A stretch of DNA of 58,536 bases, from sequence record NC_052983.1; one strand, 5' to 3'. Within the stretch, counting starts at the first letter, position 1. Every line of letters begins with the position of its first letter. This document shows positions 1 through 58,536 of this stretch, piece after piece. Source of the DNA: Escherichia phage E21. The notes under the pieces were generated by a model. The model was given only the letters and a program-made list of their open reading frames with translations. It did not search any database and had not been told where the DNA came from. A program made the position numbers and the translations under genes.

Positions 1-1128
1 TAACGATGCTGCGATGTGGCGTAGTAACGACTCCTCAAAGTCCGTGCCGATCCCGCCGGGAGTCCCCATCGGTTTTAAGTTCAACTTAGTGCCGGGCATT
101 AAATGCGGGATCTTGGCGCCGTCTATTTCCATGTTTTTAGCAGTCGCGTAGTACGATGCTGCGTTCGTCATCATCTCATGGATAATCTCGCCGAACGGAC
201 GTTGCCCTAAACCTAACTGAGCGTAAACGGCTTCCGGTGGTAGCTCCGACTCAATTGCGGCTGCATACGAGGCATTGATTACCGCGTTTTGTAGCGTTAT
301 CTCCTGAAAGTTCTTAGTCATTCTAATGGTCTTCAATGCTGCAACCATGTCTGAGATACCGCGATTTTGGTGCGGGAGAATTTGCTCCATGATGTGAATA
401 ACCTGTCGACGTCCCCACGGTTTGCGTGATGGAACATATCGCCACATTTGATTCTCACCGTTGATTAAACTCTCTCCCGGGAAACTGTTTTGAATGTAGT
501 ACCCGATTGGTCGTCCGAACGCATCGACATGAACACCGCCTCGAATGTTTTTCGTGTTGGCCGAGTTATTCGGGTTGCTCAGTCGATGCGGGCTAATCAT
601 TTGAATGGCCGTATTGAAAGGACGACCTGCGGTTCTTGACCATTCTGCCGATGCCAATACTTCACCGGAAATCAGTGCTTGGGCCACCGCGAGGCGAACC
701 AAGCCGGTAAAAGAATTGCGTCGTGTGACATCAAACCAGTTTTCCGTTGAGTCCGCAGCCACGTTGAATTTCGACTCTACGACGTCTTGAAACTCCTCCT
801 CCCATGCTTCGGCGTCAGCTCCTTTTAGTCCTAGCGCGGACAAATTCGGCTTAGCGTTTAGCATGTATTGAGAGCCGACGATATTATCTCGATGTATCGA
901 TACGGCACCGGACGCAAAACCGTCATTCTGGATAACGTTTTGAACCCGGGCATCGGCTAATTCTTTTTGTCCGCCGTCTAATTCCTGATCCGGAGAGACT
1001 ATTGCGGGCGTCCAGCGATACATTTCTCGCGAGTTTCGCTGAGCACCCTCATAACCGCCTTGTGCTTTAACCTCCGGGGGATTGTTCGCACTTCTCGCGA
1101 CAAGTTCCTTGATTGATTTCATGCTCAT
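1..1128 (-). CDS. portal protein (lambda gpB-like), N-terminal 376 codons; gene crosses the window junction and continues at 58021..58536
   Basis: Minus-strand ATG at 1128 (MSMKSIKELV...), open to position 1; exactly 376 codons, in frame with the minus ORF that runs off the window end (junction reads ...RHIAASL|NLSYEQFSRDY...); sits between W-like and S49 protease genes as in lambda. Confidence 0.85.
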   Translation of the reverse strand, partial: MSMKSIKELVARSANNPPEVKAQGGYEGAQRNSREMYRWTPAIVSPDQELDGGQKELADARVQNVIQNDGFASGAVSIHRDNIVGSQYMLNAKPNLSALGLKGADAEAWEEEFQDVVESKFNVAADSTENWFDVTRRNSFTGLVRLAVAQALISGEVLASAEWSRTAGRPFNTAIQMISPHRLSNPNNSANTKNIRGGVHVDAFGRPIGYYIQNSFPGESLINGENQMWRYVPSRKPWGRRQVIHIMEQILPHQNRGISDMVAALKTIRMTKNFQEITLQNAVINASYAAAIESELPPEAVYAQLGLGQRPFGEIIHEMMTNAASYYATAKNMEIDGAKIPHLMPGTKLNLKPMGTPGGIGTDFEESLLRHIAASL

Positions 1129-1403
1129 TAGAATAACGCCCCTAGTGGTGCGGAAATTGACCCGAAGCCGACACCGCAATTACAGATCGGGTCGTTCGGG
1201 GCTAACTGACAAATCTGACGTTGTAGCCCGGTAAGATACGCAAGTAGACTCTGACGGTTAGCTGCGGTGAATTCAACACGTTCGCTATTTTGGTCGACAA
1301 ACACTCGGCCAGACACCCCGATTTGTAAATCGTGATATGCTCGGCTCGCTTCAACATATCGCTGTTTTAATACTGCGAGAGTTTCATCGCATGGACGGCT
1401 CAT
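1128..1403 (-). CDS. head-tail joining protein (lambda gpW-like)
   Basis: 91-aa ORF between TerL and portal; segment VFVDQNSERVEFTAANRQSLLAYLTGLQ resembles gpW core ([22 protein letters not shown]) from memory. Confidence 0.55.
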   Translation of the reverse strand: MSRPCDETLAVLKQRYVEASRAYHDLQIGVSGRVFVDQNSERVEFTAANRQSLLAYLTGLQRQICQLAPNDPICNCGVGFGSISAPLGALF

Positions 1404-1415
1404 TTTATTACCTCT

Positions 1416-3491
1416 CTATCCTAATAGTTCACCTAAACGGCTAAAGTCTAACATCGGTCGAGGTTGAAAGGCGAATGGTTTTTCTTCCTCGGGTTCCCTG
1501 ACCATCGTATTATTATCCCATTCCTCCGCCCACGTTGGGGGGTTGTCCCAATTTATCGACTCTACTCGTAATAACTCCGGAGACGTACAAAGGCCCAAAC
1601 AGTAGTAGCTTAAGTCCCATGCTTCGTTTCGGGCTTGCGCTAAATTCTCCCAACCTTTCGCGGTTCTCGTTTCGGCGCATAGCTCCGAGAAAAATTCGTC
1701 CGGTAATTCCCTAGTCATATTATAATAGCCCTTGTGAGGCTCAATACAATCTAGTCGTCCGTTTAATGCGTCTTTCAACAAGTTCGAGTTTAAGAATAAT
1801 ACCGGGATTTCTCCTCTAGCTGCATTCTTATCGTTTTTCCGGTTAGAGTCCGGATAGCTAATACGGGTTCTCGGGTCTGTTACTCGTGTGCCACCTTTCA
1901 ATAAGATGAAGCGAGCATGTTTATTCTTTGTCTTCAAATATCGATAGAACGCGTATGCCATGCCGGTTACGCCAGATTTACCCCCGGAGTCACAACCGGT
2001 CATCTTAATTGACATCATTCTACCGCTACCGTCTGACAACGGATACTCTTTATCTATTACCTGTTTTTCGATAAGTTTCCAGTCTTCTTCGTATGTCGCC
2101 GGCTGTAAGATCATTGCGTCGCCGTCTTCGTCCTTACGCTCCGACTTGTTGATGAAGAACCGGTCTATAACATGAGTGTCATACGGTGAACCCGGGGAAA
2201 TACCGAACACCTGTACTACGAAGCTATTCAATTGAACGTCTATCGTTGCTACGAGGAATCGAACGTCATTCGGAACCATGCCTAGCGGGTAATCTGATGA
2301 CCGGCTTTTCAGTGCTTCCGGTGCGCGGACTGATTCTAACGACTTAGGCTGATACGGCTCACCCATGTTGTTATTCCAGAATTTCTTCAAGGCTTCTTCT
2401 GAGTACGTCCGTTGATATTCGTCAAGGGCATCGAGGTAGATGTTTACCAGTTTTTGCCATGTCGTAAAGGCGGCTGCCGTACCGCGGAGCCAGTAAGAAA
2501 TGAAGTCGGTATGAGGGGCTTTGCCCGTAAGTCTCCCGCTCTTATCAACTTTACAACCCTCCGGAACCCACACTCCGAATAAATTCATTTCAAAGCGTTC
2601 GTCGGGGTGGATCAAACAACCACATTCCGGGCATACCATTTGTACGGTTTCTGCTTTCTCTCGGTTAGATAGCTGTTTTCCGTTGTCCCACGTTAGATGC
2701 TCGAATTTACCCTCGAAATATTCGTCACAGTGAGGACACGGCCATTGCCAACGTCGTCTATCCCCACGGTTGTAAAGCGCAATAATACCGGTACACGGCG
2801 GAGCCTCATGCGGTGACTTAGCTATCCAGTGCGGGTCAAGAATCTCTCTCGACGGGGACGATTCGGCCATAGTCATAGCAAACGAACCAAAGGTTGTTGT
2901 ACGCTGTGTTGCCAAGTCAAATGGATTACCATCACCGCCGATATCGTCGTCCATACGGTCAAAGTCGGTCATCAATATTCTTGGAACCGGTCGTCCGGCC
3001 AATTCGGTCACGGTAGGGTATGTGATAGTTAACATCATACCTGTAATGTATTGTTTATCGAATTTATTGTCGGTGTCTCTACCTTTCAACAATTGCTCGC
3101 CGATTAGCGGGCTGTGTCGGTGAAGACGATCAATACGTCGCATAGAAAAGTCTCGGGCGGCTGCCATTGTCGGACAGAATACCATTGTATCCATCGGTGA
3201 GACTTTGATTGAGTATGACACGCCATTAATGATAATCGCGTCGGTTTTACCTGACTGTGCCGGGCCTACAAACGCCATCTTGCTGTGATTGCGCGAAGTT
3301 AATACGTCCATTGGTTCGACCATATACGGCGTTGTTGTATTCAACCACGGGCCTACATACGACCCGGGAGAATTTACATATCGATATTGAGATGCTGCAT
3401 TAGAAACGGTCAACCTTTCCGGGGGTCGTAAGTTATCCGACATCTTGACCGCGATCTCAAAGAGATTTTTGTATTTAGCCATTCTTGCCAC
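1416..3491 (-). CDS. terminase large subunit (GpA family)
   Basis: 691-aa ORF with Walker A-like GPAQSGKT, followed by W-like and portal genes in lambda order. Confidence 0.9.
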   Translation of the reverse strand: MARMAKYKNLFEIAVKMSDNLRPPERLTVSNAASQYRYVNSPGSYVGPWLNTTTPYMVEPMDVLTSRNHSKMAFVGPAQSGKTDAIIINGVSYSIKVSPMDTMVFCPTMAAARDFSMRRIDRLHRHSPLIGEQLLKGRDTDNKFDKQYITGMMLTITYPTVTELAGRPVPRILMTDFDRMDDDIGGDGNPFDLATQRTTTFGSFAMTMAESSPSREILDPHWIAKSPHEAPPCTGIIALYNRGDRRRWQWPCPHCDEYFEGKFEHLTWDNGKQLSNREKAETVQMVCPECGCLIHPDERFEMNLFGVWVPEGCKVDKSGRLTGKAPHTDFISYWLRGTAAAFTTWQKLVNIYLDALDEYQRTYSEEALKKFWNNNMGEPYQPKSLESVRAPEALKSRSSDYPLGMVPNDVRFLVATIDVQLNSFVVQVFGISPGSPYDTHVIDRFFINKSERKDEDGDAMILQPATYEEDWKLIEKQVIDKEYPLSDGSGRMMSIKMTGCDSGGKSGVTGMAYAFYRYLKTKNKHARFILLKGGTRVTDPRTRISYPDSNRKNDKNAARGEIPVLFLNSNLLKDALNGRLDCIEPHKGYYNMTRELPDEFFSELCAETRTAKGWENLAQARNEAWDLSYYCLGLCTSPELLRVESINWDNPPTWAEEWDNNTMVREPEEEKPFAFQPRPMLDFSRLGELLG

Positions 3492-4059
3492 CTACGGTAC
3501 TCTCTTTGACTTCCGTCTTAGCCCGGTCTCCGAATGCCTCAACGAGTGTTTGCGCCATCTCATTTAGCGCGCCGTCTATCATTTCCGTGATGCGGGTTCT
3601 TTGATGATCGGTGAGGGTGGATTCACGTTCCAGTGAGTCCGTTACTAAGAGTAATGACATGCGTAAGTGTTTAAAAGACTCCGACATTAGCGCTTCTACT
3701 TGGTCGGTAGGCCATAGCTCACCCTCTCTCAACTCGTAGTCCTGCTTAGCTTTCATTCCGTTCCAGAACTCTTTAGAGAGCATTTTAGGAAGCTCGTTGG
3801 GGTGCATTCGCTTAATGTAGGTTTCGACATCATACAGGGGCTTTACTAGGTATGGCGCCACTTCATTTAATTTGTAAATCGGATACCCGCCTCGTTCCCC
3901 GCAAGGAGGAACTTCTCGGATCTTGGGCGTAACGTCTCTACGCTCCATGTTAAATATCTTTGCGATCTGAGTAATGTTAACCCCGTCGAAGATCATCGAC
4001 TCGGATTCACGGTCTAGCTGATTGCTACGACGTCTTGTTGTTACCGGTGCCTTTGCCAT
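3475..4059 (-). CDS. terminase small subunit (Nu1-like, N-terminal HTH)
   Basis: 194-aa ORF directly upstream of TerL with 17-nt overlap; N-terminal region (ITQIAKIF...GERGGYPIYKLNEVAPYL) resembles Nu1 winged-HTH; true start may be the internal Met (MIFDG). Confidence 0.55.
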   Translation of the reverse strand: MAKAPVTTRRRSNQLDRESESMIFDGVNITQIAKIFNMERRDVTPKIREVPPCGERGGYPIYKLNEVAPYLVKPLYDVETYIKRMHPNELPKMLSKEFWNGMKAKQDYELREGELWPTDQVEALMSESFKHLRMSLLLVTDSLERESTLTDHQRTRITEMIDGALNEMAQTLVEAFGDRAKTEVKESTVGGKNG

Positions 4060-4061
4060 AA

Positions 4062-5585
4062 CTAAACTTCCTTTTTCATCGCTTTTCTGAGATCACGTAA
4101 GGTCTTCAAGGCCCAATCTTGGTTTTCTTCCTTACGTCTCAGATTGTTATAAACGTGGCGGTCGGCTAGTTGGACTGTTCGGCCATCTTCATTTGTTCCG
4201 ACCGCAACTAAGTGGTGTACTGTTACTCGGTGCTTTTGACCTTGCCTATCGAGCCGGCCGATAAATTGGTCATAGTTCTCGAACGAATACGGAATGTCAT
4301 AGAAAAGAATTGTATGTCCGCCCCGCTGTAAATTCAAGCCGTGCCCCGCACTTTGAGGGTGTGCCATGTAAACTTTTATTCGCCCCGCGTTCCATTGTTT
4401 TATGTTATTTCCGTCTTTATCCATCTCGACGATATCCGGGAATCGGGCTAATATTCTTTCTCGTGATGACCGAAAGTGATACCCAAGGAAAACATTCTTT
4501 CCGGCTTCCTTTGCTTCTTCCAGAAACACTTCGAGCGCGTCTAGTTTCTCCTCGTGGATATCATAGATGTCGGTCTTCCTTATCGGCTCCTCGTTCTCAT
4601 CTATCCCGTCATAGTACGTGTTGTAAATAACGCCGGAGCACATTTGTAGCAGTTTCAATGCGAGTATCGCTGCCGATTGCGCTTCCACTATGACGTTTTC
4701 CGCTTCGGGTATCATCATGACTAAATTCTTTTGGAAGTCGAAATACTCCTTGGTGATCTTCTTATTGAGTTTTACCGGGATCACCTTTGGCTCATACGGT
4801 ACTCGATCGAGATAGTCTTCTGCTCGCATAACTACGCATATATCTTTTATCTTTTCTAAGATACGCATCTCCGTATCTTCTCTCGGCTTGATGCTGTGGT
4901 TATACGGGTTGTACTCGAAGTATTTATCCCTAAACTTATTGAAGCTACGGCCGAACCGTTTACCGTAATCAAGTAAATATATTTGAGAAAAGAACGAAGT
5001 AAATCCCTCGCCATTTGGGGTGGCCGTCAACTCGATTAGTCGTTTTATCCTCGGTCTGACTTTAGTTAAGTCCTTAAACCGCTTAGATTTGTGAGACTTA
5101 AAGGAACTCGACTCGTCTATGACCACCATATCGAACGGCCACTTGCCTTTGTAATAGTTTACTAGCCAGCTTACATTCTCTCGGTTTATGGATACGATAG
5201 GACTATTGCTATTTAGTACCGCTAGTCTTTCCTTGGGTGTTCCGACTGCCGGCGTTACTTTATACCCACATAGATGACCCCACTCCATGAATTCGTCCGG
5301 CCATGTTACTTTAGCCACCCTACGAGGGCCTATAATGAGAACTCTATCTACTTCAAAGTTATCAAGTAAGTCGGCGATCAGCGTTCCGGTTATTACGGTT
5401 TTGCCTATACCCATTTCGAGGAATAATCCGCAGAATGGAATGTCATGCGCCAGTTGTCGGGCTTCAACTTGATACTCGTGTAAGTCTTCCCGTTGTCTTT
5501 CAACAAGTTTTCTACCTTTCCTGATTTCTTCAAGTAGGTTAACTTTAGTCTTCCCAACCGTACGTTTCGAGAATTTCTTTCGCAT
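4062..5585 (-). CDS. SNF2-family (SF2) helicase
   Basis: 507 aa; Walker A GIGKT, DExx-type VVIDESS, motif III TATP, motif VI GRLDRQGQ. Confidence 0.8.
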   Translation of the reverse strand: MRKKFSKRTVGKTKVNLLEEIRKGRKLVERQREDLHEYQVEARQLAHDIPFCGLFLEMGIGKTVITGTLIADLLDNFEVDRVLIIGPRRVAKVTWPDEFMEWGHLCGYKVTPAVGTPKERLAVLNSNSPIVSINRENVSWLVNYYKGKWPFDMVVIDESSSFKSHKSKRFKDLTKVRPRIKRLIELTATPNGEGFTSFFSQIYLLDYGKRFGRSFNKFRDKYFEYNPYNHSIKPREDTEMRILEKIKDICVVMRAEDYLDRVPYEPKVIPVKLNKKITKEYFDFQKNLVMMIPEAENVIVEAQSAAILALKLLQMCSGVIYNTYYDGIDENEEPIRKTDIYDIHEEKLDALEVFLEEAKEAGKNVFLGYHFRSSRERILARFPDIVEMDKDGNNIKQWNAGRIKVYMAHPQSAGHGLNLQRGGHTILFYDIPYSFENYDQFIGRLDRQGQKHRVTVHHLVAVGTNEDGRTVQLADRHVYNNLRRKEENQDWALKTLRDLRKAMKKEV

Positions 5586-5832
5586 CGTTTAAATTATCCA
5601 CCCAATATACTAAAGCCCCGTAGCGCTTCATCTCGGCCATGCGTAATTCTTGTTGCTTCGACGGCTTCTCTCCGGGGCGTTTGATTTCGATAAAAACTAC
5701 AAAACTGTTTTTAATGAATATCCGGTCTGGTACGCCTCGTTTACCGGGGCTAGTAAATTTAGAAACCCACCAGCCTCGGGCCAAAGCGTATTTTCGGATA
5801 TCCGATTCGACTTTGCTCTCTCTAACAGTCAT
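5545..5832 (-). CDS. VRR-NUC domain nuclease
   Basis: 95 aa; GVPDRIF...FIEIKRPGEKPSKQQ matches the VRR-NUC PD-(D/E)xK signature; overlaps helicase start by 41 nt. Confidence 0.7.
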   Translation of the reverse strand: MTVRESKVESDIRKYALARGWWVSKFTSPGKRGVPDRIFIKNSFVVFIEIKRPGEKPSKQQELRMAEMKRYGALVYWVDNLNDAKEILETYGWED

Positions 5833-7865
5833 TAATCTTTACGGTAAAAATACCCCTCCCACCCTGCTGCTCCTAATGGTAGTCCCGGCGCCCACGATAT
5901 CGGTGCTGCCATACAATCAATGAGGTCGTCTAGCCCTAACAGGTCATCTTCGTCGACTTCCGTTATGATTTCATCGTGAACGTGGAATACGATATCGAAA
6001 CCTATTTCTTCCGCATTAAACATGCCGTTTACTAGGACATCTCTTGCTATGGCTTGAACGATATTCTCAATCAATTTCCCGCCGTGCGTGGTTTGAACAC
6101 CCCAACCGCCTTGATCTTTTTTACCCTCGTACATTATTTCTTGACGAGTGTACGTCTCACCTCTGCGGTTCTTGTAGGTGTTTGTTACTAAGCGTGGGCG
6201 GTAGTAATAAAGTTTCCGCCCCGATGGCAACTTAATCCATAAGAACGGTTTTTTAAACCCGAATACTAACGATCTCCATCGGGTTGTCTTGTGCGTCTTA
6301 ATGGTGGTTTTTACGCAATCTTCAAGTTTATACCAACCGTCAACAATCTCAGGGCACAACTCTCGGAATGCGTCTACCGAAGCGTGAGCCTCCTCTTGTG
6401 TTAGCATGACTCCCATGTTTTCACCGTAACCCCAAAGTCCGGTTTTCTTACCGTCAATAAGTTCGCCACCGCCTAGTCGATATCCGCAACCTAGTGTGGC
6501 CGGTTTTGCCTTTCCTCGGAATGGGAGGGTGTCTTCGTAAGGAATTTTTAGCCATGCTGAGGCGAATGCGCGATATAAGTCTTTTTTAGCCCGCAAGGTA
6601 TCTAGGAACCACTTACAGCCGGTAAGCCAACCTATTACTACCGATTCAATTGATGACAAGTCCGCTACAACGAAGCGACGACCTACCGTTGGGATTAGTG
6701 CGGATCGTAGTAGCCCCGGCAACATATCCATGGGTTCGCCAGCAAAAACGTTTAAAGCCCACATGTCTTGGTCGAGAACTAGCTTTTTAGCGATTTCCGT
6801 AGCTTCGACGTCTTCAAGTATCTTCGGTGTTCTTACGAAGTTGTGAGTTTGTAAGCCCCGCCCGGCGAATCGTCCGGTTCGAGAACCCCCGTAGCATTGA
6901 ATTGTTCCGCGTACCCTACCGTCGTCGTTTTCAATATCTAACATTTTGTTGTATTTCTTTAGAGAGGTTTTGTTAGATTTACGACGAAGTTTAAGAACTC
7001 GACACGCTTTTTCTGTGATCCCATTGTCCGGATACTCGTTTATGACTTTTTTCACGGTGTCAGCTAATAGGTCGTTGAACGGGTATCCCTCTTGTTGTAG
7101 CCACGCTAATAGTTGTTTCTGAGACCCGGGATTGGCTAGCCCTGTAAGTTCTCGCATTTCATCGATAATCTGTGGCTTGCGTGTCTCGGCCATCTTTATT
7201 GCTGCTTCGATGAAGTCGTTATCGATATTTATTCCGCGGTCATTAATTTTCTGGTCTAACGCGTAAACTTCCCACTCAAATTCGATCATGTCATACTTGA
7301 TGTCACTCAGACGGCGGTCGATATTTTCTTCGGCTATCACGTCTTGTCGGCAATAGGCTCCGAATGCTTCCCATTCTTCCGGGTGTGATTCCGCATCGTG
7401 TCTTGTACTTTTGTCGAGTTTAGTTGGCTTTCTTGGTTTACAAAATTTCTGAATTAGGCGTTTACCTGCTGCGTCTTTTGCTTTATCCCCTTTAAAACCT
7501 AGAGCCTTACCAACCATGTCTAACCCGCCGGTAAAACCTCGGTGGTACGCAGCCACCATCGTACAACGCCAGACGTCATACGGTGTGTCGATACCTAGGA
7601 CGTGTTTAGTGATCAACCGCTCAAACTGCGCGTTGAATGCCCGTTTTATGATGTTATCGTCGCGCAAATATCCCTTTAACTCGTCTAAATCTTCTTCGGG
7701 CATTGTGTTGTCCCAAAAACCGATTTCGTCCGAGTCAGTAAACTTCCACGCTACCATTAGAATTTCAGTAGACGGGTGCTGTGCATACTTGTGACCGCCT
7801 ACTTTCTTTATGTCTAGTTCGCTATATGTTTCATAGTCAAAAATTAACGTTCTTTTCGATTCCAC
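5832..7865 (-). CDS. family-A DNA polymerase with N-terminal 3'-5' exonuclease
   Basis: 677 aa; exo I motif FDYETYS, motif B-like RGKAKPATLGCGYRLGG, motif C HVHDEII; GTG start at 7865 preceded by GAGGAG. Confidence 0.9.
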   Translation of the reverse strand: MESKRTLIFDYETYSELDIKKVGGHKYAQHPSTEILMVAWKFTDSDEIGFWDNTMPEEDLDELKGYLRDDNIIKRAFNAQFERLITKHVLGIDTPYDVWRCTMVAAYHRGFTGGLDMVGKALGFKGDKAKDAAGKRLIQKFCKPRKPTKLDKSTRHDAESHPEEWEAFGAYCRQDVIAEENIDRRLSDIKYDMIEFEWEVYALDQKINDRGINIDNDFIEAAIKMAETRKPQIIDEMRELTGLANPGSQKQLLAWLQQEGYPFNDLLADTVKKVINEYPDNGITEKACRVLKLRRKSNKTSLKKYNKMLDIENDDGRVRGTIQCYGGSRTGRFAGRGLQTHNFVRTPKILEDVEATEIAKKLVLDQDMWALNVFAGEPMDMLPGLLRSALIPTVGRRFVVADLSSIESVVIGWLTGCKWFLDTLRAKKDLYRAFASAWLKIPYEDTLPFRGKAKPATLGCGYRLGGGELIDGKKTGLWGYGENMGVMLTQEEAHASVDAFRELCPEIVDGWYKLEDCVKTTIKTHKTTRWRSLVFGFKKPFLWIKLPSGRKLYYYRPRLVTNTYKNRRGETYTRQEIMYEGKKDQGGWGVQTTHGGKLIENIVQAIARDVLVNGMFNAEEIGFDIVFHVHDEIITEVDEDDLLGLDDLIDCMAAPISWAPGLPLGAAGWEGYFYRKD

Positions 7866-7886
7866 GGTCTGCTATCTCCTCAATAC

Positions 7887-7928
7887 AAAAAAGGCCCCTA
7901 TTACGGAGCCTTGAACGGGGCGAACCCC
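7887..7928 (-). terminator. intergenic hairpin(s) with U-run (possible attenuator/terminator between DUF2815 and polymerase genes)
   Basis: Minus RNA GGGG-UUCG-CCCC tetraloop hairpin, alternatively GCCCC...GGGGC followed by CUUUUUUG; then the RBS GAGGAG. Confidence 0.35.
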
Positions 7929-7929
7929 T

Positions 7930-8535
7930 TTAGATGTCGTCTTCTTCGCCTTCACCCCATTCGTCTTCGTCGTCCCACGCTTCGGAATCATCGATTCTTT
8001 CAGCACCGAACGGCTCGCCGTCTTTGATGAATTTGATTGAACGGAGGTTAGCGTTAACTCGTTTTCCGTATTTGTTATCTTGAACCCAAAGACCAATCAA
8101 GGCACTAACATAGCAACCGCCGTATAGGATTTCTTCAATATCGTCTACGTCGATTTCTTCTTTGTCAGCATCTCGACAAACAGGACGTTTCTTTTCCCGG
8201 GCGGAGATAACAAACATATTTTCACATTCAGGTTTGTCCGAAAATTCTTCGTCACCATCTTTGATGAAATACTTCGATGACGGGACTTTCACTTTCGCGT
8301 TTTTCGCTGTTTTAGCTGCTAAATCTTTTAAGACTTCGGCTGTTTCAGAATGAATGTCCTTGTCTAATAAGAATGTAGCACCGAACTTTTTACTGCCGTC
8401 ATCACCCTCTTGTGGTGTTGCTAAGTGTGGGTATGACAAGCGAACATTATCAATTCGGACGTGGCCGTCTTCATAGATTACCGCTACTGTTTTACCTTCA
8501 TGTTTAATACGTTTTACTGGTTTAAGTTTTGCCAT
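7930..8535 (-). CDS. DUF2815-like protein (putative ssDNA-binding)
   Basis: 201 aa with highly acidic C-terminal tail (EWGEGEEDDI); sits between DUF2800-like nuclease and polymerase, the usual DUF2800/DUF2815/PolA arrangement. Confidence 0.5.
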   Translation of the reverse strand: MAKLKPVKRIKHEGKTVAVIYEDGHVRIDNVRLSYPHLATPQEGDDGSKKFGATFLLDKDIHSETAEVLKDLAAKTAKNAKVKVPSSKYFIKDGDEEFSDKPECENMFVISAREKKRPVCRDADKEEIDVDDIEEILYGGCYVSALIGLWVQDNKYGKRVNANLRSIKFIKDGEPFGAERIDDSEAWDDEDEWGEGEEDDI

Positions 8536-8566
8536 TTTCCGGTTTACCTATTTATCGATTTTCGGT

Positions 8567-9895
8567 TTAATCGTCCCAAACTTCTTGATACTTCTCGTTT
8601 AGGTCTTTTCGTGGGTCGTCCTCTGTAACTAACGTCGGTTCGCCCGGTTTTGTAAAAGTCAGGTCAGACAAGATGCTTTTAACAACATCTTTATCATATC
8701 CTAGCTTTTTCAATAGTGTTTCGGCCTGTTTCGGGGATATCATCTTTGTGGGGTTTATTTGACTTTCGTCTAGCCCTACAAATTCTAGTTCTTCCGTGGC
8801 CGTGGACTCCTCAACAAACTGCCGAGTCCCTCTTTTCGCTACCATCTTCAAGCCTTTTATCGGCTTACCCTCCATGATCCGTTTTGATGCTGCTTTCTCA
8901 ACATCTTTGAACCACTTCTCTATCGGCTTGCGATGTGGGTATATTAACGAAATTTCCTCCCATGTCAATAGGGAAGTCTCTTTTAATTGTAAATTTAGTT
9001 CTTCTCTGAGGAGATCTTTTATACTTGCCATGTCGTCCGCCGAGTATCCGAATGGGTTAGGGCTGTATCTGCCGTTCTTGAGATCTAGTATTCTTGCGAA
9101 GTTCGCCGGGCATTTGTAGGATATCTTACACCACTCGCAAGCCTTTTCACTTGGGTAACGTAGAGCGTCCATACTCCACGCTTCTTTGGTGGCTTTTTTC
9201 ACTCGCTCCCCGAAAGCGATAATCTCCGAACGGGTCATCTTAAACCGGCCAAAATTATATTTTCTCGGTTGACAGATACGGATCTCTATATCTTCGAAGT
9301 GATACTTTTCGTCGAACTCTCTAAAGAATCCGTATGCGTACAATTTCAATTGAGTATTGTCGTCAGTAGAAACGTGAATGAATTGCCCGTATTTCAAATC
9401 GGTTATGATTAATTTACCGGGTTGGCATACAGCGTGGTCACACGTACCGCCTTGTCGGATAAACTTAATCGGGCTTTCATCTTCCCCGTTTAGCTCGTCT
9501 GCGTCCGGGTTGGCGATCGGCATTAAGTCCGTGAACCACACTTTAGTTTCTACAAACTGATCGCCTTTGTTCTCACCGCACATCTTAATGTATTCTTGAA
9601 GATACTCGAACATTTCGTGGTCGACCGGGATCTCGAATCGATTTCCGTTCTCCTCGTGTACCTGAGTTGTATTTAATAAGTGGTCGGGCCTGTTCCCGGT
9701 TCTCAACCACTCCTCAGCAATAGCGTGGGCGATGGTTCCCTCGGCTGCCTCGAACCCGGCTGAATCTTCCTCCAAGATGCTAGGTACTAGCGACCCGGGG
9801 CAATTCATCCAAGTTGCGGAGTATGACGGTGCGAATATCGAATGTCCGTCATTTTCGCAAGCCAACATAAGTCGATGTAAAAATGATTTATCCAT
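8567..9895 (-). CDS. DUF2800-like PD-(D/E)xK nuclease with Cas4-like Cys cluster
   Basis: ITDLKYG (D..K) motif plus C-terminal CEWCKISYKC cysteines; start moved from the track call (9931) to ATG 9895 (MDKSF), which has RBS AGAGG and lies 3' of the terminator hairpin. Confidence 0.75.
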   Translation of the reverse strand: MDKSFLHRLMLACENDGHSIFAPSYSATWMNCPGSLVPSILEEDSAGFEAAEGTIAHAIAEEWLRTGNRPDHLLNTTQVHEENGNRFEIPVDHEMFEYLQEYIKMCGENKGDQFVETKVWFTDLMPIANPDADELNGEDESPIKFIRQGGTCDHAVCQPGKLIITDLKYGQFIHVSTDDNTQLKLYAYGFFREFDEKYHFEDIEIRICQPRKYNFGRFKMTRSEIIAFGERVKKATKEAWSMDALRYPSEKACEWCKISYKCPANFARILDLKNGRYSPNPFGYSADDMASIKDLLREELNLQLKETSLLTWEEISLIYPHRKPIEKWFKDVEKAASKRIMEGKPIKGLKMVAKRGTRQFVEESTATEELEFVGLDESQINPTKMISPKQAETLLKKLGYDKDVVKSILSDLTFTKPGEPTLVTEDDPRKDLNEKYQEVWDD

Positions 9896-9909
9896 ACTAC
9901 CTCTAATAC

Positions 9910-9935
9910 AAAAAAGGGACTGCCTAAGCAATCCC
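9910..9935 (-). terminator. rho-independent terminator
   Basis: Minus RNA GGGAUUGC-UUAG-GCAGUCCC (8-bp stem, one G.U) followed by UUUUUU. Confidence 0.65.
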
Positions 9936-9955
9936 TATCATTCAGTTAGTTGATA

Positions 9956-10438
9956 TTACATATCGTCGTCATCGCCTGAGTCGTCATCTGATTCACCGTT
10001 AAGAGATGCTTCACACGCTTGGAAAACAGCTTCATACTTATCTTCTGGGATCTGGCCCATCTTCTCAACACCGCCGACTTCATTGATGATGCGAACCGCT
10101 TCTTCTTTGTCGATATCAGCTCGAACTTTGCGAAGCGCTTCGGTGATGTCTGATTTAGTGTATTTAGGTTTATCCGCCGGCTTGTCAGCTTGTTTTTCAG
10201 ATTTTTTAGAATTAGATTTTTTATCCGCTTTCTTTTCTTCTGTCTTAGTCTCTGACTTGCTTTCTGCTTTAGTTTCAGATTTGCTTTCAGCTTTAGTGTC
10301 GGCATTAGTTTCAGTTTTACCCGATGCTACGCCGTTAGCTACCAACGCTTCGATGTTTCCGTTTAACTTCTCGATATTCTCGTTTAAAGTTGCGAAGCTA
10401 GCTAATAACATTTCTAAAACGCCGTTTTGTTGTGACAT
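9956..10438 (-). CDS. hypothetical protein, coiled-coil N-terminus, K/E/T-rich tandem repeats, acidic C-terminus
   Basis: 160 aa; KAESKSETKAESKSETK repeats encoded by tandem nucleotide repeats around 10183..10312; first gene after the divergent promoter. Confidence 0.5.
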   Translation of the reverse strand: MSQQNGVLEMLLASFATLNENIEKLNGNIEALVANGVASGKTETNADTKAESKSETKAESKSETKTEEKKADKKSNSKKSEKQADKPADKPKYTKSDITEALRKVRADIDKEEAVRIINEVGGVEKMGQIPEDKYEAVFQACEASLNGESDDDSGDDDDM

Positions 10439-10489
10439 AATTCAAATTCCTTAATTAGTTGACTGGATTGTCTCGTTTCGACACGGCCT

Positions 10490-10517
10490 ATAATACTCGT
10501 TATGAAATCCCTGTCAA
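10490..10517 (-). promoter_or_regulatory. sigma70-like promoter for the minus-strand replication/structural operon
   Basis: Minus-strand TTGACA (10512..10517), 16-nt spacer, TATTAT (10490..10495); about 45 nt upstream of ATG 10438. Confidence 0.45.
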
Positions 10518-10711
10518 CACCTTTTTGACGAAATTTTTATATCGGGTATCCACCTCAATGTTAGGCCACCCGAAAAGTTTCATTGCCGGTAAGATGTTTA
10601 TCGCCTTTTAGGTGATACTTTTATCCTCTCAACTGATATCGCTCTCAGGTGGCCGTAGATTTAAGTCCGTTCACGTATTGACTTTCTGTTTTAAGTGGAA
10701 TATCCCGCGCG

Positions 10712-10741
10712 TTGACTTATCTATAATTCTTGCGGTATTAT
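10712..10741 (+). promoter_or_regulatory. sigma70-like promoter for the plus-strand primase operon
   Basis: TTGACT (10712..10717), 18-nt spacer, TATTAT (10736..10741), upstream of RBS AAGGAG and ATG 10791. Confidence 0.4.
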
Positions 10742-10790
10742 CTGCGTCTACCCTCGGGTTAGATTTATCACAACTAAGGAGCAAGTATTT

Positions 10791-11075
10791 ATGAAAGAGA
10801 GTAATTTCCCATCGTGGGCGAAGAACAATAAAACGGGTCGACTTAAATTCATGATCCGGCATTTAGCCAGTTTCGCTTCGGAGGAGGGCCACCTAGTTTT
10901 CCTGTGCCGAGACGCTAAACTGTCGGTTCGTGGTGTCTCACAAGCAATCGACCGAGGAGAATTCACCTTTCAAATGGCGGATAAACTCGTTAAGGCTGCA
11001 AGCGTTGCTGGAAACCCGGACGTCACAGTTATGAACCTATTAAAACCTATGGAATCATTTAAAGAGGACAAATAA
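10791..11075 (+). CDS. hypothetical protein
   Basis: 94 aa; RBS AAGGAG 9 nt upstream; stop overlaps primase start (TAATG). Confidence 0.5.
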   Translation: MKESNFPSWAKNNKTGRLKFMIRHLASFASEEGHLVFLCRDAKLSVRGVSQAIDRGEFTFQMADKLVKAASVAGNPDVTVMNLLKPMESFKEDK

Positions 11076-13750
11076 TGTCTAACGTTTTCAAATCTCGTGG
11101 CCCTGAACTTTTCGACAATGGATACGAAGTCGTACCTATTACTCGTATCGACGCAACTGACAGCAAAGGGAAATTATTGTCTGGCGCGGGTAAAGCCCCG
11201 GCGTTAAAAGGGTGGCAGAAAATAGAGATCACTTCTGACATCGTTAATGAATGGGCGACGGGTAGTCGCTCTCGCTGTGGTGTGGGTATTCGTACCCACC
11301 GTAACCCTGCTGTCGATATCGACTGTTTAGACGCCGAAGCGTCAGAACACATGACGGCTTTCGTTGAGTCGGAAGTGGGCTTTGCTCCTATCCGTGTTGG
11401 GCGTGAACCTAAAGCGCTACTCCTCTATTATACAGAACGTCCTTTCACAAAAGTAAAATCAACCATCTTCGTTGATGAAAACGGGAATGAAAACGCTGTC
11501 GAGATATTAGGAAGCGGGCAACAATTCGTTGCTTACGGTATCCACCCGGGAACTAAGAAACCGTATAAATGGGTTACTAAAGGCGAGTCGCCTGCGGAAA
11601 ACCAAGCGGATTTTGACCTTGAAGAAATCACACTAGAAGACGCGAGAAAAATTATTGCGGAATTCGACCGGTATGCGAAAGAGCGCGGTTGGAAACCTTT
11701 AAAAAGTAAAAGCGGTACGGTCATCAAGCCATCTTTGGGCTACTACTTAGATGCTCCGGAAGAACTATCAGACTGGTCGGACGAGTCGGACTTTGACGAT
11801 GATGAAGACGATTGGGTCACTACTGATGATATCACCGATAAATGGGACGGTACTTACGAAGAACTTTACGAAATCTTCGAAAATGATATCGAACCATCTT
11901 ACGATTACCACACTTGGATTCCTGTTCTGGCTGCACTTAAAGACGCCGAACGTGAGCCGGACGAGTTTAAAGAGATCGCGAGAATGTGGTCTGCTCGGGC
12001 CGAGGAGTCTTTCGATAACGATGCCTTTGAAGATAAATGGGAAAACGGTAATTTCAATCGTGTTGGTAAATACGCTAAGACATTACGAGGAGTAATTGCC
12101 GAAGCGGAAAAGATCCAAGGCGTTCGCGAAATTGAGGACGTAGTTATACCTTTATTCGAAAAAGCTACTGACTTGGCCGAGTGGACTTTAGCTGCCGACC
12201 GCCTACGTGAAACGTGGGCTTTCGGTTTAGAAAGAGAGACGGCCATAAACATTGCTTGCGAAAAGTATAAGAAAGTCACTAACGGGTTAAAACTTACGGA
12301 CGTTCAAAAGAAACGATATCTTAGTATCGATTACTCTCTCTTTGACGCTCCCGAATGGTTGGCTCCTTGGGTTTATTGTACTACGGATAACGAGTTTATT
12401 AACTTAGACAATAGAACCAGAATGAACCCTAAATCTTTCGCGAATGCCTATAACCGAGAAACTGTGAAGAAATTCGGGGTAGCTGCGGACGTTTTCGCCA
12501 CGGTTGAAAGACCCGTTCCTGTTATCCACGATACGATGTATTACCCGTTGATGCACGGTGAGATGCCTAAGAACAAATGGAAGCGGGTTCCGGGTATTAA
12601 TGACAAGCGTGTTTTCGAATACAACGGTTTGACGTTCTTAAATACCTTTGACCATCGTTCCATGCCTGAGACCGCAACAAAAATTTCGACCGCTGGATAT
12701 AAGGCGATCGGGGAGGTAAAACGATACTTCGAAATACAGTATCCAGATCCAGACGAACGAAGACATGCGATGGACTGGATCGCGTGGGTTATCAATAATC
12801 CTGTTAGAAAGATTAACTATATGCTTCTCGTTCTTGGTGGTCAGGGTTCCGGTAAAACCATCGTTAAGAAGTTTATGGAACACATGCTCGGCTCTGATAA
12901 CGTCTCTACGATTTCGAATAAGGTTATCCATGGTAATTTTACCGGGTGGCAGTCTGGTCACATGCTCAAAGTTATTGAGGAAATATCGGTGAGTGGTCAT
13001 CGCTACGACGTTATGAACTCATTGAAAGAGCCGATATCGAATGAAACGTTACAGATCGAAGCGAAGTACCGTGACCCACGCCAGTGTGTGAATACTTCGT
13101 CGTATATGGCATTTACCAATGATGTTGGTGCTTTGCCTCTTACATCAAGTGACCGTCGCTTCTTGTTAGTTCGTAGTGCGTTCCAGCACAAGCGTGAAGT
13201 CACTGAATACCTACGGAAAGACCCTAATTACTTTAAACGGTTTGAGAAAGCCTTTACTAAACACGCACCGGAGATCCGCAAATGGTTTAGCGAGTGGGAG
13301 TATTCCGAGGGCTTCAAACACGATGGTAACGCTCCTGAAACGGTGAGTATGGGAAGCATGTCTTTAGCGTCAGAAGACGATTTCACCTCCGTAGTAATGG
13401 GGGCCGTAGATGATTGTGAGAAAGAGTTAGAATTTACATCGGGGATCACAGACGAAGTAATTTTCATTCCATCGGCAGTAGATTTAGTCCGAGATAGGTC
13501 TAAGGTTCCTAACGGGAAAATAATATATCGCATACTCGCTGAATATGGTTTCTTCCGGCCTGTGGATTCTCGTACACAAATAAGATTTAATGACGTAAGA
13601 GGACAAGTTGTTGTCGCGAATAGACATAAATGGCTCTATCCTGATGGGAGTGTCAACGTAGATAAGATTAAAGAGCATTTAGAGGAGAACGAACGCCGGG
13701 TAGAAGAACAAGAAAGCAAGAGAGAGTTAGAAGAAACTGACGTTTTCTAA
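11075..13750 (+). CDS. DNA primase-helicase (prim-pol-like N-terminus, P-loop D5/SF3-type C-terminus)
   Basis: 891 aa; Walker A LGGQGSGKT and Walker B-like region in C-terminal half; acidic linker; typical phage primase/helicase layout. Confidence 0.8.
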   Translation: MSNVFKSRGPELFDNGYEVVPITRIDATDSKGKLLSGAGKAPALKGWQKIEITSDIVNEWATGSRSRCGVGIRTHRNPAVDIDCLDAEASEHMTAFVESEVGFAPIRVGREPKALLLYYTERPFTKVKSTIFVDENGNENAVEILGSGQQFVAYGIHPGTKKPYKWVTKGESPAENQADFDLEEITLEDARKIIAEFDRYAKERGWKPLKSKSGTVIKPSLGYYLDAPEELSDWSDESDFDDDEDDWVTTDDITDKWDGTYEELYEIFENDIEPSYDYHTWIPVLAALKDAEREPDEFKEIARMWSARAEESFDNDAFEDKWENGNFNRVGKYAKTLRGVIAEAEKIQGVREIEDVVIPLFEKATDLAEWTLAADRLRETWAFGLERETAINIACEKYKKVTNGLKLTDVQKKRYLSIDYSLFDAPEWLAPWVYCTTDNEFINLDNRTRMNPKSFANAYNRETVKKFGVAADVFATVERPVPVIHDTMYYPLMHGEMPKNKWKRVPGINDKRVFEYNGLTFLNTFDHRSMPETATKISTAGYKAIGEVKRYFEIQYPDPDERRHAMDWIAWVINNPVRKINYMLLVLGGQGSGKTIVKKFMEHMLGSDNVSTISNKVIHGNFTGWQSGHMLKVIEEISVSGHRYDVMNSLKEPISNETLQIEAKYRDPRQCVNTSSYMAFTNDVGALPLTSSDRRFLLVRSAFQHKREVTEYLRKDPNYFKRFEKAFTKHAPEIRKWFSEWEYSEGFKHDGNAPETVSMGSMSLASEDDFTSVVMGAVDDCEKELEFTSGITDEVIFIPSAVDLVRDRSKVPNGKIIYRILAEYGFFRPVDSRTQIRFNDVRGQVVVANRHKWLYPDGSVNVDKIKEHLEENERRVEEQESKRELEETDVF

Positions 13751-13773
13751 AATATCGCGATTTTCGGTTTAAA

Positions 13774-13800
13774 GAGGTCACATTACGTGGCCTTTTTTAT
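13774..13800 (+). terminator. rho-independent terminator after primase-helicase
   Basis: AGGUCAC-AUUAC-GUGGCCU (7-bp stem, one G.U) followed by UUUUUUAUU. Confidence 0.7.
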
Positions 13801-13806
13801 TGCCCG

Positions 13807-13828
13807 AAAAACGACGCTCCCGATCGGG
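13807..13828. repeat. 21-bp box AAAAACGACG(C/T)TCCCGATCGG, copy 1 (contains perfect palindrome CCCGATCGGG)
   Basis: Repeated with one mismatch at 14787..14807; flanks the ORF-free region. Confidence 0.7.
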
Positions 13829-13854
13829 AATGCACGTTTGGTCAAAAAATGAGC

Positions 13855-13871
13855 GTACAAAATTTATACAG
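13855..13871. repeat. near-palindromic box GTACAAAATTTATACAG, copy 1
   Basis: Second copy TGTACAAATTTTATACAG at 13974..13991; half-site GTTGTACAAAAA at 14080. Confidence 0.6.
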
Positions 13872-13973
13872 AAAAACGTTCAATATTTAACCGATTTTCG
13901 GGTGATCGGATTTTTTGAGTGAATTTCCAATTTTTCATTTTTCCATTTTTTGGTCGAAAAACACCGAAAATGC

Positions 13974-13991
13974 TGTACAAATTTTATACAG
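13974..13991. repeat. near-palindromic box TGTACAAATTTTATACAG, copy 2
   Basis: Direct repeat of 13855..13871, about 120 bp apart. Confidence 0.6.
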
Positions 13992-14786
13992 GGTTTTTTG
14001 ACACAAAGTGTGTCGGTCATGTGTTCCGACGTGTGCGTGCCAGTTAACGTGTTGATTTTATTGAAAACGCATTTTTTATGTTGTACAAAAATCACCCAAC
14101 ACACATGATCGAATTACCTTTATATAGCTTATATATATATTTTTCTATTTTTCCTTTCCTATCTATTTTTTCTTTCTTCTGGAATTTCTATTTTATTATC
14201 TATTACTGTGTTTGCTGTGTCAGAAAGAAAGTAATATAGTAAAAACAATAACTTACCTTGGAACACCTATTGGAACATCAGCCGGCACAGCAATTTCCTG
14301 TGACACACCACCAGCCATGGTAATACCTAAAACGGCGCATAACTATTTGATATTATTACGGAATTACCTAAAATACCGGTCATTACGGTAAACCCGCCCT
14401 CCCGATCTACTAGCTACGCTAGACCCGAATTAATCTAATTAAATCAACGATTTGCGACGAGGGGCTATGGCAGATCCCGGACAAATTTCTGGAAGACGGC
14501 TCTGCGCACCCCCGCCCAACCGGACAACTCGTCCAAGTACCTTTTTCGATTTAAAAGTGATTCTTCTCTAGAAAGCACGGAGAGCGACGCACAGGCTTTA
14601 GCAATAGGGGACATCATCTAACACCGCGATCGCCTCGCACAATCGCACACGCTTACAATTTGAAGCACATCTAACCCACAACACCGCCCACCCGAACACC
14701 CAAACATCGAAACATCACGAAAAGCGGTTATATTTGTAAAAACGTCATGCGGTACAACCGCACACCCGAACACCCGCACAAAACGT

Positions 14787-14807
14787 AAAAACGACGTTCC
14801 CGATCGG
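14787..14807. repeat. 21-bp box AAAAACGACGTTCCCGATCGG, copy 2
   Basis: Direct repeat of 13807..13828. Confidence 0.7.
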
Positions 14808-15012
14808 CGTGTTCACCCGAGGCGCTATACCCCCGCTCAACGGATACGACCGACAAACTTAAAACCCCCTTTAAGTCGGAACAAACAAAGCGCCGTCTTC
14901 CGCCCTCAATCGAACCACACGGGCATAACTCATCGTAGGTAATACATCGGCCTTACCTAGCGGGCAAAACACGCTGAGGACGCAACACATGGCTTTACGG
15001 CAATTTTCCATA

Positions 15013-15067
15013 GGGTGGGGGGGAATGGGGGAGAGTGAGGGCTTGGGGTGGTGGTGTTGGGTGGGTA
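15013..15067 (+). other. G-run tract with G-quadruplex potential (C-rich on the transcribed minus strand)
   Basis: GGGTGGGGGGG..GGGGG..GGG..GGGG..GGTGG..GGGTGGG within 55 nt, directly 3' of the minus-strand small membrane protein gene. Confidence 0.5.
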
Positions 15068-15160
15068 GGCGCTGGCGCGACCGCATGGACAGACTGACGG
15101 CTAAGAACGAGAAAAGCCCCGCACGAATGCGAGGCCTTGGGGGTGGACTGTGTGGGACGG

Positions 15161-15400
15161 CTACCGGATTGTTAGGGCGACGCCTCCGGCGAACACCAAG
15201 ATCGCAACGCAAACCATGAAGACGACCATCATGATAGCGCCGATTGATTCGAGAACTAACGTAGTGCGGTGTAGACCGTCGAAACCGTGGTTTTGTAGGG
15301 CGCGGAAAAAGAACGAGAGAATATAAATCGAAATTAGGCCGAAGAAACACACGGCGCCCACGTTGTACACACCGGAGAGTAGCATCTTGAGAATGCTCAT
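15161..15400 (-). CDS. small membrane protein (2-3 predicted TM helices)
   Basis: Hydrophobic segments VGAVCFFGLISIYILSFFF and IGAIMMVVFMVCVAILVFAGGVAL; start set at internal ATG 15400 (ATGA overlap with upstream gene). Confidence 0.45.
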   Translation of the reverse strand: MSILKMLLSGVYNVGAVCFFGLISIYILSFFFRALQNHGFDGLHRTTLVLESIGAIMMVVFMVCVAILVFAGGVALTIR

Positions 15401-15975
15401 TTTCGACCGCCTCGTGCTTTTCGTTCTGCGATTATGTCTTTCTGGCAATAGTCGCTGAGTTGTTCCCAGTCGTCGGGGATCTCGACGTAATCGCCACCGT
15501 CTAGGCGGGAGGACATCAACGACTCAGAAAAGTAAATCCGCTCATTGGTTCGCACGTTCACGTACTCCGCAAACATTCCGCGAGGGTGTTCTGTCCCACT
15601 TCGTTGTAACGTTGCCCCCGTGTGTGCGATGGGGTCTTTTCCATTTTTGACGTAGACTAGCGCAGGGAATTTAAAACGGTCTTCCTGATCCTGAGTTTGT
15701 TCGTCCTCCTCGAACTTTACGCCACAGAACGGGCAATAATTCATAAACACAGGAAAATCAGATTTTGTTACCGTCGAGTAGAGCGTCCCGTCCGGTCTAC
15801 GCTCTTGATACTCTATGGTGAAGTCTAGAAAATATCGGGTTTTCAACTTTTTATTTTCAATAGCTAACACTTCTGTTTTCCACTCCGCCGAGTGTATTAT
15901 TGCGCCGTTCGGCAACTTACCGGCCACCCGATCAGCCATCGATTTTTGAATACGATCGAAACAGTTACAACTCAT
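15397..15975 (-). CDS. hypothetical protein with CxC...CPFC cysteine pairs
   Basis: 192-aa ORF, no antisense competitor of similar length. Confidence 0.5.
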   Translation of the reverse strand: MSCNCFDRIQKSMADRVAGKLPNGAIIHSAEWKTEVLAIENKKLKTRYFLDFTIEYQERRPDGTLYSTVTKSDFPVFMNYCPFCGVKFEEDEQTQDQEDRFKFPALVYVKNGKDPIAHTGATLQRSGTEHPRGMFAEYVNVRTNERIYFSESLMSSRLDGGDYVEIPDDWEQLSDYCQKDIIAERKARGGRK

Positions 15976-16184
15976 AATAATTGACTCCTAACAGACGAGT
16001 AGATGACGAAACACGCGCCCACCATCACAAAGGTGATTCCGGCTAAACTTACAGCGCGTAATTTCTCAAAGGTTTCGCTTCGGGTCGCTTTGTTCGTCCC
16101 CACGATACACAGGACAGCCACGCCGAACCCTAACACCATCAAAACGACACCGAGACAAAACGGCCAAGCGTTGATTATTTCCAT
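15972..16184 (-). CDS. small membrane protein (2 TM)
   Basis: 70 aa, two hydrophobic helices; ATGA overlap with downstream gene. Confidence 0.45.
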   Translation of the reverse strand: MEIINAWPFCLGVVLMVLGFGVAVLCIVGTNKATRSETFEKLRAVSLAGITFVMVGACFVIYSSVRSQLL

Positions 16185-16197
16185 TTTCGGCCACCCC

Positions 16198-16887
16198 CTA
16201 GCGATCCATAAATTGAGTATTTGCTATTCCGTGTGGGTTAATGACAATATCCCCGTAGGTGTCCGCGACAACGTTTAACACAATCCCCACGCTAGAATCG
16301 AACTGGTCGCAAAATAAATCGCCATCGCTGACTAGGTAAGGCTGGCGGAGTGTTTGCAGGTCAGTTAATACGGTGAGTGTGTTCAAGTTCTCCCCCGCGT
16401 CTAGCTCTGATTGCGTTAGTTCCTCGTCCTCTAGAACTTTCTCCCCTTGACATACTAGAACCGATTTACCGTTATCTTTCGCCAAGGGTGAGGTAATTAA
16501 ATAACAATCGTTTTTCCATGTGCCGAGATTCACGCCACCAATCAACGACGGAATGATTAACGGCGTTTTGACCTCACCTAGTAGTGTATTTATCGGCAAT
16601 AAATCAACGTGGAGAAAGTCGAACGAGTGAAAGCCGGTATTATGCGCTACGATCAGCTTTTCCATGCCATGCGCCCAAAAGCGCACACGGTTAAACCTAT
16701 CTTCCGGAACCATGCCAAGAGACTCAACGTCGCCCAGTTCATGACCCATTTTATGCAAGTGGTACGAAGCCCCACTGGCTTTAGTGCGGAAATCTTCAAA
16801 GCTAATATTTGTATGGAAAACGGCGCCCGCTTTAGTGTGGATCTTCATGTCAAACGTGTTTTGAGTACAACCAGTTAATACGATCAT
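16198..16887 (-). CDS. hypothetical protein
   Basis: 229-aa ORF; RBS AAAGGA upstream. Confidence 0.5.
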   Translation of the reverse strand: MIVLTGCTQNTFDMKIHTKAGAVFHTNISFEDFRTKASGASYHLHKMGHELGDVESLGMVPEDRFNRVRFWAHGMEKLIVAHNTGFHSFDFLHVDLLPINTLLGEVKTPLIIPSLIGGVNLGTWKNDCYLITSPLAKDNGKSVLVCQGEKVLEDEELTQSELDAGENLNTLTVLTDLQTLRQPYLVSDGDLFCDQFDSSVGIVLNVVADTYGDIVINPHGIANTQFMDR

Positions 16888-16936
16888 TTTTTAAATCCTT
16901 TAGTTTTAGTTTTAATTCAAGCCAAATTATTAAATA

Positions 16937-17737
16937 TTAGTTTCTTTGAGGTAACGGGCGAAACTCAATGCGACGAGAACCACCCTCAATCATGAAATTC
17001 TCGATCACTGATGACAGTCGGGCTTTCTGGTTTACTGCGATAGTCTCATAGTCACCGCGCCAACCGTACACCCGTAAAACTTTCGTCGGCGCACTATGCG
17101 ATAGAATGGCGAGGTTCCCATTGCGTATATCGTAGGCCAAACGGTCGAGGGTGTATATCATTGACCACACATATTGTAAGTCGTTATTAAACATCGTATT
17201 TATAGACACGATAATCTTGATCGCCCCTTGATTGTTTATAGCACTTTTGAAGTTTAGAACTTGGCCACGATATACGACACCAAACGACTTGCGAACGATC
17301 AAGAGGCTATCCATAAGCACTAAATCCAATGGGTCGGCTTTCTCCGCTTTACGCGTCATCTCCTTGATTCCTCTACGTTGCTGTGCGCTTGGTTGCATTG
17401 ATTTACGCAATGATACGTGAAGCGGTTTATCTAGGGATACGGTTTTATTTGATAACTCGGTCAAGTAGTCAACAGAACCACACGCACGGATCTTGTTCTC
17501 GACGATATTAAAACTTCCGGCTTCTACGGTTTCGGTTGCCACTTTCTCGCCCACGATAACGGTGATAAAGGCTTTATACGTTAGTTTTTCGCCGGCGGAA
17601 TATTTAACTTTGATAGATGCGGTCGCGTCTTTATTCGTGTAAGTAACCGTTTCATAGTGCGTAGGATTAGCTTTGATAACGTTACAAATTTGACGTAATT
17701 CCGCACGTTCTGAAGCACCGATAGTAATCTTTTTCAT
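16937..17737 (-). CDS. hypothetical protein
   Basis: 266 aa; preceded by promoter/leader cassette A and RBS GAGGA. Confidence 0.55.
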   Translation of the reverse strand: MKKITIGASERAELRQICNVIKANPTHYETVTYTNKDATASIKVKYSAGEKLTYKAFITVIVGEKVATETVEAGSFNIVENKIRACGSVDYLTELSNKTVSLDKPLHVSLRKSMQPSAQQRRGIKEMTRKAEKADPLDLVLMDSLLIVRKSFGVVYRGQVLNFKSAINNQGAIKIIVSINTMFNNDLQYVWSMIYTLDRLAYDIRNGNLAILSHSAPTKVLRVYGWRGDYETIAVNQKARLSSVIENFMIEGGSRRIEFRPLPQRN

Positions 17738-17790
17738 TTTAAAATCCTCAATACTGGTTAAAGTTTCCGGTTCGTTCCGGCTATGTGTGT

Positions 17791-17819
17791 AATATAATGC
17801 TACCGCTTTCAGGTGTCAA
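17791..17819 (-). promoter_or_regulatory. sigma70-like promoter, cassette A (TTGACA-17-TATATT) with conserved leader
   Basis: Minus-strand TTGACAcctgaaagcggtagcatTATATT; ~85-bp cassette repeated near-identically at 19510..19590 and 21000..21075. Confidence 0.6.
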
Positions 17820-17898
17820 CATGTTTTTATAATTATTTTAGATAATAAAAAAGGACGGCCACCAGAAAAGATGACCGCCCCGATTGTTGATGCTTCGA

Positions 17899-18120
17899 TT
17901 ACCGTGTGAGCATCGTAACCACGGATTTTTTAACCATTTCCAAGGAATCCCCGCCAAGGCTCACACCTTGCCCGCAGAAAGTCCACGGCTTGAGGTGGTG
18001 TGGTGTCTTGGCAATCGTCCCGATCCATACACCGCCCGCAACAACGTAATAAATATTTTCGCCTCGCTCTTGGTAAATCTCGATCGTCTTATCCAAGGTT
18101 GGATTATTTACCGGCTTCAT
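17899..18120 (-). CDS. hypothetical protein
   Basis: Track ORF 17899..18174 trimmed to internal Met (MKPVNN) to limit overlap with upstream gene. Confidence 0.35.
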   Translation of the reverse strand: MKPVNNPTLDKTIEIYQERGENIYYVVAGGVWIGTIAKTPHHLKPWTFCGQGVSLGGDSLEMVKKSVVTMLTR

Positions 18121-18754
18121 TTTCTCCCCCTTTAATCTTAACGAGTTCTTGCTTGTACTCGGATCCGAGCACATAATTTTTATTTTCTTCCTTGGGATAA
18201 GGCAATACCGGATATCGAAGCAACTTTTTATACTTCTTCACGACCGAACGGCTCCCCGTAAAATAAACGTAACGATGCTTAGATGTTCTGACTTGTCGAT
18301 ACGTCTTGCTTTCCTTTCCTTGATAATGCCGAGAGTGTTTACCTTGCTCCGTGTATTTATCGGTGCGCGCTTTCGTCGCCCCCGTGTAGATGAAATTAGA
18401 CGCTTGATAAATATATCCGTTGTGGTTCATACCGCGATCCGCATACGACACGATGACAAGGTTTTCACTTTTCAACTCAGCCATAGCGAAGGCGATCAAC
18501 TGCGACGGAGCGTTACGGATTGGACGAATAAAACAAAGTCGGTTTAACTCAAAAACGTGGCTTTTGTACTCCTCGCCCAATATTCCAACACATAGCGGGT
18601 TGCTGGCCGGCTTACCGATAGTTAGAACCCCGACAAGCTCCTCGTCTTCGAAGAACCCGAAAGCGTAAGATATGCTAGGTCGACGTTTCGCATAATGGTA
18701 GTTTAGGATTATGTCTAAACAGTCTTTAGGATCAACGCGTCTCATCGTGTACAC
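18104..18754 (-). CDS. hypothetical protein with GNAT-like C-terminal motif (possible acyltransferase / Mom-like)
   Basis: 216 aa; ...IVSYADRGMNHNGYIYQASNFIYTG resembles GNAT motif B; assignment is tentative. Confidence 0.45.
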   Translation of the reverse strand: MYTMRRVDPKDCLDIILNYHYAKRRPSISYAFGFFEDEELVGVLTIGKPASNPLCVGILGEEYKSHVFELNRLCFIRPIRNAPSQLIAFAMAELKSENLVIVSYADRGMNHNGYIYQASNFIYTGATKARTDKYTEQGKHSRHYQGKESKTYRQVRTSKHRYVYFTGSRSVVKKYKKLLRYPVLPYPKEENKNYVLGSEYKQELVKIKGGENEAGK

Positions 18755-18757
18755 GTT

Positions 18758-19498
18758 TTAACCCTCCCACGTCCACGATTCTGAGGCGTCACGAACAATA
18801 ATTTCGGCCGGACGATTCGCGCGTATCGCAACGTCTTTACCATCAACGAAGTAGACCGCGAAAAAATGCCCGAACACGTCGCCATCTTTCACGTGGATTT
18901 CTCGCCCGTCGTCTTCGCAGTAGAACACTGTAAGCCCGTCAACTGATGCTTCGTTGTTCACTTCGAAACCAAGGCTTGACAGGCCGTCTAACAGTGGGCG
19001 CATTGTGTCGAAACTTTCAGGGAGTGACGCCAAGATCAAGGCGTCTAAATCGCTAACCGCGTTACGTTTAAGCGTCACACACCCGCCGATCGTGAAAGTT
19101 ATGTCCCAACCTTCGGCTTCTTCGCCACGGCTAAAAAATATGGCTTTTAATTCTTTCCCGTCGATTGTTTTCGCAAATGTTGTCGCTCCGTGAGATTTAT
19201 CAAGGTCTAAAGAGAACCCCAGCGCTTTCATTACGGCGATAGTTCGTGCGGATAAGTCCGCATCATTGGCCATATGACAGCTCGCACCATGATCGAACAC
19301 GCTCACCTCGACGCTCTCAAATAGGTAACGTGCTAGTGGAATGAATTTATCGAAATCCGCAATTAATGCTATCGCCCCCGATAATGTTTTAACATCGCCC
19401 ACCTTGGCGCGAGGGTTAACTGTCAAAATATAATTACGAACACTTTCGGGCATATCAAAAGGGCTGTTATCGGTTACAACGTTAGAAATGAAAGTCAT
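18758..19498 (-). CDS. hypothetical protein
   Basis: 246 aa; preceded by promoter cassette B and RBS GAGGA. Confidence 0.55.
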   Translation of the reverse strand: MTFISNVVTDNSPFDMPESVRNYILTVNPRAKVGDVKTLSGAIALIADFDKFIPLARYLFESVEVSVFDHGASCHMANDADLSARTIAVMKALGFSLDLDKSHGATTFAKTIDGKELKAIFFSRGEEAEGWDITFTIGGCVTLKRNAVSDLDALILASLPESFDTMRPLLDGLSSLGFEVNNEASVDGLTVFYCEDDGREIHVKDGDVFGHFFAVYFVDGKDVAIRANRPAEIIVRDASESWTWEG

Positions 19499-19552
19499 GA
19501 TTTAAATCCTCAAAACTGGTTTAAGTTTCCGGTTCGTTCCGGCGATGTGAGT

Positions 19553-19581
19553 AATATAATACTACCGCTTTCAGGTGTCAA
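19553..19581 (-). promoter_or_regulatory. sigma70-like promoter, cassette B (TTGACA-17-TATATT)
   Basis: Near-identical to cassettes A and C. Confidence 0.6.
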
Positions 19582-19609
19582 CAAGTTTTTTATAAATATT
19601 TTAGGCAAT

Positions 19610-19650
19610 AAAAAACCTCTTACCGTGGCACCGAATAAGAGGTTTTAGTT
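19610..19650 (-). terminator. rho-independent terminator (structurally bidirectional)
   Basis: CCUCUUA-13 nt loop-UAAGAGG; U6 on minus strand, UUUUAGUU on plus. Confidence 0.65.
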
Positions 19651-19729
19651 ACTAACTTGTTTTCATGTTTTCAAATCAAGGCTATATTAACGGATATTTT
19701 TCAACTTGTAAACAATAAATTTCTCAGCG

Positions 19730-19758
19730 GAAAAGAAAAAAGCCCGCATATACGGGCT
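19730..19758 (-). terminator. rho-independent terminator
   Basis: Minus RNA AGCCCG-UAUAUG-CGGGCU followed by UUUUUCUUUUCC. Confidence 0.65.
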
Positions 19759-20047
19759 TAAAATATAAGGCTTAATGACCTAAAATTACGCAAACTTTAC
19801 GAAGTGTGGCACAAGCAACCCAAATCAACCAACGGATGCGAACTTATCCACCGTTGAGCCGAACAATAACACCGTTACGTGGTGCTGTCAAGCGTCGCTA
19901 CACATAGCCCAATTGAACCGCGCCACGGTGAATATATCCCACAGGATACGCACTTTAATCGAAACAAAACTAGCCCGTTACTACTGCGAGCCTCAGATCT
20001 AAACGGCTTACCGCATGAACAATAATACCAGTTTTTCTTTTCCCTGA

Positions 20048-20413
20048 TCACCATACAGACCCCCTTACGTTCGTTAGCGTGTCCCTATAACTCCGGTATA
20101 AATTTTTTGCGCCTCGTATCCATTCGCCGGCGATCTCCCCCGAGAAAAGAACCGGCTCGTAAACCGGATAAGTGACATTAGGGTAATCCGTTCTTACGTC
20201 GTCGATCCTAACGTATGCCCTCCGGTGTCCATAAGAATATCGGACGGTTAGGACTCTAAGCAACTTGTTGTTAACATGGAACACCACGCCATAAGAGTAA
20301 TTAAATTCCGGTAATGATAAATCGTTGCTAGGCCTCCCGATAGCCACTACCGGTAGATTTAGAAACTCATTACAAACCTCATAAAATTTGAAACAATTTA
20401 CTGAGTTACCCAT
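20048..20413 (-). CDS. hypothetical protein
   Basis: Track ORF 20048..20515 trimmed to internal Met (MGNSVN), which overlaps the stop of the upstream gene. Confidence 0.45.
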   Translation of the reverse strand: MGNSVNCFKFYEVCNEFLNLPVVAIGRPSNDLSLPEFNYSYGVVFHVNNKLLRVLTVRYSYGHRRAYVRIDDVRTDYPNVTYPVYEPVLFSGEIAGEWIRGAKNLYRSYRDTLTNVRGSVW

Positions 20414-20975
20414 GATATACAACCCCGCGCAGTTCCAGACCTCGGAAATTATAATAAATTTCAGACTCTCCGGCTTCGTTCGGCGCCCACATGCACACAG
20501 AAAAGTCGCCAGCATCGAACTCTCTTAGGTGTGGAATGTGACCGAAACGGCACCCGCCAGTGATTACCAGTTCGTCGATTGTTCCGAACTCCTCGCAACC
20601 CTCGACAACTTCTTCCAGTGCTTCGGCCAGTTCTTCGATGTAGGCTTCCACTTGTTCACGCCAAGACGCGCTTATTAATGCGTTAGCTTCCATCATCAAA
20701 CATTTTAATGAACTTTTGCACCCGCTGAAATCTAAAGGCGTTTCTAGCTCAACAGAATCAAACTCGCTAGACTGGACGATCTCCCATGCTTCCCCGAAGT
20801 AGTCGACGCTGATACATTCCGGCGCATTCATAAGATTATTTTCTTCGAAAAGGTCGCGTAATTGATTTTCGAAATCTCCGCGGGTATCTAATGAAGTTCC
20901 TTTAGGTAGACCCGTACTAACATCATCAACGATAGATTGGAAGATAGACGCTTTAGTGTATGCTAATTCTGCCAT
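20406..20975 (-). CDS. strongly acidic hypothetical protein (DNA-mimic-like composition)
   Basis: 189 aa from ATG 20975 (RBS GAGGA 8 nt upstream); ~40 D/E versus ~11 K/R; preceded by promoter cassette C. Confidence 0.5.
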   Translation of the reverse strand: MAELAYTKASIFQSIVDDVSTGLPKGTSLDTRGDFENQLRDLFEENNLMNAPECISVDYFGEAWEIVQSSEFDSVELETPLDFSGCKSSLKCLMMEANALISASWREQVEAYIEELAEALEEVVEGCEEFGTIDELVITGGCRFGHIPHLREFDAGDFSVCMWAPNEAGESEIYYNFRGLELRGVVYHG

Positions 20976-21029
20976 GGTAATACTCCTCAATACTGGTTAA
21001 AGTTTCCGGTTCGTTCCGGCTATGTGTGT

Positions 21030-21058
21030 AATATAATACTACCGCTTTCAGGTGTCAA
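21030..21058 (-). promoter_or_regulatory. sigma70-like promoter, cassette C (TTGACA-17-TATATT)
   Basis: Near-identical to cassettes A and B. Confidence 0.6.
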
Positions 21059-21080
21059 CATGTTTTTGTGATTATTTTAA

Positions 21081-21482
21081 TCAATCGGGGAAATAGGGAA
21101 TTTTACACTCACATAAGGTCAGATTTTCTATGTGGGTAAAAATAACCTCTAAGTGCAACGTCTTCCAGCACTGACCAGAATTAAGGAAATGCCGGCGGAT
21201 AATGAGCCAGCCCCGATCATCTTCGACTATTCCGGATATGCGAAGGCTTACAATAGTTTTGTTGTCTGAGTAAGCCGGTTTACTCTCCGGATCAGCTCGG
21301 AAGTAAAACGCATTAGCTAGGTTTAAAATAGTCTGTATGTCGTGCGTAGATAGTTGTAACTCTTTTTCGTGCGGACTCAAGAACGAAGAAAGCCGGGATC
21401 TCGCCCGGCGTGAATTGGTATCTTTAGGAACTGATGAAAAGTATGTCACACCGTCCACCCCATCAACTGTATAATCGCTCAA
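21081..21482 (-). CDS. hypothetical protein
   Basis: 133 aa; TTG start with RBS GAGGTG upstream. Confidence 0.4.
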   Translation of the reverse strand: MSDYTVDGVDGVTYFSSVPKDTNSRRARSRLSSFLSPHEKELQLSTHDIQTILNLANAFYFRADPESKPAYSDNKTIVSLRISGIVEDDRGWLIIRRHFLNSGQCWKTLHLEVIFTHIENLTLCECKIPYFPD

Positions 21483-21654
21483 AACTTTTCACCTCTCGAT
21501 GTGTAACCGTTCGATTATATGAAATGTTACGAGTTAACATAAAGCGCATATCCCACGCCGGACAGAATAGCGAACCGTCTGCGTTTACCGTAACTTTTTC
21601 GTCGTCAGCGATTAAAATCATACCGCTGTTTAATGTGATTTTATTCTTCATCAT
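21463..21654 (-). CDS. hypothetical small protein
   Basis: Track ORF trimmed to internal Met (MMKNKITL). Confidence 0.3.
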   Translation of the reverse strand: MMKNKITLNSGMILIADDEKVTVNADGSLFCPAWDMRFMLTRNISYNRTVTHREVKSFERLYS

Positions 21655-21883
21655 TACCGCCCCCACGTATCGCAGATATAAACGCCTCCCCGCTCTCCTG
21701 ATCAGGCCACGCAATCCCGCCGACCACCCCAAACGCTACCCCATAAAGACAGAAACGCGCGACGGTTAGATCACCATATACGGCCAAAGTTCCCACCGCC
21801 CCCGCGAACCCTACCGCACAAAGAGACGCGACGACAAAACCAAACGCCCCGCGAGCCTCTAAATTATTTAATTTCTTAGCCAT
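21641..21883 (-). CDS. small membrane protein (2 TM)
   Basis: 80 aa; hydrophobic helices FGFVVASLCAVGFAGAVGTLAV and FCLYGVAFGVVGGIAW. Confidence 0.45.
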   Translation of the reverse strand: MAKKLNNLEARGAFGFVVASLCAVGFAGAVGTLAVYGDLTVARFCLYGVAFGVVGGIAWPDQESGEAFISAIRGGGNDEE

Positions 21884-21894
21884 CGATAAACTCC

Positions 21895-22221
21895 TTACGG
21901 GTGAATAATAATATTATCGTTGCGAGTTCGAACCGGCTCCGATAAATACATATTAGCCACCTTACCGCTTTTTATATCCTTTTTAATCTCGGACACCATC
22001 AAGCCCGACCGGATAATTACAGAAGACGGGCTACTCACTCTTTCTTCTGATATCGCAACAGGGAAAGGGAAATCATTCAATAAGTTATCGATGAACTTTT
22101 CCAGATAATCCGCGTCGGCTTTATGGGAGAGAACGACATATTGCTCATAGTTCGCCTCGATCCCTGTGACAGTCAGACGATGCGCAGAACGGAAAAGATC
22201 GAAAGGAATTTGTTTGCTCAT
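21895..22221 (-). CDS. hypothetical protein
   Basis: Start at ATG 22221 (MSKQIPFD) with RBS GAGG; downstream of promoter D. Confidence 0.45.
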   Translation of the reverse strand: MSKQIPFDLFRSAHRLTVTGIEANYEQYVVLSHKADADYLEKFIDNLLNDFPFPVAISEERVSSPSSVIIRSGLMVSEIKKDIKSGKVANMYLSEPVRTRNDNIIIHP

Positions 22222-22253
22222 TACTAAAACCTCAGTTTGTTTGTGTGCTGAGA

Positions 22254-22282
22254 ATATTAGCAACACCTCGGGCCGGTGTCAA
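22254..22282 (-). promoter_or_regulatory. sigma70-like promoter D (TTGACA-17-TAATAT), shares the -35/upstream element of cassettes A-C
   Basis: Minus-strand TTGACAccggcccgaggtgttgcTAATAT. Confidence 0.45.
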
Positions 22283-22287
22283 CAAGT

Positions 22288-22562
22288 TTTTATCTATAAA
22301 AATTCTGACGGAACAAAGGAAACGCGCCCACCGGTGCGCCCGTACATACATATAAGTCGGCCAGTTTGTACTTATCTACAAAAATTTCGGGCTTACTTCA
22401 AAAACCTCGCGGGCCGATGATTTTCTGTGACGATTTAAAAACTTTTCCGGCCGGCTTACTTCAAAAACCTCGCGGGCTGAAAAAATTCCCGTGAGAAATA
22501 AAAACCGGCCAATGGATTTATCTACAAAAATTAGAACCTTACTTCAAAAACCTCGCCGGTTG
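22288..22562. repeat. iteron-like direct repeat array (3x TATCTAyAAAAATT and 3x CTTACTTCAAAAACCTCGC(G/C)GG)
   Basis: Motif A at 22291, 22373, 22519; motif B at 22392, 22455, 22538; in the divergent control region between minus promoter D and plus promoter 22621. Confidence 0.7.
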
Positions 22563-22620
22563 ACGGAAATCCTCGGGTAACATCGATTAAAACTTTACGG
22601 CCAAAAATACATAAAAACGT

Positions 22621-22649
22621 TTGACACCGCAAACAGGTTAGATTAGTAT
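22621..22649 (+). promoter_or_regulatory. sigma70-like promoter of plus-strand early operon (TTGACA-17-TAGTAT)
   Basis: TTGACAccgcaaacaggttagatTAGTAT, then RBS AAGGGG and ATG 22691. Confidence 0.5.
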
Positions 22650-22690
22650 TCTCGGACATTAAAGATGATTAGTCACAACAAGGGGAAAAC

Positions 22691-23122
22691 ATGATCGAGT
22701 CAGAAGATATTATTTTCGTAAACGGCGACAAACCTAAAATCGATAACTCGCCAGCGCTAGAAAGACGCAACACGGTTAGTGTAGAACTAGAACGAGAGTT
22801 AACCGCAGCGTCTTCGATTCCGGACAAACTTACAGTAGTACCAACAAAAGGGAGACCAACCAGCATGGTAGGTATGATCGTATCGTTAGATGTCGGAGAC
22901 GTGTTCACTAAATCCGAGTTTATTCTTGAAGTTTCAGGTCTCGACGCCATGAGCGAGAGCGTAGACCTGACTACACGAAAAGAAAAACTCAGACAAAGCG
23001 TAAAAGCGTCTATGACACACGCTAAAAAGAAAACTAAGGGCGAATATACTTTAGAAACGCACCACTTTATTACGCCGTTGGGTCGCCTTTACATTCAAGT
23101 TTTAGTGACCCGTATTTCCTGA
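22691..23122 (+). CDS. hypothetical protein
   Basis: 143-aa ORF, first gene after promoter. Confidence 0.5.
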   Translation: MIESEDIIFVNGDKPKIDNSPALERRNTVSVELERELTAASSIPDKLTVVPTKGRPTSMVGMIVSLDVGDVFTKSEFILEVSGLDAMSESVDLTTRKEKLRQSVKASMTHAKKKTKGEYTLETHHFITPLGRLYIQVLVTRIS

Positions 23123-23203
23123 GCAATTTTTTGTAGGTTTCACGTTTTTTAAAAAGGCGTGACACCCTATGGTAAACAACCACCCTATCGGAGAGAAAAA
23201 CCA

Positions 23204-23515
23204 ATGGAACGCAACGACAATTTAGAGCACACCACCCCCGCAGACCCGGATACGCAAATCGTCAAGTTGTTAGAGGGGAACCCGGATCTTTTAAAGCACT
23301 TTTATAAACTTTCCGCATTAGCGGGAAACGTGGGGGAGATGGAACGCTCTTTCGAAGAACGAGTTGACGCCGTGTTTAAAGTAGGTATCCGCCTAGTCAT
23401 GGTCGCGAGCAACCGGAAAAACCTTATCGTAACCGATGACGATGTGGCAAAGGCGGAGAACTCAACACTGGAAGTTAGCGAAAATAACGGCAATGTTAAA
23501 TATATGATCAAGTAG
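23204..23515 (+). CDS. hypothetical protein
   Basis: Start set at MERNDN, which has RBS GGAGAG; the upstream ATG lacks an RBS. Confidence 0.45.
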   Translation: MERNDNLEHTTPADPDTQIVKLLEGNPDLLKHFYKLSALAGNVGEMERSFEERVDAVFKVGIRLVMVASNRKNLIVTDDDVAKAENSTLEVSENNGNVKYMIK

Positions 23516-23520
23516 GTAAT

Positions 23521-23841
23521 ATGAAAAATTCAAACGTAGCACTCGCCATTGATTCCGTTTTGGTAAAAAAGAAAATTGATATTATCCCGGTTTTTAAATC
23601 GTTAGAGGAAGAATATCAAATGCGGATACAAGCGTCGTGGTCAGGCATCACCGCGCACACGCCAGAACGACGCATCTACACCCACGGCCACCCGACTACT
23701 AAGATGGCAACAACACCGGAACAACGTACAACGTATCGCCTCCGTCTATTGAAATTCCTACGGTGGCTCTACGCGAACAACTACACAACGGGGCCACTGT
23801 TAGAAATCAAATCGTGGCTAGAGGAGCAAGAGGAATGGTAA
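23521..23841 (+). CDS. hypothetical protein
   Basis: 106-aa ORF. Confidence 0.45.
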   Translation: MKNSNVALAIDSVLVKKKIDIIPVFKSLEEEYQMRIQASWSGITAHTPERRIYTHGHPTTKMATTPEQRTTYRLRLLKFLRWLYANNYTTGPLLEIKSWLEEQEEW

Positions 23842-24182
23842 AGGTCTTATACAACAGCGAACAAGCGCAAGTAAACCAGTTGCGAGACCAGATTAAATCG
23901 CACACTGAGTCGTTTGAAACAGCGATGGCCGAAGTCGACCAGATCATTAAAGAAAATATCGAGACATACCTAAACGATATATCCGGGTTAATGATGTCGA
24001 TAGTTAGAGTGTATGACAACGCGGAGATTGAGGACAAAGCGGTGGCCTTAGATCTTGTTCACTCTAAAGCGGTAACTCGTTTAGCTGCTATCGAAGATAA
24101 GAGCATAGAACTACGCGCCCATATTGAAAACTTAGTATCCACCATTAAAACCGGAGTGATTAAAAACAATGAAACCATTTGA
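23835..24182 (+). CDS. hypothetical protein (coiled-coil-like)
   Basis: Start set at MVKVLYN with RBS GAGGAGCAAGAGGA; overlaps previous stop. Confidence 0.45.
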   Translation: MVKVLYNSEQAQVNQLRDQIKSHTESFETAMAEVDQIIKENIETYLNDISGLMMSIVRVYDNAEIEDKAVALDLVHSKAVTRLAAIEDKSIELRAHIENLVSTIKTGVIKNNETI

Positions 24183-25257
24183 TAAATTTATTGCTTTTGC
24201 AATATCTGAACCAGCAGACCCTAACAATACGACTTCGTTTTCCGCATTAGCTAACGGGACAGAAGACCAACTAAAACAACTAGGCCGAGAACTAGAAACA
24301 AGCCTGAGAAACTTACCGATCGGAGACCCAAGCGCTATGCAGTGGACGCGCCACGGTTTTGCTAAACCCGACGAGAACGCCGAACCGATCACCGTTGTAG
24401 ATGAAGTCCTAGGGGACATGGAAGACACACCATACGTTATGATAGACGAAGCGGGTAAATATCTTGTGTTCACTTTCGAAGAACGTGCTCGAATGCTAAG
24501 CCCGACAACGATCAAGGACGAATTAGAGGTTAAAGTAAAAGATTGGATAGAACGAGTTGGTGACACCCCGACAAAACGTGAACGTAATGATATGCGCGAT
24601 GAAATCATCAATGACTTGTTGCCAAAGGCCACAATAAAGCGCACCAAGACATACGCCATGATCATCAAGGGTGTTCTTATTGTCTTCGCCGGTAGCAATA
24701 ACATCGGTGAAAAAGTAGCATCGGCCGTAAGAAAGGTAGTAGGGTCTCTCCCAGTAGTACCATGGTTTGAGCATTCGGCCCTCATTACGGAGTTTCTAAA
24801 GAAAATCGCTACGGTAGACTTTGACCCGGAAGATGCAGTAGGCCAAGCGCTAGATAAATTTGAGATTGTCCGTAGTGCTAAAGTCTCCGCTGAAACCGGT
24901 GCGTACACTTTCAAAGATGTTTTTGACATCACGAATGACGTTTCCTTCAAAGAAGCGCTAGGACAAACTAACGGATACTCATACCCTCTCGGGATCACCG
25001 AAGCGAATTTAGAATTACGACATGACGCCACAGACAGCCCTATCGGTTTTGTTCTTACGGCCAAAGGCGTTTTAAAGAGCGTAAATTGGAATGACGAGCC
25101 GGAAAATATTTTCGACGACTCAGTGTTTGACACGAACGAGGAACGGGAGCGTGCTCGATTTATTTTCTCTACGTGGGACGCTTACACCTTAGTTACGGCC
25201 GTGCTAGGAGCGCTACACAACGCAAACGCAAACCGATTTGTAGAAGACGATATGTAA
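24169..25257 (+). CDS. rdgC: RdgC-like recombination-associated protein
   Basis: 362 aa; block RNDMRDEIINDLLPKA...VRKVVGSLPVVPW closely parallels the E. coli RdgC core (...LRKSLGSLPVVPL) from memory. Confidence 0.7.
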   Translation: MKPFDKFIAFAISEPADPNNTTSFSALANGTEDQLKQLGRELETSLRNLPIGDPSAMQWTRHGFAKPDENAEPITVVDEVLGDMEDTPYVMIDEAGKYLVFTFEERARMLSPTTIKDELEVKVKDWIERVGDTPTKRERNDMRDEIINDLLPKATIKRTKTYAMIIKGVLIVFAGSNNIGEKVASAVRKVVGSLPVVPWFEHSALITEFLKKIATVDFDPEDAVGQALDKFEIVRSAKVSAETGAYTFKDVFDITNDVSFKEALGQTNGYSYPLGITEANLELRHDATDSPIGFVLTAKGVLKSVNWNDEPENIFDDSVFDTNEERERARFIFSTWDAYTLVTAVLGALHNANANRFVEDDM

Positions 25258-25259
25258 TT

Positions 25260-25460
25260 ATGAATACAGAACGTAAAAAACTGGCGTCTAACCTGACAAG
25301 ACTAAAAGTCGGAGAGTCTTTCTTCGTAGAATGTCTTCCGAAAGACCTAGCCCACGTTCGACGCCTAGCTTATAAGCTGAATATTAAGTTATCCATGGTT
25401 CGTGTCGATGTCGACCCGATCTACGGTACATTGGGGACGAGGATATCTCGCGTCAAGTAA
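25260..25460 (+). CDS. hypothetical small basic protein
   Basis: 66-aa ORF from internal Met of track ORF 25173..25460. Confidence 0.35.
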   Translation: MNTERKKLASNLTRLKVGESFFVECLPKDLAHVRRLAYKLNIKLSMVRVDVDPIYGTLGTRISRVK

Positions 25461-25467
25461 AAACGCA

Positions 25468-25503
25468 TTGACACCTTGCGGGGGATTAGTTACGATTCCC
25501 CCG
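25468..25503 (+). promoter_or_regulatory. sigma70-like promoter (TTGACA-17-TACGAT) overlapped by a 7-bp inverted repeat (operator-like)
   Basis: TTGACAccttgcgggggattagtTACGAT; inverted repeat CGGGGGA..11 nt..TCCCCCG spans the -10. Confidence 0.45.
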
Positions 25504-25526
25504 TATTATAAACGTAAGAGGCTCAC

Positions 25527-26345
25527 ATGATTAAACTTATGCACTATGCGGATTACGACTACCGCGACCCAAGTAAACATGAACACCGAATATTCCCGGT
25601 TCCGGCCGGAATTAGAGTCGGGGTGATCATTAAACGCGTTAAGTCCATCGCGAACCCAACAAAGATTGAGGTGTGGCAATACGACGAAAAAGGTAACGCG
25701 ATTACTGACCTTACCGGCTTCGCCCCACACATCGAGGAAATATGTTTAAAAGCGTACCAATGGCTTACAGAACATACATTATCTCTATCCGGGATCTCTG
25801 ATACTGAGTCCGATGCGTATGACTCCGGGATCGTAATCGATGGGTATTTCCAAGATATCCGTCCCAACTATGGAACGGCCGACGAGACATTAGACCAGTT
25901 GGAAGAATGGTTATTAGATGAATTCGAGACGACGGACGAAACTAAAACCATATTTCAATATCTGGCCGTTACGACCTACGAGTCAGCGCTTCGCGGTAAA
26001 GACGGTAAAGACATTCATCTACGCCGTTCTAACCTACGCCATGCGTTGTGCGCATCGAACAATGCTGACCACACCCGAGCAAATATCTCTGTCTCGGATA
26101 ATGTGCCACGTTTTACCGTGTGGCCGATGTCTATGTCACCTCGTTCTTGGGATATGAGCAAGCCCGGCCCGAACGCTTGGGACTCCATGGCGGGCGTCGC
26201 AGCACCAAGAGGTCAACAATTCGAAGACCAGTTAAATACATGCTTTGAGCGCGGTTTTATCGGCGGGCTAGATATGCGAGCGTTTCACGGCTGGAATACA
26301 AGAGTTACCGCGTACCAGTTTATTACTGAGGACGCAACGTTATGA
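25527..26345 (+). CDS. hypothetical protein
   Basis: 272-aa ORF; RBS AAGAGG. Confidence 0.5.
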   Translation: MIKLMHYADYDYRDPSKHEHRIFPVPAGIRVGVIIKRVKSIANPTKIEVWQYDEKGNAITDLTGFAPHIEEICLKAYQWLTEHTLSLSGISDTESDAYDSGIVIDGYFQDIRPNYGTADETLDQLEEWLLDEFETTDETKTIFQYLAVTTYESALRGKDGKDIHLRRSNLRHALCASNNADHTRANISVSDNVPRFTVWPMSMSPRSWDMSKPGPNAWDSMAGVAAPRGQQFEDQLNTCFERGFIGGLDMRAFHGWNTRVTAYQFITEDATL

Positions 26346-27109
26346 TTGACGGGGAATTGGATATTATGGCACTACCACAGATTAAAGACTTTGCCGGATA
26401 CGATGGCCCGTTAGACCACCCGATCATTATGCCTGTTCCGTCCCTCATGAGGGCGGAAGTCTATGTATCCCACGATTTAAAGGATATAGAAATCAACGGC
26501 GTTTTTCGCGACGGAACCTATTCTGCGTCGAGATGGACGGGGTTATGCCCGGAATTAGAAGAACAATTTTTATTCCTAGCGGAGTTGTTGAAAGACGACT
26601 TTAAGGAAAAATGTATCCTCCCATTTAGAGTTGGTCGAGACAAGTCCGAACTACGGGAAGTCGATAGATTTATCCCGGGGATCACCGGAAACATCGGTTT
26701 TGAAGTGTATTTACATGACACCGGGGATTTCGGCACCAAGTATACTCAGAAATACTTAGCCAACAGTAAGATGACGGGAGAGAAAGACGACGGCGGGCTA
26801 GTATCCGCCTCGATCGTGAGCGCTTACGGGTTCGGGGAACTAACGCCAGTTTCGCGCGAGGTAATAGACGTTGTGCGGATTTACGAAAGACGTTATCAGA
26901 TTAGCCACCGACTCAACCTCATGGACGACGAGGGGTATTTGCTGTCATTAGCTCCCGGAGAACTGAAACGCGTTGACGCGGTACGAACTGCTGAATTCTA
27001 TTTCGAACAAGGATACCCCAACGTGATTATTCTCAATTCCGGACGTCCGTACAACTCCGACGCTACCGGACAAATGTATTACTATTCACCGGAGACATAC
27101 GACTTATGA
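26342..27109 (+). CDS. hypothetical protein
   Basis: 255-aa ORF, ATGA overlap with neighbours. Confidence 0.5.
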   Translation: MIDGELDIMALPQIKDFAGYDGPLDHPIIMPVPSLMRAEVYVSHDLKDIEINGVFRDGTYSASRWTGLCPELEEQFLFLAELLKDDFKEKCILPFRVGRDKSELREVDRFIPGITGNIGFEVYLHDTGDFGTKYTQKYLANSKMTGEKDDGGLVSASIVSAYGFGELTPVSREVIDVVRIYERRYQISHRLNLMDDEGYLLSLAPGELKRVDAVRTAEFYFEQGYPNVIILNSGRPYNSDATGQMYYYSPETYDL

Positions 27110-27552
27110 CCGAGCACAAGAAATTAACCCGCGTGTACGGCGCTAACCTTTGTACTTTTTGCGGTAGAGCATGGGAAGACGGAGAAGAAATCCCCGATTG
27201 CGTTGCGCCCCAAGAGGAGGTTCAAAAAACACGCAAGAAATTTTTCCGGGCATACTTCCCGGCGCCAACCCACTTTACCGCATGGTTGTTATATGGGAAT
27301 AACGGTAAAGCGATGGTCGCCTATGCGGATCATCGGGAGGTGGCTTTACGCATCGGGTATTATTGGACGAGAAACAGAAAAGATATTGTAAAGGTAGAAG
27401 AATCGGCGGAGCTAACCCGTTTTGCTGTTTGGCAATCCGTACCCTATATTGAGATTAATCCGGTAATTATTAATAAACTAAACCAGTTAAGCAAAAAAGG
27501 GGATAACATAATAATATCTCCCGCTAATTTTAAAAAGGCCATTTATGACTAA
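27106..27552 (+). CDS. hypothetical protein
   Basis: 148-aa ORF. Confidence 0.5.
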   Translation: MTEHKKLTRVYGANLCTFCGRAWEDGEEIPDCVAPQEEVQKTRKKFFRAYFPAPTHFTAWLLYGNNGKAMVAYADHREVALRIGYYWTRNRKDIVKVEESAELTRFAVWQSVPYIEINPVIINKLNQLSKKGDNIIISPANFKKAIYD

Positions 27553-28177
27553 GTTAGATGAAGTACGCAAATTATCATACTCGTTCAAACTGCCCGAAGA
27601 TGTCCGAGAGGGAACCTATGTAGTTTTACGCTTCGAATCTGAGGTAGGAAAGTGGTATCAGAACGCAAATATTGTTAGCTATATGCTCGGTGTTATCAGC
27701 CACACTACTAAGACACAATTCCAAGTTTCTTGTGAGGGTTTATCCTCCCCGATGCGTTTCGGGCGCGATGGCGGTATCCGCGCAGACAGCAAGGGACAAG
27801 TTGGTGGCGCACTAAGAACGTCAGTATTCCTTGCCGGTAGTGCAGATACCGCAGAAGAATACATCAAGGGCCAAGTAGAACAACACAACGACCCCGAAGT
27901 AGTAAGACGCGAGCCAACGTTCCACTTAAAAAATGCTGACGATTTGATAGGTATCATCGTCAAGCTGGACAAGCTGATAAACGATGCGACAACGCTATGG
28001 GGCGCAATACCTGAAAAATGGAAAGGCCGAGAGCAACGACGTAGCCGAAACGACCGAATACCGCATGATATGTTAGTAGCGATCTTGTGTAATCCGGACG
28101 CATCGGACATATTAGCAGACCTATTTAAGTCCATAGCTAAAGCATTCGGAGTATCAACCAAAAAAGAGGAAGAATGA
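27545..28177 (+). CDS. hypothetical protein
   Basis: 210-aa ORF. Confidence 0.5.
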   Translation: MTKLDEVRKLSYSFKLPEDVREGTYVVLRFESEVGKWYQNANIVSYMLGVISHTTKTQFQVSCEGLSSPMRFGRDGGIRADSKGQVGGALRTSVFLAGSADTAEEYIKGQVEQHNDPEVVRREPTFHLKNADDLIGIIVKLDKLINDATTLWGAIPEKWKGREQRRSRNDRIPHDMLVAILCNPDASDILADLFKSIAKAFGVSTKKEEE

Positions 28178-28914
28178 TGATCAATCCCTACGCGGTGGAA
28201 TTACAGAAATTGAAAGACGCCAAGAAACACATTCCAAAGCAGATAAAAGACCAATGGCGTACTCCGGACTGGCTTTTCTACGCGCTAAACTCTTTATACG
28301 GCCCGTTCTTGGTAGATTTGTTTTCAGATGGACAGAATGCTAAGTGCTCCCGGTATTTCATGGCCGAGGATAATGCGCTACAACAGAACTGGAAAGAAGC
28401 ACTAGAAGACGCCAAGTTTGAATTCCTTATCGATGCAGACTGTGCGGGGTACGATGCTACTGACGATCTAAAGACGGCCAAGTGTTTTGCTAACCCGCCA
28501 TACAGCCCGGCTAAGTATATCGGTAAAGGGCGTAAGAATAGAATACCGCTCTGTGGTATGCGAAATATCATGGCTAAGGCCTACGAGGAACACAAGGCCG
28601 GTTGCCCTTCATTCTGGTTGCTTAAATCCGCCACGTCAGAAGATTGGTGGCCTAACGAGACCGCAAGCCAGATAATCCACATCAAGGGTAGAATTGCTTT
28701 CGAGAAACCGGTGTGGTTTAGAGATGAGGTCGTAGACCGCGTGGAAAGTAGTGCTGCTTTCGGTGCGTCCGTTGCTATTTTTAACGGAATAAACGATATT
28801 CAAGAACCGGAAGCCTACATCAGTCGAGATACCTTAAAATTAATAGGGGAGCCACTTGCTGAAATTAATGCGGAAAGACGCGCCGAGTGGATAGCTAGTT
28901 TCGACGATCTATAA
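28174..28914 (+). CDS. phage-type DNA N6-adenine methyltransferase
   Basis: N-terminal WRTPDWLF and catalytic-type FANPPY motifs typical of the phage Dam family; RBS GAGGAAGA. Confidence 0.7.
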   Translation: MMINPYAVELQKLKDAKKHIPKQIKDQWRTPDWLFYALNSLYGPFLVDLFSDGQNAKCSRYFMAEDNALQQNWKEALEDAKFEFLIDADCAGYDATDDLKTAKCFANPPYSPAKYIGKGRKNRIPLCGMRNIMAKAYEEHKAGCPSFWLLKSATSEDWWPNETASQIIHIKGRIAFEKPVWFRDEVVDRVESSAAFGASVAIFNGINDIQEPEAYISRDTLKLIGEPLAEINAERRAEWIASFDDL

Positions 28915-28919
28915 TTTAA

Positions 28920-28938
28920 GGGGGCCTTGTGGCCTCCC
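28920..28938 (+). other. stable stem-loop immediately 3' of the methyltransferase gene (no U-run)
   Basis: GGGGGCC-UUGU-GGCCUCCC, 7 bp with one G.U. Confidence 0.35.
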
Positions 28939-29155
28939 TATTAAAAGGTAAATCCCGTGAAAATTCTAAAGTATACATTGCTTGTGTTGATTGTGATTTC
29001 TGCGGTTGTCGGCTCATACATGGCAATACGATCAACCTCATGCGCGGAGTATGGCCAGAAGAACAAAGTTGCGACCGAATACTCATTGTACGAGGGTTGT
29101 GTGATAAAAAACTCCGGCCACCCGTAAAAAAGTTCACCTCAAGCGAGAAAAATAG

Positions 29156-29184
29156 TTGACACCGCGATCCGGAGTCGATAGTAT
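29156..29184 (+). promoter_or_regulatory. sigma70-like promoter (TTGACA-17-TAGTAT), same family as 22621
   Basis: TTGACAccgcgatccggagtcgaTAGTAT, then RBS AAGGGGG and ATG 29216. Confidence 0.5.
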
Positions 29185-29215
29185 ACCCCTACACCAAGAG
29201 ATAAGGGGGTACGAC

Positions 29216-29749
29216 ATGGATCATAAGTACAAGGTTTCGGACAGGAATACCGTCGCCCGAGTAGTGGGCCGTCATCGCCAATGGTGCGACGCATACGTTG
29301 AGGTAAAACGTATCGTTCGTGAAATGTCCGAAAAAGGGATAACCGATCTGGAAGTTGACGCGATGCCGATCCACGCGCACCTAAACCGGATTGCTGGTTT
29401 CAACTCATTTTTTGCCAACACTCAAAACGAATGGTGGCTAAGATTTAGACCATTTGAAGCCTACCCACAAGATAACGGGAAGACGCTAATTAAGTACCGC
29501 GACTCCCACCCGTGTAACATCTGGCGAAAAGTAGAAAAGATGGAATTCGACCGAGAAGATTTAGAACGAAGAATAAGTCGTATCGAACAAATATTACAAG
29601 GACAGCCGGAAACAATCGCATACGATAGAAAAGTATTTCGAATTCGTAGAACACAAGAATTATCTCAAACCGGCATGTCAAACCGAAAAGCGAGAAAAAT
29701 CGCATGGGAGGAAGCCGGTAGAGAATTCCCGGGAGAAGACCATGTTTGA
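29216..29749 (+). CDS. hypothetical protein
   Basis: Start moved from track call 29156 (which begins inside the promoter) to ATG 29216 (MDHKYK). Confidence 0.5.
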   Translation: MDHKYKVSDRNTVARVVGRHRQWCDAYVEVKRIVREMSEKGITDLEVDAMPIHAHLNRIAGFNSFFANTQNEWWLRFRPFEAYPQDNGKTLIKYRDSHPCNIWRKVEKMEFDREDLERRISRIEQILQGQPETIAYDRKVFRIRRTQELSQTGMSNRKARKIAWEEAGREFPGEDHV

Positions 29750-29993
29750 TGAAATACGGAGAATAAAACGGAAATATGAAATGTTGCCTCCCGGAGATAA
29801 CATACCTCTGTATGGCGATTTCATTGAGTTTAAGGACGAATTTAACGGAGCAACATATATTGGGGAGGTGTTAGATCACCATTTCAGTTCAACACCTCAC
29901 GATCAAATTTGGAATGTCTTCGTAGACGGCGTGACCATATCTGCGAAACAATCTGAGATAACAAGAGTATACCGACGCAAACGGAGAAAATAG
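29742..29993 (+). CDS. hypothetical protein
   Basis: 83-aa ORF. Confidence 0.4.
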   Translation: MFDEIRRIKRKYEMLPPGDNIPLYGDFIEFKDEFNGATYIGEVLDHHFSSTPHDQIWNVFVDGVTISAKQSEITRVYRRKRRK

Positions 29994-29994
29994 C

Positions 29995-30858
29995 ATGAAA
30001 GACCTAACAAAACCTTTAGTAGAAATCGATATCGACGTTAGAACGGATTACCTACCTCACGGTGTTTTATCCGTTGATATCAAAACCGAGGAAATATCTC
30101 ACGAACTAAAATCGTTACTAGCCGATACATTTGAAGCCATGGTAGTTCGTTTGATTTCTTCGGAGAGAAAATACCAAAGAGGGAACTCTTACCAGAACGA
30201 AGAACTAGCGCAAAGCGGTGAACTCGCATTCCGGATCGCCGACCGGCTTAAAAATTTCCAAGATATTGACGCCATGAATTTGATTATGTTTTCCATGTAC
30301 CATCAGGCGTATTCTGGACAACAAATTCATCTAATGGATAGTTGTATTAAAGATTTCCATCGCGGGGTGGTAGACGCGTATAACTTCATTGATTCTACTT
30401 GCCCTCCCGGTTGTGCTGAGGAAGCGTTCCGAACACTGCTTATGAGCGAGTTAGTCGACACTACCATGAAAGAACTCGGCAAAGGCGATAAAACCTCATA
30501 CAAGATGTTAGGTGGCGATACGGCCAAGTTATCCGTTAACCCCCCTAAGTCCCTAAAAGCATTTGCGGATCAACTAGGCGACGAGGAGCTTTACATCTAT
30601 AACATTCTAGGCATGAATTTTGTGATCCCATGGTGGGGCGATACCGTAGTAGCGAATAAGGAAAAACAACTACTCGTGTTCCCGGGTGTACCATATGTTG
30701 ATCGAGAGACCGATAGATGGCGTTCACCAGACTGTGAAGATTTCCAAAAAGACGGTCTCGTTATCGGCACAATAGATGTCTCGAAAGAAAGAGAATATCT
30801 CATTGATGGTTTTATTCTATCTCTGTCCGCATTCAACCGCAAACCGCTAGAGGGCTAA
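29995..30858 (+). CDS. hypothetical protein
   Basis: 287-aa ORF. Confidence 0.5.
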   Translation: MKDLTKPLVEIDIDVRTDYLPHGVLSVDIKTEEISHELKSLLADTFEAMVVRLISSERKYQRGNSYQNEELAQSGELAFRIADRLKNFQDIDAMNLIMFSMYHQAYSGQQIHLMDSCIKDFHRGVVDAYNFIDSTCPPGCAEEAFRTLLMSELVDTTMKELGKGDKTSYKMLGGDTAKLSVNPPKSLKAFADQLGDEELYIYNILGMNFVIPWWGDTVVANKEKQLLVFPGVPYVDRETDRWRSPDCEDFQKDGLVIGTIDVSKEREYLIDGFILSLSAFNRKPLEG

Positions 30859-30860
30859 AA

Positions 30861-31325
30861 ATGAAATTAGTATACATAGCTGGCCCATACCGCGCAGACA
30901 CCAAAGAGGGCGTGGCTGAAAATATCCGTAAGGCACAAGTAATCGGGCTATCTCTAACCACCAACGGACATACATTAGGGGTATTCCCCGTGATCCCTCA
31001 CATGAATACGGCGCACTTTGAGACCCACACTTTAACCGTATCACAAAAATTCAGCGCTTTTATTGAGCCGGTGCCAGATGAATACTGGCTACAAGGAACA
31101 ATGGCATTGATGGAAAAATGCGATGCGGTTTTATTGACGCACCCACAAGCCGGCATAACAAGCAAGGGAACGCGGGCGGAGGTTATGCGCGCTATTGAGT
31201 TGGGTATTCCTGTTTATGACCACATAAACGGTCTACTATCTGACCTTAGAGACGAATCAACGCCTCTACGAAGTATTAATGTTTTGAATGACAAGCGAGA
31301 ATTTCTCGGGGCGGTTGATGAGTGA
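30861..31325 (+). CDS. DUF4406-like / nucleoside 2-deoxyribosyltransferase-like protein
   Basis: N-terminal MKLVYIAGPYRA motif typical of this Rossmann-like family; RBS AGAGGG. Confidence 0.5.
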   Translation: MKLVYIAGPYRADTKEGVAENIRKAQVIGLSLTTNGHTLGVFPVIPHMNTAHFETHTLTVSQKFSAFIEPVPDEYWLQGTMALMEKCDAVLLTHPQAGITSKGTRAEVMRAIELGIPVYDHINGLLSDLRDESTPLRSINVLNDKREFLGAVDE

Positions 31326-31391
31326 TGTAGCGTACTTAATAGTCGTTGCGATGTGTGCCTTAGTTATAACACTAGGGATACGGAAATAACT

Positions 31392-31410
31392 AAGGGGCGT
31401 AATGCCCCTT
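31392..31410. terminator. bidirectional rho-independent terminator at the convergent junction of the plus early operon and the minus lysis/structural operon
   Basis: AAGGGGC-GUAAU-GCCCCUU perfect 7-bp stem; U-rich on both sides. Confidence 0.7.
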
Positions 31411-31420
31411 TACTTTATTA

Positions 31421-31660
31421 TCAAAACCGGCAAGACCGCTCACCGTCTTCACCACCCCAACCGCACAACCTTTGTCCTAGGCAGTTATGAAATAAAACTT
31501 GGTCGGCCGTTTTAGTAGAAAAGATATCATCTTCACCAATGTAAATCGGTCTGGCTGTTTGGCAAAACGACGGGTTATTTACGGTCTTTACGCAACCAAC
31601 CACTGCGAAGACGATCAGAACTACCGCCGTCCGGTAAGCTATTAATCCCCGAATCGACAT
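31421..31660 (-). CDS. o-spanin-like lipoprotein (Rz1-like)
   Basis: 79 aa; signal sequence with lipobox-like VVGC; Cys/Pro-rich; overlaps the 3' end of the i-spanin candidate in another frame. Confidence 0.5.
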   Translation of the reverse strand: MSIRGLIAYRTAVVLIVFAVVGCVKTVNNPSFCQTARPIYIGEDDIFSTKTADQVLFHNCLGQRLCGWGGEDGERSCRF

Positions 31661-31832
31661 CTTGTTTTACCTCATTAACTCGTTCTTGTTCAATATGGTT
31701 ATCGATAATATCTTCGATAACTTTCTCGTTCTTTCCGTCCTGTTTTCCTTTACGCCACGTTAGGAATAGGAGGACAAAAAAGGCGACGACCCCTAGAGCC
31801 ATCGCCTTGATTTTAGCCCAAAAGGACATCAC
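31575..31832 (-). CDS. i-spanin-like protein (Rz-like)
   Basis: 85 aa; N-terminal TM helix followed by a charged segment. Confidence 0.5.
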   Translation of the reverse strand: MMSFWAKIKAMALGVVAFFVLLFLTWRKGKQDGKNEKVIEDIIDNHIEQERVNEVKQDVDSGINSLPDGGSSDRLRSGWLRKDRK

Positions 31833-32533
31833 TGCCCCAATTTGAATTTACGGTAGCGGACATAGCCGAGGTAAATCCCGATCCCGACGGTGGCGACGCC
31901 GAGGAAGATTCTAGCGTAGTCGCCAGATGAAAGGTCTCCCGAGGCATTGTGTACCGCCTCCTTGACCGGCTGGACGACCTCAACCAACTGAGCGACGCCT
32001 AGTGCTGCGGTGCCGGCTGCTACGGTTGCAGTAGAATTAACGACTTTCGGTTTCTTAGTCACCCCGGCCATACGGAGGGCTTCTTCGATAGTCTCGTCAG
32101 AATACCAAGTGTTTACCGTTTTGCCTTTGAGTGGCCCATTGAAGCCGTTTTCTGTACCGATGATGCCTGACACCAATAAAAACAACTGGTCGTAGTCGTG
32201 CATATCGATAACTTCGTCGTCCGGGCCAACGCCTAGTAGGTCTGCTAAGTTTTTAGCGTATACGTTGGTATTATTCCCTTTCTCCGACCCCGGCGCCCAA
32301 CGCTCAACGATTTCACGCGCGGAGTCGATGCGAGAGCCGTTCTTTGATTTGCGCTTATCGTAATACGTGATTAACGTTACTGCGATCGCACGAATACCAT
32401 AAACCGGATTTACGAATTCACAAAAGCGAGGAGACGTTCTCTCCGCTTTCGGTACTAGCCCCTGCCAAGGAGATCCCCACTCCAAGTTACCCGGGTTATT
32501 TTGTCTGATACCTTTAGGCTTTAAATTCGCCAT
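31829..32533 (-). CDS. putative endolysin / cell-wall hydrolase with C-terminal hydrophobic anchor (family unresolved)
   Basis: Sits between holin-like and spanin genes; start set at ATG 32533 (MANLKPKGIRQNNPGNLEW) with RBS AGGGG; C-terminal hydrophobic stretch FLGVATVGIGIYLGYV. Confidence 0.4.
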   Translation of the reverse strand: MANLKPKGIRQNNPGNLEWGSPWQGLVPKAERTSPRFCEFVNPVYGIRAIAVTLITYYDKRKSKNGSRIDSAREIVERWAPGSEKGNNTNVYAKNLADLLGVGPDDEVIDMHDYDQLFLLVSGIIGTENGFNGPLKGKTVNTWYSDETIEEALRMAGVTKKPKVVNSTATVAAGTAALGVAQLVEVVQPVKEAVHNASGDLSSGDYARIFLGVATVGIGIYLGYVRYRKFKLGQ

Positions 32534-32543
32534 GGTGTTGCCC

Positions 32544-32888
32544 CTATTTTTTATCTGCGAGTTTTTGAACGCTAGTTTTAATGTCTCTAAGGTCTTCGCG
32601 AACTTCACCTCGAAACTGGTTTATTTGTTGTGCGGTATTATGTTTTATATCGGCGATTTCCCGCTCGGCTTGCGTTGTTCGTTGTTCTAGGACTCTAACG
32701 TCAGCCGTGACCAACAAAACATCGTTTCTAACATTGCTAAACTGGTTATTAACCCACATTATACCGCTACACAACGCTGCTATTAGCGAAAGGATAGTCG
32801 GGATATTGATCGCCAAGTCAATGCGAACGCCTCCCGTACCTCCATCTCTACCCGCCATATTGCCCCCGTTATCGGTTCTTATATCCAT
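32544..32888 (-). CDS. holin-like membrane protein (1 TM plus coiled-coil)
   Basis: 114 aa; TM INIPTILSLIAALCSGIMWV; first gene of the lysis cassette. Confidence 0.35.
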   Translation of the reverse strand: MDIRTDNGGNMAGRDGGTGGVRIDLAINIPTILSLIAALCSGIMWVNNQFSNVRNDVLLVTADVRVLEQRTTQAEREIADIKHNTAQQINQFRGEVREDLRDIKTSVQKLADKK

Positions 32889-34854
32889 ATATCATCTTAC
32901 ACACGATCCTAACGCGATGTCTCTGCGGTGGGTGTGGCATGTGATATAACGAAGAATCGACGCGCACAACATTTTGATACACGGACGTAGACTTTATGTC
33001 TGAAAGAACTGAGTCTTTATCCGGGTACTCAGCTACCGTTGCCAGCGAAGATGAAACCTGAGCGGAATTAATTCGCGAATAAACCGTACTTTTATCAGGG
33101 TATCTGGCCGAGAACGCAACGTTAGCCGAAGTTTGTGTCGTCAACGATAAGGAGTTTAGCGTATTTGCGGGCAAATAGTTAGCCTTACACGCGATATTTT
33201 GTGTTACTAATCCCGCGAAATCATACATTAAAAACGATTTCACCGGCGGGTAGTCAACCGAGTTAGCGATATTAAATGCTACTAAGTCCGTTTGGCCAAC
33301 TGTCATCGGTAGACGAATATCAGGGTACGATGCCGTTACCGCGATATTTTTAGCTAAACTACCCGTTTCAACATAACTCTGAGGTTCTTCCGTAGACGGG
33401 AACGAACTCGTAACCATGGTGTGTTGCGATAGGCCCGAAATAAAGTCGCCTTTCCTCGCAACTTCGTCCGGAGTTGGCATCGGAGATTTTATCCCGGAAA
33501 CAATGGATAGTGAGGCGACATCTTCCGTAGATATCGGCATACCGTCGTCACGTTTCATCGCAGTAGACGTAACGTATTGAGTAACATGGTTTCCTTTCTC
33601 AAGTTCTACCACGTTATCAAGAGGCGGGTAAAACCGTTTAGGCGCAGTCATCAACGATAGGATCGGTACGGAATACGTTTCGGTGTAACTGTCTTTGTGT
33701 GCCGGCCCGAAGTCCGATTCTAATAACATCGCCACCGTAGCAGACCCTACCGCATTTAAAACGAAGTACGACTCTAGCGGAGGTTGCGGGCTATCTTGTA
33801 CGGCCAAAATATTAACTGACGGTGAAGATATATCTGACCAACTCCATGTTGCGTCGACCCCAATCGCCGATAAGGACACAACGGAACTAACGTCCTCCGG
33901 GGAAATCGGTAGTTCATCAATGACCGACTCAACTTGTGACAATAAAACTTGGCCGACATCAGTATCGGATTGCGGATATACATAATCCGATGACAGAATC
34001 GCTTGAGTGAAAACCTGAGACGATTTCTCCACTCCGACGGTCGGATCATCGCCTACCGGTATCGAGGCTAAACTGACAATCTGAGGGACGTTTTCAACCC
34101 CTACTCGTGCCGGAGGTGTGGACGGGTACGACGACAATTGAACGACACTCCCGGAAGATGTGAAAGAGTTAGGGAGGCCGAACAAATCCGTCGGAACCGA
34201 TGCTAAATGTGTTACCGTACCGACGTCAGCCGGTCTTGTCTCCCATTTTATCGGAGATGAGTAGGAAACCAACGATACAACGCTAGGAGAGTCAACCCCG
34301 GATCTCGGGATATATTCGATATCCAAAGACTGACAAACGAGCATAACCTCGGAACCCATCTCCGTGTTCGACCATGTATCGACCGGGCGGGGTTGCGGTA
34401 GCCCTTGGTTTACGAGGTGGACGTTTTGCCCGATAAACTTCATGGACGTAGTGTCGTATTCCGTACCAACGACCACCAGTTGCGTAAAAGACTTCACATC
34501 AAGTTTAGAGATCGGCAACGCTTCAACCCATGAATAGGTCGCGGTATTTATTACCCCACCAATGATATTGTTTGAAATCTCAAACTGGTACGACGTGTTA
34601 TAGACAACTTGGTTTAGCGCTTGTGGGACAGTAATTACCGTTCTTGCAGTTGAATCGGTACTATATACTATATTAGAAACGACCGACCTAGCACGAAATG
34701 GCGGTATTTGGTAGACCACGTTTCGGTGCTGCGACCGAAAACGCAGTTTCGCGGAGACCTGATATAGAACATTCCGGTGGGTAGACCTTGCCCTAAAGTC
34801 AGGCAAGATCTGATAAACGACAGCCCGCGAAGTGTTCCTTGCGTTGACTGCCAT
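32869..34854 (-). CDS. tail fibre-like protein with N-terminal tandem repeats
   Basis: 661 aa, S/T/V-rich; N-terminal repeats RARSTHRNVLYQV / RFRSQHRNVVYQI / RARSVVSNIVYS. Confidence 0.5.
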   Translation of the reverse strand: MAVNARNTSRAVVYQILPDFRARSTHRNVLYQVSAKLRFRSQHRNVVYQIPPFRARSVVSNIVYSTDSTARTVITVPQALNQVVYNTSYQFEISNNIIGGVINTATYSWVEALPISKLDVKSFTQLVVVGTEYDTTSMKFIGQNVHLVNQGLPQPRPVDTWSNTEMGSEVMLVCQSLDIEYIPRSGVDSPSVVSLVSYSSPIKWETRPADVGTVTHLASVPTDLFGLPNSFTSSGSVVQLSSYPSTPPARVGVENVPQIVSLASIPVGDDPTVGVEKSSQVFTQAILSSDYVYPQSDTDVGQVLLSQVESVIDELPISPEDVSSVVSLSAIGVDATWSWSDISSPSVNILAVQDSPQPPLESYFVLNAVGSATVAMLLESDFGPAHKDSYTETYSVPILSLMTAPKRFYPPLDNVVELEKGNHVTQYVTSTAMKRDDGMPISTEDVASLSIVSGIKSPMPTPDEVARKGDFISGLSQHTMVTSSFPSTEEPQSYVETGSLAKNIAVTASYPDIRLPMTVGQTDLVAFNIANSVDYPPVKSFLMYDFAGLVTQNIACKANYLPANTLNSLSLTTQTSANVAFSARYPDKSTVYSRINSAQVSSSLATVAEYPDKDSVLSDIKSTSVYQNVVRVDSSLYHMPHPPQRHRVRIVCKMIYGYKNR

Positions 34855-34857
34855 GGG

Positions 34858-36498
34858 TTATACCTCTTTCACTGATATACCGTAAGCAGTATTGGATATT
34901 TCTTCAGGAGAGGTGGGGGTTGTATAAGTAATCGTGTGAGCTACGGACGAATAGCGCCCGCCATTCGAAGCCTTTAGTTCGGTAGACCCCAATTCTCTTT
35001 CTCCTAGTAGCGATACGACCTCGCCGTCAGCGGACGGGGCACGAACTATCGATTTTACTTGAACTCCTAAGATATTCCCGGCGAAATCCGGCATAGAACT
35101 ACCATCGGTTTTATACATGTCTCGGTCTCCAGCCCCACCGGATAACTCGGCCCCCTCATCAACAACATTCGACCCCATGGGGGCACCAACCACGCTAGCA
35201 TTAGAATCGAAACTTTGTGGCCGTTTGAATGATGTCTCGATATCCGAGTTAGGAGCGTCTCCCCATACGCGAGTTGACGGCCCGAAGACAACTTCTCCGT
35301 CGGAAGCACTGGACTCCCCTACCACGATATCACTAATCAATACCGGGCCGGACTCCTCCGCCATCTCCGGATAGTGATACGTCGGGTAAACTGACACGTT
35401 GTACTTATGATTCATCTGAAAATTAAACTGCAACCCTGTAAGAAAGTTCTCTGAGTTTACCCGATCCGAAGTAGCTAAATTTGACGTATCCTCGGGCGGA
35501 ATCCAGAACTCGTCATTGGCTCCAGAAACGTTCCAACTGCTGACGGGTTCCCCATCGATGAATACTTTCACGGAGGGTCGAGTTACATAATTGTTTGTAG
35601 CGGAGTTTATCCTCAACAAAATTTCTATATGGTAATCTCGGTCGAACTCAAATTTGAAAAAATGACCGTCTCTCCCCGGTACCGTCGGGTTGGGTATATC
35701 CGTAGCTAATTCGTTGTTAGGTCTTAAGCACACCCACGGAAGACCATCTGAATAAGTGCAAGTCTCCGTATCTCCCGGTGTTCCTGACCCTAGATTTATA
35801 CGTTTAGAACTCCCAAAAATTATATAACTAGCGAAGAACCCCGGACATAAACTGGATAGCCCATAATTCCTCCAGTTAGTTTGGTATCCCGGTCGAACCT
35901 TAATCGACGGGTATCCGACAGAAAAATACCAAGCTAGTCTAGTGGTCTTATCCGTACGTCTATTAAATCTAGCTACAAAAGATATGCTAGTTTGACGCCC
36001 TGCCGGAGCCGATACCGACGGTCTAGGAATGCGATAGCGAATTGAGAAGCAGTTAGGAGACCCCGACCAGTTATCACTGCTACTTGTAGAAGTAAGGGGT
36101 CTACCGACCATCTTTTTTCCGGGGAACATGAAGCGCTTTCTTCCGGGTCTAGTCGGGCAAGGTACAATAGAAAAACCGCTCGGGGATAACTCCGGTCGAA
36201 TACTCGGACTATTGAACGGATACCCGAAAGGGTAGCTAGGCGACCACGGTGCGGATACGGGAGCATAGAGGCCGGAAGCTCTAAAAGTATACAACATAGC
36301 CCCAGTATTACCGCCATTAAATAAGCCACGACTATCTACCGTGAATAGCGGGATCTTAGATACGTCTAGAGAGCCATTAGGAGCGTAAGAATCGTCAGGC
36401 AACCAACTTTCATCGCTATAACCTCCCGTCAACATAGGGTATGTAGCGATGTCTAATTGCTGAAATGATTCGGTGAATAGGATATCAGGTATTGCCAC
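34858..36498 (-). CDS. tail fibre / structural protein
   Basis: 546-aa ORF in the distal tail region, G/S/P-rich. Confidence 0.5.
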   Translation of the reverse strand: MAIPDILFTESFQQLDIATYPMLTGGYSDESWLPDDSYAPNGSLDVSKIPLFTVDSRGLFNGGNTGAMLYTFRASGLYAPVSAPWSPSYPFGYPFNSPSIRPELSPSGFSIVPCPTRPGRKRFMFPGKKMVGRPLTSTSSSDNWSGSPNCFSIRYRIPRPSVSAPAGRQTSISFVARFNRRTDKTTRLAWYFSVGYPSIKVRPGYQTNWRNYGLSSLCPGFFASYIIFGSSKRINLGSGTPGDTETCTYSDGLPWVCLRPNNELATDIPNPTVPGRDGHFFKFEFDRDYHIEILLRINSATNNYVTRPSVKVFIDGEPVSSWNVSGANDEFWIPPEDTSNLATSDRVNSENFLTGLQFNFQMNHKYNVSVYPTYHYPEMAEESGPVLISDIVVGESSASDGEVVFGPSTRVWGDAPNSDIETSFKRPQSFDSNASVVGAPMGSNVVDEGAELSGGAGDRDMYKTDGSSMPDFAGNILGVQVKSIVRAPSADGEVVSLLGERELGSTELKASNGGRYSSVAHTITYTTPTSPEEISNTAYGISVKEV

Positions 36499-36507
36499 AA
36501 TCGCCCC

Positions 36508-37524
36508 CTATCGAGTCACGATGCCGAACTGCAATGCTTCGACAGCGCCTTTATTCCAGTCGGTATTACCCGGAGTTTGTTCGTGGGTAACTTGGTAGTA
36601 TTTATAGTCTTCGGTCAACGGTACTTGGACTTCTTTCTCAGAACCCCCGTCAGTCTGGATCACCATACCGAGTTTGCGGTCGTCTAAGTCCCCTTTACGG
36701 GCATACGCAATCACCGACACGCCGAAAACCTTGTTGTTAGTCGGTAGGATCGTATTAGAACGGAAAATGTCTTTAGCTCCCGACTTGTTAGACTGTAAAT
36801 ACGGTGCGTTAGGTCTCCCCGGCTCCAGTTGGGAGGCAACTTGGTAGTGATTTTCGTTAGTGCCGTTAACGATCTCCCATTCGGTCGTAACATCAGAAGT
36901 AGGAGCGCGGGTAGCAACCTCAATCGGCCCTAGGCGGGAAGTGTTTACCGACCCCGAATCGTCCATAGCGTAAAAATCATCTAGGTACTGGATACCCGCA
37001 TTGGGCGCTGTACCCACTTGCCCCCATACCAGAACGAGTTTTTCAGGCCAAGAAGTAGTAAGGGTCGCCTCGATTTGCTTTTCGTTATTAACCCATACGG
37101 TTACTTTCTTAGCGGACTTATCAAGTTCTATCTCGAAAAAATACCACGCATTAAGGATCAGCGGGTTTACCCCTTTTTGGCCATCAATTTCTAGCTTACC
37201 GTCTTCGCTATCCCACTCCACGTCGACCAAGTTCTCAACCCGACATACTCGCATACGAGAACCATTGGCTTTCATCGCGAAACCGAAACACGCGTAGTTT
37301 CCGGCCGGAGTGAACCCCCATGATAGCGACGCATTGGTTGCGGAGTTACGTTCTACGGTAAATTTAAGGCTCTTAGCGCCGTCACGACGACCTAGGTCAA
37401 TCTGGAACGTATCGTCAGTAGCATTTCGGATATCATACCCGGCTGCTTTTAAGTACGGCTCGACTACGGAACCTTTCTTGCCGATATCTGCGTAGTGGTC
37501 GAAACCGTCTTGATGTTTTAACAT
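36508..37524 (-). CDS. tail-associated protein, paralogue 1 (possible LamG/concanavalin-like lectin fold)
   Basis: 338 aa; shares M..F.DGF, WYFFEIELDK..V.VN and RLGPIEV.TR.PT.DV..EW blocks with the next two genes. Confidence 0.55.
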   Translation of the reverse strand: MLKHQDGFDHYADIGKKGSVVEPYLKAAGYDIRNATDDTFQIDLGRRDGAKSLKFTVERNSATNASLSWGFTPAGNYACFGFAMKANGSRMRVCRVENLVDVEWDSEDGKLEIDGQKGVNPLILNAWYFFEIELDKSAKKVTVWVNNEKQIEATLTTSWPEKLVLVWGQVGTAPNAGIQYLDDFYAMDDSGSVNTSRLGPIEVATRAPTSDVTTEWEIVNGTNENHYQVASQLEPGRPNAPYLQSNKSGAKDIFRSNTILPTNNKVFGVSVIAYARKGDLDDRKLGMVIQTDGGSEKEVQVPLTEDYKYYQVTHEQTPGNTDWNKGAVEALQFGIVTR

Positions 37525-37536
37525 GTGGTGCCCCTT

Positions 37537-38520
37537 TTATGGTCTAATAACTACACCGAACGGAGTTTCAGGGATATTATCGCGATCCCAATTAGCGCCG
37601 AGCGGAGAATTTTCGAATACAGCATAACTTATTTTGTCAGTCAAGGTAAGTTTTTCATCTACCTTTTCCAACTGTTTGTCTTTCTCGCCAACCACCAACC
37701 CGAGTTGTCTATTATCTACGTCAGATTTACGGTTGATCGCGGTGACACTCACGGCCAAGATGTCGCCTTTAGCGTCGAGCGGGATTTCACTTTTGAAAGT
37801 ATCCATCGCGCCGGAGACGTTAGACTGAATATATTCGTCCTCTTTCGGAGGGCGATTACTGACAAGAGACCAGTGGTTATCGCCTTTCGATGGCGACCAT
37901 TCGCTCACCACGTCCACCGTCGGCATTCGGGTGAGTATTTCAATCGGGCCAACTCGGTCAACGTATTTGCCGGCTTGCGCATCGATAAAAACGATATCAT
38001 CTAATTTTTTACCGCCAGAACCGCCCGGCCATTCGCATTTGTAGTCTGTCATGAAACGAACACTATCCGGTAGTTGTCCAGCTAAGTCCGCACCGTTATT
38101 AATAAAAACTTGGAAAGTATTTGTTTCTTTGTTGATGACGATCTCGAAATAGTACCAGATACCTAGGAGCAAGATAGCTTGACCCGTAACACCGGCCAAG
38201 GAGACTTTACCATTGTCGCGGTTCCAAGCGAGCACCCCAAAACCGGGAATACGGATAATATCGTCCCGCACTTTGTCCGCACAATACGCAAAACCGATAA
38301 CCACACGGTTAGTCTCGGAGTTAAAAAGTCGAGACAGTGTTGCCGGGCTTGCTGCGTTCTCGTTTACATCACCTAGGTATAAGCATCGGGTTTCTGTATT
38401 ACGTCCCTCCGCAATACGGATCGGCGGTACTGCGTTGTACCCCGAGTTGTTGAGTAAATTTACCATCTTATCCGACGGCATATCTTTTAGCTGGTCGAAA
38501 CCGTCCATAAATTGCATCAT
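37537..38520 (-). CDS. tail-associated protein, paralogue 2
   Basis: 327 aa; WYYFEIVINK and RVGPIEILTRMPTVDVVSEW blocks. Confidence 0.55.
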   Translation of the reverse strand: MMQFMDGFDQLKDMPSDKMVNLLNNSGYNAVPPIRIAEGRNTETRCLYLGDVNENAASPATLSRLFNSETNRVVIGFAYCADKVRDDIIRIPGFGVLAWNRDNGKVSLAGVTGQAILLLGIWYYFEIVINKETNTFQVFINNGADLAGQLPDSVRFMTDYKCEWPGGSGGKKLDDIVFIDAQAGKYVDRVGPIEILTRMPTVDVVSEWSPSKGDNHWSLVSNRPPKEDEYIQSNVSGAMDTFKSEIPLDAKGDILAVSVTAINRKSDVDNRQLGLVVGEKDKQLEKVDEKLTLTDKISYAVFENSPLGANWDRDNIPETPFGVVIRP

Positions 38521-38530
38521 AATTAAGCCC

Positions 38531-39451
38531 TTACGCTTTTAGAGTTATTCCGAAAGTTGAGTCCGGTATTACGTGCTCCGGGAGCACTCCAAGTTCTGAG
38601 TAGCGGTACTCCCAATCACGAGGTAACGTAGCTTCGTTTTTAACTAGCTCGTTTGTGAACACATCTACGCTAACTGGATCTACGGTGGCTTTTCGGAGGA
38701 GTGTTATCACCGAAACACCTTTTACTTCTGTCTCCTCTGATAGCACGGTTTCCGAGGTGAAAGAATCCGTAGCACCATTCGTCCCCGTATAGATGAACCG
38801 GTCAACTAAGTTCGGTAGTGCGGGAGCTACGACCTCATGGTGAGATTCCCCACCGGAAACACCCCAATCTTTCGATACGTCTTTCGTCGGAACGCGAGTA
38901 GTGACGGTGATAGGCCCGACTCTCGTAGTGTCGGCATAATACAAGTCATCGAAGCGAATGTCCGCAAAATCCGACTCGTCGAAGTCCCGCAATGTTATTG
39001 TGAGCGTGTCTGCCGTCGCTACGCCATCTGGTATCGAAACCGTAATGTCTTTTTTACCATTGATATAGACGTCGGCCGTCTTTGCGTCTTTGTTTACTTC
39101 CACTTCTAGATAGTACCAGTTGTTACGCAATGGGATAACGTAACCTGACTCTCCCTCGGACTGTAATAACCCTGTGGTCTGGTCTACACCAACTTTAAGC
39201 GTACTATCCCCGCCTGAGATGCCTACGAGATTTCCTCTCGTGGTCATATTGAACGCGAAACCTACGGTAAAATTGCCGGTATCAGATGGGAAATCTCGGG
39301 ATATTCGACCTCGGCCGAGTAGGACGCTTGCGCCGTTCTTACGTCCTGCGCCGAAGCCGAAAGACCCCGAAACGGTATACCCGGCTCTACGCATGAAAGC
39401 CGGGGAATCCCCATCGAAGGCGAACTGTTCGAACCCCTCGAAGAAAAACAT
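38531..39451 (-). CDS. tail-associated protein, paralogue 3
   Basis: 306 aa; WYYLEVEVNK and RVGPITVTTRVPTKDVSKDW blocks. Confidence 0.55.
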   Translation of the reverse strand: MFFFEGFEQFAFDGDSPAFMRRAGYTVSGSFGFGAGRKNGASVLLGRGRISRDFPSDTGNFTVGFAFNMTTRGNLVGISGGDSTLKVGVDQTTGLLQSEGESGYVIPLRNNWYYLEVEVNKDAKTADVYINGKKDITVSIPDGVATADTLTITLRDFDESDFADIRFDDLYYADTTRVGPITVTTRVPTKDVSKDWGVSGGESHHEVVAPALPNLVDRFIYTGTNGATDSFTSETVLSEETEVKGVSVITLLRKATVDPVSVDVFTNELVKNEATLPRDWEYRYSELGVLPEHVIPDSTFGITLKA

Positions 39452-40194
39452 TAAGCCCCCTGAATCATTAATCTAATAATAAAGCCGAAGTTAACGGCTG
39501 AGTCGATTGTATCAACCGGAGCTAAGATTGTCAGCCTGTCACCTTTGAAAAATCTCACGGCAACGCTACCAGACGTCACGAAAGTGGCGTTATATTGCCC
39601 CCGATCGACAGTGAATGTGCCGACAGTTTGGTTATTTCTCTGCACAGTGAACTTAGCTTTATCGAGAAAAGCACTACGGGCGTCGAATTGAGATTGTGCC
39701 ATGTTAGCCGGTAGGTACATATTGTCGATAATTGGCAAGTGTACGAGCACTTCCGATGGATACATCTTCTCCGAAATAGTCGCGGATACATCAAACGCCA
39801 TAGGTACAACATCGGGAGATGGGTTAGGGTTGATCGGGTCAACTCCGGTATTCTCAATACGCCACGTCTCCCCGTCCCACCAGATAAACTCACTGGTCGG
39901 GTCTAAGAATGCTCGCCAACCTCGTTTGGGTTCGATGAATTGCCACACGCCGTCGATCAATACGGCCAGTTTTCTTTCTTGGCCAACCCAAGGGCCAGTC
40001 GGGTTTTTATAGATAAAATAGGTGTCGCCGTTTTTAGCGTCAGCCGGTGGCGCACTAAACGTGATAGATTGTAGGCGTAGAAACGTAACAGTATCTAAGG
40101 TGGTTAGCGTCTCGTTCATTGGGCCACCCCAAAAATCCTCGCCTCTCACCCAACCATAGGAAAGCCCCATGTTAGGGGCAATTTTCATTGGCAT
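39451..40194 (-). CDS. hypothetical tail protein downstream of J-like gene
   Basis: 247 aa; ATGA overlap with J-like gene. Confidence 0.45.
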   Translation of the reverse strand: MPMKIAPNMGLSYGWVRGEDFWGGPMNETLTTLDTVTFLRLQSITFSAPPADAKNGDTYFIYKNPTGPWVGQERKLAVLIDGVWQFIEPKRGWRAFLDPTSEFIWWDGETWRIENTGVDPINPNPSPDVVPMAFDVSATISEKMYPSEVLVHLPIIDNMYLPANMAQSQFDARSAFLDKAKFTVQRNNQTVGTFTVDRGQYNATFVTSGSVAVRFFKGDRLTILAPVDTIDSAVNFGFIIRLMIQGA

Positions 40195-43100
40195 TATTCA
40201 GTATCCTCTTTGACGTCTTGGTCTGGTAGTCGTTCCGCCCAATCATGATCCCACTTGTTTGACCAACCGGCAACAACCAACGGTGGCGGAGGCTCGACCG
40301 GATCAGGGTCAGGGTTGCCCGGATTAGGTTCTGGATCAGGGTTGCCCGGGTCGGGGTCGGGGTTCGGTCTATCAGGCTGACCCGGATCTGGATTGCCGGG
40401 GTTCGTACCACCGCCAGTTCCGCCACCGCCAGTTTCGCCACCGCCAGTTCCCGGGTCAGGTCTTCCCGGATTGGGGTCAACATCTCGCTTGGCCGGAATT
40501 GAGGGTACTTTACACTGAGTATTATATCCTTGCCAGCTACTAAGCTCGTTTTCATCGACAGCGGATACCGTGATCGAAACATAGACGTAGCCGGTGGATT
40601 CCGTCAAGATCCCTACTCGTCTGCCGAACGCGTGTAAGTCTTCGGCCTTGATCGTCATTCCTGCGTCGCGAGTATAATACGTCCCCATGGTGATAGTAAC
40701 TGTGCGATTGCTGTATCTAGGAGTATATCGTTTCCCGATCCACACTCGATACATTACGTCGCTTGGCCGTTGTTGTCCCACATCAAGATGGTCTAACACG
40801 GTTTCCCCTTGACGAACTCGGTTACGGTGCGCCCACGTCATCACTAAGTCTTTGCCTTGCGGGTCATAGTAGTCAAAGTTATCGGCCAGTGCGTCCCACC
40901 CTTTGAAAAAGTGCTCACCGTTGCCGAGCAAGAACCCCGGTGGATATGGTCTATCCGCGCGTAGTTTCACTTCCAGTTGTTTGTTTACCACGTCTTTAGG
41001 CTGGATTTCTGCTGCGAGAGAATGAGGCCTTACGGCAACTACGCAAGTCTGGCCGTCGTGATATTTACGTTGCCCGGAAGCTATTTGTTTGTCGACAAAC
41101 CACACAACTTGACCTTTCCCATGAAGTGCGGGGATTGTATCAACACAACCACGGCCAACCGTAATACGTTTACCATCGATGCCCCGGATCACCATCGCTT
41201 CGGCTCCGACGAAAATCACGTCGCCCGGCATCGCGTCCTCAGTAGGAACCCCGTCAGAATCCGACGTAGCATCGAGGATTATCTCATTATCCAGATATGA
41301 GATTGCCTTAGACAGAATCCCCCACGGCGTCCACGGTTGCGCCCCTTGGTTCACGTACTCTGTATCGTTCTTCTCTTTCTCGAACAAATCGTACCCGTCG
41401 GTTACACGGTCTGACGGTCTAGCTACCGTAGCGAAGAATTGTGAGGCGGACGGTTCGAACCCATGGCGTAGCAACATTAAGTAAGGGAACTCAAACAGTT
41501 GGCTATCTACGATAGGAACTAATTTGCCTTGTTGCGAAACCGGTTGTCGCACATAGCTAACATTCACGCCATCAGGTAGGCCCCCGCCACCGGAAGATAG
41601 ATCTTCGCTCTCCTGTGCTACGGATTGGTTGACAAAACTAACCATGGCTTTTGCGTCTACGGCCGTCTCTCCGTCTTTATCTTCGGGGTCGATTTTATCG
41701 GACACCTGAGCGACAGATTGGTTTAAGAAACTAACATACGCCATTTGAGGCGGTTTCTTGAAAACGGTGATCGGTATTAAGTAGTTTTGCCACGATTCGA
41801 ACCCGTCGCGCATAGACTCTAATCTCAAGTACCCAGCAACCGGATCTATGGCTGACGCTTCCACGTTCAAATCTAGGCTCGCTTGGCCGTAAGTGTAGAC
41901 AAACTGTGTGCCGGTAATCCCGTTTTCTCTGCGGATTACTTCACCCTTAGCGTTTAGGATACTAATTCGGTATGTCGTTCCCGGCTCCGGCCCGATACTA
42001 TCTTGCTCATGATAAATAGGCTTGTCTTGTTGCATCGGTCTATCTCGGTGCGCCCACGTTATCGTCAAGGCGTCAGGCACTTCGGCCTCTCCGACGTCCG
42101 CTCGTAAAACATGGCCATTAAACCAAGGGTTCGGTTCCGTGCTTTCCACTGAGGTGAGTTCTACTTTACCCGGAGCGTATGGGCGGTAGAATCGGTAATT
42201 GAAAGTCAGTTCATCTTCGGACACGTTAGACTCGTCGAGAACCCCACCCGATAGCGTCCATGGGAGTATCTTCACCGATAAGGTTTCTCCCGCTTGTCGG
42301 GTTGTCAGGTCAAGCCCGCCACCTTGAACCATATCCCACACTACGGAGCCAGCGGGGTGTTGGTGAGGTACGGTGTCGTACACGCCTCGACGTATTTCGA
42401 CTAACCCGTCTTCCTCGATAGACTGGATCATGATTATTTCTTGGTTGACGTAAAAAACGTCCCCGACTTCAATCAAGTCTTCATCTACCGGATCTTTCAT
42501 TCGGATATAGCGGTCTAAATATCCAAGGTCAACCGGTAATTCGAATAGCGCAGTGAAATCCCCCGCACCTGTTTTCTCATACTTTCCAGTGGTCGGGTTT
42601 TGGACGTGCATCTCGAACGCCATCGTTACCGGTGAGCCTTTTTCCGCCTGTGCCCGCAAATACCCGAAAGACGGCTTGATGGCCTCAAACTCTCCTAGTG
42701 GGAATAGGGACGACAATTCTGCGTATGTCGCCTCATAAACTAAACGTCTGGCCGGAACCGGGTTTAGGTTCGGTTTAGGGAAAGACGGGTCTTGAACACC
42801 AGTAAACGTGTTCAGGTCGAACGAGAACGTGTCTTGTACGCAAGATAATCGTATCTGACCATCGGATTGTTTACTCTCCTCTGTGTCCGCTACACGAACG
42901 ATTACGCTCTCAAGTCCGCGTGTCTTTGGGTCGGAAATCTTCAAAACGTCTCCCGGTTGTACTCGCCATGCTCGACGGTCACAAACTAGGGTGAACCGGC
43001 GGACGTTAGTAGACGCAACACGTAAGTCTCTTTCTGCTATGATAGTGGCCAGTTTTGCGGTTGGCACCCCCTCATACGTGAATGTGTCGCTTTTGATGGC

Positions 43101-44015
43101 GCCGGAAGTCTGAATCAGGGCTAGGTTCTGTGCTCGAACTTGACTCTCTTTACCGACGATCGGGTTGAACCATTTAACGACACACTCATTCATCAGACCA
43201 TGGATTGCGCCGTTAGTCGCTTCCTCGATTTGTAGTAACCCGCTCTCAAAACCGTACACCGGCAAGTTATCCGCATCGTAGTCATTACGAAGTAACTTGA
43301 GTTTGAAAGTACCGGTAAACTTATCGACGTATAACACGCCTGAAATGTGGTTAAGTATATTCTGGATAAAAGACTCTAGGGTGTCTTGGCGTCTCCACGC
43401 AATACAGATCCCGAACCCCTCCTCGAACAACGTATCGGCCACCTTTCGGAACTCCGAGTCAAACAGTAGGTCACGAGAGATACCTCGGCCCCAATCTCGG
43501 TTTGTCATACACTCGTAAATAACGTGAGCCGGGTTCATCGCCTTGATGGGATACTCTTTCCCCTCGTCATCGTGGCCGGTAAGTTCTATGACCGCTTTTT
43601 CCGGATACCACACCCCACCGTCCCAACCTTTTAAGATGCGACGTATTTTAAATCGCCACGCTTTCGGGTATGGGTTCATGGCCGACACTAAACCATCGAA
43701 ATAGCCGGTAGCTACTCCGCGAAACTCCGGTTGGCTCCCACCGCCCAACATGGATTTAAGTTTGTCGCTAACGACCTGATCCTTATCGCCCATGTAGAGT
43801 TCGAAACCACCCTCAATGCCTCCCTCCGCTTTCTTACCCCCGAAAAGATTTTCAGCCCGTATCCGAAAGAACGAGGACTCTTTAACGGAACCACGCCAAG
43901 CGGTTCTTCCGCCGACCTCGATTTCCATCAATTCATCAATAGGGCCACGGCCGATCCCCATGTGTAGCCCCATATAGTAGGAGTAGCCGGCCGTCGCCTT
44001 TTTAAATTTACCCAC
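40194..44015 (-). CDS. host specificity / central tail fibre protein (lambda gpJ-like) with C-terminal Pro/Gly/Asn-rich repeat
   Basis: 1273 aa; size and position after tail-tip genes; low-complexity C-terminus (PNPGRPDPGTGGGETGGGG...PDPDP). Confidence 0.75.
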   Translation of the reverse strand: MGKFKKATAGYSYYMGLHMGIGRGPIDELMEIEVGGRTAWRGSVKESSFFRIRAENLFGGKKAEGGIEGGFELYMGDKDQVVSDKLKSMLGGGSQPEFRGVATGYFDGLVSAMNPYPKAWRFKIRRILKGWDGGVWYPEKAVIELTGHDDEGKEYPIKAMNPAHVIYECMTNRDWGRGISRDLLFDSEFRKVADTLFEEGFGICIAWRRQDTLESFIQNILNHISGVLYVDKFTGTFKLKLLRNDYDADNLPVYGFESGLLQIEEATNGAIHGLMNECVVKWFNPIVGKESQVRAQNLALIQTSGAIKSDTFTYEGVPTAKLATIIAERDLRVASTNVRRFTLVCDRRAWRVQPGDVLKISDPKTRGLESVIVRVADTEESKQSDGQIRLSCVQDTFSFDLNTFTGVQDPSFPKPNLNPVPARRLVYEATYAELSSLFPLGEFEAIKPSFGYLRAQAEKGSPVTMAFEMHVQNPTTGKYEKTGAGDFTALFELPVDLGYLDRYIRMKDPVDEDLIEVGDVFYVNQEIIMIQSIEEDGLVEIRRGVYDTVPHQHPAGSVVWDMVQGGGLDLTTRQAGETLSVKILPWTLSGGVLDESNVSEDELTFNYRFYRPYAPGKVELTSVESTEPNPWFNGHVLRADVGEAEVPDALTITWAHRDRPMQQDKPIYHEQDSIGPEPGTTYRISILNAKGEVIRRENGITGTQFVYTYGQASLDLNVEASAIDPVAGYLRLESMRDGFESWQNYLIPITVFKKPPQMAYVSFLNQSVAQVSDKIDPEDKDGETAVDAKAMVSFVNQSVAQESEDLSSGGGGLPDGVNVSYVRQPVSQQGKLVPIVDSQLFEFPYLMLLRHGFEPSASQFFATVARPSDRVTDGYDLFEKEKNDTEYVNQGAQPWTPWGILSKAISYLDNEIILDATSDSDGVPTEDAMPGDVIFVGAEAMVIRGIDGKRITVGRGCVDTIPALHGKGQVVWFVDKQIASGQRKYHDGQTCVVAVRPHSLAAEIQPKDVVNKQLEVKLRADRPYPPGFLLGNGEHFFKGWDALADNFDYYDPQGKDLVMTWAHRNRVRQGETVLDHLDVGQQRPSDVMYRVWIGKRYTPRYSNRTVTITMGTYYTRDAGMTIKAEDLHAFGRRVGILTESTGYVYVSITVSAVDENELSSWQGYNTQCKVPSIPAKRDVDPNPGRPDPGTGGGETGGGGTGGGTNPGNPDPGQPDRPNPDPDPGNPDPEPNPGNPDPDPVEPPPPLVVAGWSNKWDHDWAERLPDQDVKEDTE
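40293..40494 (-). repeat. coding low-complexity repeat (PNPG/PDPG units) at C-terminus of the J-like protein
   Basis: Repeated GGATCAGGGTTGCCCGG-like units visible in the DNA. Confidence 0.6.
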
Positions 44016-44217
44016 GTTTTACCTCACTATCAGCGAGTGCGATTTCTACCACACGTCGTATCATCGGGTTTGTGTTGTTAGCCAGTTGCGGGGTGATCAG
44101 CAACCCGTTCTGTAAAAAGTCTCTTTCGTCAACACCGATCCGCTCTAATACCCGGCCTACGCCGTTAGCACAATATCCGGCTTGACGAACATGTTTGATG
44201 TAAATTCTTTTTTCCAT
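44008..44217 (-). CDS. hypothetical small tail-tip protein
   Basis: 69 aa; may be part of a split gene together with 44217..44453. Confidence 0.3.
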   Translation of the reverse strand: MEKRIYIKHVRQAGYCANGVGRVLERIGVDERDFLQNGLLITPQLANNTNPMIRRVVEIALADSEVKRG

Positions 44218-44453
44218 TATTTTTTAGCCTGACTTGCTTTGATTTTTGAAGTTCTCATATCGCCGTAACCTAACACCTGCCAATCTCCTGTCCAGCACTC
44301 CCCGAAATATACGGTTTGCGGTGTGCCGTCTTCAATCTGAGGTATGTTAGAGTCATCAAACGTCGGCGGTTTTGCCGAAGCCGGTTTCGGGGTTAACGCA
44401 ATTGAGATCAGCAAACTTGCGACCATGGCTGCTAAAGCCCATTCGATACCCAT
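44217..44453 (-). CDS. hypothetical small tail-tip protein with N-terminal hydrophobic segment
   Basis: 78-aa ORF. Confidence 0.3.
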   Translation of the reverse strand: MGIEWALAAMVASLLISIALTPKPASAKPPTFDDSNIPQIEDGTPQTVYFGECWTGDWQVLGYGDMRTSKIKASQAKK

Positions 44454-44465
44454 AATTTATACTCC

Positions 44466-45281
44466 TTAGTAAACCGGATTTCCGTCAAACGGAGAACGCC
44501 CCGGCATTGATGGTATTCCGCCATAATTAGCGAGGTTATTAAACTTATCTCGGCAAGATGCCACGGTTCGAGGACAGCCGGGAAATACCTTTATGATCAT
44601 TCCGCCGGTAATTCCGCCCACGGTTCCGAAAATTTCTATTGAGTCGTAGCTGTGTGCCTGAATAGCGCGTCTCTCCACCCCGCGGAGTTTATCTACCCAT
44701 TCGATGTATCCGCCGGCGAAATAGGATTCCCCGTAAGGTGCTAAATCCTTAGACATGATATTGTTTGACCCGACGCTTTGTATCGTAGCTTCGACCATAA
44801 ACTCGGCCGGGTTTACGCCACATGACGAATTGTATAACGCGTGGGGGCACGAGCGAGACCACGCTAAACGTAAACCGTTTTGCTCCATCGACGCGGAAAG
44901 GGTGTTACACGTAATCTTAGCTGCGGCAGCGTTAGCAGTATCTAGTTGTAGCACTTCGCCGACGTAACAGACGGCTGCTTCGGTATCGCCACGGTGGAAC
45001 CTGCGGATCTTTAACGTTACTGCATTGATTGGTGGTGTGCCCCGGAACAAATCGACTATTACCGCCGACTGAGGCATTAAGATGGTTAGGCTATCCGATT
45101 GGGCGTCACTTGTTTGGCGTATCCCGTCATCTTCCATGGGGGTGCCAAGCCAAGTTTGCCCTAACATCTGGATATCTTTTTTAGCGGAAGTGTATCGCCA
45201 ATAATTGTCGTTCAGCCGAAACTCATATAAGTAAATCGGCTGACCGTCATCAGTGGATATTTCTAGTTGATTATATGCCAT
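44466..45281 (-). CDS. minor tail protein (gpL / BR0599-like position)
   Basis: 271 aa with Cys-containing C-terminus; between distal tail protein and J-like gene. Confidence 0.45.
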   Translation of the reverse strand: MAYNQLEISTDDGQPIYLYEFRLNDNYWRYTSAKKDIQMLGQTWLGTPMEDDGIRQTSDAQSDSLTILMPQSAVIVDLFRGTPPINAVTLKIRRFHRGDTEAAVCYVGEVLQLDTANAAAAKITCNTLSASMEQNGLRLAWSRSCPHALYNSSCGVNPAEFMVEATIQSVGSNNIMSKDLAPYGESYFAGGYIEWVDKLRGVERRAIQAHSYDSIEIFGTVGGITGGMIIKVFPGCPRTVASCRDKFNNLANYGGIPSMPGRSPFDGNPVY

Positions 45282-45302
45282 TATAACCCCTTTTTGTCGG
45301 GG

Positions 45303-46991
45303 CTAAACGGTTCGCTCCATCGGAATATTTACGAATACGAGCGTAACTGTGCTTACTCCCCGACTATCAGTTAATCGTTGGAACTCAATAGAATCTATAT
45401 CTAAGCGAGTTATCGGCATATAGCATACACGACGAACGTCACTCATTGCAATGTTAGGTAGTGTCTCTGCTAAGAATAGCCACTCCTCCCCTCGCATAGT
45501 TCTACTTGAGATTATCGTGTTGTAAAAAACTCGGCCGTCAAACAACTCGATCATGATGTGTTTTCGGGTGTTCTGGCTACTTTGGCCGTAAAGCGTATAG
45601 CCTGATGGGTGTACTCTAAGCGCCCCGTCGTTGGTATTGATATCTTGTATCAGTTCAAATTCATCTCGGTACGTCGGTAAGTGAAATGATTTCCACCGGC
45701 CATTCATTGTGTGGATCATCTCTACGAATTTACGCATATCCTCACGGCCGTTAATATGGAACCCGAGTCGTTCCCATTGTTGCGCTTGACCTCCCGGATA
45801 GGCCATTGAAATACCGCCCACCTGACCATCGAAAAATACTGCATTCGACCCGTATGTAAATGCGATATCCCTAAAGTTAGGTTCCATAGTGAACACACGC
45901 AATCCGGTATTTTTGTAAACCGGAGCGTCCCACTTCTCAAATATTGTCGGGTCTTCGGTTACGCTGAATTGTAGTTGAGTCGTGCTAACTTGATCCGTGA
46001 GTTGCGATACTTCGGCCGTTAGTTCCACGCGAGATTGTCGCATAGGCGTTATTGTGCTACCGAGAATGAAATCTCTTTGTAAACCATACCGTAATACGAT
46101 TTTATTGTCGGAGTATTCTTTGATGACATTCAACTCAAAAGCGAGCATGTCGTAAGGTTCTCTAATGATCACCGTATCATTAACGCGTAGCGGTATGTCT
46201 TTAAAGTCCCCCAACACTTCCACGGTAGCCACGGTTAGTTTGTTGTCTACGACTTCTTCGTAAAACCATAAGGGGACTAAACCCTCGTTAGGGCCAACGG
46301 CCGTAAGGTATCCGTCAATTAGGTTTCTCGTTACTCCGAAACTAGCAAAACTCGCCGTCAAGTGTTGTCTCGGTTGCTCTCTTAGTCGTCTACGTTGTTC
46401 CGCGCCCGTTTCTGATTGAAGAACGTCAGTGAGCCACGATAGCCCCTCAACTACGCCATCTTTCCAGTTTGGTTTCGGTAGGAACACCGGCAATTGTAGT
46501 CGATTGTCTACCGAGAACGGAGGTCGTGGGGGCATATCTTCCATTTCGATAGGAACGATATTCCCTATATACTCATTCGCTCTCGATACTTCAAATACTT
46601 CTCCGGTACTATCATGTATCACGTAGATGAAATACGCTGGCTCATTAGTCGCGTTGGCCGTATACCAGATATCGAATTTAATTACCGCGTTGGCCGTTAT
46701 CGAAAATTTTGCGGTAGTGGGCGTAGTCCAAGACCCACCGTTACTAACATTATCCGCGATGACGGTTCCCTCAAGACCAACACCGCCGAAGCCGTTAGCG
46801 ATCATCGATATCGTATATTCCCCCGCCGGAAAACGAGTCCATTTAGACCCGTAATATTTTTGACCGACGTCGGGCTTGTCATAGATTTCTTGGGCGAATA
46901 TTTGGTACGCCCCCGAAAGGCGGGCGCTCTGTTCTGGCGCCAACCCCTCGGAATTTGTCTCCCTAAACGGCCGTAATCCTAATAGTGCCAT
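45303..46991 (-). CDS. minor/distal tail protein
   Basis: 562 aa, immediately downstream of tape measure gene. Confidence 0.5.
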   Translation of the reverse strand: MALLGLRPFRETNSEGLAPEQSARLSGAYQIFAQEIYDKPDVGQKYYGSKWTRFPAGEYTISMIANGFGGVGLEGTVIADNVSNGGSWTTPTTAKFSITANAVIKFDIWYTANATNEPAYFIYVIHDSTGEVFEVSRANEYIGNIVPIEMEDMPPRPPFSVDNRLQLPVFLPKPNWKDGVVEGLSWLTDVLQSETGAEQRRRLREQPRQHLTASFASFGVTRNLIDGYLTAVGPNEGLVPLWFYEEVVDNKLTVATVEVLGDFKDIPLRVNDTVIIREPYDMLAFELNVIKEYSDNKIVLRYGLQRDFILGSTITPMRQSRVELTAEVSQLTDQVSTTQLQFSVTEDPTIFEKWDAPVYKNTGLRVFTMEPNFRDIAFTYGSNAVFFDGQVGGISMAYPGGQAQQWERLGFHINGREDMRKFVEMIHTMNGRWKSFHLPTYRDEFELIQDINTNDGALRVHPSGYTLYGQSSQNTRKHIMIELFDGRVFYNTIISSRTMRGEEWLFLAETLPNIAMSDVRRVCYMPITRLDIDSIEFQRLTDSRGVSTVTLVFVNIPMERTV

Positions 46992-46996
46992 CTATG

Positions 46997-49900
46997 TTAT
47001 GTCCTCTTAGAGCTTCCGCGATTTAATATGCTACGGATCGCGGGTGATTTTCGGTTTAAGTTAACAATCATAACCTGCTCGCCCTCGGCCGTTGCCATGG
47101 CTTCCGGTATCTTGCTACGGTCATCAACTGCTACTAGTTTGATGTTTGTCGGGCCGGCTTGTCCTCCCGGTCTTGCTGCCTGTCCGCCATTTGCGATATT
47201 TCTAGGGTCGTTCTTGGATAAGACTTCTTCCCCTCGCTCTAATATTGTCGGTATTTCGTTAGGCTTAATTCCGGGCATTCCCCCGTTATGGAACTTCGGA
47301 GCCGATGCAAATGTAGAGGGAGCCACGGTTCTAGACCTACCTCCGCTCCCGACCGCACCGCCGGAGTGTTTTACCGGGGCTACCACACCGCCCATCGATA
47401 CTGCTGCTGCTCCTACCCCTCCACCCATGCCGGCTATCGCATTGAGTACCATTTGTTGCATTATTGCCATAGCTATTTGTTTTAGGAAATCTGCGAAAAA
47501 CTGAGCCACTGCGACGCCTAGGTTTGCGAATGCGTCTCCGATACTTTCTGCCCCAGTTGCGACTTTAACGATCCCATCATAAGCCGAGTTGATCGCCGTG
47601 TCGAAACCTCCTAGAACCCCGTTTACAACTTGGCTGTCTAGTTTAGTGAATTCACCCTCAACGCCTTGTAGTTCGGAACGTATTTTACTAATACCAGTTG
47701 TTATCCGGACTAGTTCTTCTTCACTGAATAATGTAGATGACTGCGCCACTTGGTTGCTAAGAGCGTCTAGTGATGAAGATATCGCCCCTATTGACCCCTC
47801 ATTTATGGCCTTGATCGCGTCAGCTTGTTGCTGGTCATCAATCAAGCCCGCTTTTCTTTTGGCGTTGATTTCTTCAATCTTGTTCTTTTTGATCTCTAAT
47901 TGCGCATTAACTGCATCTTGAAGACGCTTAACCTCCTCGACTTGCATTTTCTCTGAGAGATAGAGGTTTGTTTTCTCTCGTAGCTTCTCCAAGTTGTCGG
48001 CCAGTTGTTTGCCCTCTTGTCCGCCTATGGCTAGGGCCTCTTTTTTCAACGCATTAATCTTAACGTTTGACTTCTCGATCTCCGCGTTAATTCGGTCATC
48101 GAGAGACGACTCCGGATCAGCCTTAGTTTGACGTCTGTTAACTTCTGCGTTCATTCTTTCAAGCGCTTGCGTGATAGCATCGATCTTGCGCTTACGCTTA
48201 TCTAGGCCACCGCTAGAACTTTGTTGAGCATTGAATAGCATCGTCTCTGACCGTTTCGCGTGAGCTACTAGGTCGTCGATTTGCTTTTTCATCTCGTCGC
48301 CCTCTTTGCCACCGATGGCTTTCGCTTTTTCATACATCTTAGCGTATTCTTCATCGATGATTTGTAGGCGTCCTGCGAGGCTCTTACGTTGTGCTGCTTT
48401 TCTGGCTGCTAGGTCGGCTTTCTCCTCCGCGTTCTGGCGTTTCTCGATCTCCTTTTTCAACGCACGCATGTCGAGGTCTCTTTGACCTATTCCCGTTCCG
48501 GGGTCTTTCTGAAACTCGAATCCGCTTTGTTTCTTGGCTAACTGTTCTGCAGCCTTGCTCACCAGTTCCATTGAACCGATTACGGCTCCGGCGGTCTTTC
48601 CGGCATTGTCTGCCACCGTTTCCATGGCTTTTTCGTGGACATAAGATACGTCGCCGGTCATCTTATCCCAATTGTCTACGATATCTTTGCTGAGCTTATT
48701 CGAAGACTCGAATATCTCACGGTCAGCTTTCGTCAGGTCGTCAGTAATACCCATGACCCATGCGCTTAGTGAGTCCCCCACCACAGGTAACATTCCTAAC
48801 AGGTCTGCCAACCACTTGCCAACTTGTTTGATGGAATCACCGAACAACGTAGTTATTGGCCTGACGAACGACACTAATAAATCATATATCGCAGTACCCG
48901 GTACTTTCGCATAATCGATTAGCATCTTGCCGAGGTACTTAGCCCGCTCGATCGTCTCGTCGCAAAACTTCCGGAACGCTTCGTTGTTCTCGTAGAGAAT
49001 GGAAACCATATCCCACGCTAACAGGGCCACCCCGACAAACGGTATCGCTCTTAGTAGAAGTTTCAGCGCACCGGTGAGTAGTCCTGTGCTAGCAATTAGA
49101 GATCCGATACCTCCTACCAAGCGTTTTCCTAGAGGCAATACCGTTGAAATGACGCCCTTAACTTCCTTGAATACGGATATCAAATTCCGGCCGGTGGATA
49201 CTAAGATCTTTATCACCTTTATCGATGCTAAGACCTTTAGGGCGTCTATTAGTAGGTCTACATTATCCACGGCCCATATCACCCCGTCGGCAATCGCGGA
49301 GAACGCTGTTCCGAGTTTTTCGGCTGCTTCTTTACCTCGGTCTGATGTGATGAACTCCGTCAGTTTCTCCAACATCGAGGTATACGCTTCGATGAACCCG
49401 GATTTTGATATCGCCAGTTTGAGGTTGAACATCGCATTTGATGCTCTAGCTTCGATCGCATCTACGCCTTTTTGCGCTTCGGCGAGTTGCGCTTCGATAG
49501 CTTTGCCTTGTTCGTTCGCGAAGTTAATCACGGATCTGGCGTCTACCTCGCCATTCTCCATCATCTTTGTAAATTCGGGTATGGTCTTACCTAAACTTTT
49601 CGCGAACATCGCTACGGCGCCGGGGAGACGTTCACCTAATTGTTGCCTCAACTCCTCTGCATAAACTTGTCCTTTCGAGAGCATTTGTTCCAAGGCCAAG
49701 AACACGCCGTTCATATCATCGTCGGATAGGTGATATACGCGAGCCGTCTTTGCGATATTCTCAAAGATAAATTTAGCTTCTTTCTGCGATAGGCCTACTT
49801 CCTTAGCCGATACCGCAAACTTGGTATATGCCTTACTTAGTGTTTCAATTTTAATACCGAGCGCATCTGAGAGGCCTAACATATACTCCCATTCTTTCGC

Positions 49901-51328
49901 TCGTTCTTCCGGGCCAGACCCCACCACCGTTCCGATTTTAACCATGGCTTGTTGTTGAACCTTAAAGGCCTCTACCGCACCTTTCGCCATGTCTACGGCG
50001 CCTTGAACCCCGATGTAGGCTGACGCCAGACTAAGAACGTCACCACGCATTCTCTGCATGAATGACAACGTGGTACGTCCCTCGTCTCGGAAGAATGAAA
50101 AGGCTTTGCCGGAAGATCGGGCGCTACCGGACAACCGCTCTAACGATGCTCGGAGGTTATTAATACCGCCCACCGAGTTTTGTACTAATCCCCGGAGTCG
50201 TTGTTGTTCCGCTCCTAGGTTTCTAGTATCAATACCGGCTGACCGTAACGCGGATTGAGTCTGTCTAGCGGAAGCCGTTTCATTCCGTAACGCTTGGCTT
50301 GCTTCGCGTAGTCGAGCATTAGACGCTTGAAGTTTTGCGCCCATCTCGGCATTCGCTGTGCCGGCTTGTCTTACCTGATTTGCTAAGTTCTTAGCGTCGG
50401 CCTGTGCTGATCGGTATTCCGCTCTCGCTTTTCTCACCGCTTCGGTTTGACGTTGGAAAGTCTCGATCATGCGGGACATTCCTATCGCCGATTTCGCGGA
50501 GGCTTCTAGGGCCTTTAGGTCTGAATTCATACCGCTAGCGTCTTTGCGCCAACGTTTTGATGCCGTAGCTAAATCGTTTATCTGTTTTTCTAGTGTACCT
50601 ATCTTACGCCTAGCTGCTTCTGCCGGAGCCATCAAGTCGGCCATTTGCCCGGACATTGACGGTAAAGACGAGATCACTCGGCCAAGTGTTTGATAGCCTT
50701 TCGTGCTCGCTACCAGTTGGTTTGCTTGTAACTTCAAACTTGCTAGTAGTTGGGCGTGGGCTTTCTGTGCGCGAGTCGGCACGTCACCTATGATCTTCTC
50801 TTGGCGGGCTAGCGCTTGGTTTGTCCGGGTTACTTCATCACGTATTCTTTTCTGTGCGGTCGCAATATCATTCGACGAAATCCCGAAACGAGATAGTTCC
50901 TTGGCGGTCTTTTGTACGCTCTTGGTCGACCGGTCTTGTTGGTCGGTCAAACGCTTTACCGCTCGTTCTGCTTTGTCTAAGTCGGACTGCATTTTCTTAG
51001 TGACATTAGACGCACCGTTCATAGCGGAGGAAAGGTCACTATGTTTTTTCTTGGCTTCGGCCAATTGAGTGTTTACCTTATTAAGCGCCTCTTTCTGGCG
51101 GGTAAACATCTCTGTTAAAGAATTAAGCCGGAGCAATTGTTGTCCGGCATTCTCTAATTTCTTATATTGTTGTTCTAGTTCTCTGACCGAAGCGTCACCT
51201 CGTTTCGCTGCGTCCGCGTTACGGGTCTGCGCCGATGTTAAGTCATCTAACGTCTTTGATACTTGCTTTAGCGTTTTCTGACTATCATCTCTGGCTCTGA
51301 TCCGTAGTTCTACGTCTCTATTTGCCAC
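46997..51328 (-). CDS. tail tape measure protein
   Basis: 1443 aa, coiled-coil rich; GTG start with RBS AAAGGGG; downstream of G/GT chaperone. Confidence 0.9.
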   Translation of the reverse strand: MANRDVELRIRARDDSQKTLKQVSKTLDDLTSAQTRNADAAKRGDASVRELEQQYKKLENAGQQLLRLNSLTEMFTRQKEALNKVNTQLAEAKKKHSDLSSAMNGASNVTKKMQSDLDKAERAVKRLTDQQDRSTKSVQKTAKELSRFGISSNDIATAQKRIRDEVTRTNQALARQEKIIGDVPTRAQKAHAQLLASLKLQANQLVASTKGYQTLGRVISSLPSMSGQMADLMAPAEAARRKIGTLEKQINDLATASKRWRKDASGMNSDLKALEASAKSAIGMSRMIETFQRQTEAVRKARAEYRSAQADAKNLANQVRQAGTANAEMGAKLQASNARLREASQALRNETASARQTQSALRSAGIDTRNLGAEQQRLRGLVQNSVGGINNLRASLERLSGSARSSGKAFSFFRDEGRTTLSFMQRMRGDVLSLASAYIGVQGAVDMAKGAVEAFKVQQQAMVKIGTVVGSGPEERAKEWEYMLGLSDALGIKIETLSKAYTKFAVSAKEVGLSQKEAKFIFENIAKTARVYHLSDDDMNGVFLALEQMLSKGQVYAEELRQQLGERLPGAVAMFAKSLGKTIPEFTKMMENGEVDARSVINFANEQGKAIEAQLAEAQKGVDAIEARASNAMFNLKLAISKSGFIEAYTSMLEKLTEFITSDRGKEAAEKLGTAFSAIADGVIWAVDNVDLLIDALKVLASIKVIKILVSTGRNLISVFKEVKGVISTVLPLGKRLVGGIGSLIASTGLLTGALKLLLRAIPFVGVALLAWDMVSILYENNEAFRKFCDETIERAKYLGKMLIDYAKVPGTAIYDLLVSFVRPITTLFGDSIKQVGKWLADLLGMLPVVGDSLSAWVMGITDDLTKADREIFESSNKLSKDIVDNWDKMTGDVSYVHEKAMETVADNAGKTAGAVIGSMELVSKAAEQLAKKQSGFEFQKDPGTGIGQRDLDMRALKKEIEKRQNAEEKADLAARKAAQRKSLAGRLQIIDEEYAKMYEKAKAIGGKEGDEMKKQIDDLVAHAKRSETMLFNAQQSSSGGLDKRKRKIDAITQALERMNAEVNRRQTKADPESSLDDRINAEIEKSNVKINALKKEALAIGGQEGKQLADNLEKLREKTNLYLSEKMQVEEVKRLQDAVNAQLEIKKNKIEEINAKRKAGLIDDQQQADAIKAINEGSIGAISSSLDALSNQVAQSSTLFSEEELVRITTGISKIRSELQGVEGEFTKLDSQVVNGVLGGFDTAINSAYDGIVKVATGAESIGDAFANLGVAVAQFFADFLKQIAMAIMQQMVLNAIAGMGGGVGAAAVSMGGVVAPVKHSGGAVGSGGRSRTVAPSTFASAPKFHNGGMPGIKPNEIPTILERGEEVLSKNDPRNIANGGQAARPGGQAGPTNIKLVAVDDRSKIPEAMATAEGEQVMIVNLNRKSPAIRSILNRGSSKRT

Positions 51329-51583
51329 CTTGTAGCCCCTTTATCGTCTTGTTGAAAATCTTAGCGCCCTCTTTCCCCCATACGGCGGAGGCGATACATT
51401 GTTGCATTAATATTGCTTCCGTTGCTATTTGATTATTAACTCGCTTGATAACAATGTCTACTTCGGCCTGTACCATGCCGATCGGGTAGTGTCGTGCGAA
51501 CGTATGACCGTGGGACAGGAGGAGGCTAACCCCCTCCCTGATTTTCTCCGCATAGGAGATGAAAAAGTTTAACCCTTTTTCTT
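51318..51583 (-). CDS. T-extension of tail assembly chaperone (G-T fusion via programmed -1 frameshift)
   Basis: -1 frame is open for ~85 codons from the slippery AAAAAG just before the G stop down to a stop at 51318..51320, overlapping the tape measure start; no start codon of its own in the upstream part. Confidence 0.5.
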
Positions 51584-52021
51584 GGCTTTCTTGGCCGGAA
51601 CTGTTTTCCCGTTCGCTTCTCCCACTTTCTCCATTACGTTCGCCATGATCTTTTTTAGCGTAGCAATGTCCGAGAAAGTTAACTCAAATACGGCCATCAT
51701 TAAATCGTATTGCGCCGTTATCGGTAGGAGGGAGGCTTTATCGGCCATGGTAGGTTCGTCCGCAGAAACCGCGATAATGCTACTAATTAGCCCCGGTGCG
51801 GAGGATATCAGGGTGAGCAAGTAGTTAGCGAATACTAAACTATCTAATTCTTTCCCGGCCCCAACTCCTTGTGAATATAAGTCGAATACGCCGTCTAAAT
51901 CTTGGGCGTGTAACTGGATTAATCGAGAGATATCGTTTAGTGATAAGCCTCGAACTTCGATGGAAATAGAATCATTGATAGTTACGCTTTTTTTCGTTGG
52001 TTCGAATGCGGATAATGACAT
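51569..52021 (-). CDS. tail assembly chaperone (gpG-like)
   Basis: 150 aa from ATG 52021 (RBS GAGG); between major tail protein and tape measure; ends ...AKKAKKKG at the slippery site. Confidence 0.6.
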   Translation of the reverse strand: MSLSAFEPTKKSVTINDSISIEVRGLSLNDISRLIQLHAQDLDGVFDLYSQGVGAGKELDSLVFANYLLTLISSAPGLISSIIAVSADEPTMADKASLLPITAQYDLMMAVFELTFSDIATLKKIMANVMEKVGEANGKTVPAKKAKKKG

Positions 52022-52091
52022 TGTGATTACCTCAATAGTTGTTGACCTGAGTAGTTTATCCGCTGACAGGAAATATTTCAAACGTTAAAAC

Positions 52092-52113
52092 AAAAAAGAC
52101 GCCCGGAGGCGCC
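52092..52113 (-). terminator. rho-independent terminator directly after the major tail protein gene
   Basis: Minus RNA GGCGCC-UCCG-GGCGUC followed by UUUUUUGUUUU. Confidence 0.6.
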
Positions 52114-52159
52114 TTATATTATCCTAATTACAAATACGCGTATCCGAGGGTACGTGGCG

Positions 52160-53347
52160 TTACTTTGGGTTGACGGTAACTTCCTCCGTCGCACTTCCTC
52201 CGTCGCTATCGGTTACTGTTATCGTAACTTTTGTCGCGGAACCGGACACGGGGCCTACCGTAAGATTCACAGTGGCCTCTCCCGTAACCCCGTCTGTCTC
52301 TACACCGTCAGGGTGACTATCGGCCAGTTCCACCTCGTCGGAGCTAAAGGCAAAGACCACTTTTGTTTTTCTCGGAGCGCCGTCTTTCGTAGCTTTTACC
52401 TTAGCTACTAAAGTATCACCCTCAGTACCGGAGGTCGGAGTAACGCTAAGAGTTAGACGGTATTCCGGCTCCGGATCAGGCTTTGGGGGCGTAGATGCTC
52501 TTGCCATCGCTGACTCGATGTAAACCTGCTCCACTTTGCGGTTTTTGCGAAGAACGCTAAAGGTAAACCCAATTTGTTGCCAGTCGTCACCTTTAAGTGC
52601 ATAGTCTCCGTCAGGTTGTAACATGACTTTGGGCCAGTAGAAATCTTTCGCGCTACCTACCGGGTTAGCTGACAAGAATCGCAGTGAGCCGTAGATCATG
52701 CGGTTACGGGCAATGATGATTTCGCGAGCCTGCGCCTCGATGTCATACTGGACTACTAACTGCTGACCGTTTTTAATTTCAGTAGCGGTAGGTTCGATAT
52801 AGATACGTCCTAACTCTAGGTCGTAGTCGATCTGGCCGGCAAAATTTACTTTAGTTACACCGTCGATAGTTGACACATCGCCATCGCCTAGGTTGATGGT
52901 TGTATCACCGTCCGCCACGTAAACTAACAGATTCTCGATGTTACGAACGCCCATCGGTAGGATATCCGTTGTGCCGAGTTGGTAGTGACGACCTAATGCC
53001 ACGTTTTCGAATACTTCTTTGTTGCCTGTCACCTGAGTCTGAGTAACATGCGTTTTGTCCCCTAGGAAGAACAACGCTAGGTTGTCCGCGGAGATATGGT
53101 CGGTTGTGAATGAACCAGAACGAGAATGCTCTAGCATCACGGTTAGGTCTTTTTCACGCATACCATAATCAGACGAATAATGGTCTAACGTTTCTGTGTC
53201 AGAAGATAGTGATAACTCCGGGGTATTACCGAAATACATTTCGCCATGCTCGGAGTTGTTACAACCGTCGACGAACTTGTCGAAGAATAGTCGACCACGC
53301 CCTACGACGTAATTCTGGTCGTTGCTGCTTGTACATGGTTGTGCCAT
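52160..53347 (-). CDS. major tail (tube) protein with C-terminal Ig-like domain
   Basis: 395 aa; position upstream of G/GT; C-terminal T/S/V-rich beta-strand region after a Pro-rich linker (PPKPDPEPE). Confidence 0.7.
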   Translation of the reverse strand: MAQPCTSSNDQNYVVGRGRLFFDKFVDGCNNSEHGEMYFGNTPELSLSSDTETLDHYSSDYGMREKDLTVMLEHSRSGSFTTDHISADNLALFFLGDKTHVTQTQVTGNKEVFENVALGRHYQLGTTDILPMGVRNIENLLVYVADGDTTINLGDGDVSTIDGVTKVNFAGQIDYDLELGRIYIEPTATEIKNGQQLVVQYDIEAQAREIIIARNRMIYGSLRFLSANPVGSAKDFYWPKVMLQPDGDYALKGDDWQQIGFTFSVLRKNRKVEQVYIESAMARASTPPKPDPEPEYRLTLSVTPTSGTEGDTLVAKVKATKDGAPRKTKVVFAFSSDEVELADSHPDGVETDGVTGEATVNLTVGPVSGSATKVTITVTDSDGGSATEEVTVNPK

Positions 53348-53350
53348 GGT

Positions 53351-53863
53351 TTACCCTCTTGCTTGATTAGTGATGCCGATTACTATCGGGAGGTAGAAAA
53401 ACGCCTTAGATGATACCTCAACTTCGCTTGGTCTGACAACCTCGTCACCTAAAGTTAATTCAAAAATCCGCCCACCTAGTCGATAATACTCCGGGTATAG
53501 CGGTTTACCGGTCTCCGGCCGTACCGCATTAATCTTTTGTAACGCACATATTACGTCTTGTACTAGCTCGTATACCGGGTCGGTTTCTTGTTTAGGGTCT
53601 ATCGGGTCGACCCACCCTTGTATTAATAGGTTCCAGCCGGTTTTGTTTATGATCTTGAAGTCATCAGCGTAATCAGCGTAATTAGCCCCTTTCGCTTCAA
53701 GTATACTCACCAAAGGTACGGGGTCGTTATCTCCAAAAACGGTTCTACCGCGATAGACACTTCCGGCCAAACTATACGGCCGTATATTTTCGTTACCGTC
53801 CGATGATACTGTTTCTAGTAGAGACGTTAGTGCTTTTAGTATTTCTAATTTTTTACTTGCCAT
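53351..53863 (-). CDS. tail terminator / tail completion protein (lambda gpU position)
   Basis: 170 aa, immediately upstream of major tail gene. Confidence 0.4.
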   Translation of the reverse strand: MASKKLEILKALTSLLETVSSDGNENIRPYSLAGSVYRGRTVFGDNDPVPLVSILEAKGANYADYADDFKIINKTGWNLLIQGWVDPIDPKQETDPVYELVQDVICALQKINAVRPETGKPLYPEYYRLGGRIFELTLGDEVVRPSEVEVSSKAFFYLPIVIGITNQARG

Positions 53864-54470
53864 TGCTTAATCTCTCAAACTGCCGGAAGAACTCGCCTTC
53901 AACTAACTTCGCGATCTGAGGTGACACTTTTCCGGCCGTAGTTTCCATAACCTGATTTACCGATGGGGCGTAAAGGAGGGCCACTCGCCCGGGAACAAGC
54001 CACGCTTTGTGGGCGCTTGCTTTGTTGTTAAGTTTCTCCCCGGGAGAGAGACGAACTGCTAGTCCGGTGTTGTAATTGTCTTCTGACATACTCGCACCTG
54101 CTTTCAGTTTAACAAGAAACGCTTTCTTAAGAAAGGTTGTTCTCCCCCGACGAACTTTAACTGTTACCCCGGACTTACCCATCGTTCCGGAGGTGGCAAA
54201 ACGCGCTAGGCTGGTGGCCCTTTTCCTCGCGAGTATTGTCGCTTCTAGTTTATTGTCTGAGGCGTATCGAGCCACTTTCAGTCTGTCACCTTTTAGGTAT
54301 CCCCTAGGGAAACTTATCTCGGCCAACATTCCGTCCCGTAGCGCTTTCATGCCTGACCGGCGGACTACCGTATTTATCGCTAAACGCATAGACCGCGCCG
54401 TCATCTTCGGCATACCGTCGAAATACAGTTTTAACGCATTAACGCCCACCGTCTCCACCGATATCGCCAT
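53853..54470 (-). CDS. tail completion protein (gpZ / HK97 gp10-like position)
   Basis: 205 aa, basic. Confidence 0.45.
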   Translation of the reverse strand: MAISVETVGVNALKLYFDGMPKMTARSMRLAINTVVRRSGMKALRDGMLAEISFPRGYLKGDRLKVARYASDNKLEATILARKRATSLARFATSGTMGKSGVTVKVRRGRTTFLKKAFLVKLKAGASMSEDNYNTGLAVRLSPGEKLNNKASAHKAWLVPGRVALLYAPSVNQVMETTAGKVSPQIAKLVEGEFFRQFERLSNGK

Positions 54471-54472
54471 GA

Positions 54473-54826
54473 TTATATCCTTTTAACTTGCCACTTTGAT
54501 TCGACCGGGCCGTTGTACGGCTCTTGCGCTACCAACGACACTCGGATATCTTCGAATCCCGGGTCTGTCAATTGAATGATATTTCCGTATGCTAGTACGA
54601 CACCTTTTTCTTTCAGTTCGTCTCTATCGAAGATCATTCGGTCTACTCCGTCAATAACTTCTGAATAGCCCGCTTCCATGAGGTCGCCCATGATTGCTAT
54701 CTTATTGTGATATCGGACATACAGGGCGACCGGCTCCTGATTCCCTCTTATCAAGATAGCAGATAGGCGAAAGGCGGAATGAACCGCCTTTCTCATTTTA
54801 TATTTTTGTCTAGCCCAAGCGGTCAT
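54473..54826 (-). CDS. head-tail adaptor (gpFII-like position)
   Basis: 117 aa, same length as lambda FII. Confidence 0.4.
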   Translation of the reverse strand: MTAWARQKYKMRKAVHSAFRLSAILIRGNQEPVALYVRYHNKIAIMGDLMEAGYSEVIDGVDRMIFDRDELKEKGVVLAYGNIIQLTDPGFEDIRVSLVAQEPYNGPVESKWQVKRI

Positions 54827-55173
54827 TATAGATCGTCGTCAGCGTCGGTCTTCGCTTTGGCTCCTTTCTTATTGCTCTTTGCCGTGTCTGCGGATTTAGC
54901 TTGTTCGGCTGCGAGTTCTGCACGGGCTTGTTCTAGTGCTTCTCGTTTGATGGCTTCCATATCAACCGTCTTTTCGACGAGGGCCTTTGCCACAGATTGA
55001 TTAATCTTAATGTGGCCGATAGCGCTAGGGTTAGTTGCGTTAATCTGTTCTAACTCGGAGGTTGTGAGTTCAACTACATCGCCGATGGCCGGAACGAATT
55101 GCTGGCCGTTACGACGTAAGATGATCGTTTGAAGCGCCACGCGTTGTACTACAGTTTCTTTGGTCTCTGACAT
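54826..55173 (-). CDS. hypothetical head completion protein (gpFI position)
   Basis: 115 aa, directly after capsid gene; Ala/Lys-rich acidic-ended C-terminus. Confidence 0.3.
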   Translation of the reverse strand: MSETKETVVQRVALQTIILRRNGQQFVPAIGDVVELTTSELEQINATNPSAIGHIKINQSVAKALVEKTVDMEAIKREALEQARAELAAEQAKSADTAKSNKKGAKAKTDADDDL

Positions 55174-55200
55174 GATATTTTCTCAACTTGAATTCAATTT

Positions 55201-55222
55201 CGGGCGGTCATCTGACCACCCG
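55201..55222 (-). other. 22-bp imperfect palindrome / RNA hairpin between major capsid and FI-position genes
   Basis: CGGGCGGTCA-TC-TGACCACCCG (one mismatch); no U-run. Confidence 0.4.
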
Positions 55223-55236
55223 CATATTAGTATTAC

Positions 55237-56304
55237 TTACTTGGTGGATACCATCAGTAAGAATGAAGTGTTAGGATCGCGTGGAACCATTAACGGAGCC
55301 GATTGCGTCATCACATAATCAACACTTGGGTCTTCTTCTTCCCACATTTTAGGGAACATTTCTAATGAACGGAAGCCCGCTTTCTTGTCGTGGATTGCAC
55401 CGAAGCAACGGTAGCCCTCGATAGCACGAGATACACCTACGATACCGCCTTGTGGTACTAGGTATTCTTCTTTGCCGTCTTGGTTAACGAATTTCTGCGT
55501 GTTGACGTAGATATCCATTGCACCCGCGCCATTTACACCCGCGATACGGCCCATGTATTCAATGCCCTCAAGGCCATCTGAGATACGCGTAATCAATGTT
55601 TCAGAACCTTTGAAACGAGTATCCATCAAGCCGTGATCGCCGAACAATTCGTCTTTGTTGATCTTGACGAATAAATCCCAAGCGTCTTGGCCGAAGATGT
55701 AGTCACGAACAACCGTACCGCTAGCAGACTTGTCATTAACCAGTTGCTTGCCTAAGCGTAAGTCTTTAAAGGTCTGCTCCGATGTGATGCCGGGAGCCGT
55801 CCAGTCGGTTGTGATGGTCAGCGACGGGTCACGTCGGAAGTCTACACGGGTTTTCGGATAGTCCGGCCCTTCAACATCAACGTAGCCATAGATCACCGCT
55901 GACGCTGCCATAACCTCGAACGTATTCTCGATCATTGACTTATGTTTGCGTAGCGTTTCTGCGACGGCCATCTTGAATTTTTGGTCTGGCGTCAAGGAAC
56001 CAGTTAGTAGGTTTTCGCCCGGGCGACGAGGAAACACCATCGATGGGTCGATAGCATGTTTAGGTTTCAGGTACGCCGGTTTAAACGCTACGGTGTGGAA
56101 ACCTTTCTCTTTGATCACCACGCCTTGTACGTTAGGAGCGACGAACGGTGCTACGCGTTTGTAGTTGTCGCTTACTTTATCGATCGCGATTTCGTCGGTA
56201 TCAAAGTTGATCGTGTTCGGGAAGAACCCTAAGAAAAACGACGGTAGCGATTCGATTTTACGCAATACCGGTAAAAGTTGTACGGTTGAATACTGTCCAG
56301 CCAT
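55237..56304 (-). CDS. major capsid protein (lambda gpE-like)
   Basis: 355 aa; C-terminal ...MTQSAPLMVPRDPNTSF parallels lambda E ...MIQSAPLMLLADPDEFV from memory. Confidence 0.9.
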   Translation of the reverse strand: MAGQYSTVQLLPVLRKIESLPSFFLGFFPNTINFDTDEIAIDKVSDNYKRVAPFVAPNVQGVVIKEKGFHTVAFKPAYLKPKHAIDPSMVFPRRPGENLLTGSLTPDQKFKMAVAETLRKHKSMIENTFEVMAASAVIYGYVDVEGPDYPKTRVDFRRDPSLTITTDWTAPGITSEQTFKDLRLGKQLVNDKSASGTVVRDYIFGQDAWDLFVKINKDELFGDHGLMDTRFKGSETLITRISDGLEGIEYMGRIAGVNGAGAMDIYVNTQKFVNQDGKEEYLVPQGGIVGVSRAIEGYRCFGAIHDKKAGFRSLEMFPKMWEEEDPSVDYVMTQSAPLMVPRDPNTSFLLMVSTK

Positions 56305-56316
56305 TGTCTGCCCCTA

Positions 56317-56733
56317 TTAATACAGTTTTTTGATAATGATTGTTGAGCGACCTAACTCGAAAAGCGATTTGGCTTTCACTAGGTCATCAATGGCTTTCGG
56401 CCATGTGATCGCATCGATATTAAACGTACCGCCGGTGTAGAACTGTACTGTCTGACCGCTTTTCGTTGCTTGTGCCGAGATCCCGACTGGTAATATCGCC
56501 GTTGCAGTCCCCTCACCCTCGTCACCGCCGGAACCCGTACCCGGATAAACCGTGTCGTCAAATGCTGCGATAGTGCCGTCTTCTTTACGATATACCACTT
56601 GGTACATATCGATATCGCTTGACGCCACGCCGTTGTCCGTATGGATCGGTGACTCGCCGGCGAAAATCTGAGTTGGTTCCCATGCGTTAAGGTCGCGAGA
56701 ACCTGCTAACATATCTACGTTTGTGTTTTTCAC
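56317..56733 (-). CDS. head decoration protein (lambda gpD-like)
   Basis: 138 aa; QFYTGGTFNIDAITWPKA parallels gpD TFYKSGTFRYEDVLWPEA. Confidence 0.7.
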   Translation of the reverse strand: MKNTNVDMLAGSRDLNAWEPTQIFAGESPIHTDNGVASSDIDMYQVVYRKEDGTIAAFDDTVYPGTGSGGDEGEGTATAILPVGISAQATKSGQTVQFYTGGTFNIDAITWPKAIDDLVKAKSLFELGRSTIIIKKLY

Positions 56734-56746
56734 GATAAACCCCTAA

Positions 56747-58024
56747 TTAGTTACCGAAATAGCCAAGACCTGAAAGGTCGTCTAATAACGAGTTATTCTC
56801 GTCCGTTGCTAAGGGCTTATCCGTGTCCTGTGGCTCGGCTTTGATGCCCGGCTGTTCGCCTTCGTCCATTGCTTTCTTAAAAGCGTTCGGCTTTTCTTCT
56901 TGCTTTGGTTCTTCCGCTTTCTCAACCGGAGAAGCGTTAAGCATTGCCTTAGCATCTTCTTCGCTCATTGAGGTGTTGAACGCGATGTGTTGTGCTAACG
57001 ATTCGCGCCCTTTTGCTTCATCACAACCAAGAATGCCCTTGATACGCGCTTGTTCTGCTTTCGCACCTTTAGCTTGTTCTTCGGACGCATTGATTGTCGG
57101 TTGCTCCGCGTTTGTGTTTTTTACGGCCATATCAGTTTCGCTCTCTGTTCCGTTAATGAAGTTGTGTAATGCCATTTCTGGCGATTCAACGCGGTCAACT
57201 AGACCTAAGTCTTTAGCATCATTCGCGTCGTATGTTTTCGCTTCGGTGTCGAATACTAGCTTTTCCGACAAACCGCGATTTCTTGCTACGGTTGCTACAA
57301 ACGTTTTTCTACAAGCGTTGACGCCTGATTGTAGCTCTGCTCTCGCTTGATCGCTAAGTTCCTCGAAAGGGTTGGTTTCTGCCTTTCTGTCGCCGGCGCG
57401 TATCACAGATACTTTAATTCCTACGTCAGACAACATTTTAGACATATCAGCGTGAATAATCAACGCCCCAATTGAACCCGCGCCACCCGAGGGCGTGATA
57501 CTTATCGCGTCACACGCACTTGCGATCGCGTAAGCAGCAGAATAGCAACTTGAGTTGATGACGGCCAGTGTAGGTTTTTCACCGCGACGACTGAAAATCT
57601 CGTCCGATAGTTCCATACAACCGGCTGCCTCGCCTCCACCCGAATTAACGTCATAGACGATTCTCTCGACGTCCGGATCATTCAAGGCCATTGCGTGTGC
57701 TCTACGAATATAGCTATATCCTGTAACGAATCCCCAAGAACCGCCGAAGCGGTTAATTAGAGAGCCGTGTACCGGAATGAAAGCGGTTCCGTTAGAGAAT
57801 CCGTATGGTTTGTTAGTTGGTGCGCTGTTAGACACCCCATACGTCATACACACGTTGTTTAGCATTGTTGACCAAGTTTCGTCAGTCATGTCGGCCTCTA
57901 CGTTAGCTAGCAACTGTAAGTTACTCCCCATAGAACCGACTGAACGTTCGTCCAGAAACGCCGGGCGTAGATTAATAGCTTGTACCGCTTGTACGGCAGC
58001 AGCTTGATAAGTGCCTTGCGTCAT
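56747..58024 (-). CDS. prohead protease / scaffold (S49 ClpP-like, lambda gpC-like)
   Basis: 425 aa; S49-type core (SGGGEAAGCMELSDEI...INSSCYSAAYAIASACD); between portal and decoration genes. Confidence 0.85.
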   Translation of the reverse strand: MTQGTYQAAAVQAVQAINLRPAFLDERSVGSMGSNLQLLANVEADMTDETWSTMLNNVCMTYGVSNSAPTNKPYGFSNGTAFIPVHGSLINRFGGSWGFVTGYSYIRRAHAMALNDPDVERIVYDVNSGGGEAAGCMELSDEIFSRRGEKPTLAVINSSCYSAAYAIASACDAISITPSGGAGSIGALIIHADMSKMLSDVGIKVSVIRAGDRKAETNPFEELSDQARAELQSGVNACRKTFVATVARNRGLSEKLVFDTEAKTYDANDAKDLGLVDRVESPEMALHNFINGTESETDMAVKNTNAEQPTINASEEQAKGAKAEQARIKGILGCDEAKGRESLAQHIAFNTSMSEEDAKAMLNASPVEKAEEPKQEEKPNAFKKAMDEGEQPGIKAEPQDTDKPLATDENNSLLDDLSGLGYFGN

Positions 58025-58536
58025 TCCGAATCCCCACTGTTAGTTTCTTCGTCATCTTCCGAGTTTGTTTTCTCGTTAGCGGATATATTACTCACATCTC
58101 CGGAGAAAACAAGCCCGTATTTATCTTTTATTCGTTTTTCTCGTTCTAACTGCCTAAAAATCTCTCTCCAGTCTTCGCCGAGTCGAGCGATTTCTTTCTC
58201 ACGAGTGCTCAGACCACTGTTAATTCTCATGATAGCTGCTTCGGTCTCTTTCTTCTCGTCGATTTGACCGCGGGCTGCACCTATCCAGTCGCAACGAATT
58301 AAACAGTCTTTCACTAACGGTTCGTAAAACCAGTCGCTCGTTTTTCCTCGTGGCAACGGGATTTCGTTTTTGTTTATCATCTCCTCTAACCACAACGCAT
58401 AAATGTTTGTAGCGAAAGCATCAGCAATGATCTTTTTGCGAGACTGCATGAATTTCCATGTTTCCCCCATTGAGGCTCTCGCGGAAGAATAGTTAGTCTT
58501 CGTGTAGTCTCGGCTAAACTGTTCGTATGAAAGGTT
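58021..58536 (-). CDS. portal protein, C-terminal 171 codons (continuation of the gene at 1..1128 across the circular junction)
   Basis: Minus ORF open to the window end, in frame with the N-terminal segment; ends with acidic tail ...EDDEETNSGDSE; stop overlaps protease start. Confidence 0.85.
   Translation of the reverse strand, partial: NLSYEQFSRDYTKTNYSSARASMGETWKFMQSRKKIIADAFATNIYALWLEEMINKNEIPLPRGKTSDWFYEPLVKDCLIRCDWIGAARGQIDEKKETEAAIMRINSGLSTREKEIARLGEDWREIFRQLEREKRIKDKYGLVFSGDVSNISANEKTNSEDDEETNSGDSE

Follow-up and report, generated by a model that had tools for sequence, protein, structure and literature searches.

Gene G of Escherichia phage E21 probably directs the synthesis of two proteins, G and the longer GT, from a single start codon (ATG 52021, minus strand), with GT arising through a -1 ribosomal frameshift at the canonical slippery heptamer A AAA AAG (51656..51650). 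The window, the whole stretch of 58,536 nucleotides that was analyzed (NC_052983.1), belongs to a pPM_01-like Proteus phage of the genus Lavrentievavirus, family Casjensviridae (Chi-like phages). In the proposed mechanism, the majority of ribosomes would continue to the G stop codon and release a 150-aa tail assembly chaperone, and a minority would slip back 1 nt at the heptamer, where both tRNA-Lys would re-pair from AAA AAG to AAA AAA. The shifted ribosomes would then translate a 26-codon charged linker overlapping the end of G, followed by the conserved T domain, and terminate at TAG 51320..51318, giving a predicted GT of 234 aa, join(52021..51650, 51650..51318) on the minus strand. If lambda is a guide, the tape measure protein would be coated both by G and by the G portion of GT, the T portion would recruit the major tail protein, and the slip frequency would set a fixed G:GT ratio.

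The phage encodes no tRNA genes, and the coding strand for its tail genes is the minus strand. The order on this strand is major tail protein, G, T, and tape measure, the location expected for a G/GT pair of open reading frames (ORFs):

52160..53347, minus strand: major tail protein gene with a C-terminal Ig-like domain, directly upstream of G; annotated so in the RefSeq pPM_01 and PM87 records
52086..52115, minus strand: terminator-like hairpin and T-run in the intergenic region that precedes G
51569..52021, minus strand: gene G, predicted tail assembly chaperone, 150 aa; ATG 52021, TAA 51571..51569, Shine-Dalgarno (SD) sequence GAGG 52033..52030
51650..51656, minus strand: slippery heptamer A AAA AAG, the best-supported candidate shift site; CTA AAA AAG encodes L122 K123 K124 of G
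46997..51328, minus strand: tape measure protein gene, GTG start at 51328, 1443 aa; annotated as tape measure in relatives

A terminator is annotated in the Seifer record at the position equivalent to the hairpin, and Pfam PF20155 (TMP_3) is found in relatives' homologs of the tape measure gene. The G product is predicted to act as a tail assembly chaperone, and matches Pfam PF23789 (Pre_tape_measure) with 172.6 bits (E 6e-51; cutoff 27), the match pairing G residues 1-149 with profile positions 1-148 of 149 and exceeding the curated gathering threshold. A PDB search by sequence found nothing meaningful, and no sequence similarity of G to lambda G was detectable. The conserved G/GT arrangement that had been claimed for this locus is supported by gene order, the PF23789 match, conservation of the -1 peptide, and the joined coding sequences (CDSs) deposited for relatives.

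The geometry of the two reading frames was read directly from the sequence. The G ORF closes with GCC AAG AAA AAG GGT TAA, just as the original prediction had it, and from the G AAA AAG within this stretch the -1 frame remains open for 85 codons until TAG 51320..51318. The claimed length (about 85 codons) and the claimed overlap of the stop with the tape measure start both hold, the stop lying 8 nt into the tape measure ORF (GTG 51328; GTGGCAAATAG) and the overlap amounting to 11 nt. Upstream, the frame is open from 51683, 37 codons before G AAA AAG, the preceding stop being TGA 51686..51684. ATG 51476 and ATG 51407 are the only ATG, GTG, or TTG codons in it, so that its first 69 codons contain no start and its upstream part indeed has none of its own. 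Two segments matter for what follows:

51318..51650, minus strand: -1 segment of the predicted GT, 110 codons plus TAG 51320..51318; translation verified
51572..51649, minus strand: G/T overlap; in the 0 frame the C-terminal helix and Lys-rich tail of G (IMANVMEKVGEANGKTVPAKKAKKKG), in the -1 frame the charged linker of GT (DHGERNGESGRSERENSSGQESQEK)

The openness of the -1 frame is by itself not beyond chance, because 103 stretches of 100 codons or more between stops occur in the window, and many of these are clearly non-coding; ORF length was dropped as evidence for T. Judged by the conservation of its amino acids in relatives, on which the assignment rests, the -1 frame is a real feature. 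The relatives used were annotated phage records and three metagenomic contigs, and the -1 peptide is conserved in 24 of them (21 phage and 3 metagenomic loci) from well upstream of ATG 51476, the conserved part of the T domain beginning at approximately GLNFF (51574). Conservation of the segment was seen with Saba, Kokobel1, Chi, Seifer, Sano, and RcRios. Absence of the -1 ORF from relatives had been named beforehand as evidence against a fusion; the ORF is conserved. A tblastn search with the fused protein matched 244 phage records, of which 207 reach a query coverage of 80% or more; among the matches listed at that coverage, all are split in two pieces, as expected because the halves of GT lie in different frames. 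PHROG 11703, which groups deposited GT fusions, aligns end to end with the GT joined at A AAA AAG (hereafter the early site) and scores it at 216.3 bits, versus 205.7 bits for a protein joined at G AAA AAG (the late site).

Other searches for relatives returned less. A scan of viral contigs with the G protein alone gave no relatives, and the same scan with a three-sequence alignment gave 8 loci, including Kokobel1 and Saba themselves. A homologous protein search returned 5 proteins, all of G length, with no deposited fusion from Lavrentievavirus, and neither the early- nor the late-junction GT of this phage is present in a collection of 15 billion proteins.

The original prediction had combined a G-T fusion with a slip on G AAA AAG, viewed as an unusual, non-canonical site. 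The frameshift mechanism has gained support, but the site has not, as a canonical A AAA AAG lies in the frame of G 25 codons upstream of G AAA AAG, beyond the coordinates given in the original prediction, and is conserved in relatives. Sites were compared across 21 divergent G genes aligned with MAFFT. Of these, 17 hold an in-frame X XXY YYZ heptamer in the column of L122-K123-K124, and 2 more have one within 4 columns (19/21); altogether these genes contain 24 such heptamers in frame, 19 at or near the column and 5 elsewhere. The heptamer in the column is A AAA AAG in 13 phages, preceded by CTA, GTA, ATA, or GCA as the preceding codon, and A AAA AAA (one), G GGA AAG (two), or G GGA AAC (one) in others. 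One phage has T TTT TTG 2 columns on, and Sano has G GGA AAC 4 columns on, at the point its record labels 'slippage point'. Three further metagenomic relatives carry TTA AAA AAG at the column, with synonymously variable flanking codons. A_AAA_AAG is among the most shift-prone heptamers in translation of the E. coli type, with its single tRNA-Lys (Atkins et al., 2016, PMC5009743).

Conservation of L-K-K at this position could partly reflect protein reasons.

The reading frames of the relatives also point to the early site. In all 21, the -1 frame is already free of stops when this site is reached (by just 2 codons in Chi and Seifer) and stays so through the overlap, extending 21-45 codons ahead of the G stop. 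The +1 frame spans the overlap in 2 of 21; upstream of the early site, stops occur in the -1 frame at 0.037 per codon. Synonymous differences at conserved residues are fewer in the overlap (25/87, 29%) than upstream (411/762, 54%), and for three independent pairs the counts are 10/41 versus 143/266 (Fisher p = 6e-4); in the window's own six-member clade the test gives p = 0.18, being underpowered at 7 usable columns. From these patterns we infer that the shift takes place at the early site.

Rival readings place the shift elsewhere or dispense with it. Two further features are involved:

51575..51581, minus strand: G AAA AAG, overlapping the formal heptamer A AAG GGT (51578..51572)
51318..51476, minus strand: 52-aa ATG-initiated ORF, a separate gene in deposited records of the genus and equivalent to the 3' part of T

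If ribosomes instead slipped late, on G AAA AAG (51581..51575) or A AAG GGT close to the G stop, GT would retain all of G but its last residue. The late site is in frame, 25 codons downstream of the early one, and feeds the same -1 frame; the motif is common to the window's closest clade, recurring in Saba, Kokobel1, Seifer/KPN N98, and L033-L035, and the Seifer record joins its GT at the late site. By our own reasoning, A_AAG may be shift-prone in E. coli (background in PMC5009743), GAA in the P site could after re-pairing form a G:U pair with tRNA-Lys, and the nearby stop could slow ribosomes. However, G AAA AAG is missing from Chi, Smarc5, PhAER-6, Smarc1, MA12, JS26, AH2, LAh_7, and others, all of which keep G/GT, and a late shift explains neither the 21-45 codons of open -1 frame ahead of the G stop in every relative nor the suppression of synonymous change there. 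Conservation of the motif within the window's clade is accounted for by the Lys-rich tail of G together with the -1 frame, in which G AAA AAG reads E-K within the conserved GT motif EK(E)xGL(D/N)FF. On this comparison G AAA AAG is probably not the main shift site, although it could contribute as a minor one, and a shift confined to the end of G is quite improbable. It is also unlikely that the window's clade uses two shift sites in series, A AAA AAG and then G AAA AAG / A AAG GGT; were it so, the two GT isoforms would be equal in length, one with the charged linker and the other keeping the G helix and Lys-rich tail, and the second site would serve as a fallback raising total GT.

That no frameshift occurs and T is an independent 52-aa gene starting at ATG 51476 is highly improbable, even though the ORF is annotated as a gene in NotEvenPhaged, pPM_01, and P2-71. 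The ATG has no preceding SD sequence, its Met is replaced by Y in Chi and V in Sano, and the invariant residues R162, V165, S166, L168, G172, H173, A176, Y179, and G182 lie upstream of it in the stretch without starts; PM87 and E21 lack the annotation. The 52-aa ORF is thus most likely an annotation artefact, to judge from these comparisons. There is equally little likelihood that the frame changes through slippage of RNA polymerase on the A-run (CTAAAAAAG, six A) and not on the ribosome. In its favor, RNA polymerase does slip on A-runs in other systems (PMC5009743), and such a run is present here. Against it, six A is short for productive transcriptional slippage, and at this place relatives have G GGA AAG, G GGA AAC, or T TTT TTG, sequences compatible with the re-pairing of tandem tRNAs but not with a homopolymer run.

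The preferred reading, a -1 ribosomal shift at the early site, was accompanied by a search for elements that might stimulate it. The original prediction had proposed looking for a downstream structure, and none proved to be conserved: RNAalifold on 14 relatives gave 0 pairs downstream of the early site. The window's own fold near the site is not unusual (z -1.68), with no helix beginning beside the site, and no SD-like sequence was seen on reading the sequence upstream of it. The conserved structure 5-9 nt downstream of the heptamer that typifies a dnaX-type cassette was not found. A hairpin (GGGAGGGGG...CCTCCTCC, ~51537..51516) was rejected as a stimulator; it is too distant from both sites, because in our judgement the usual spacing of such elements is 5-9 nt.

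The frameshift is an ordinary, known, and widely conserved mechanism that is unannotated in Lavrentievavirus, and the biology described here is an expected mechanism in an expected place. Its main consequence is for annotation. A joined GT CDS is missing from all five Lavrentievavirus records inspected, in which the 52-aa fragment is called 'tail length tape measure protein' or 'tail assembly chaperone', or 240 nt are left empty; the correct product is most likely the join at the early site given above. Joined G/GT CDSs have been deposited for Chi, Saba, Sano, AH2, RcRios, Seifer, Smarc5, Smarc1, and Stilesk, with inconsistent junctions. Exact-sequence look-up showed that the GT entries for Chi (YP_009101118.1, Hendrix et al.), Saba, and RcRios are identical to the early-site product and that the Seifer entry has the late junction; annotators therefore disagree. 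The locus described here also adds one more lineage in which the position of the heptamer is conserved while its sequence type changes.

Among known systems, the gamma/tau shift of E. coli dnaX uses the same A AAA AAG and a single tRNA-Lys (PMC5009743). It differs in having an upstream SD-like stimulator, a downstream hairpin, and a high shift frequency; neither element was seen here, and a low, lambda-like frequency is therefore expected. Burkholderia phage AH2 is only distantly related to this phage, and its genome is GC-rich. Lynch et al. (2012, PMC3483164) predicted for it a -1 shift on AAAAAAG that yields proteins of 228 aa and 146 aa (gp55/gp56) and, using mfold, suggested a stem-loop downstream, in contrast to the lack of any conserved structure across the relatives compared here. 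The sole in-frame heptamer of AH2 occupies the same alignment column as the A AAA AAG of this phage. The closest relative with a deposited joined CDS is Proteus phage Saba (QEG09427.1), which belongs to a separate genus (Cenphatecvirus) at ~55% identity and has CTA AAA AAG at the equivalent position; its announcement does not discuss the frameshift. Salmonella phage Chi, also of the Casjensviridae, has homologous G and T in genes 23/24 (NC_025442 / KM458633) and GTA AAA AAG in the L122-K123-K124 column, and its gp23 as deposited carries the early-site junction. Protein identity between Chi and this phage is ~40%, and Chi lacks G AAA AAG near its G stop; the frameshift is not discussed in the paper describing the Chi genome (Hendrix et al., 2015, PMC4342425).

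Four features of the G/GT tail assembly chaperone frameshift that is conserved among long-tailed phages (Xu, Hendrix & Duda, 2004) were found at this locus: the gene order, a -1 overlap without a start or ribosome-binding site of its own, an in-frame heptamer, and conservation in relatives. A parallel in arrangement is lambda G/GT (Levin, Hendrix & Casjens, 1993; Xu, Hendrix & Duda, 2004, 2013, 2014; as cited through PMC5009743). In lambda, as here, two overlapping ORFs lie between the major tail and tape measure genes, and a -1 slip on a heptamer in the first gives a longer fusion with no strong stimulator evident. The heptamer is G GGA AAG in lambda and A AAA AAG in this phage. Lambda GT consists of G plus an extension, whereas the shift proposed here would fall 26 codons before the G stop, so that GT would be made without the predicted last helix and Lys-rich tail of G.

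The region 51250..52200 is >99% identical to some 26 deposited phage genomes, the majority of them Proteus mirabilis phages of the genus Lavrentievavirus (e.g., pPM_01 and PM87), which belongs to the Chi-like siphophage family Casjensviridae. Several records at this level of identity bear doubtful-looking host labels, namely Enterococcus phage AS-M1_NWU (OR506460), Staphylococcus phage SVV09-A (PV593182), Pseudomonas phage E21 (PV596763), and Salmonella phages SD-11 to SD-14 (OR699184-7). The tail genes are arranged in the following order:

53347..52160, minus strand: major tail protein gene with Ig-like domain
52021..51569, minus strand: 150-aa ORF (G)
Between G and the tape measure gene, minus strand: 240-nt stretch without a convincing gene
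GTG start at 51328, minus strand: tape measure gene, 1443 aa

The interval separating G from the major tail protein gene holds a terminator-like GC hairpin with a T-run (52086..52115, minus strand), and a terminator is annotated at the corresponding place in the Seifer record; the hairpin may leave G, GT (G fused to its -1 frame extension, T), and the tape measure expressed at a lower level than the major tail protein.

The G product (150 aa) is an end-to-end match to Pfam PF23789 (‘Pre-tape measure protein’; E 6e-51) and also matches PHROG 5260. Direct reading of the minus strand confirmed that G ends in GCC AAG AAA AAG GGT TAA (stop 51571..51569) and that G AAA AAG (51581..51575), where the original prediction had placed a -1 frameshift, is followed by 85 open -1 codons reaching TAG 51320..51318 just inside the 5' end of the tape measure gene, with ATG 51476 and ATG 51407 as the only start-like codons. 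Openness of this frame is by itself weak proof, since the window holds 103 stop-to-stop stretches that are 100 or more codons long. The -1 peptide, however, aligns with the C-terminal half of PHROG 11703, whose members are fusion proteins from deposited records, and tblastn with the fused protein retrieved 244 phage records, 207 with at least 80% query coverage; the matches listed at that coverage were all split in two, as expected for a frame change. The -1 peptide is kept in Saba, Kokobel1, Chi, Seifer, Sano, and RcRios, with R162, V165, S166, L168, G172, H173, A176, Y179, and G182 invariant, and the pair has been deposited as a joined CDS in Chi, Saba, Sano, Seifer, RcRios, Smarc5, Smarc1, Stilesk, and AH2. 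The assignment of the two ORFs as a G/GT pair is therefore well supported.

Independent initiation of T at ATG 51476 is unlikely: this codon lacks a Shine-Dalgarno sequence, its Met is not conserved among relatives, and conservation of the -1 peptide begins well upstream of it in all six phages. The 52-aa ATG-initiated tail of T (51318..51476, minus strand) is annotated as a gene in RefSeq/GenBank records of Lavrentievavirus, under the names ‘tail length tape measure protein’ or ‘putative tail assembly chaperone’, and is left without annotation in the PM87 and E21 records; the GT frameshift is unannotated in the five Lavrentievavirus records inspected. At its 3' end T overlaps the tape measure gene by 11 nt, counted from the GTG (GTGGCAAATAG; 51318..51328, minus strand), and AAGGGG lies 8 nt upstream of this start, a placement suggesting that tape measure translation is coupled to ribosomes that complete GT or scan onward from G.

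The original prediction had overlooked that the -1 frame remains open for 37 codons further upstream, to 51683, and that within this added overlap the G frame reads CTA AAA AAG, containing a canonical A AAA AAG heptamer (51656..51650; codons L122-K123-K124). In an alignment of G proteins from 21 divergent relatives, the codons under this column contain A AAA AAG in 13 phages, preceded by CTA, GTA, ATA, or GCA such that the amino acid varies while the final A is constant. FoX4 carries A AAA AAA in this column, AchV4 and Phobos G GGA AAG, and Carli G GGA AAC; Sano has G GGA AAC four columns downstream, marked in its record as the ‘slippage point’, and PS6 has T TTT TTG two columns past. RcRios and Ruegeria V7 have an imperfect G GAA AAG. 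Overall, the 21 genes contain 24 in-frame X XXY YYZ heptamers, 17 in this column and two more no further than four columns away, and three additional relatives from metagenome assemblies have TTA AAA AAG with synonymous variation in the flanking codons. Transcriptional slippage is an unlikely source of the frame change, given that the A-run is just six long and that relatives carry non-homopolymeric heptamers at the same place.

The -1 frame opens ahead of the early site in all 21 relatives (only two codons ahead in Chi and Seifer), against a -1 stop rate of 0.037 per codon elsewhere in G; the +1 frame is open across that stretch in just two. Codons at conserved amino acids differ less within the overlap than upstream of the early site (29% vs 54%; in three independent pairs, 10/41 vs 143/266, Fisher p = 6e-4), as dual coding predicts, and in several pairs the overlap is conserved at least as well in the -1 as in the 0 reading.

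Exact-sequence look-up showed that joining at the early site reproduces exactly the GT sequences deposited for Chi (YP_009101118.1), Saba (QEG09427.1), and RcRios, and joining at the late site the one deposited for Seifer; the junction is thus placed inconsistently across related records. The Seifer fusion was deposited at the G AAA AAG adjoining the stop (L008 970..1059; cf. Chi, L007 973..1062) even though Seifer also has ATA AAA AAG where the conserved early site lies. Neither version of the window GT has an exact match in the protein collection; against PHROG 11703 the early-junction protein scores 216.3 bits and the late-junction protein 205.7. In AH2, AAAAAAG was predicted as the shift site (Lynch et al., 2012; PMC3483164), and it falls in the early-site column.

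G AAA AAG at the late site recurs in the nearer relatives Saba, Kokobel1, and L033-L035 (compared loci) and in Seifer/KPN N98, but is absent from Chi and the majority of the others. Two simpler reasons can account for its being conserved locally: in the 0 frame its codons specify the Lys-rich tail of G, and in the -1 frame they give E-K, part of the conserved GT motif EK(E)xGL(D/N)FF. A AAG GGT, one codon further on, formally fits X XXY YYZ, and because both sites enter the same frame the late site may make a minor contribution. The feature is real but ordinary, the conserved G/GT frameshift already annotated or published at the homologous site for other family members, and the one unusual element proposed, a non-canonical slippery site, most likely comes from placing the shift in the wrong position. 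Any non-canonical site in the family deserving a look would be the G GAA AAG of the alphaproteobacterial phages RcRios (L010 928..936) and V7 (L024 982..990), which departs from a strict X XXY YYZ; the RcRios junction was deposited there nonetheless.

In an AF2 model, the last helix of G (residues 119-136; 51614..51667, minus strand) spans the early heptamer, so that GT would lack this helix and the Lys-rich C-terminal tail, exchanging them for a charged linker; G and GT would then differ by more than an extension. By analogy with the chaperone roles described in lambda (PMC5009743), G would bind the tape measure and T would recruit the major tail protein. A_AAA_AAG is among the most shift-prone sequences in bacteria with a single tRNA-Lys (PMC5009743), and the phage carries no tRNA genes. 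The downstream stimulatory structure that the original prediction had proposed seeking was not found, with zero conserved pairs across 14 relatives and an unremarkable local fold in the window (z -1.68). This fits a low-level shift resembling that of lambda and unlike that of dnaX.
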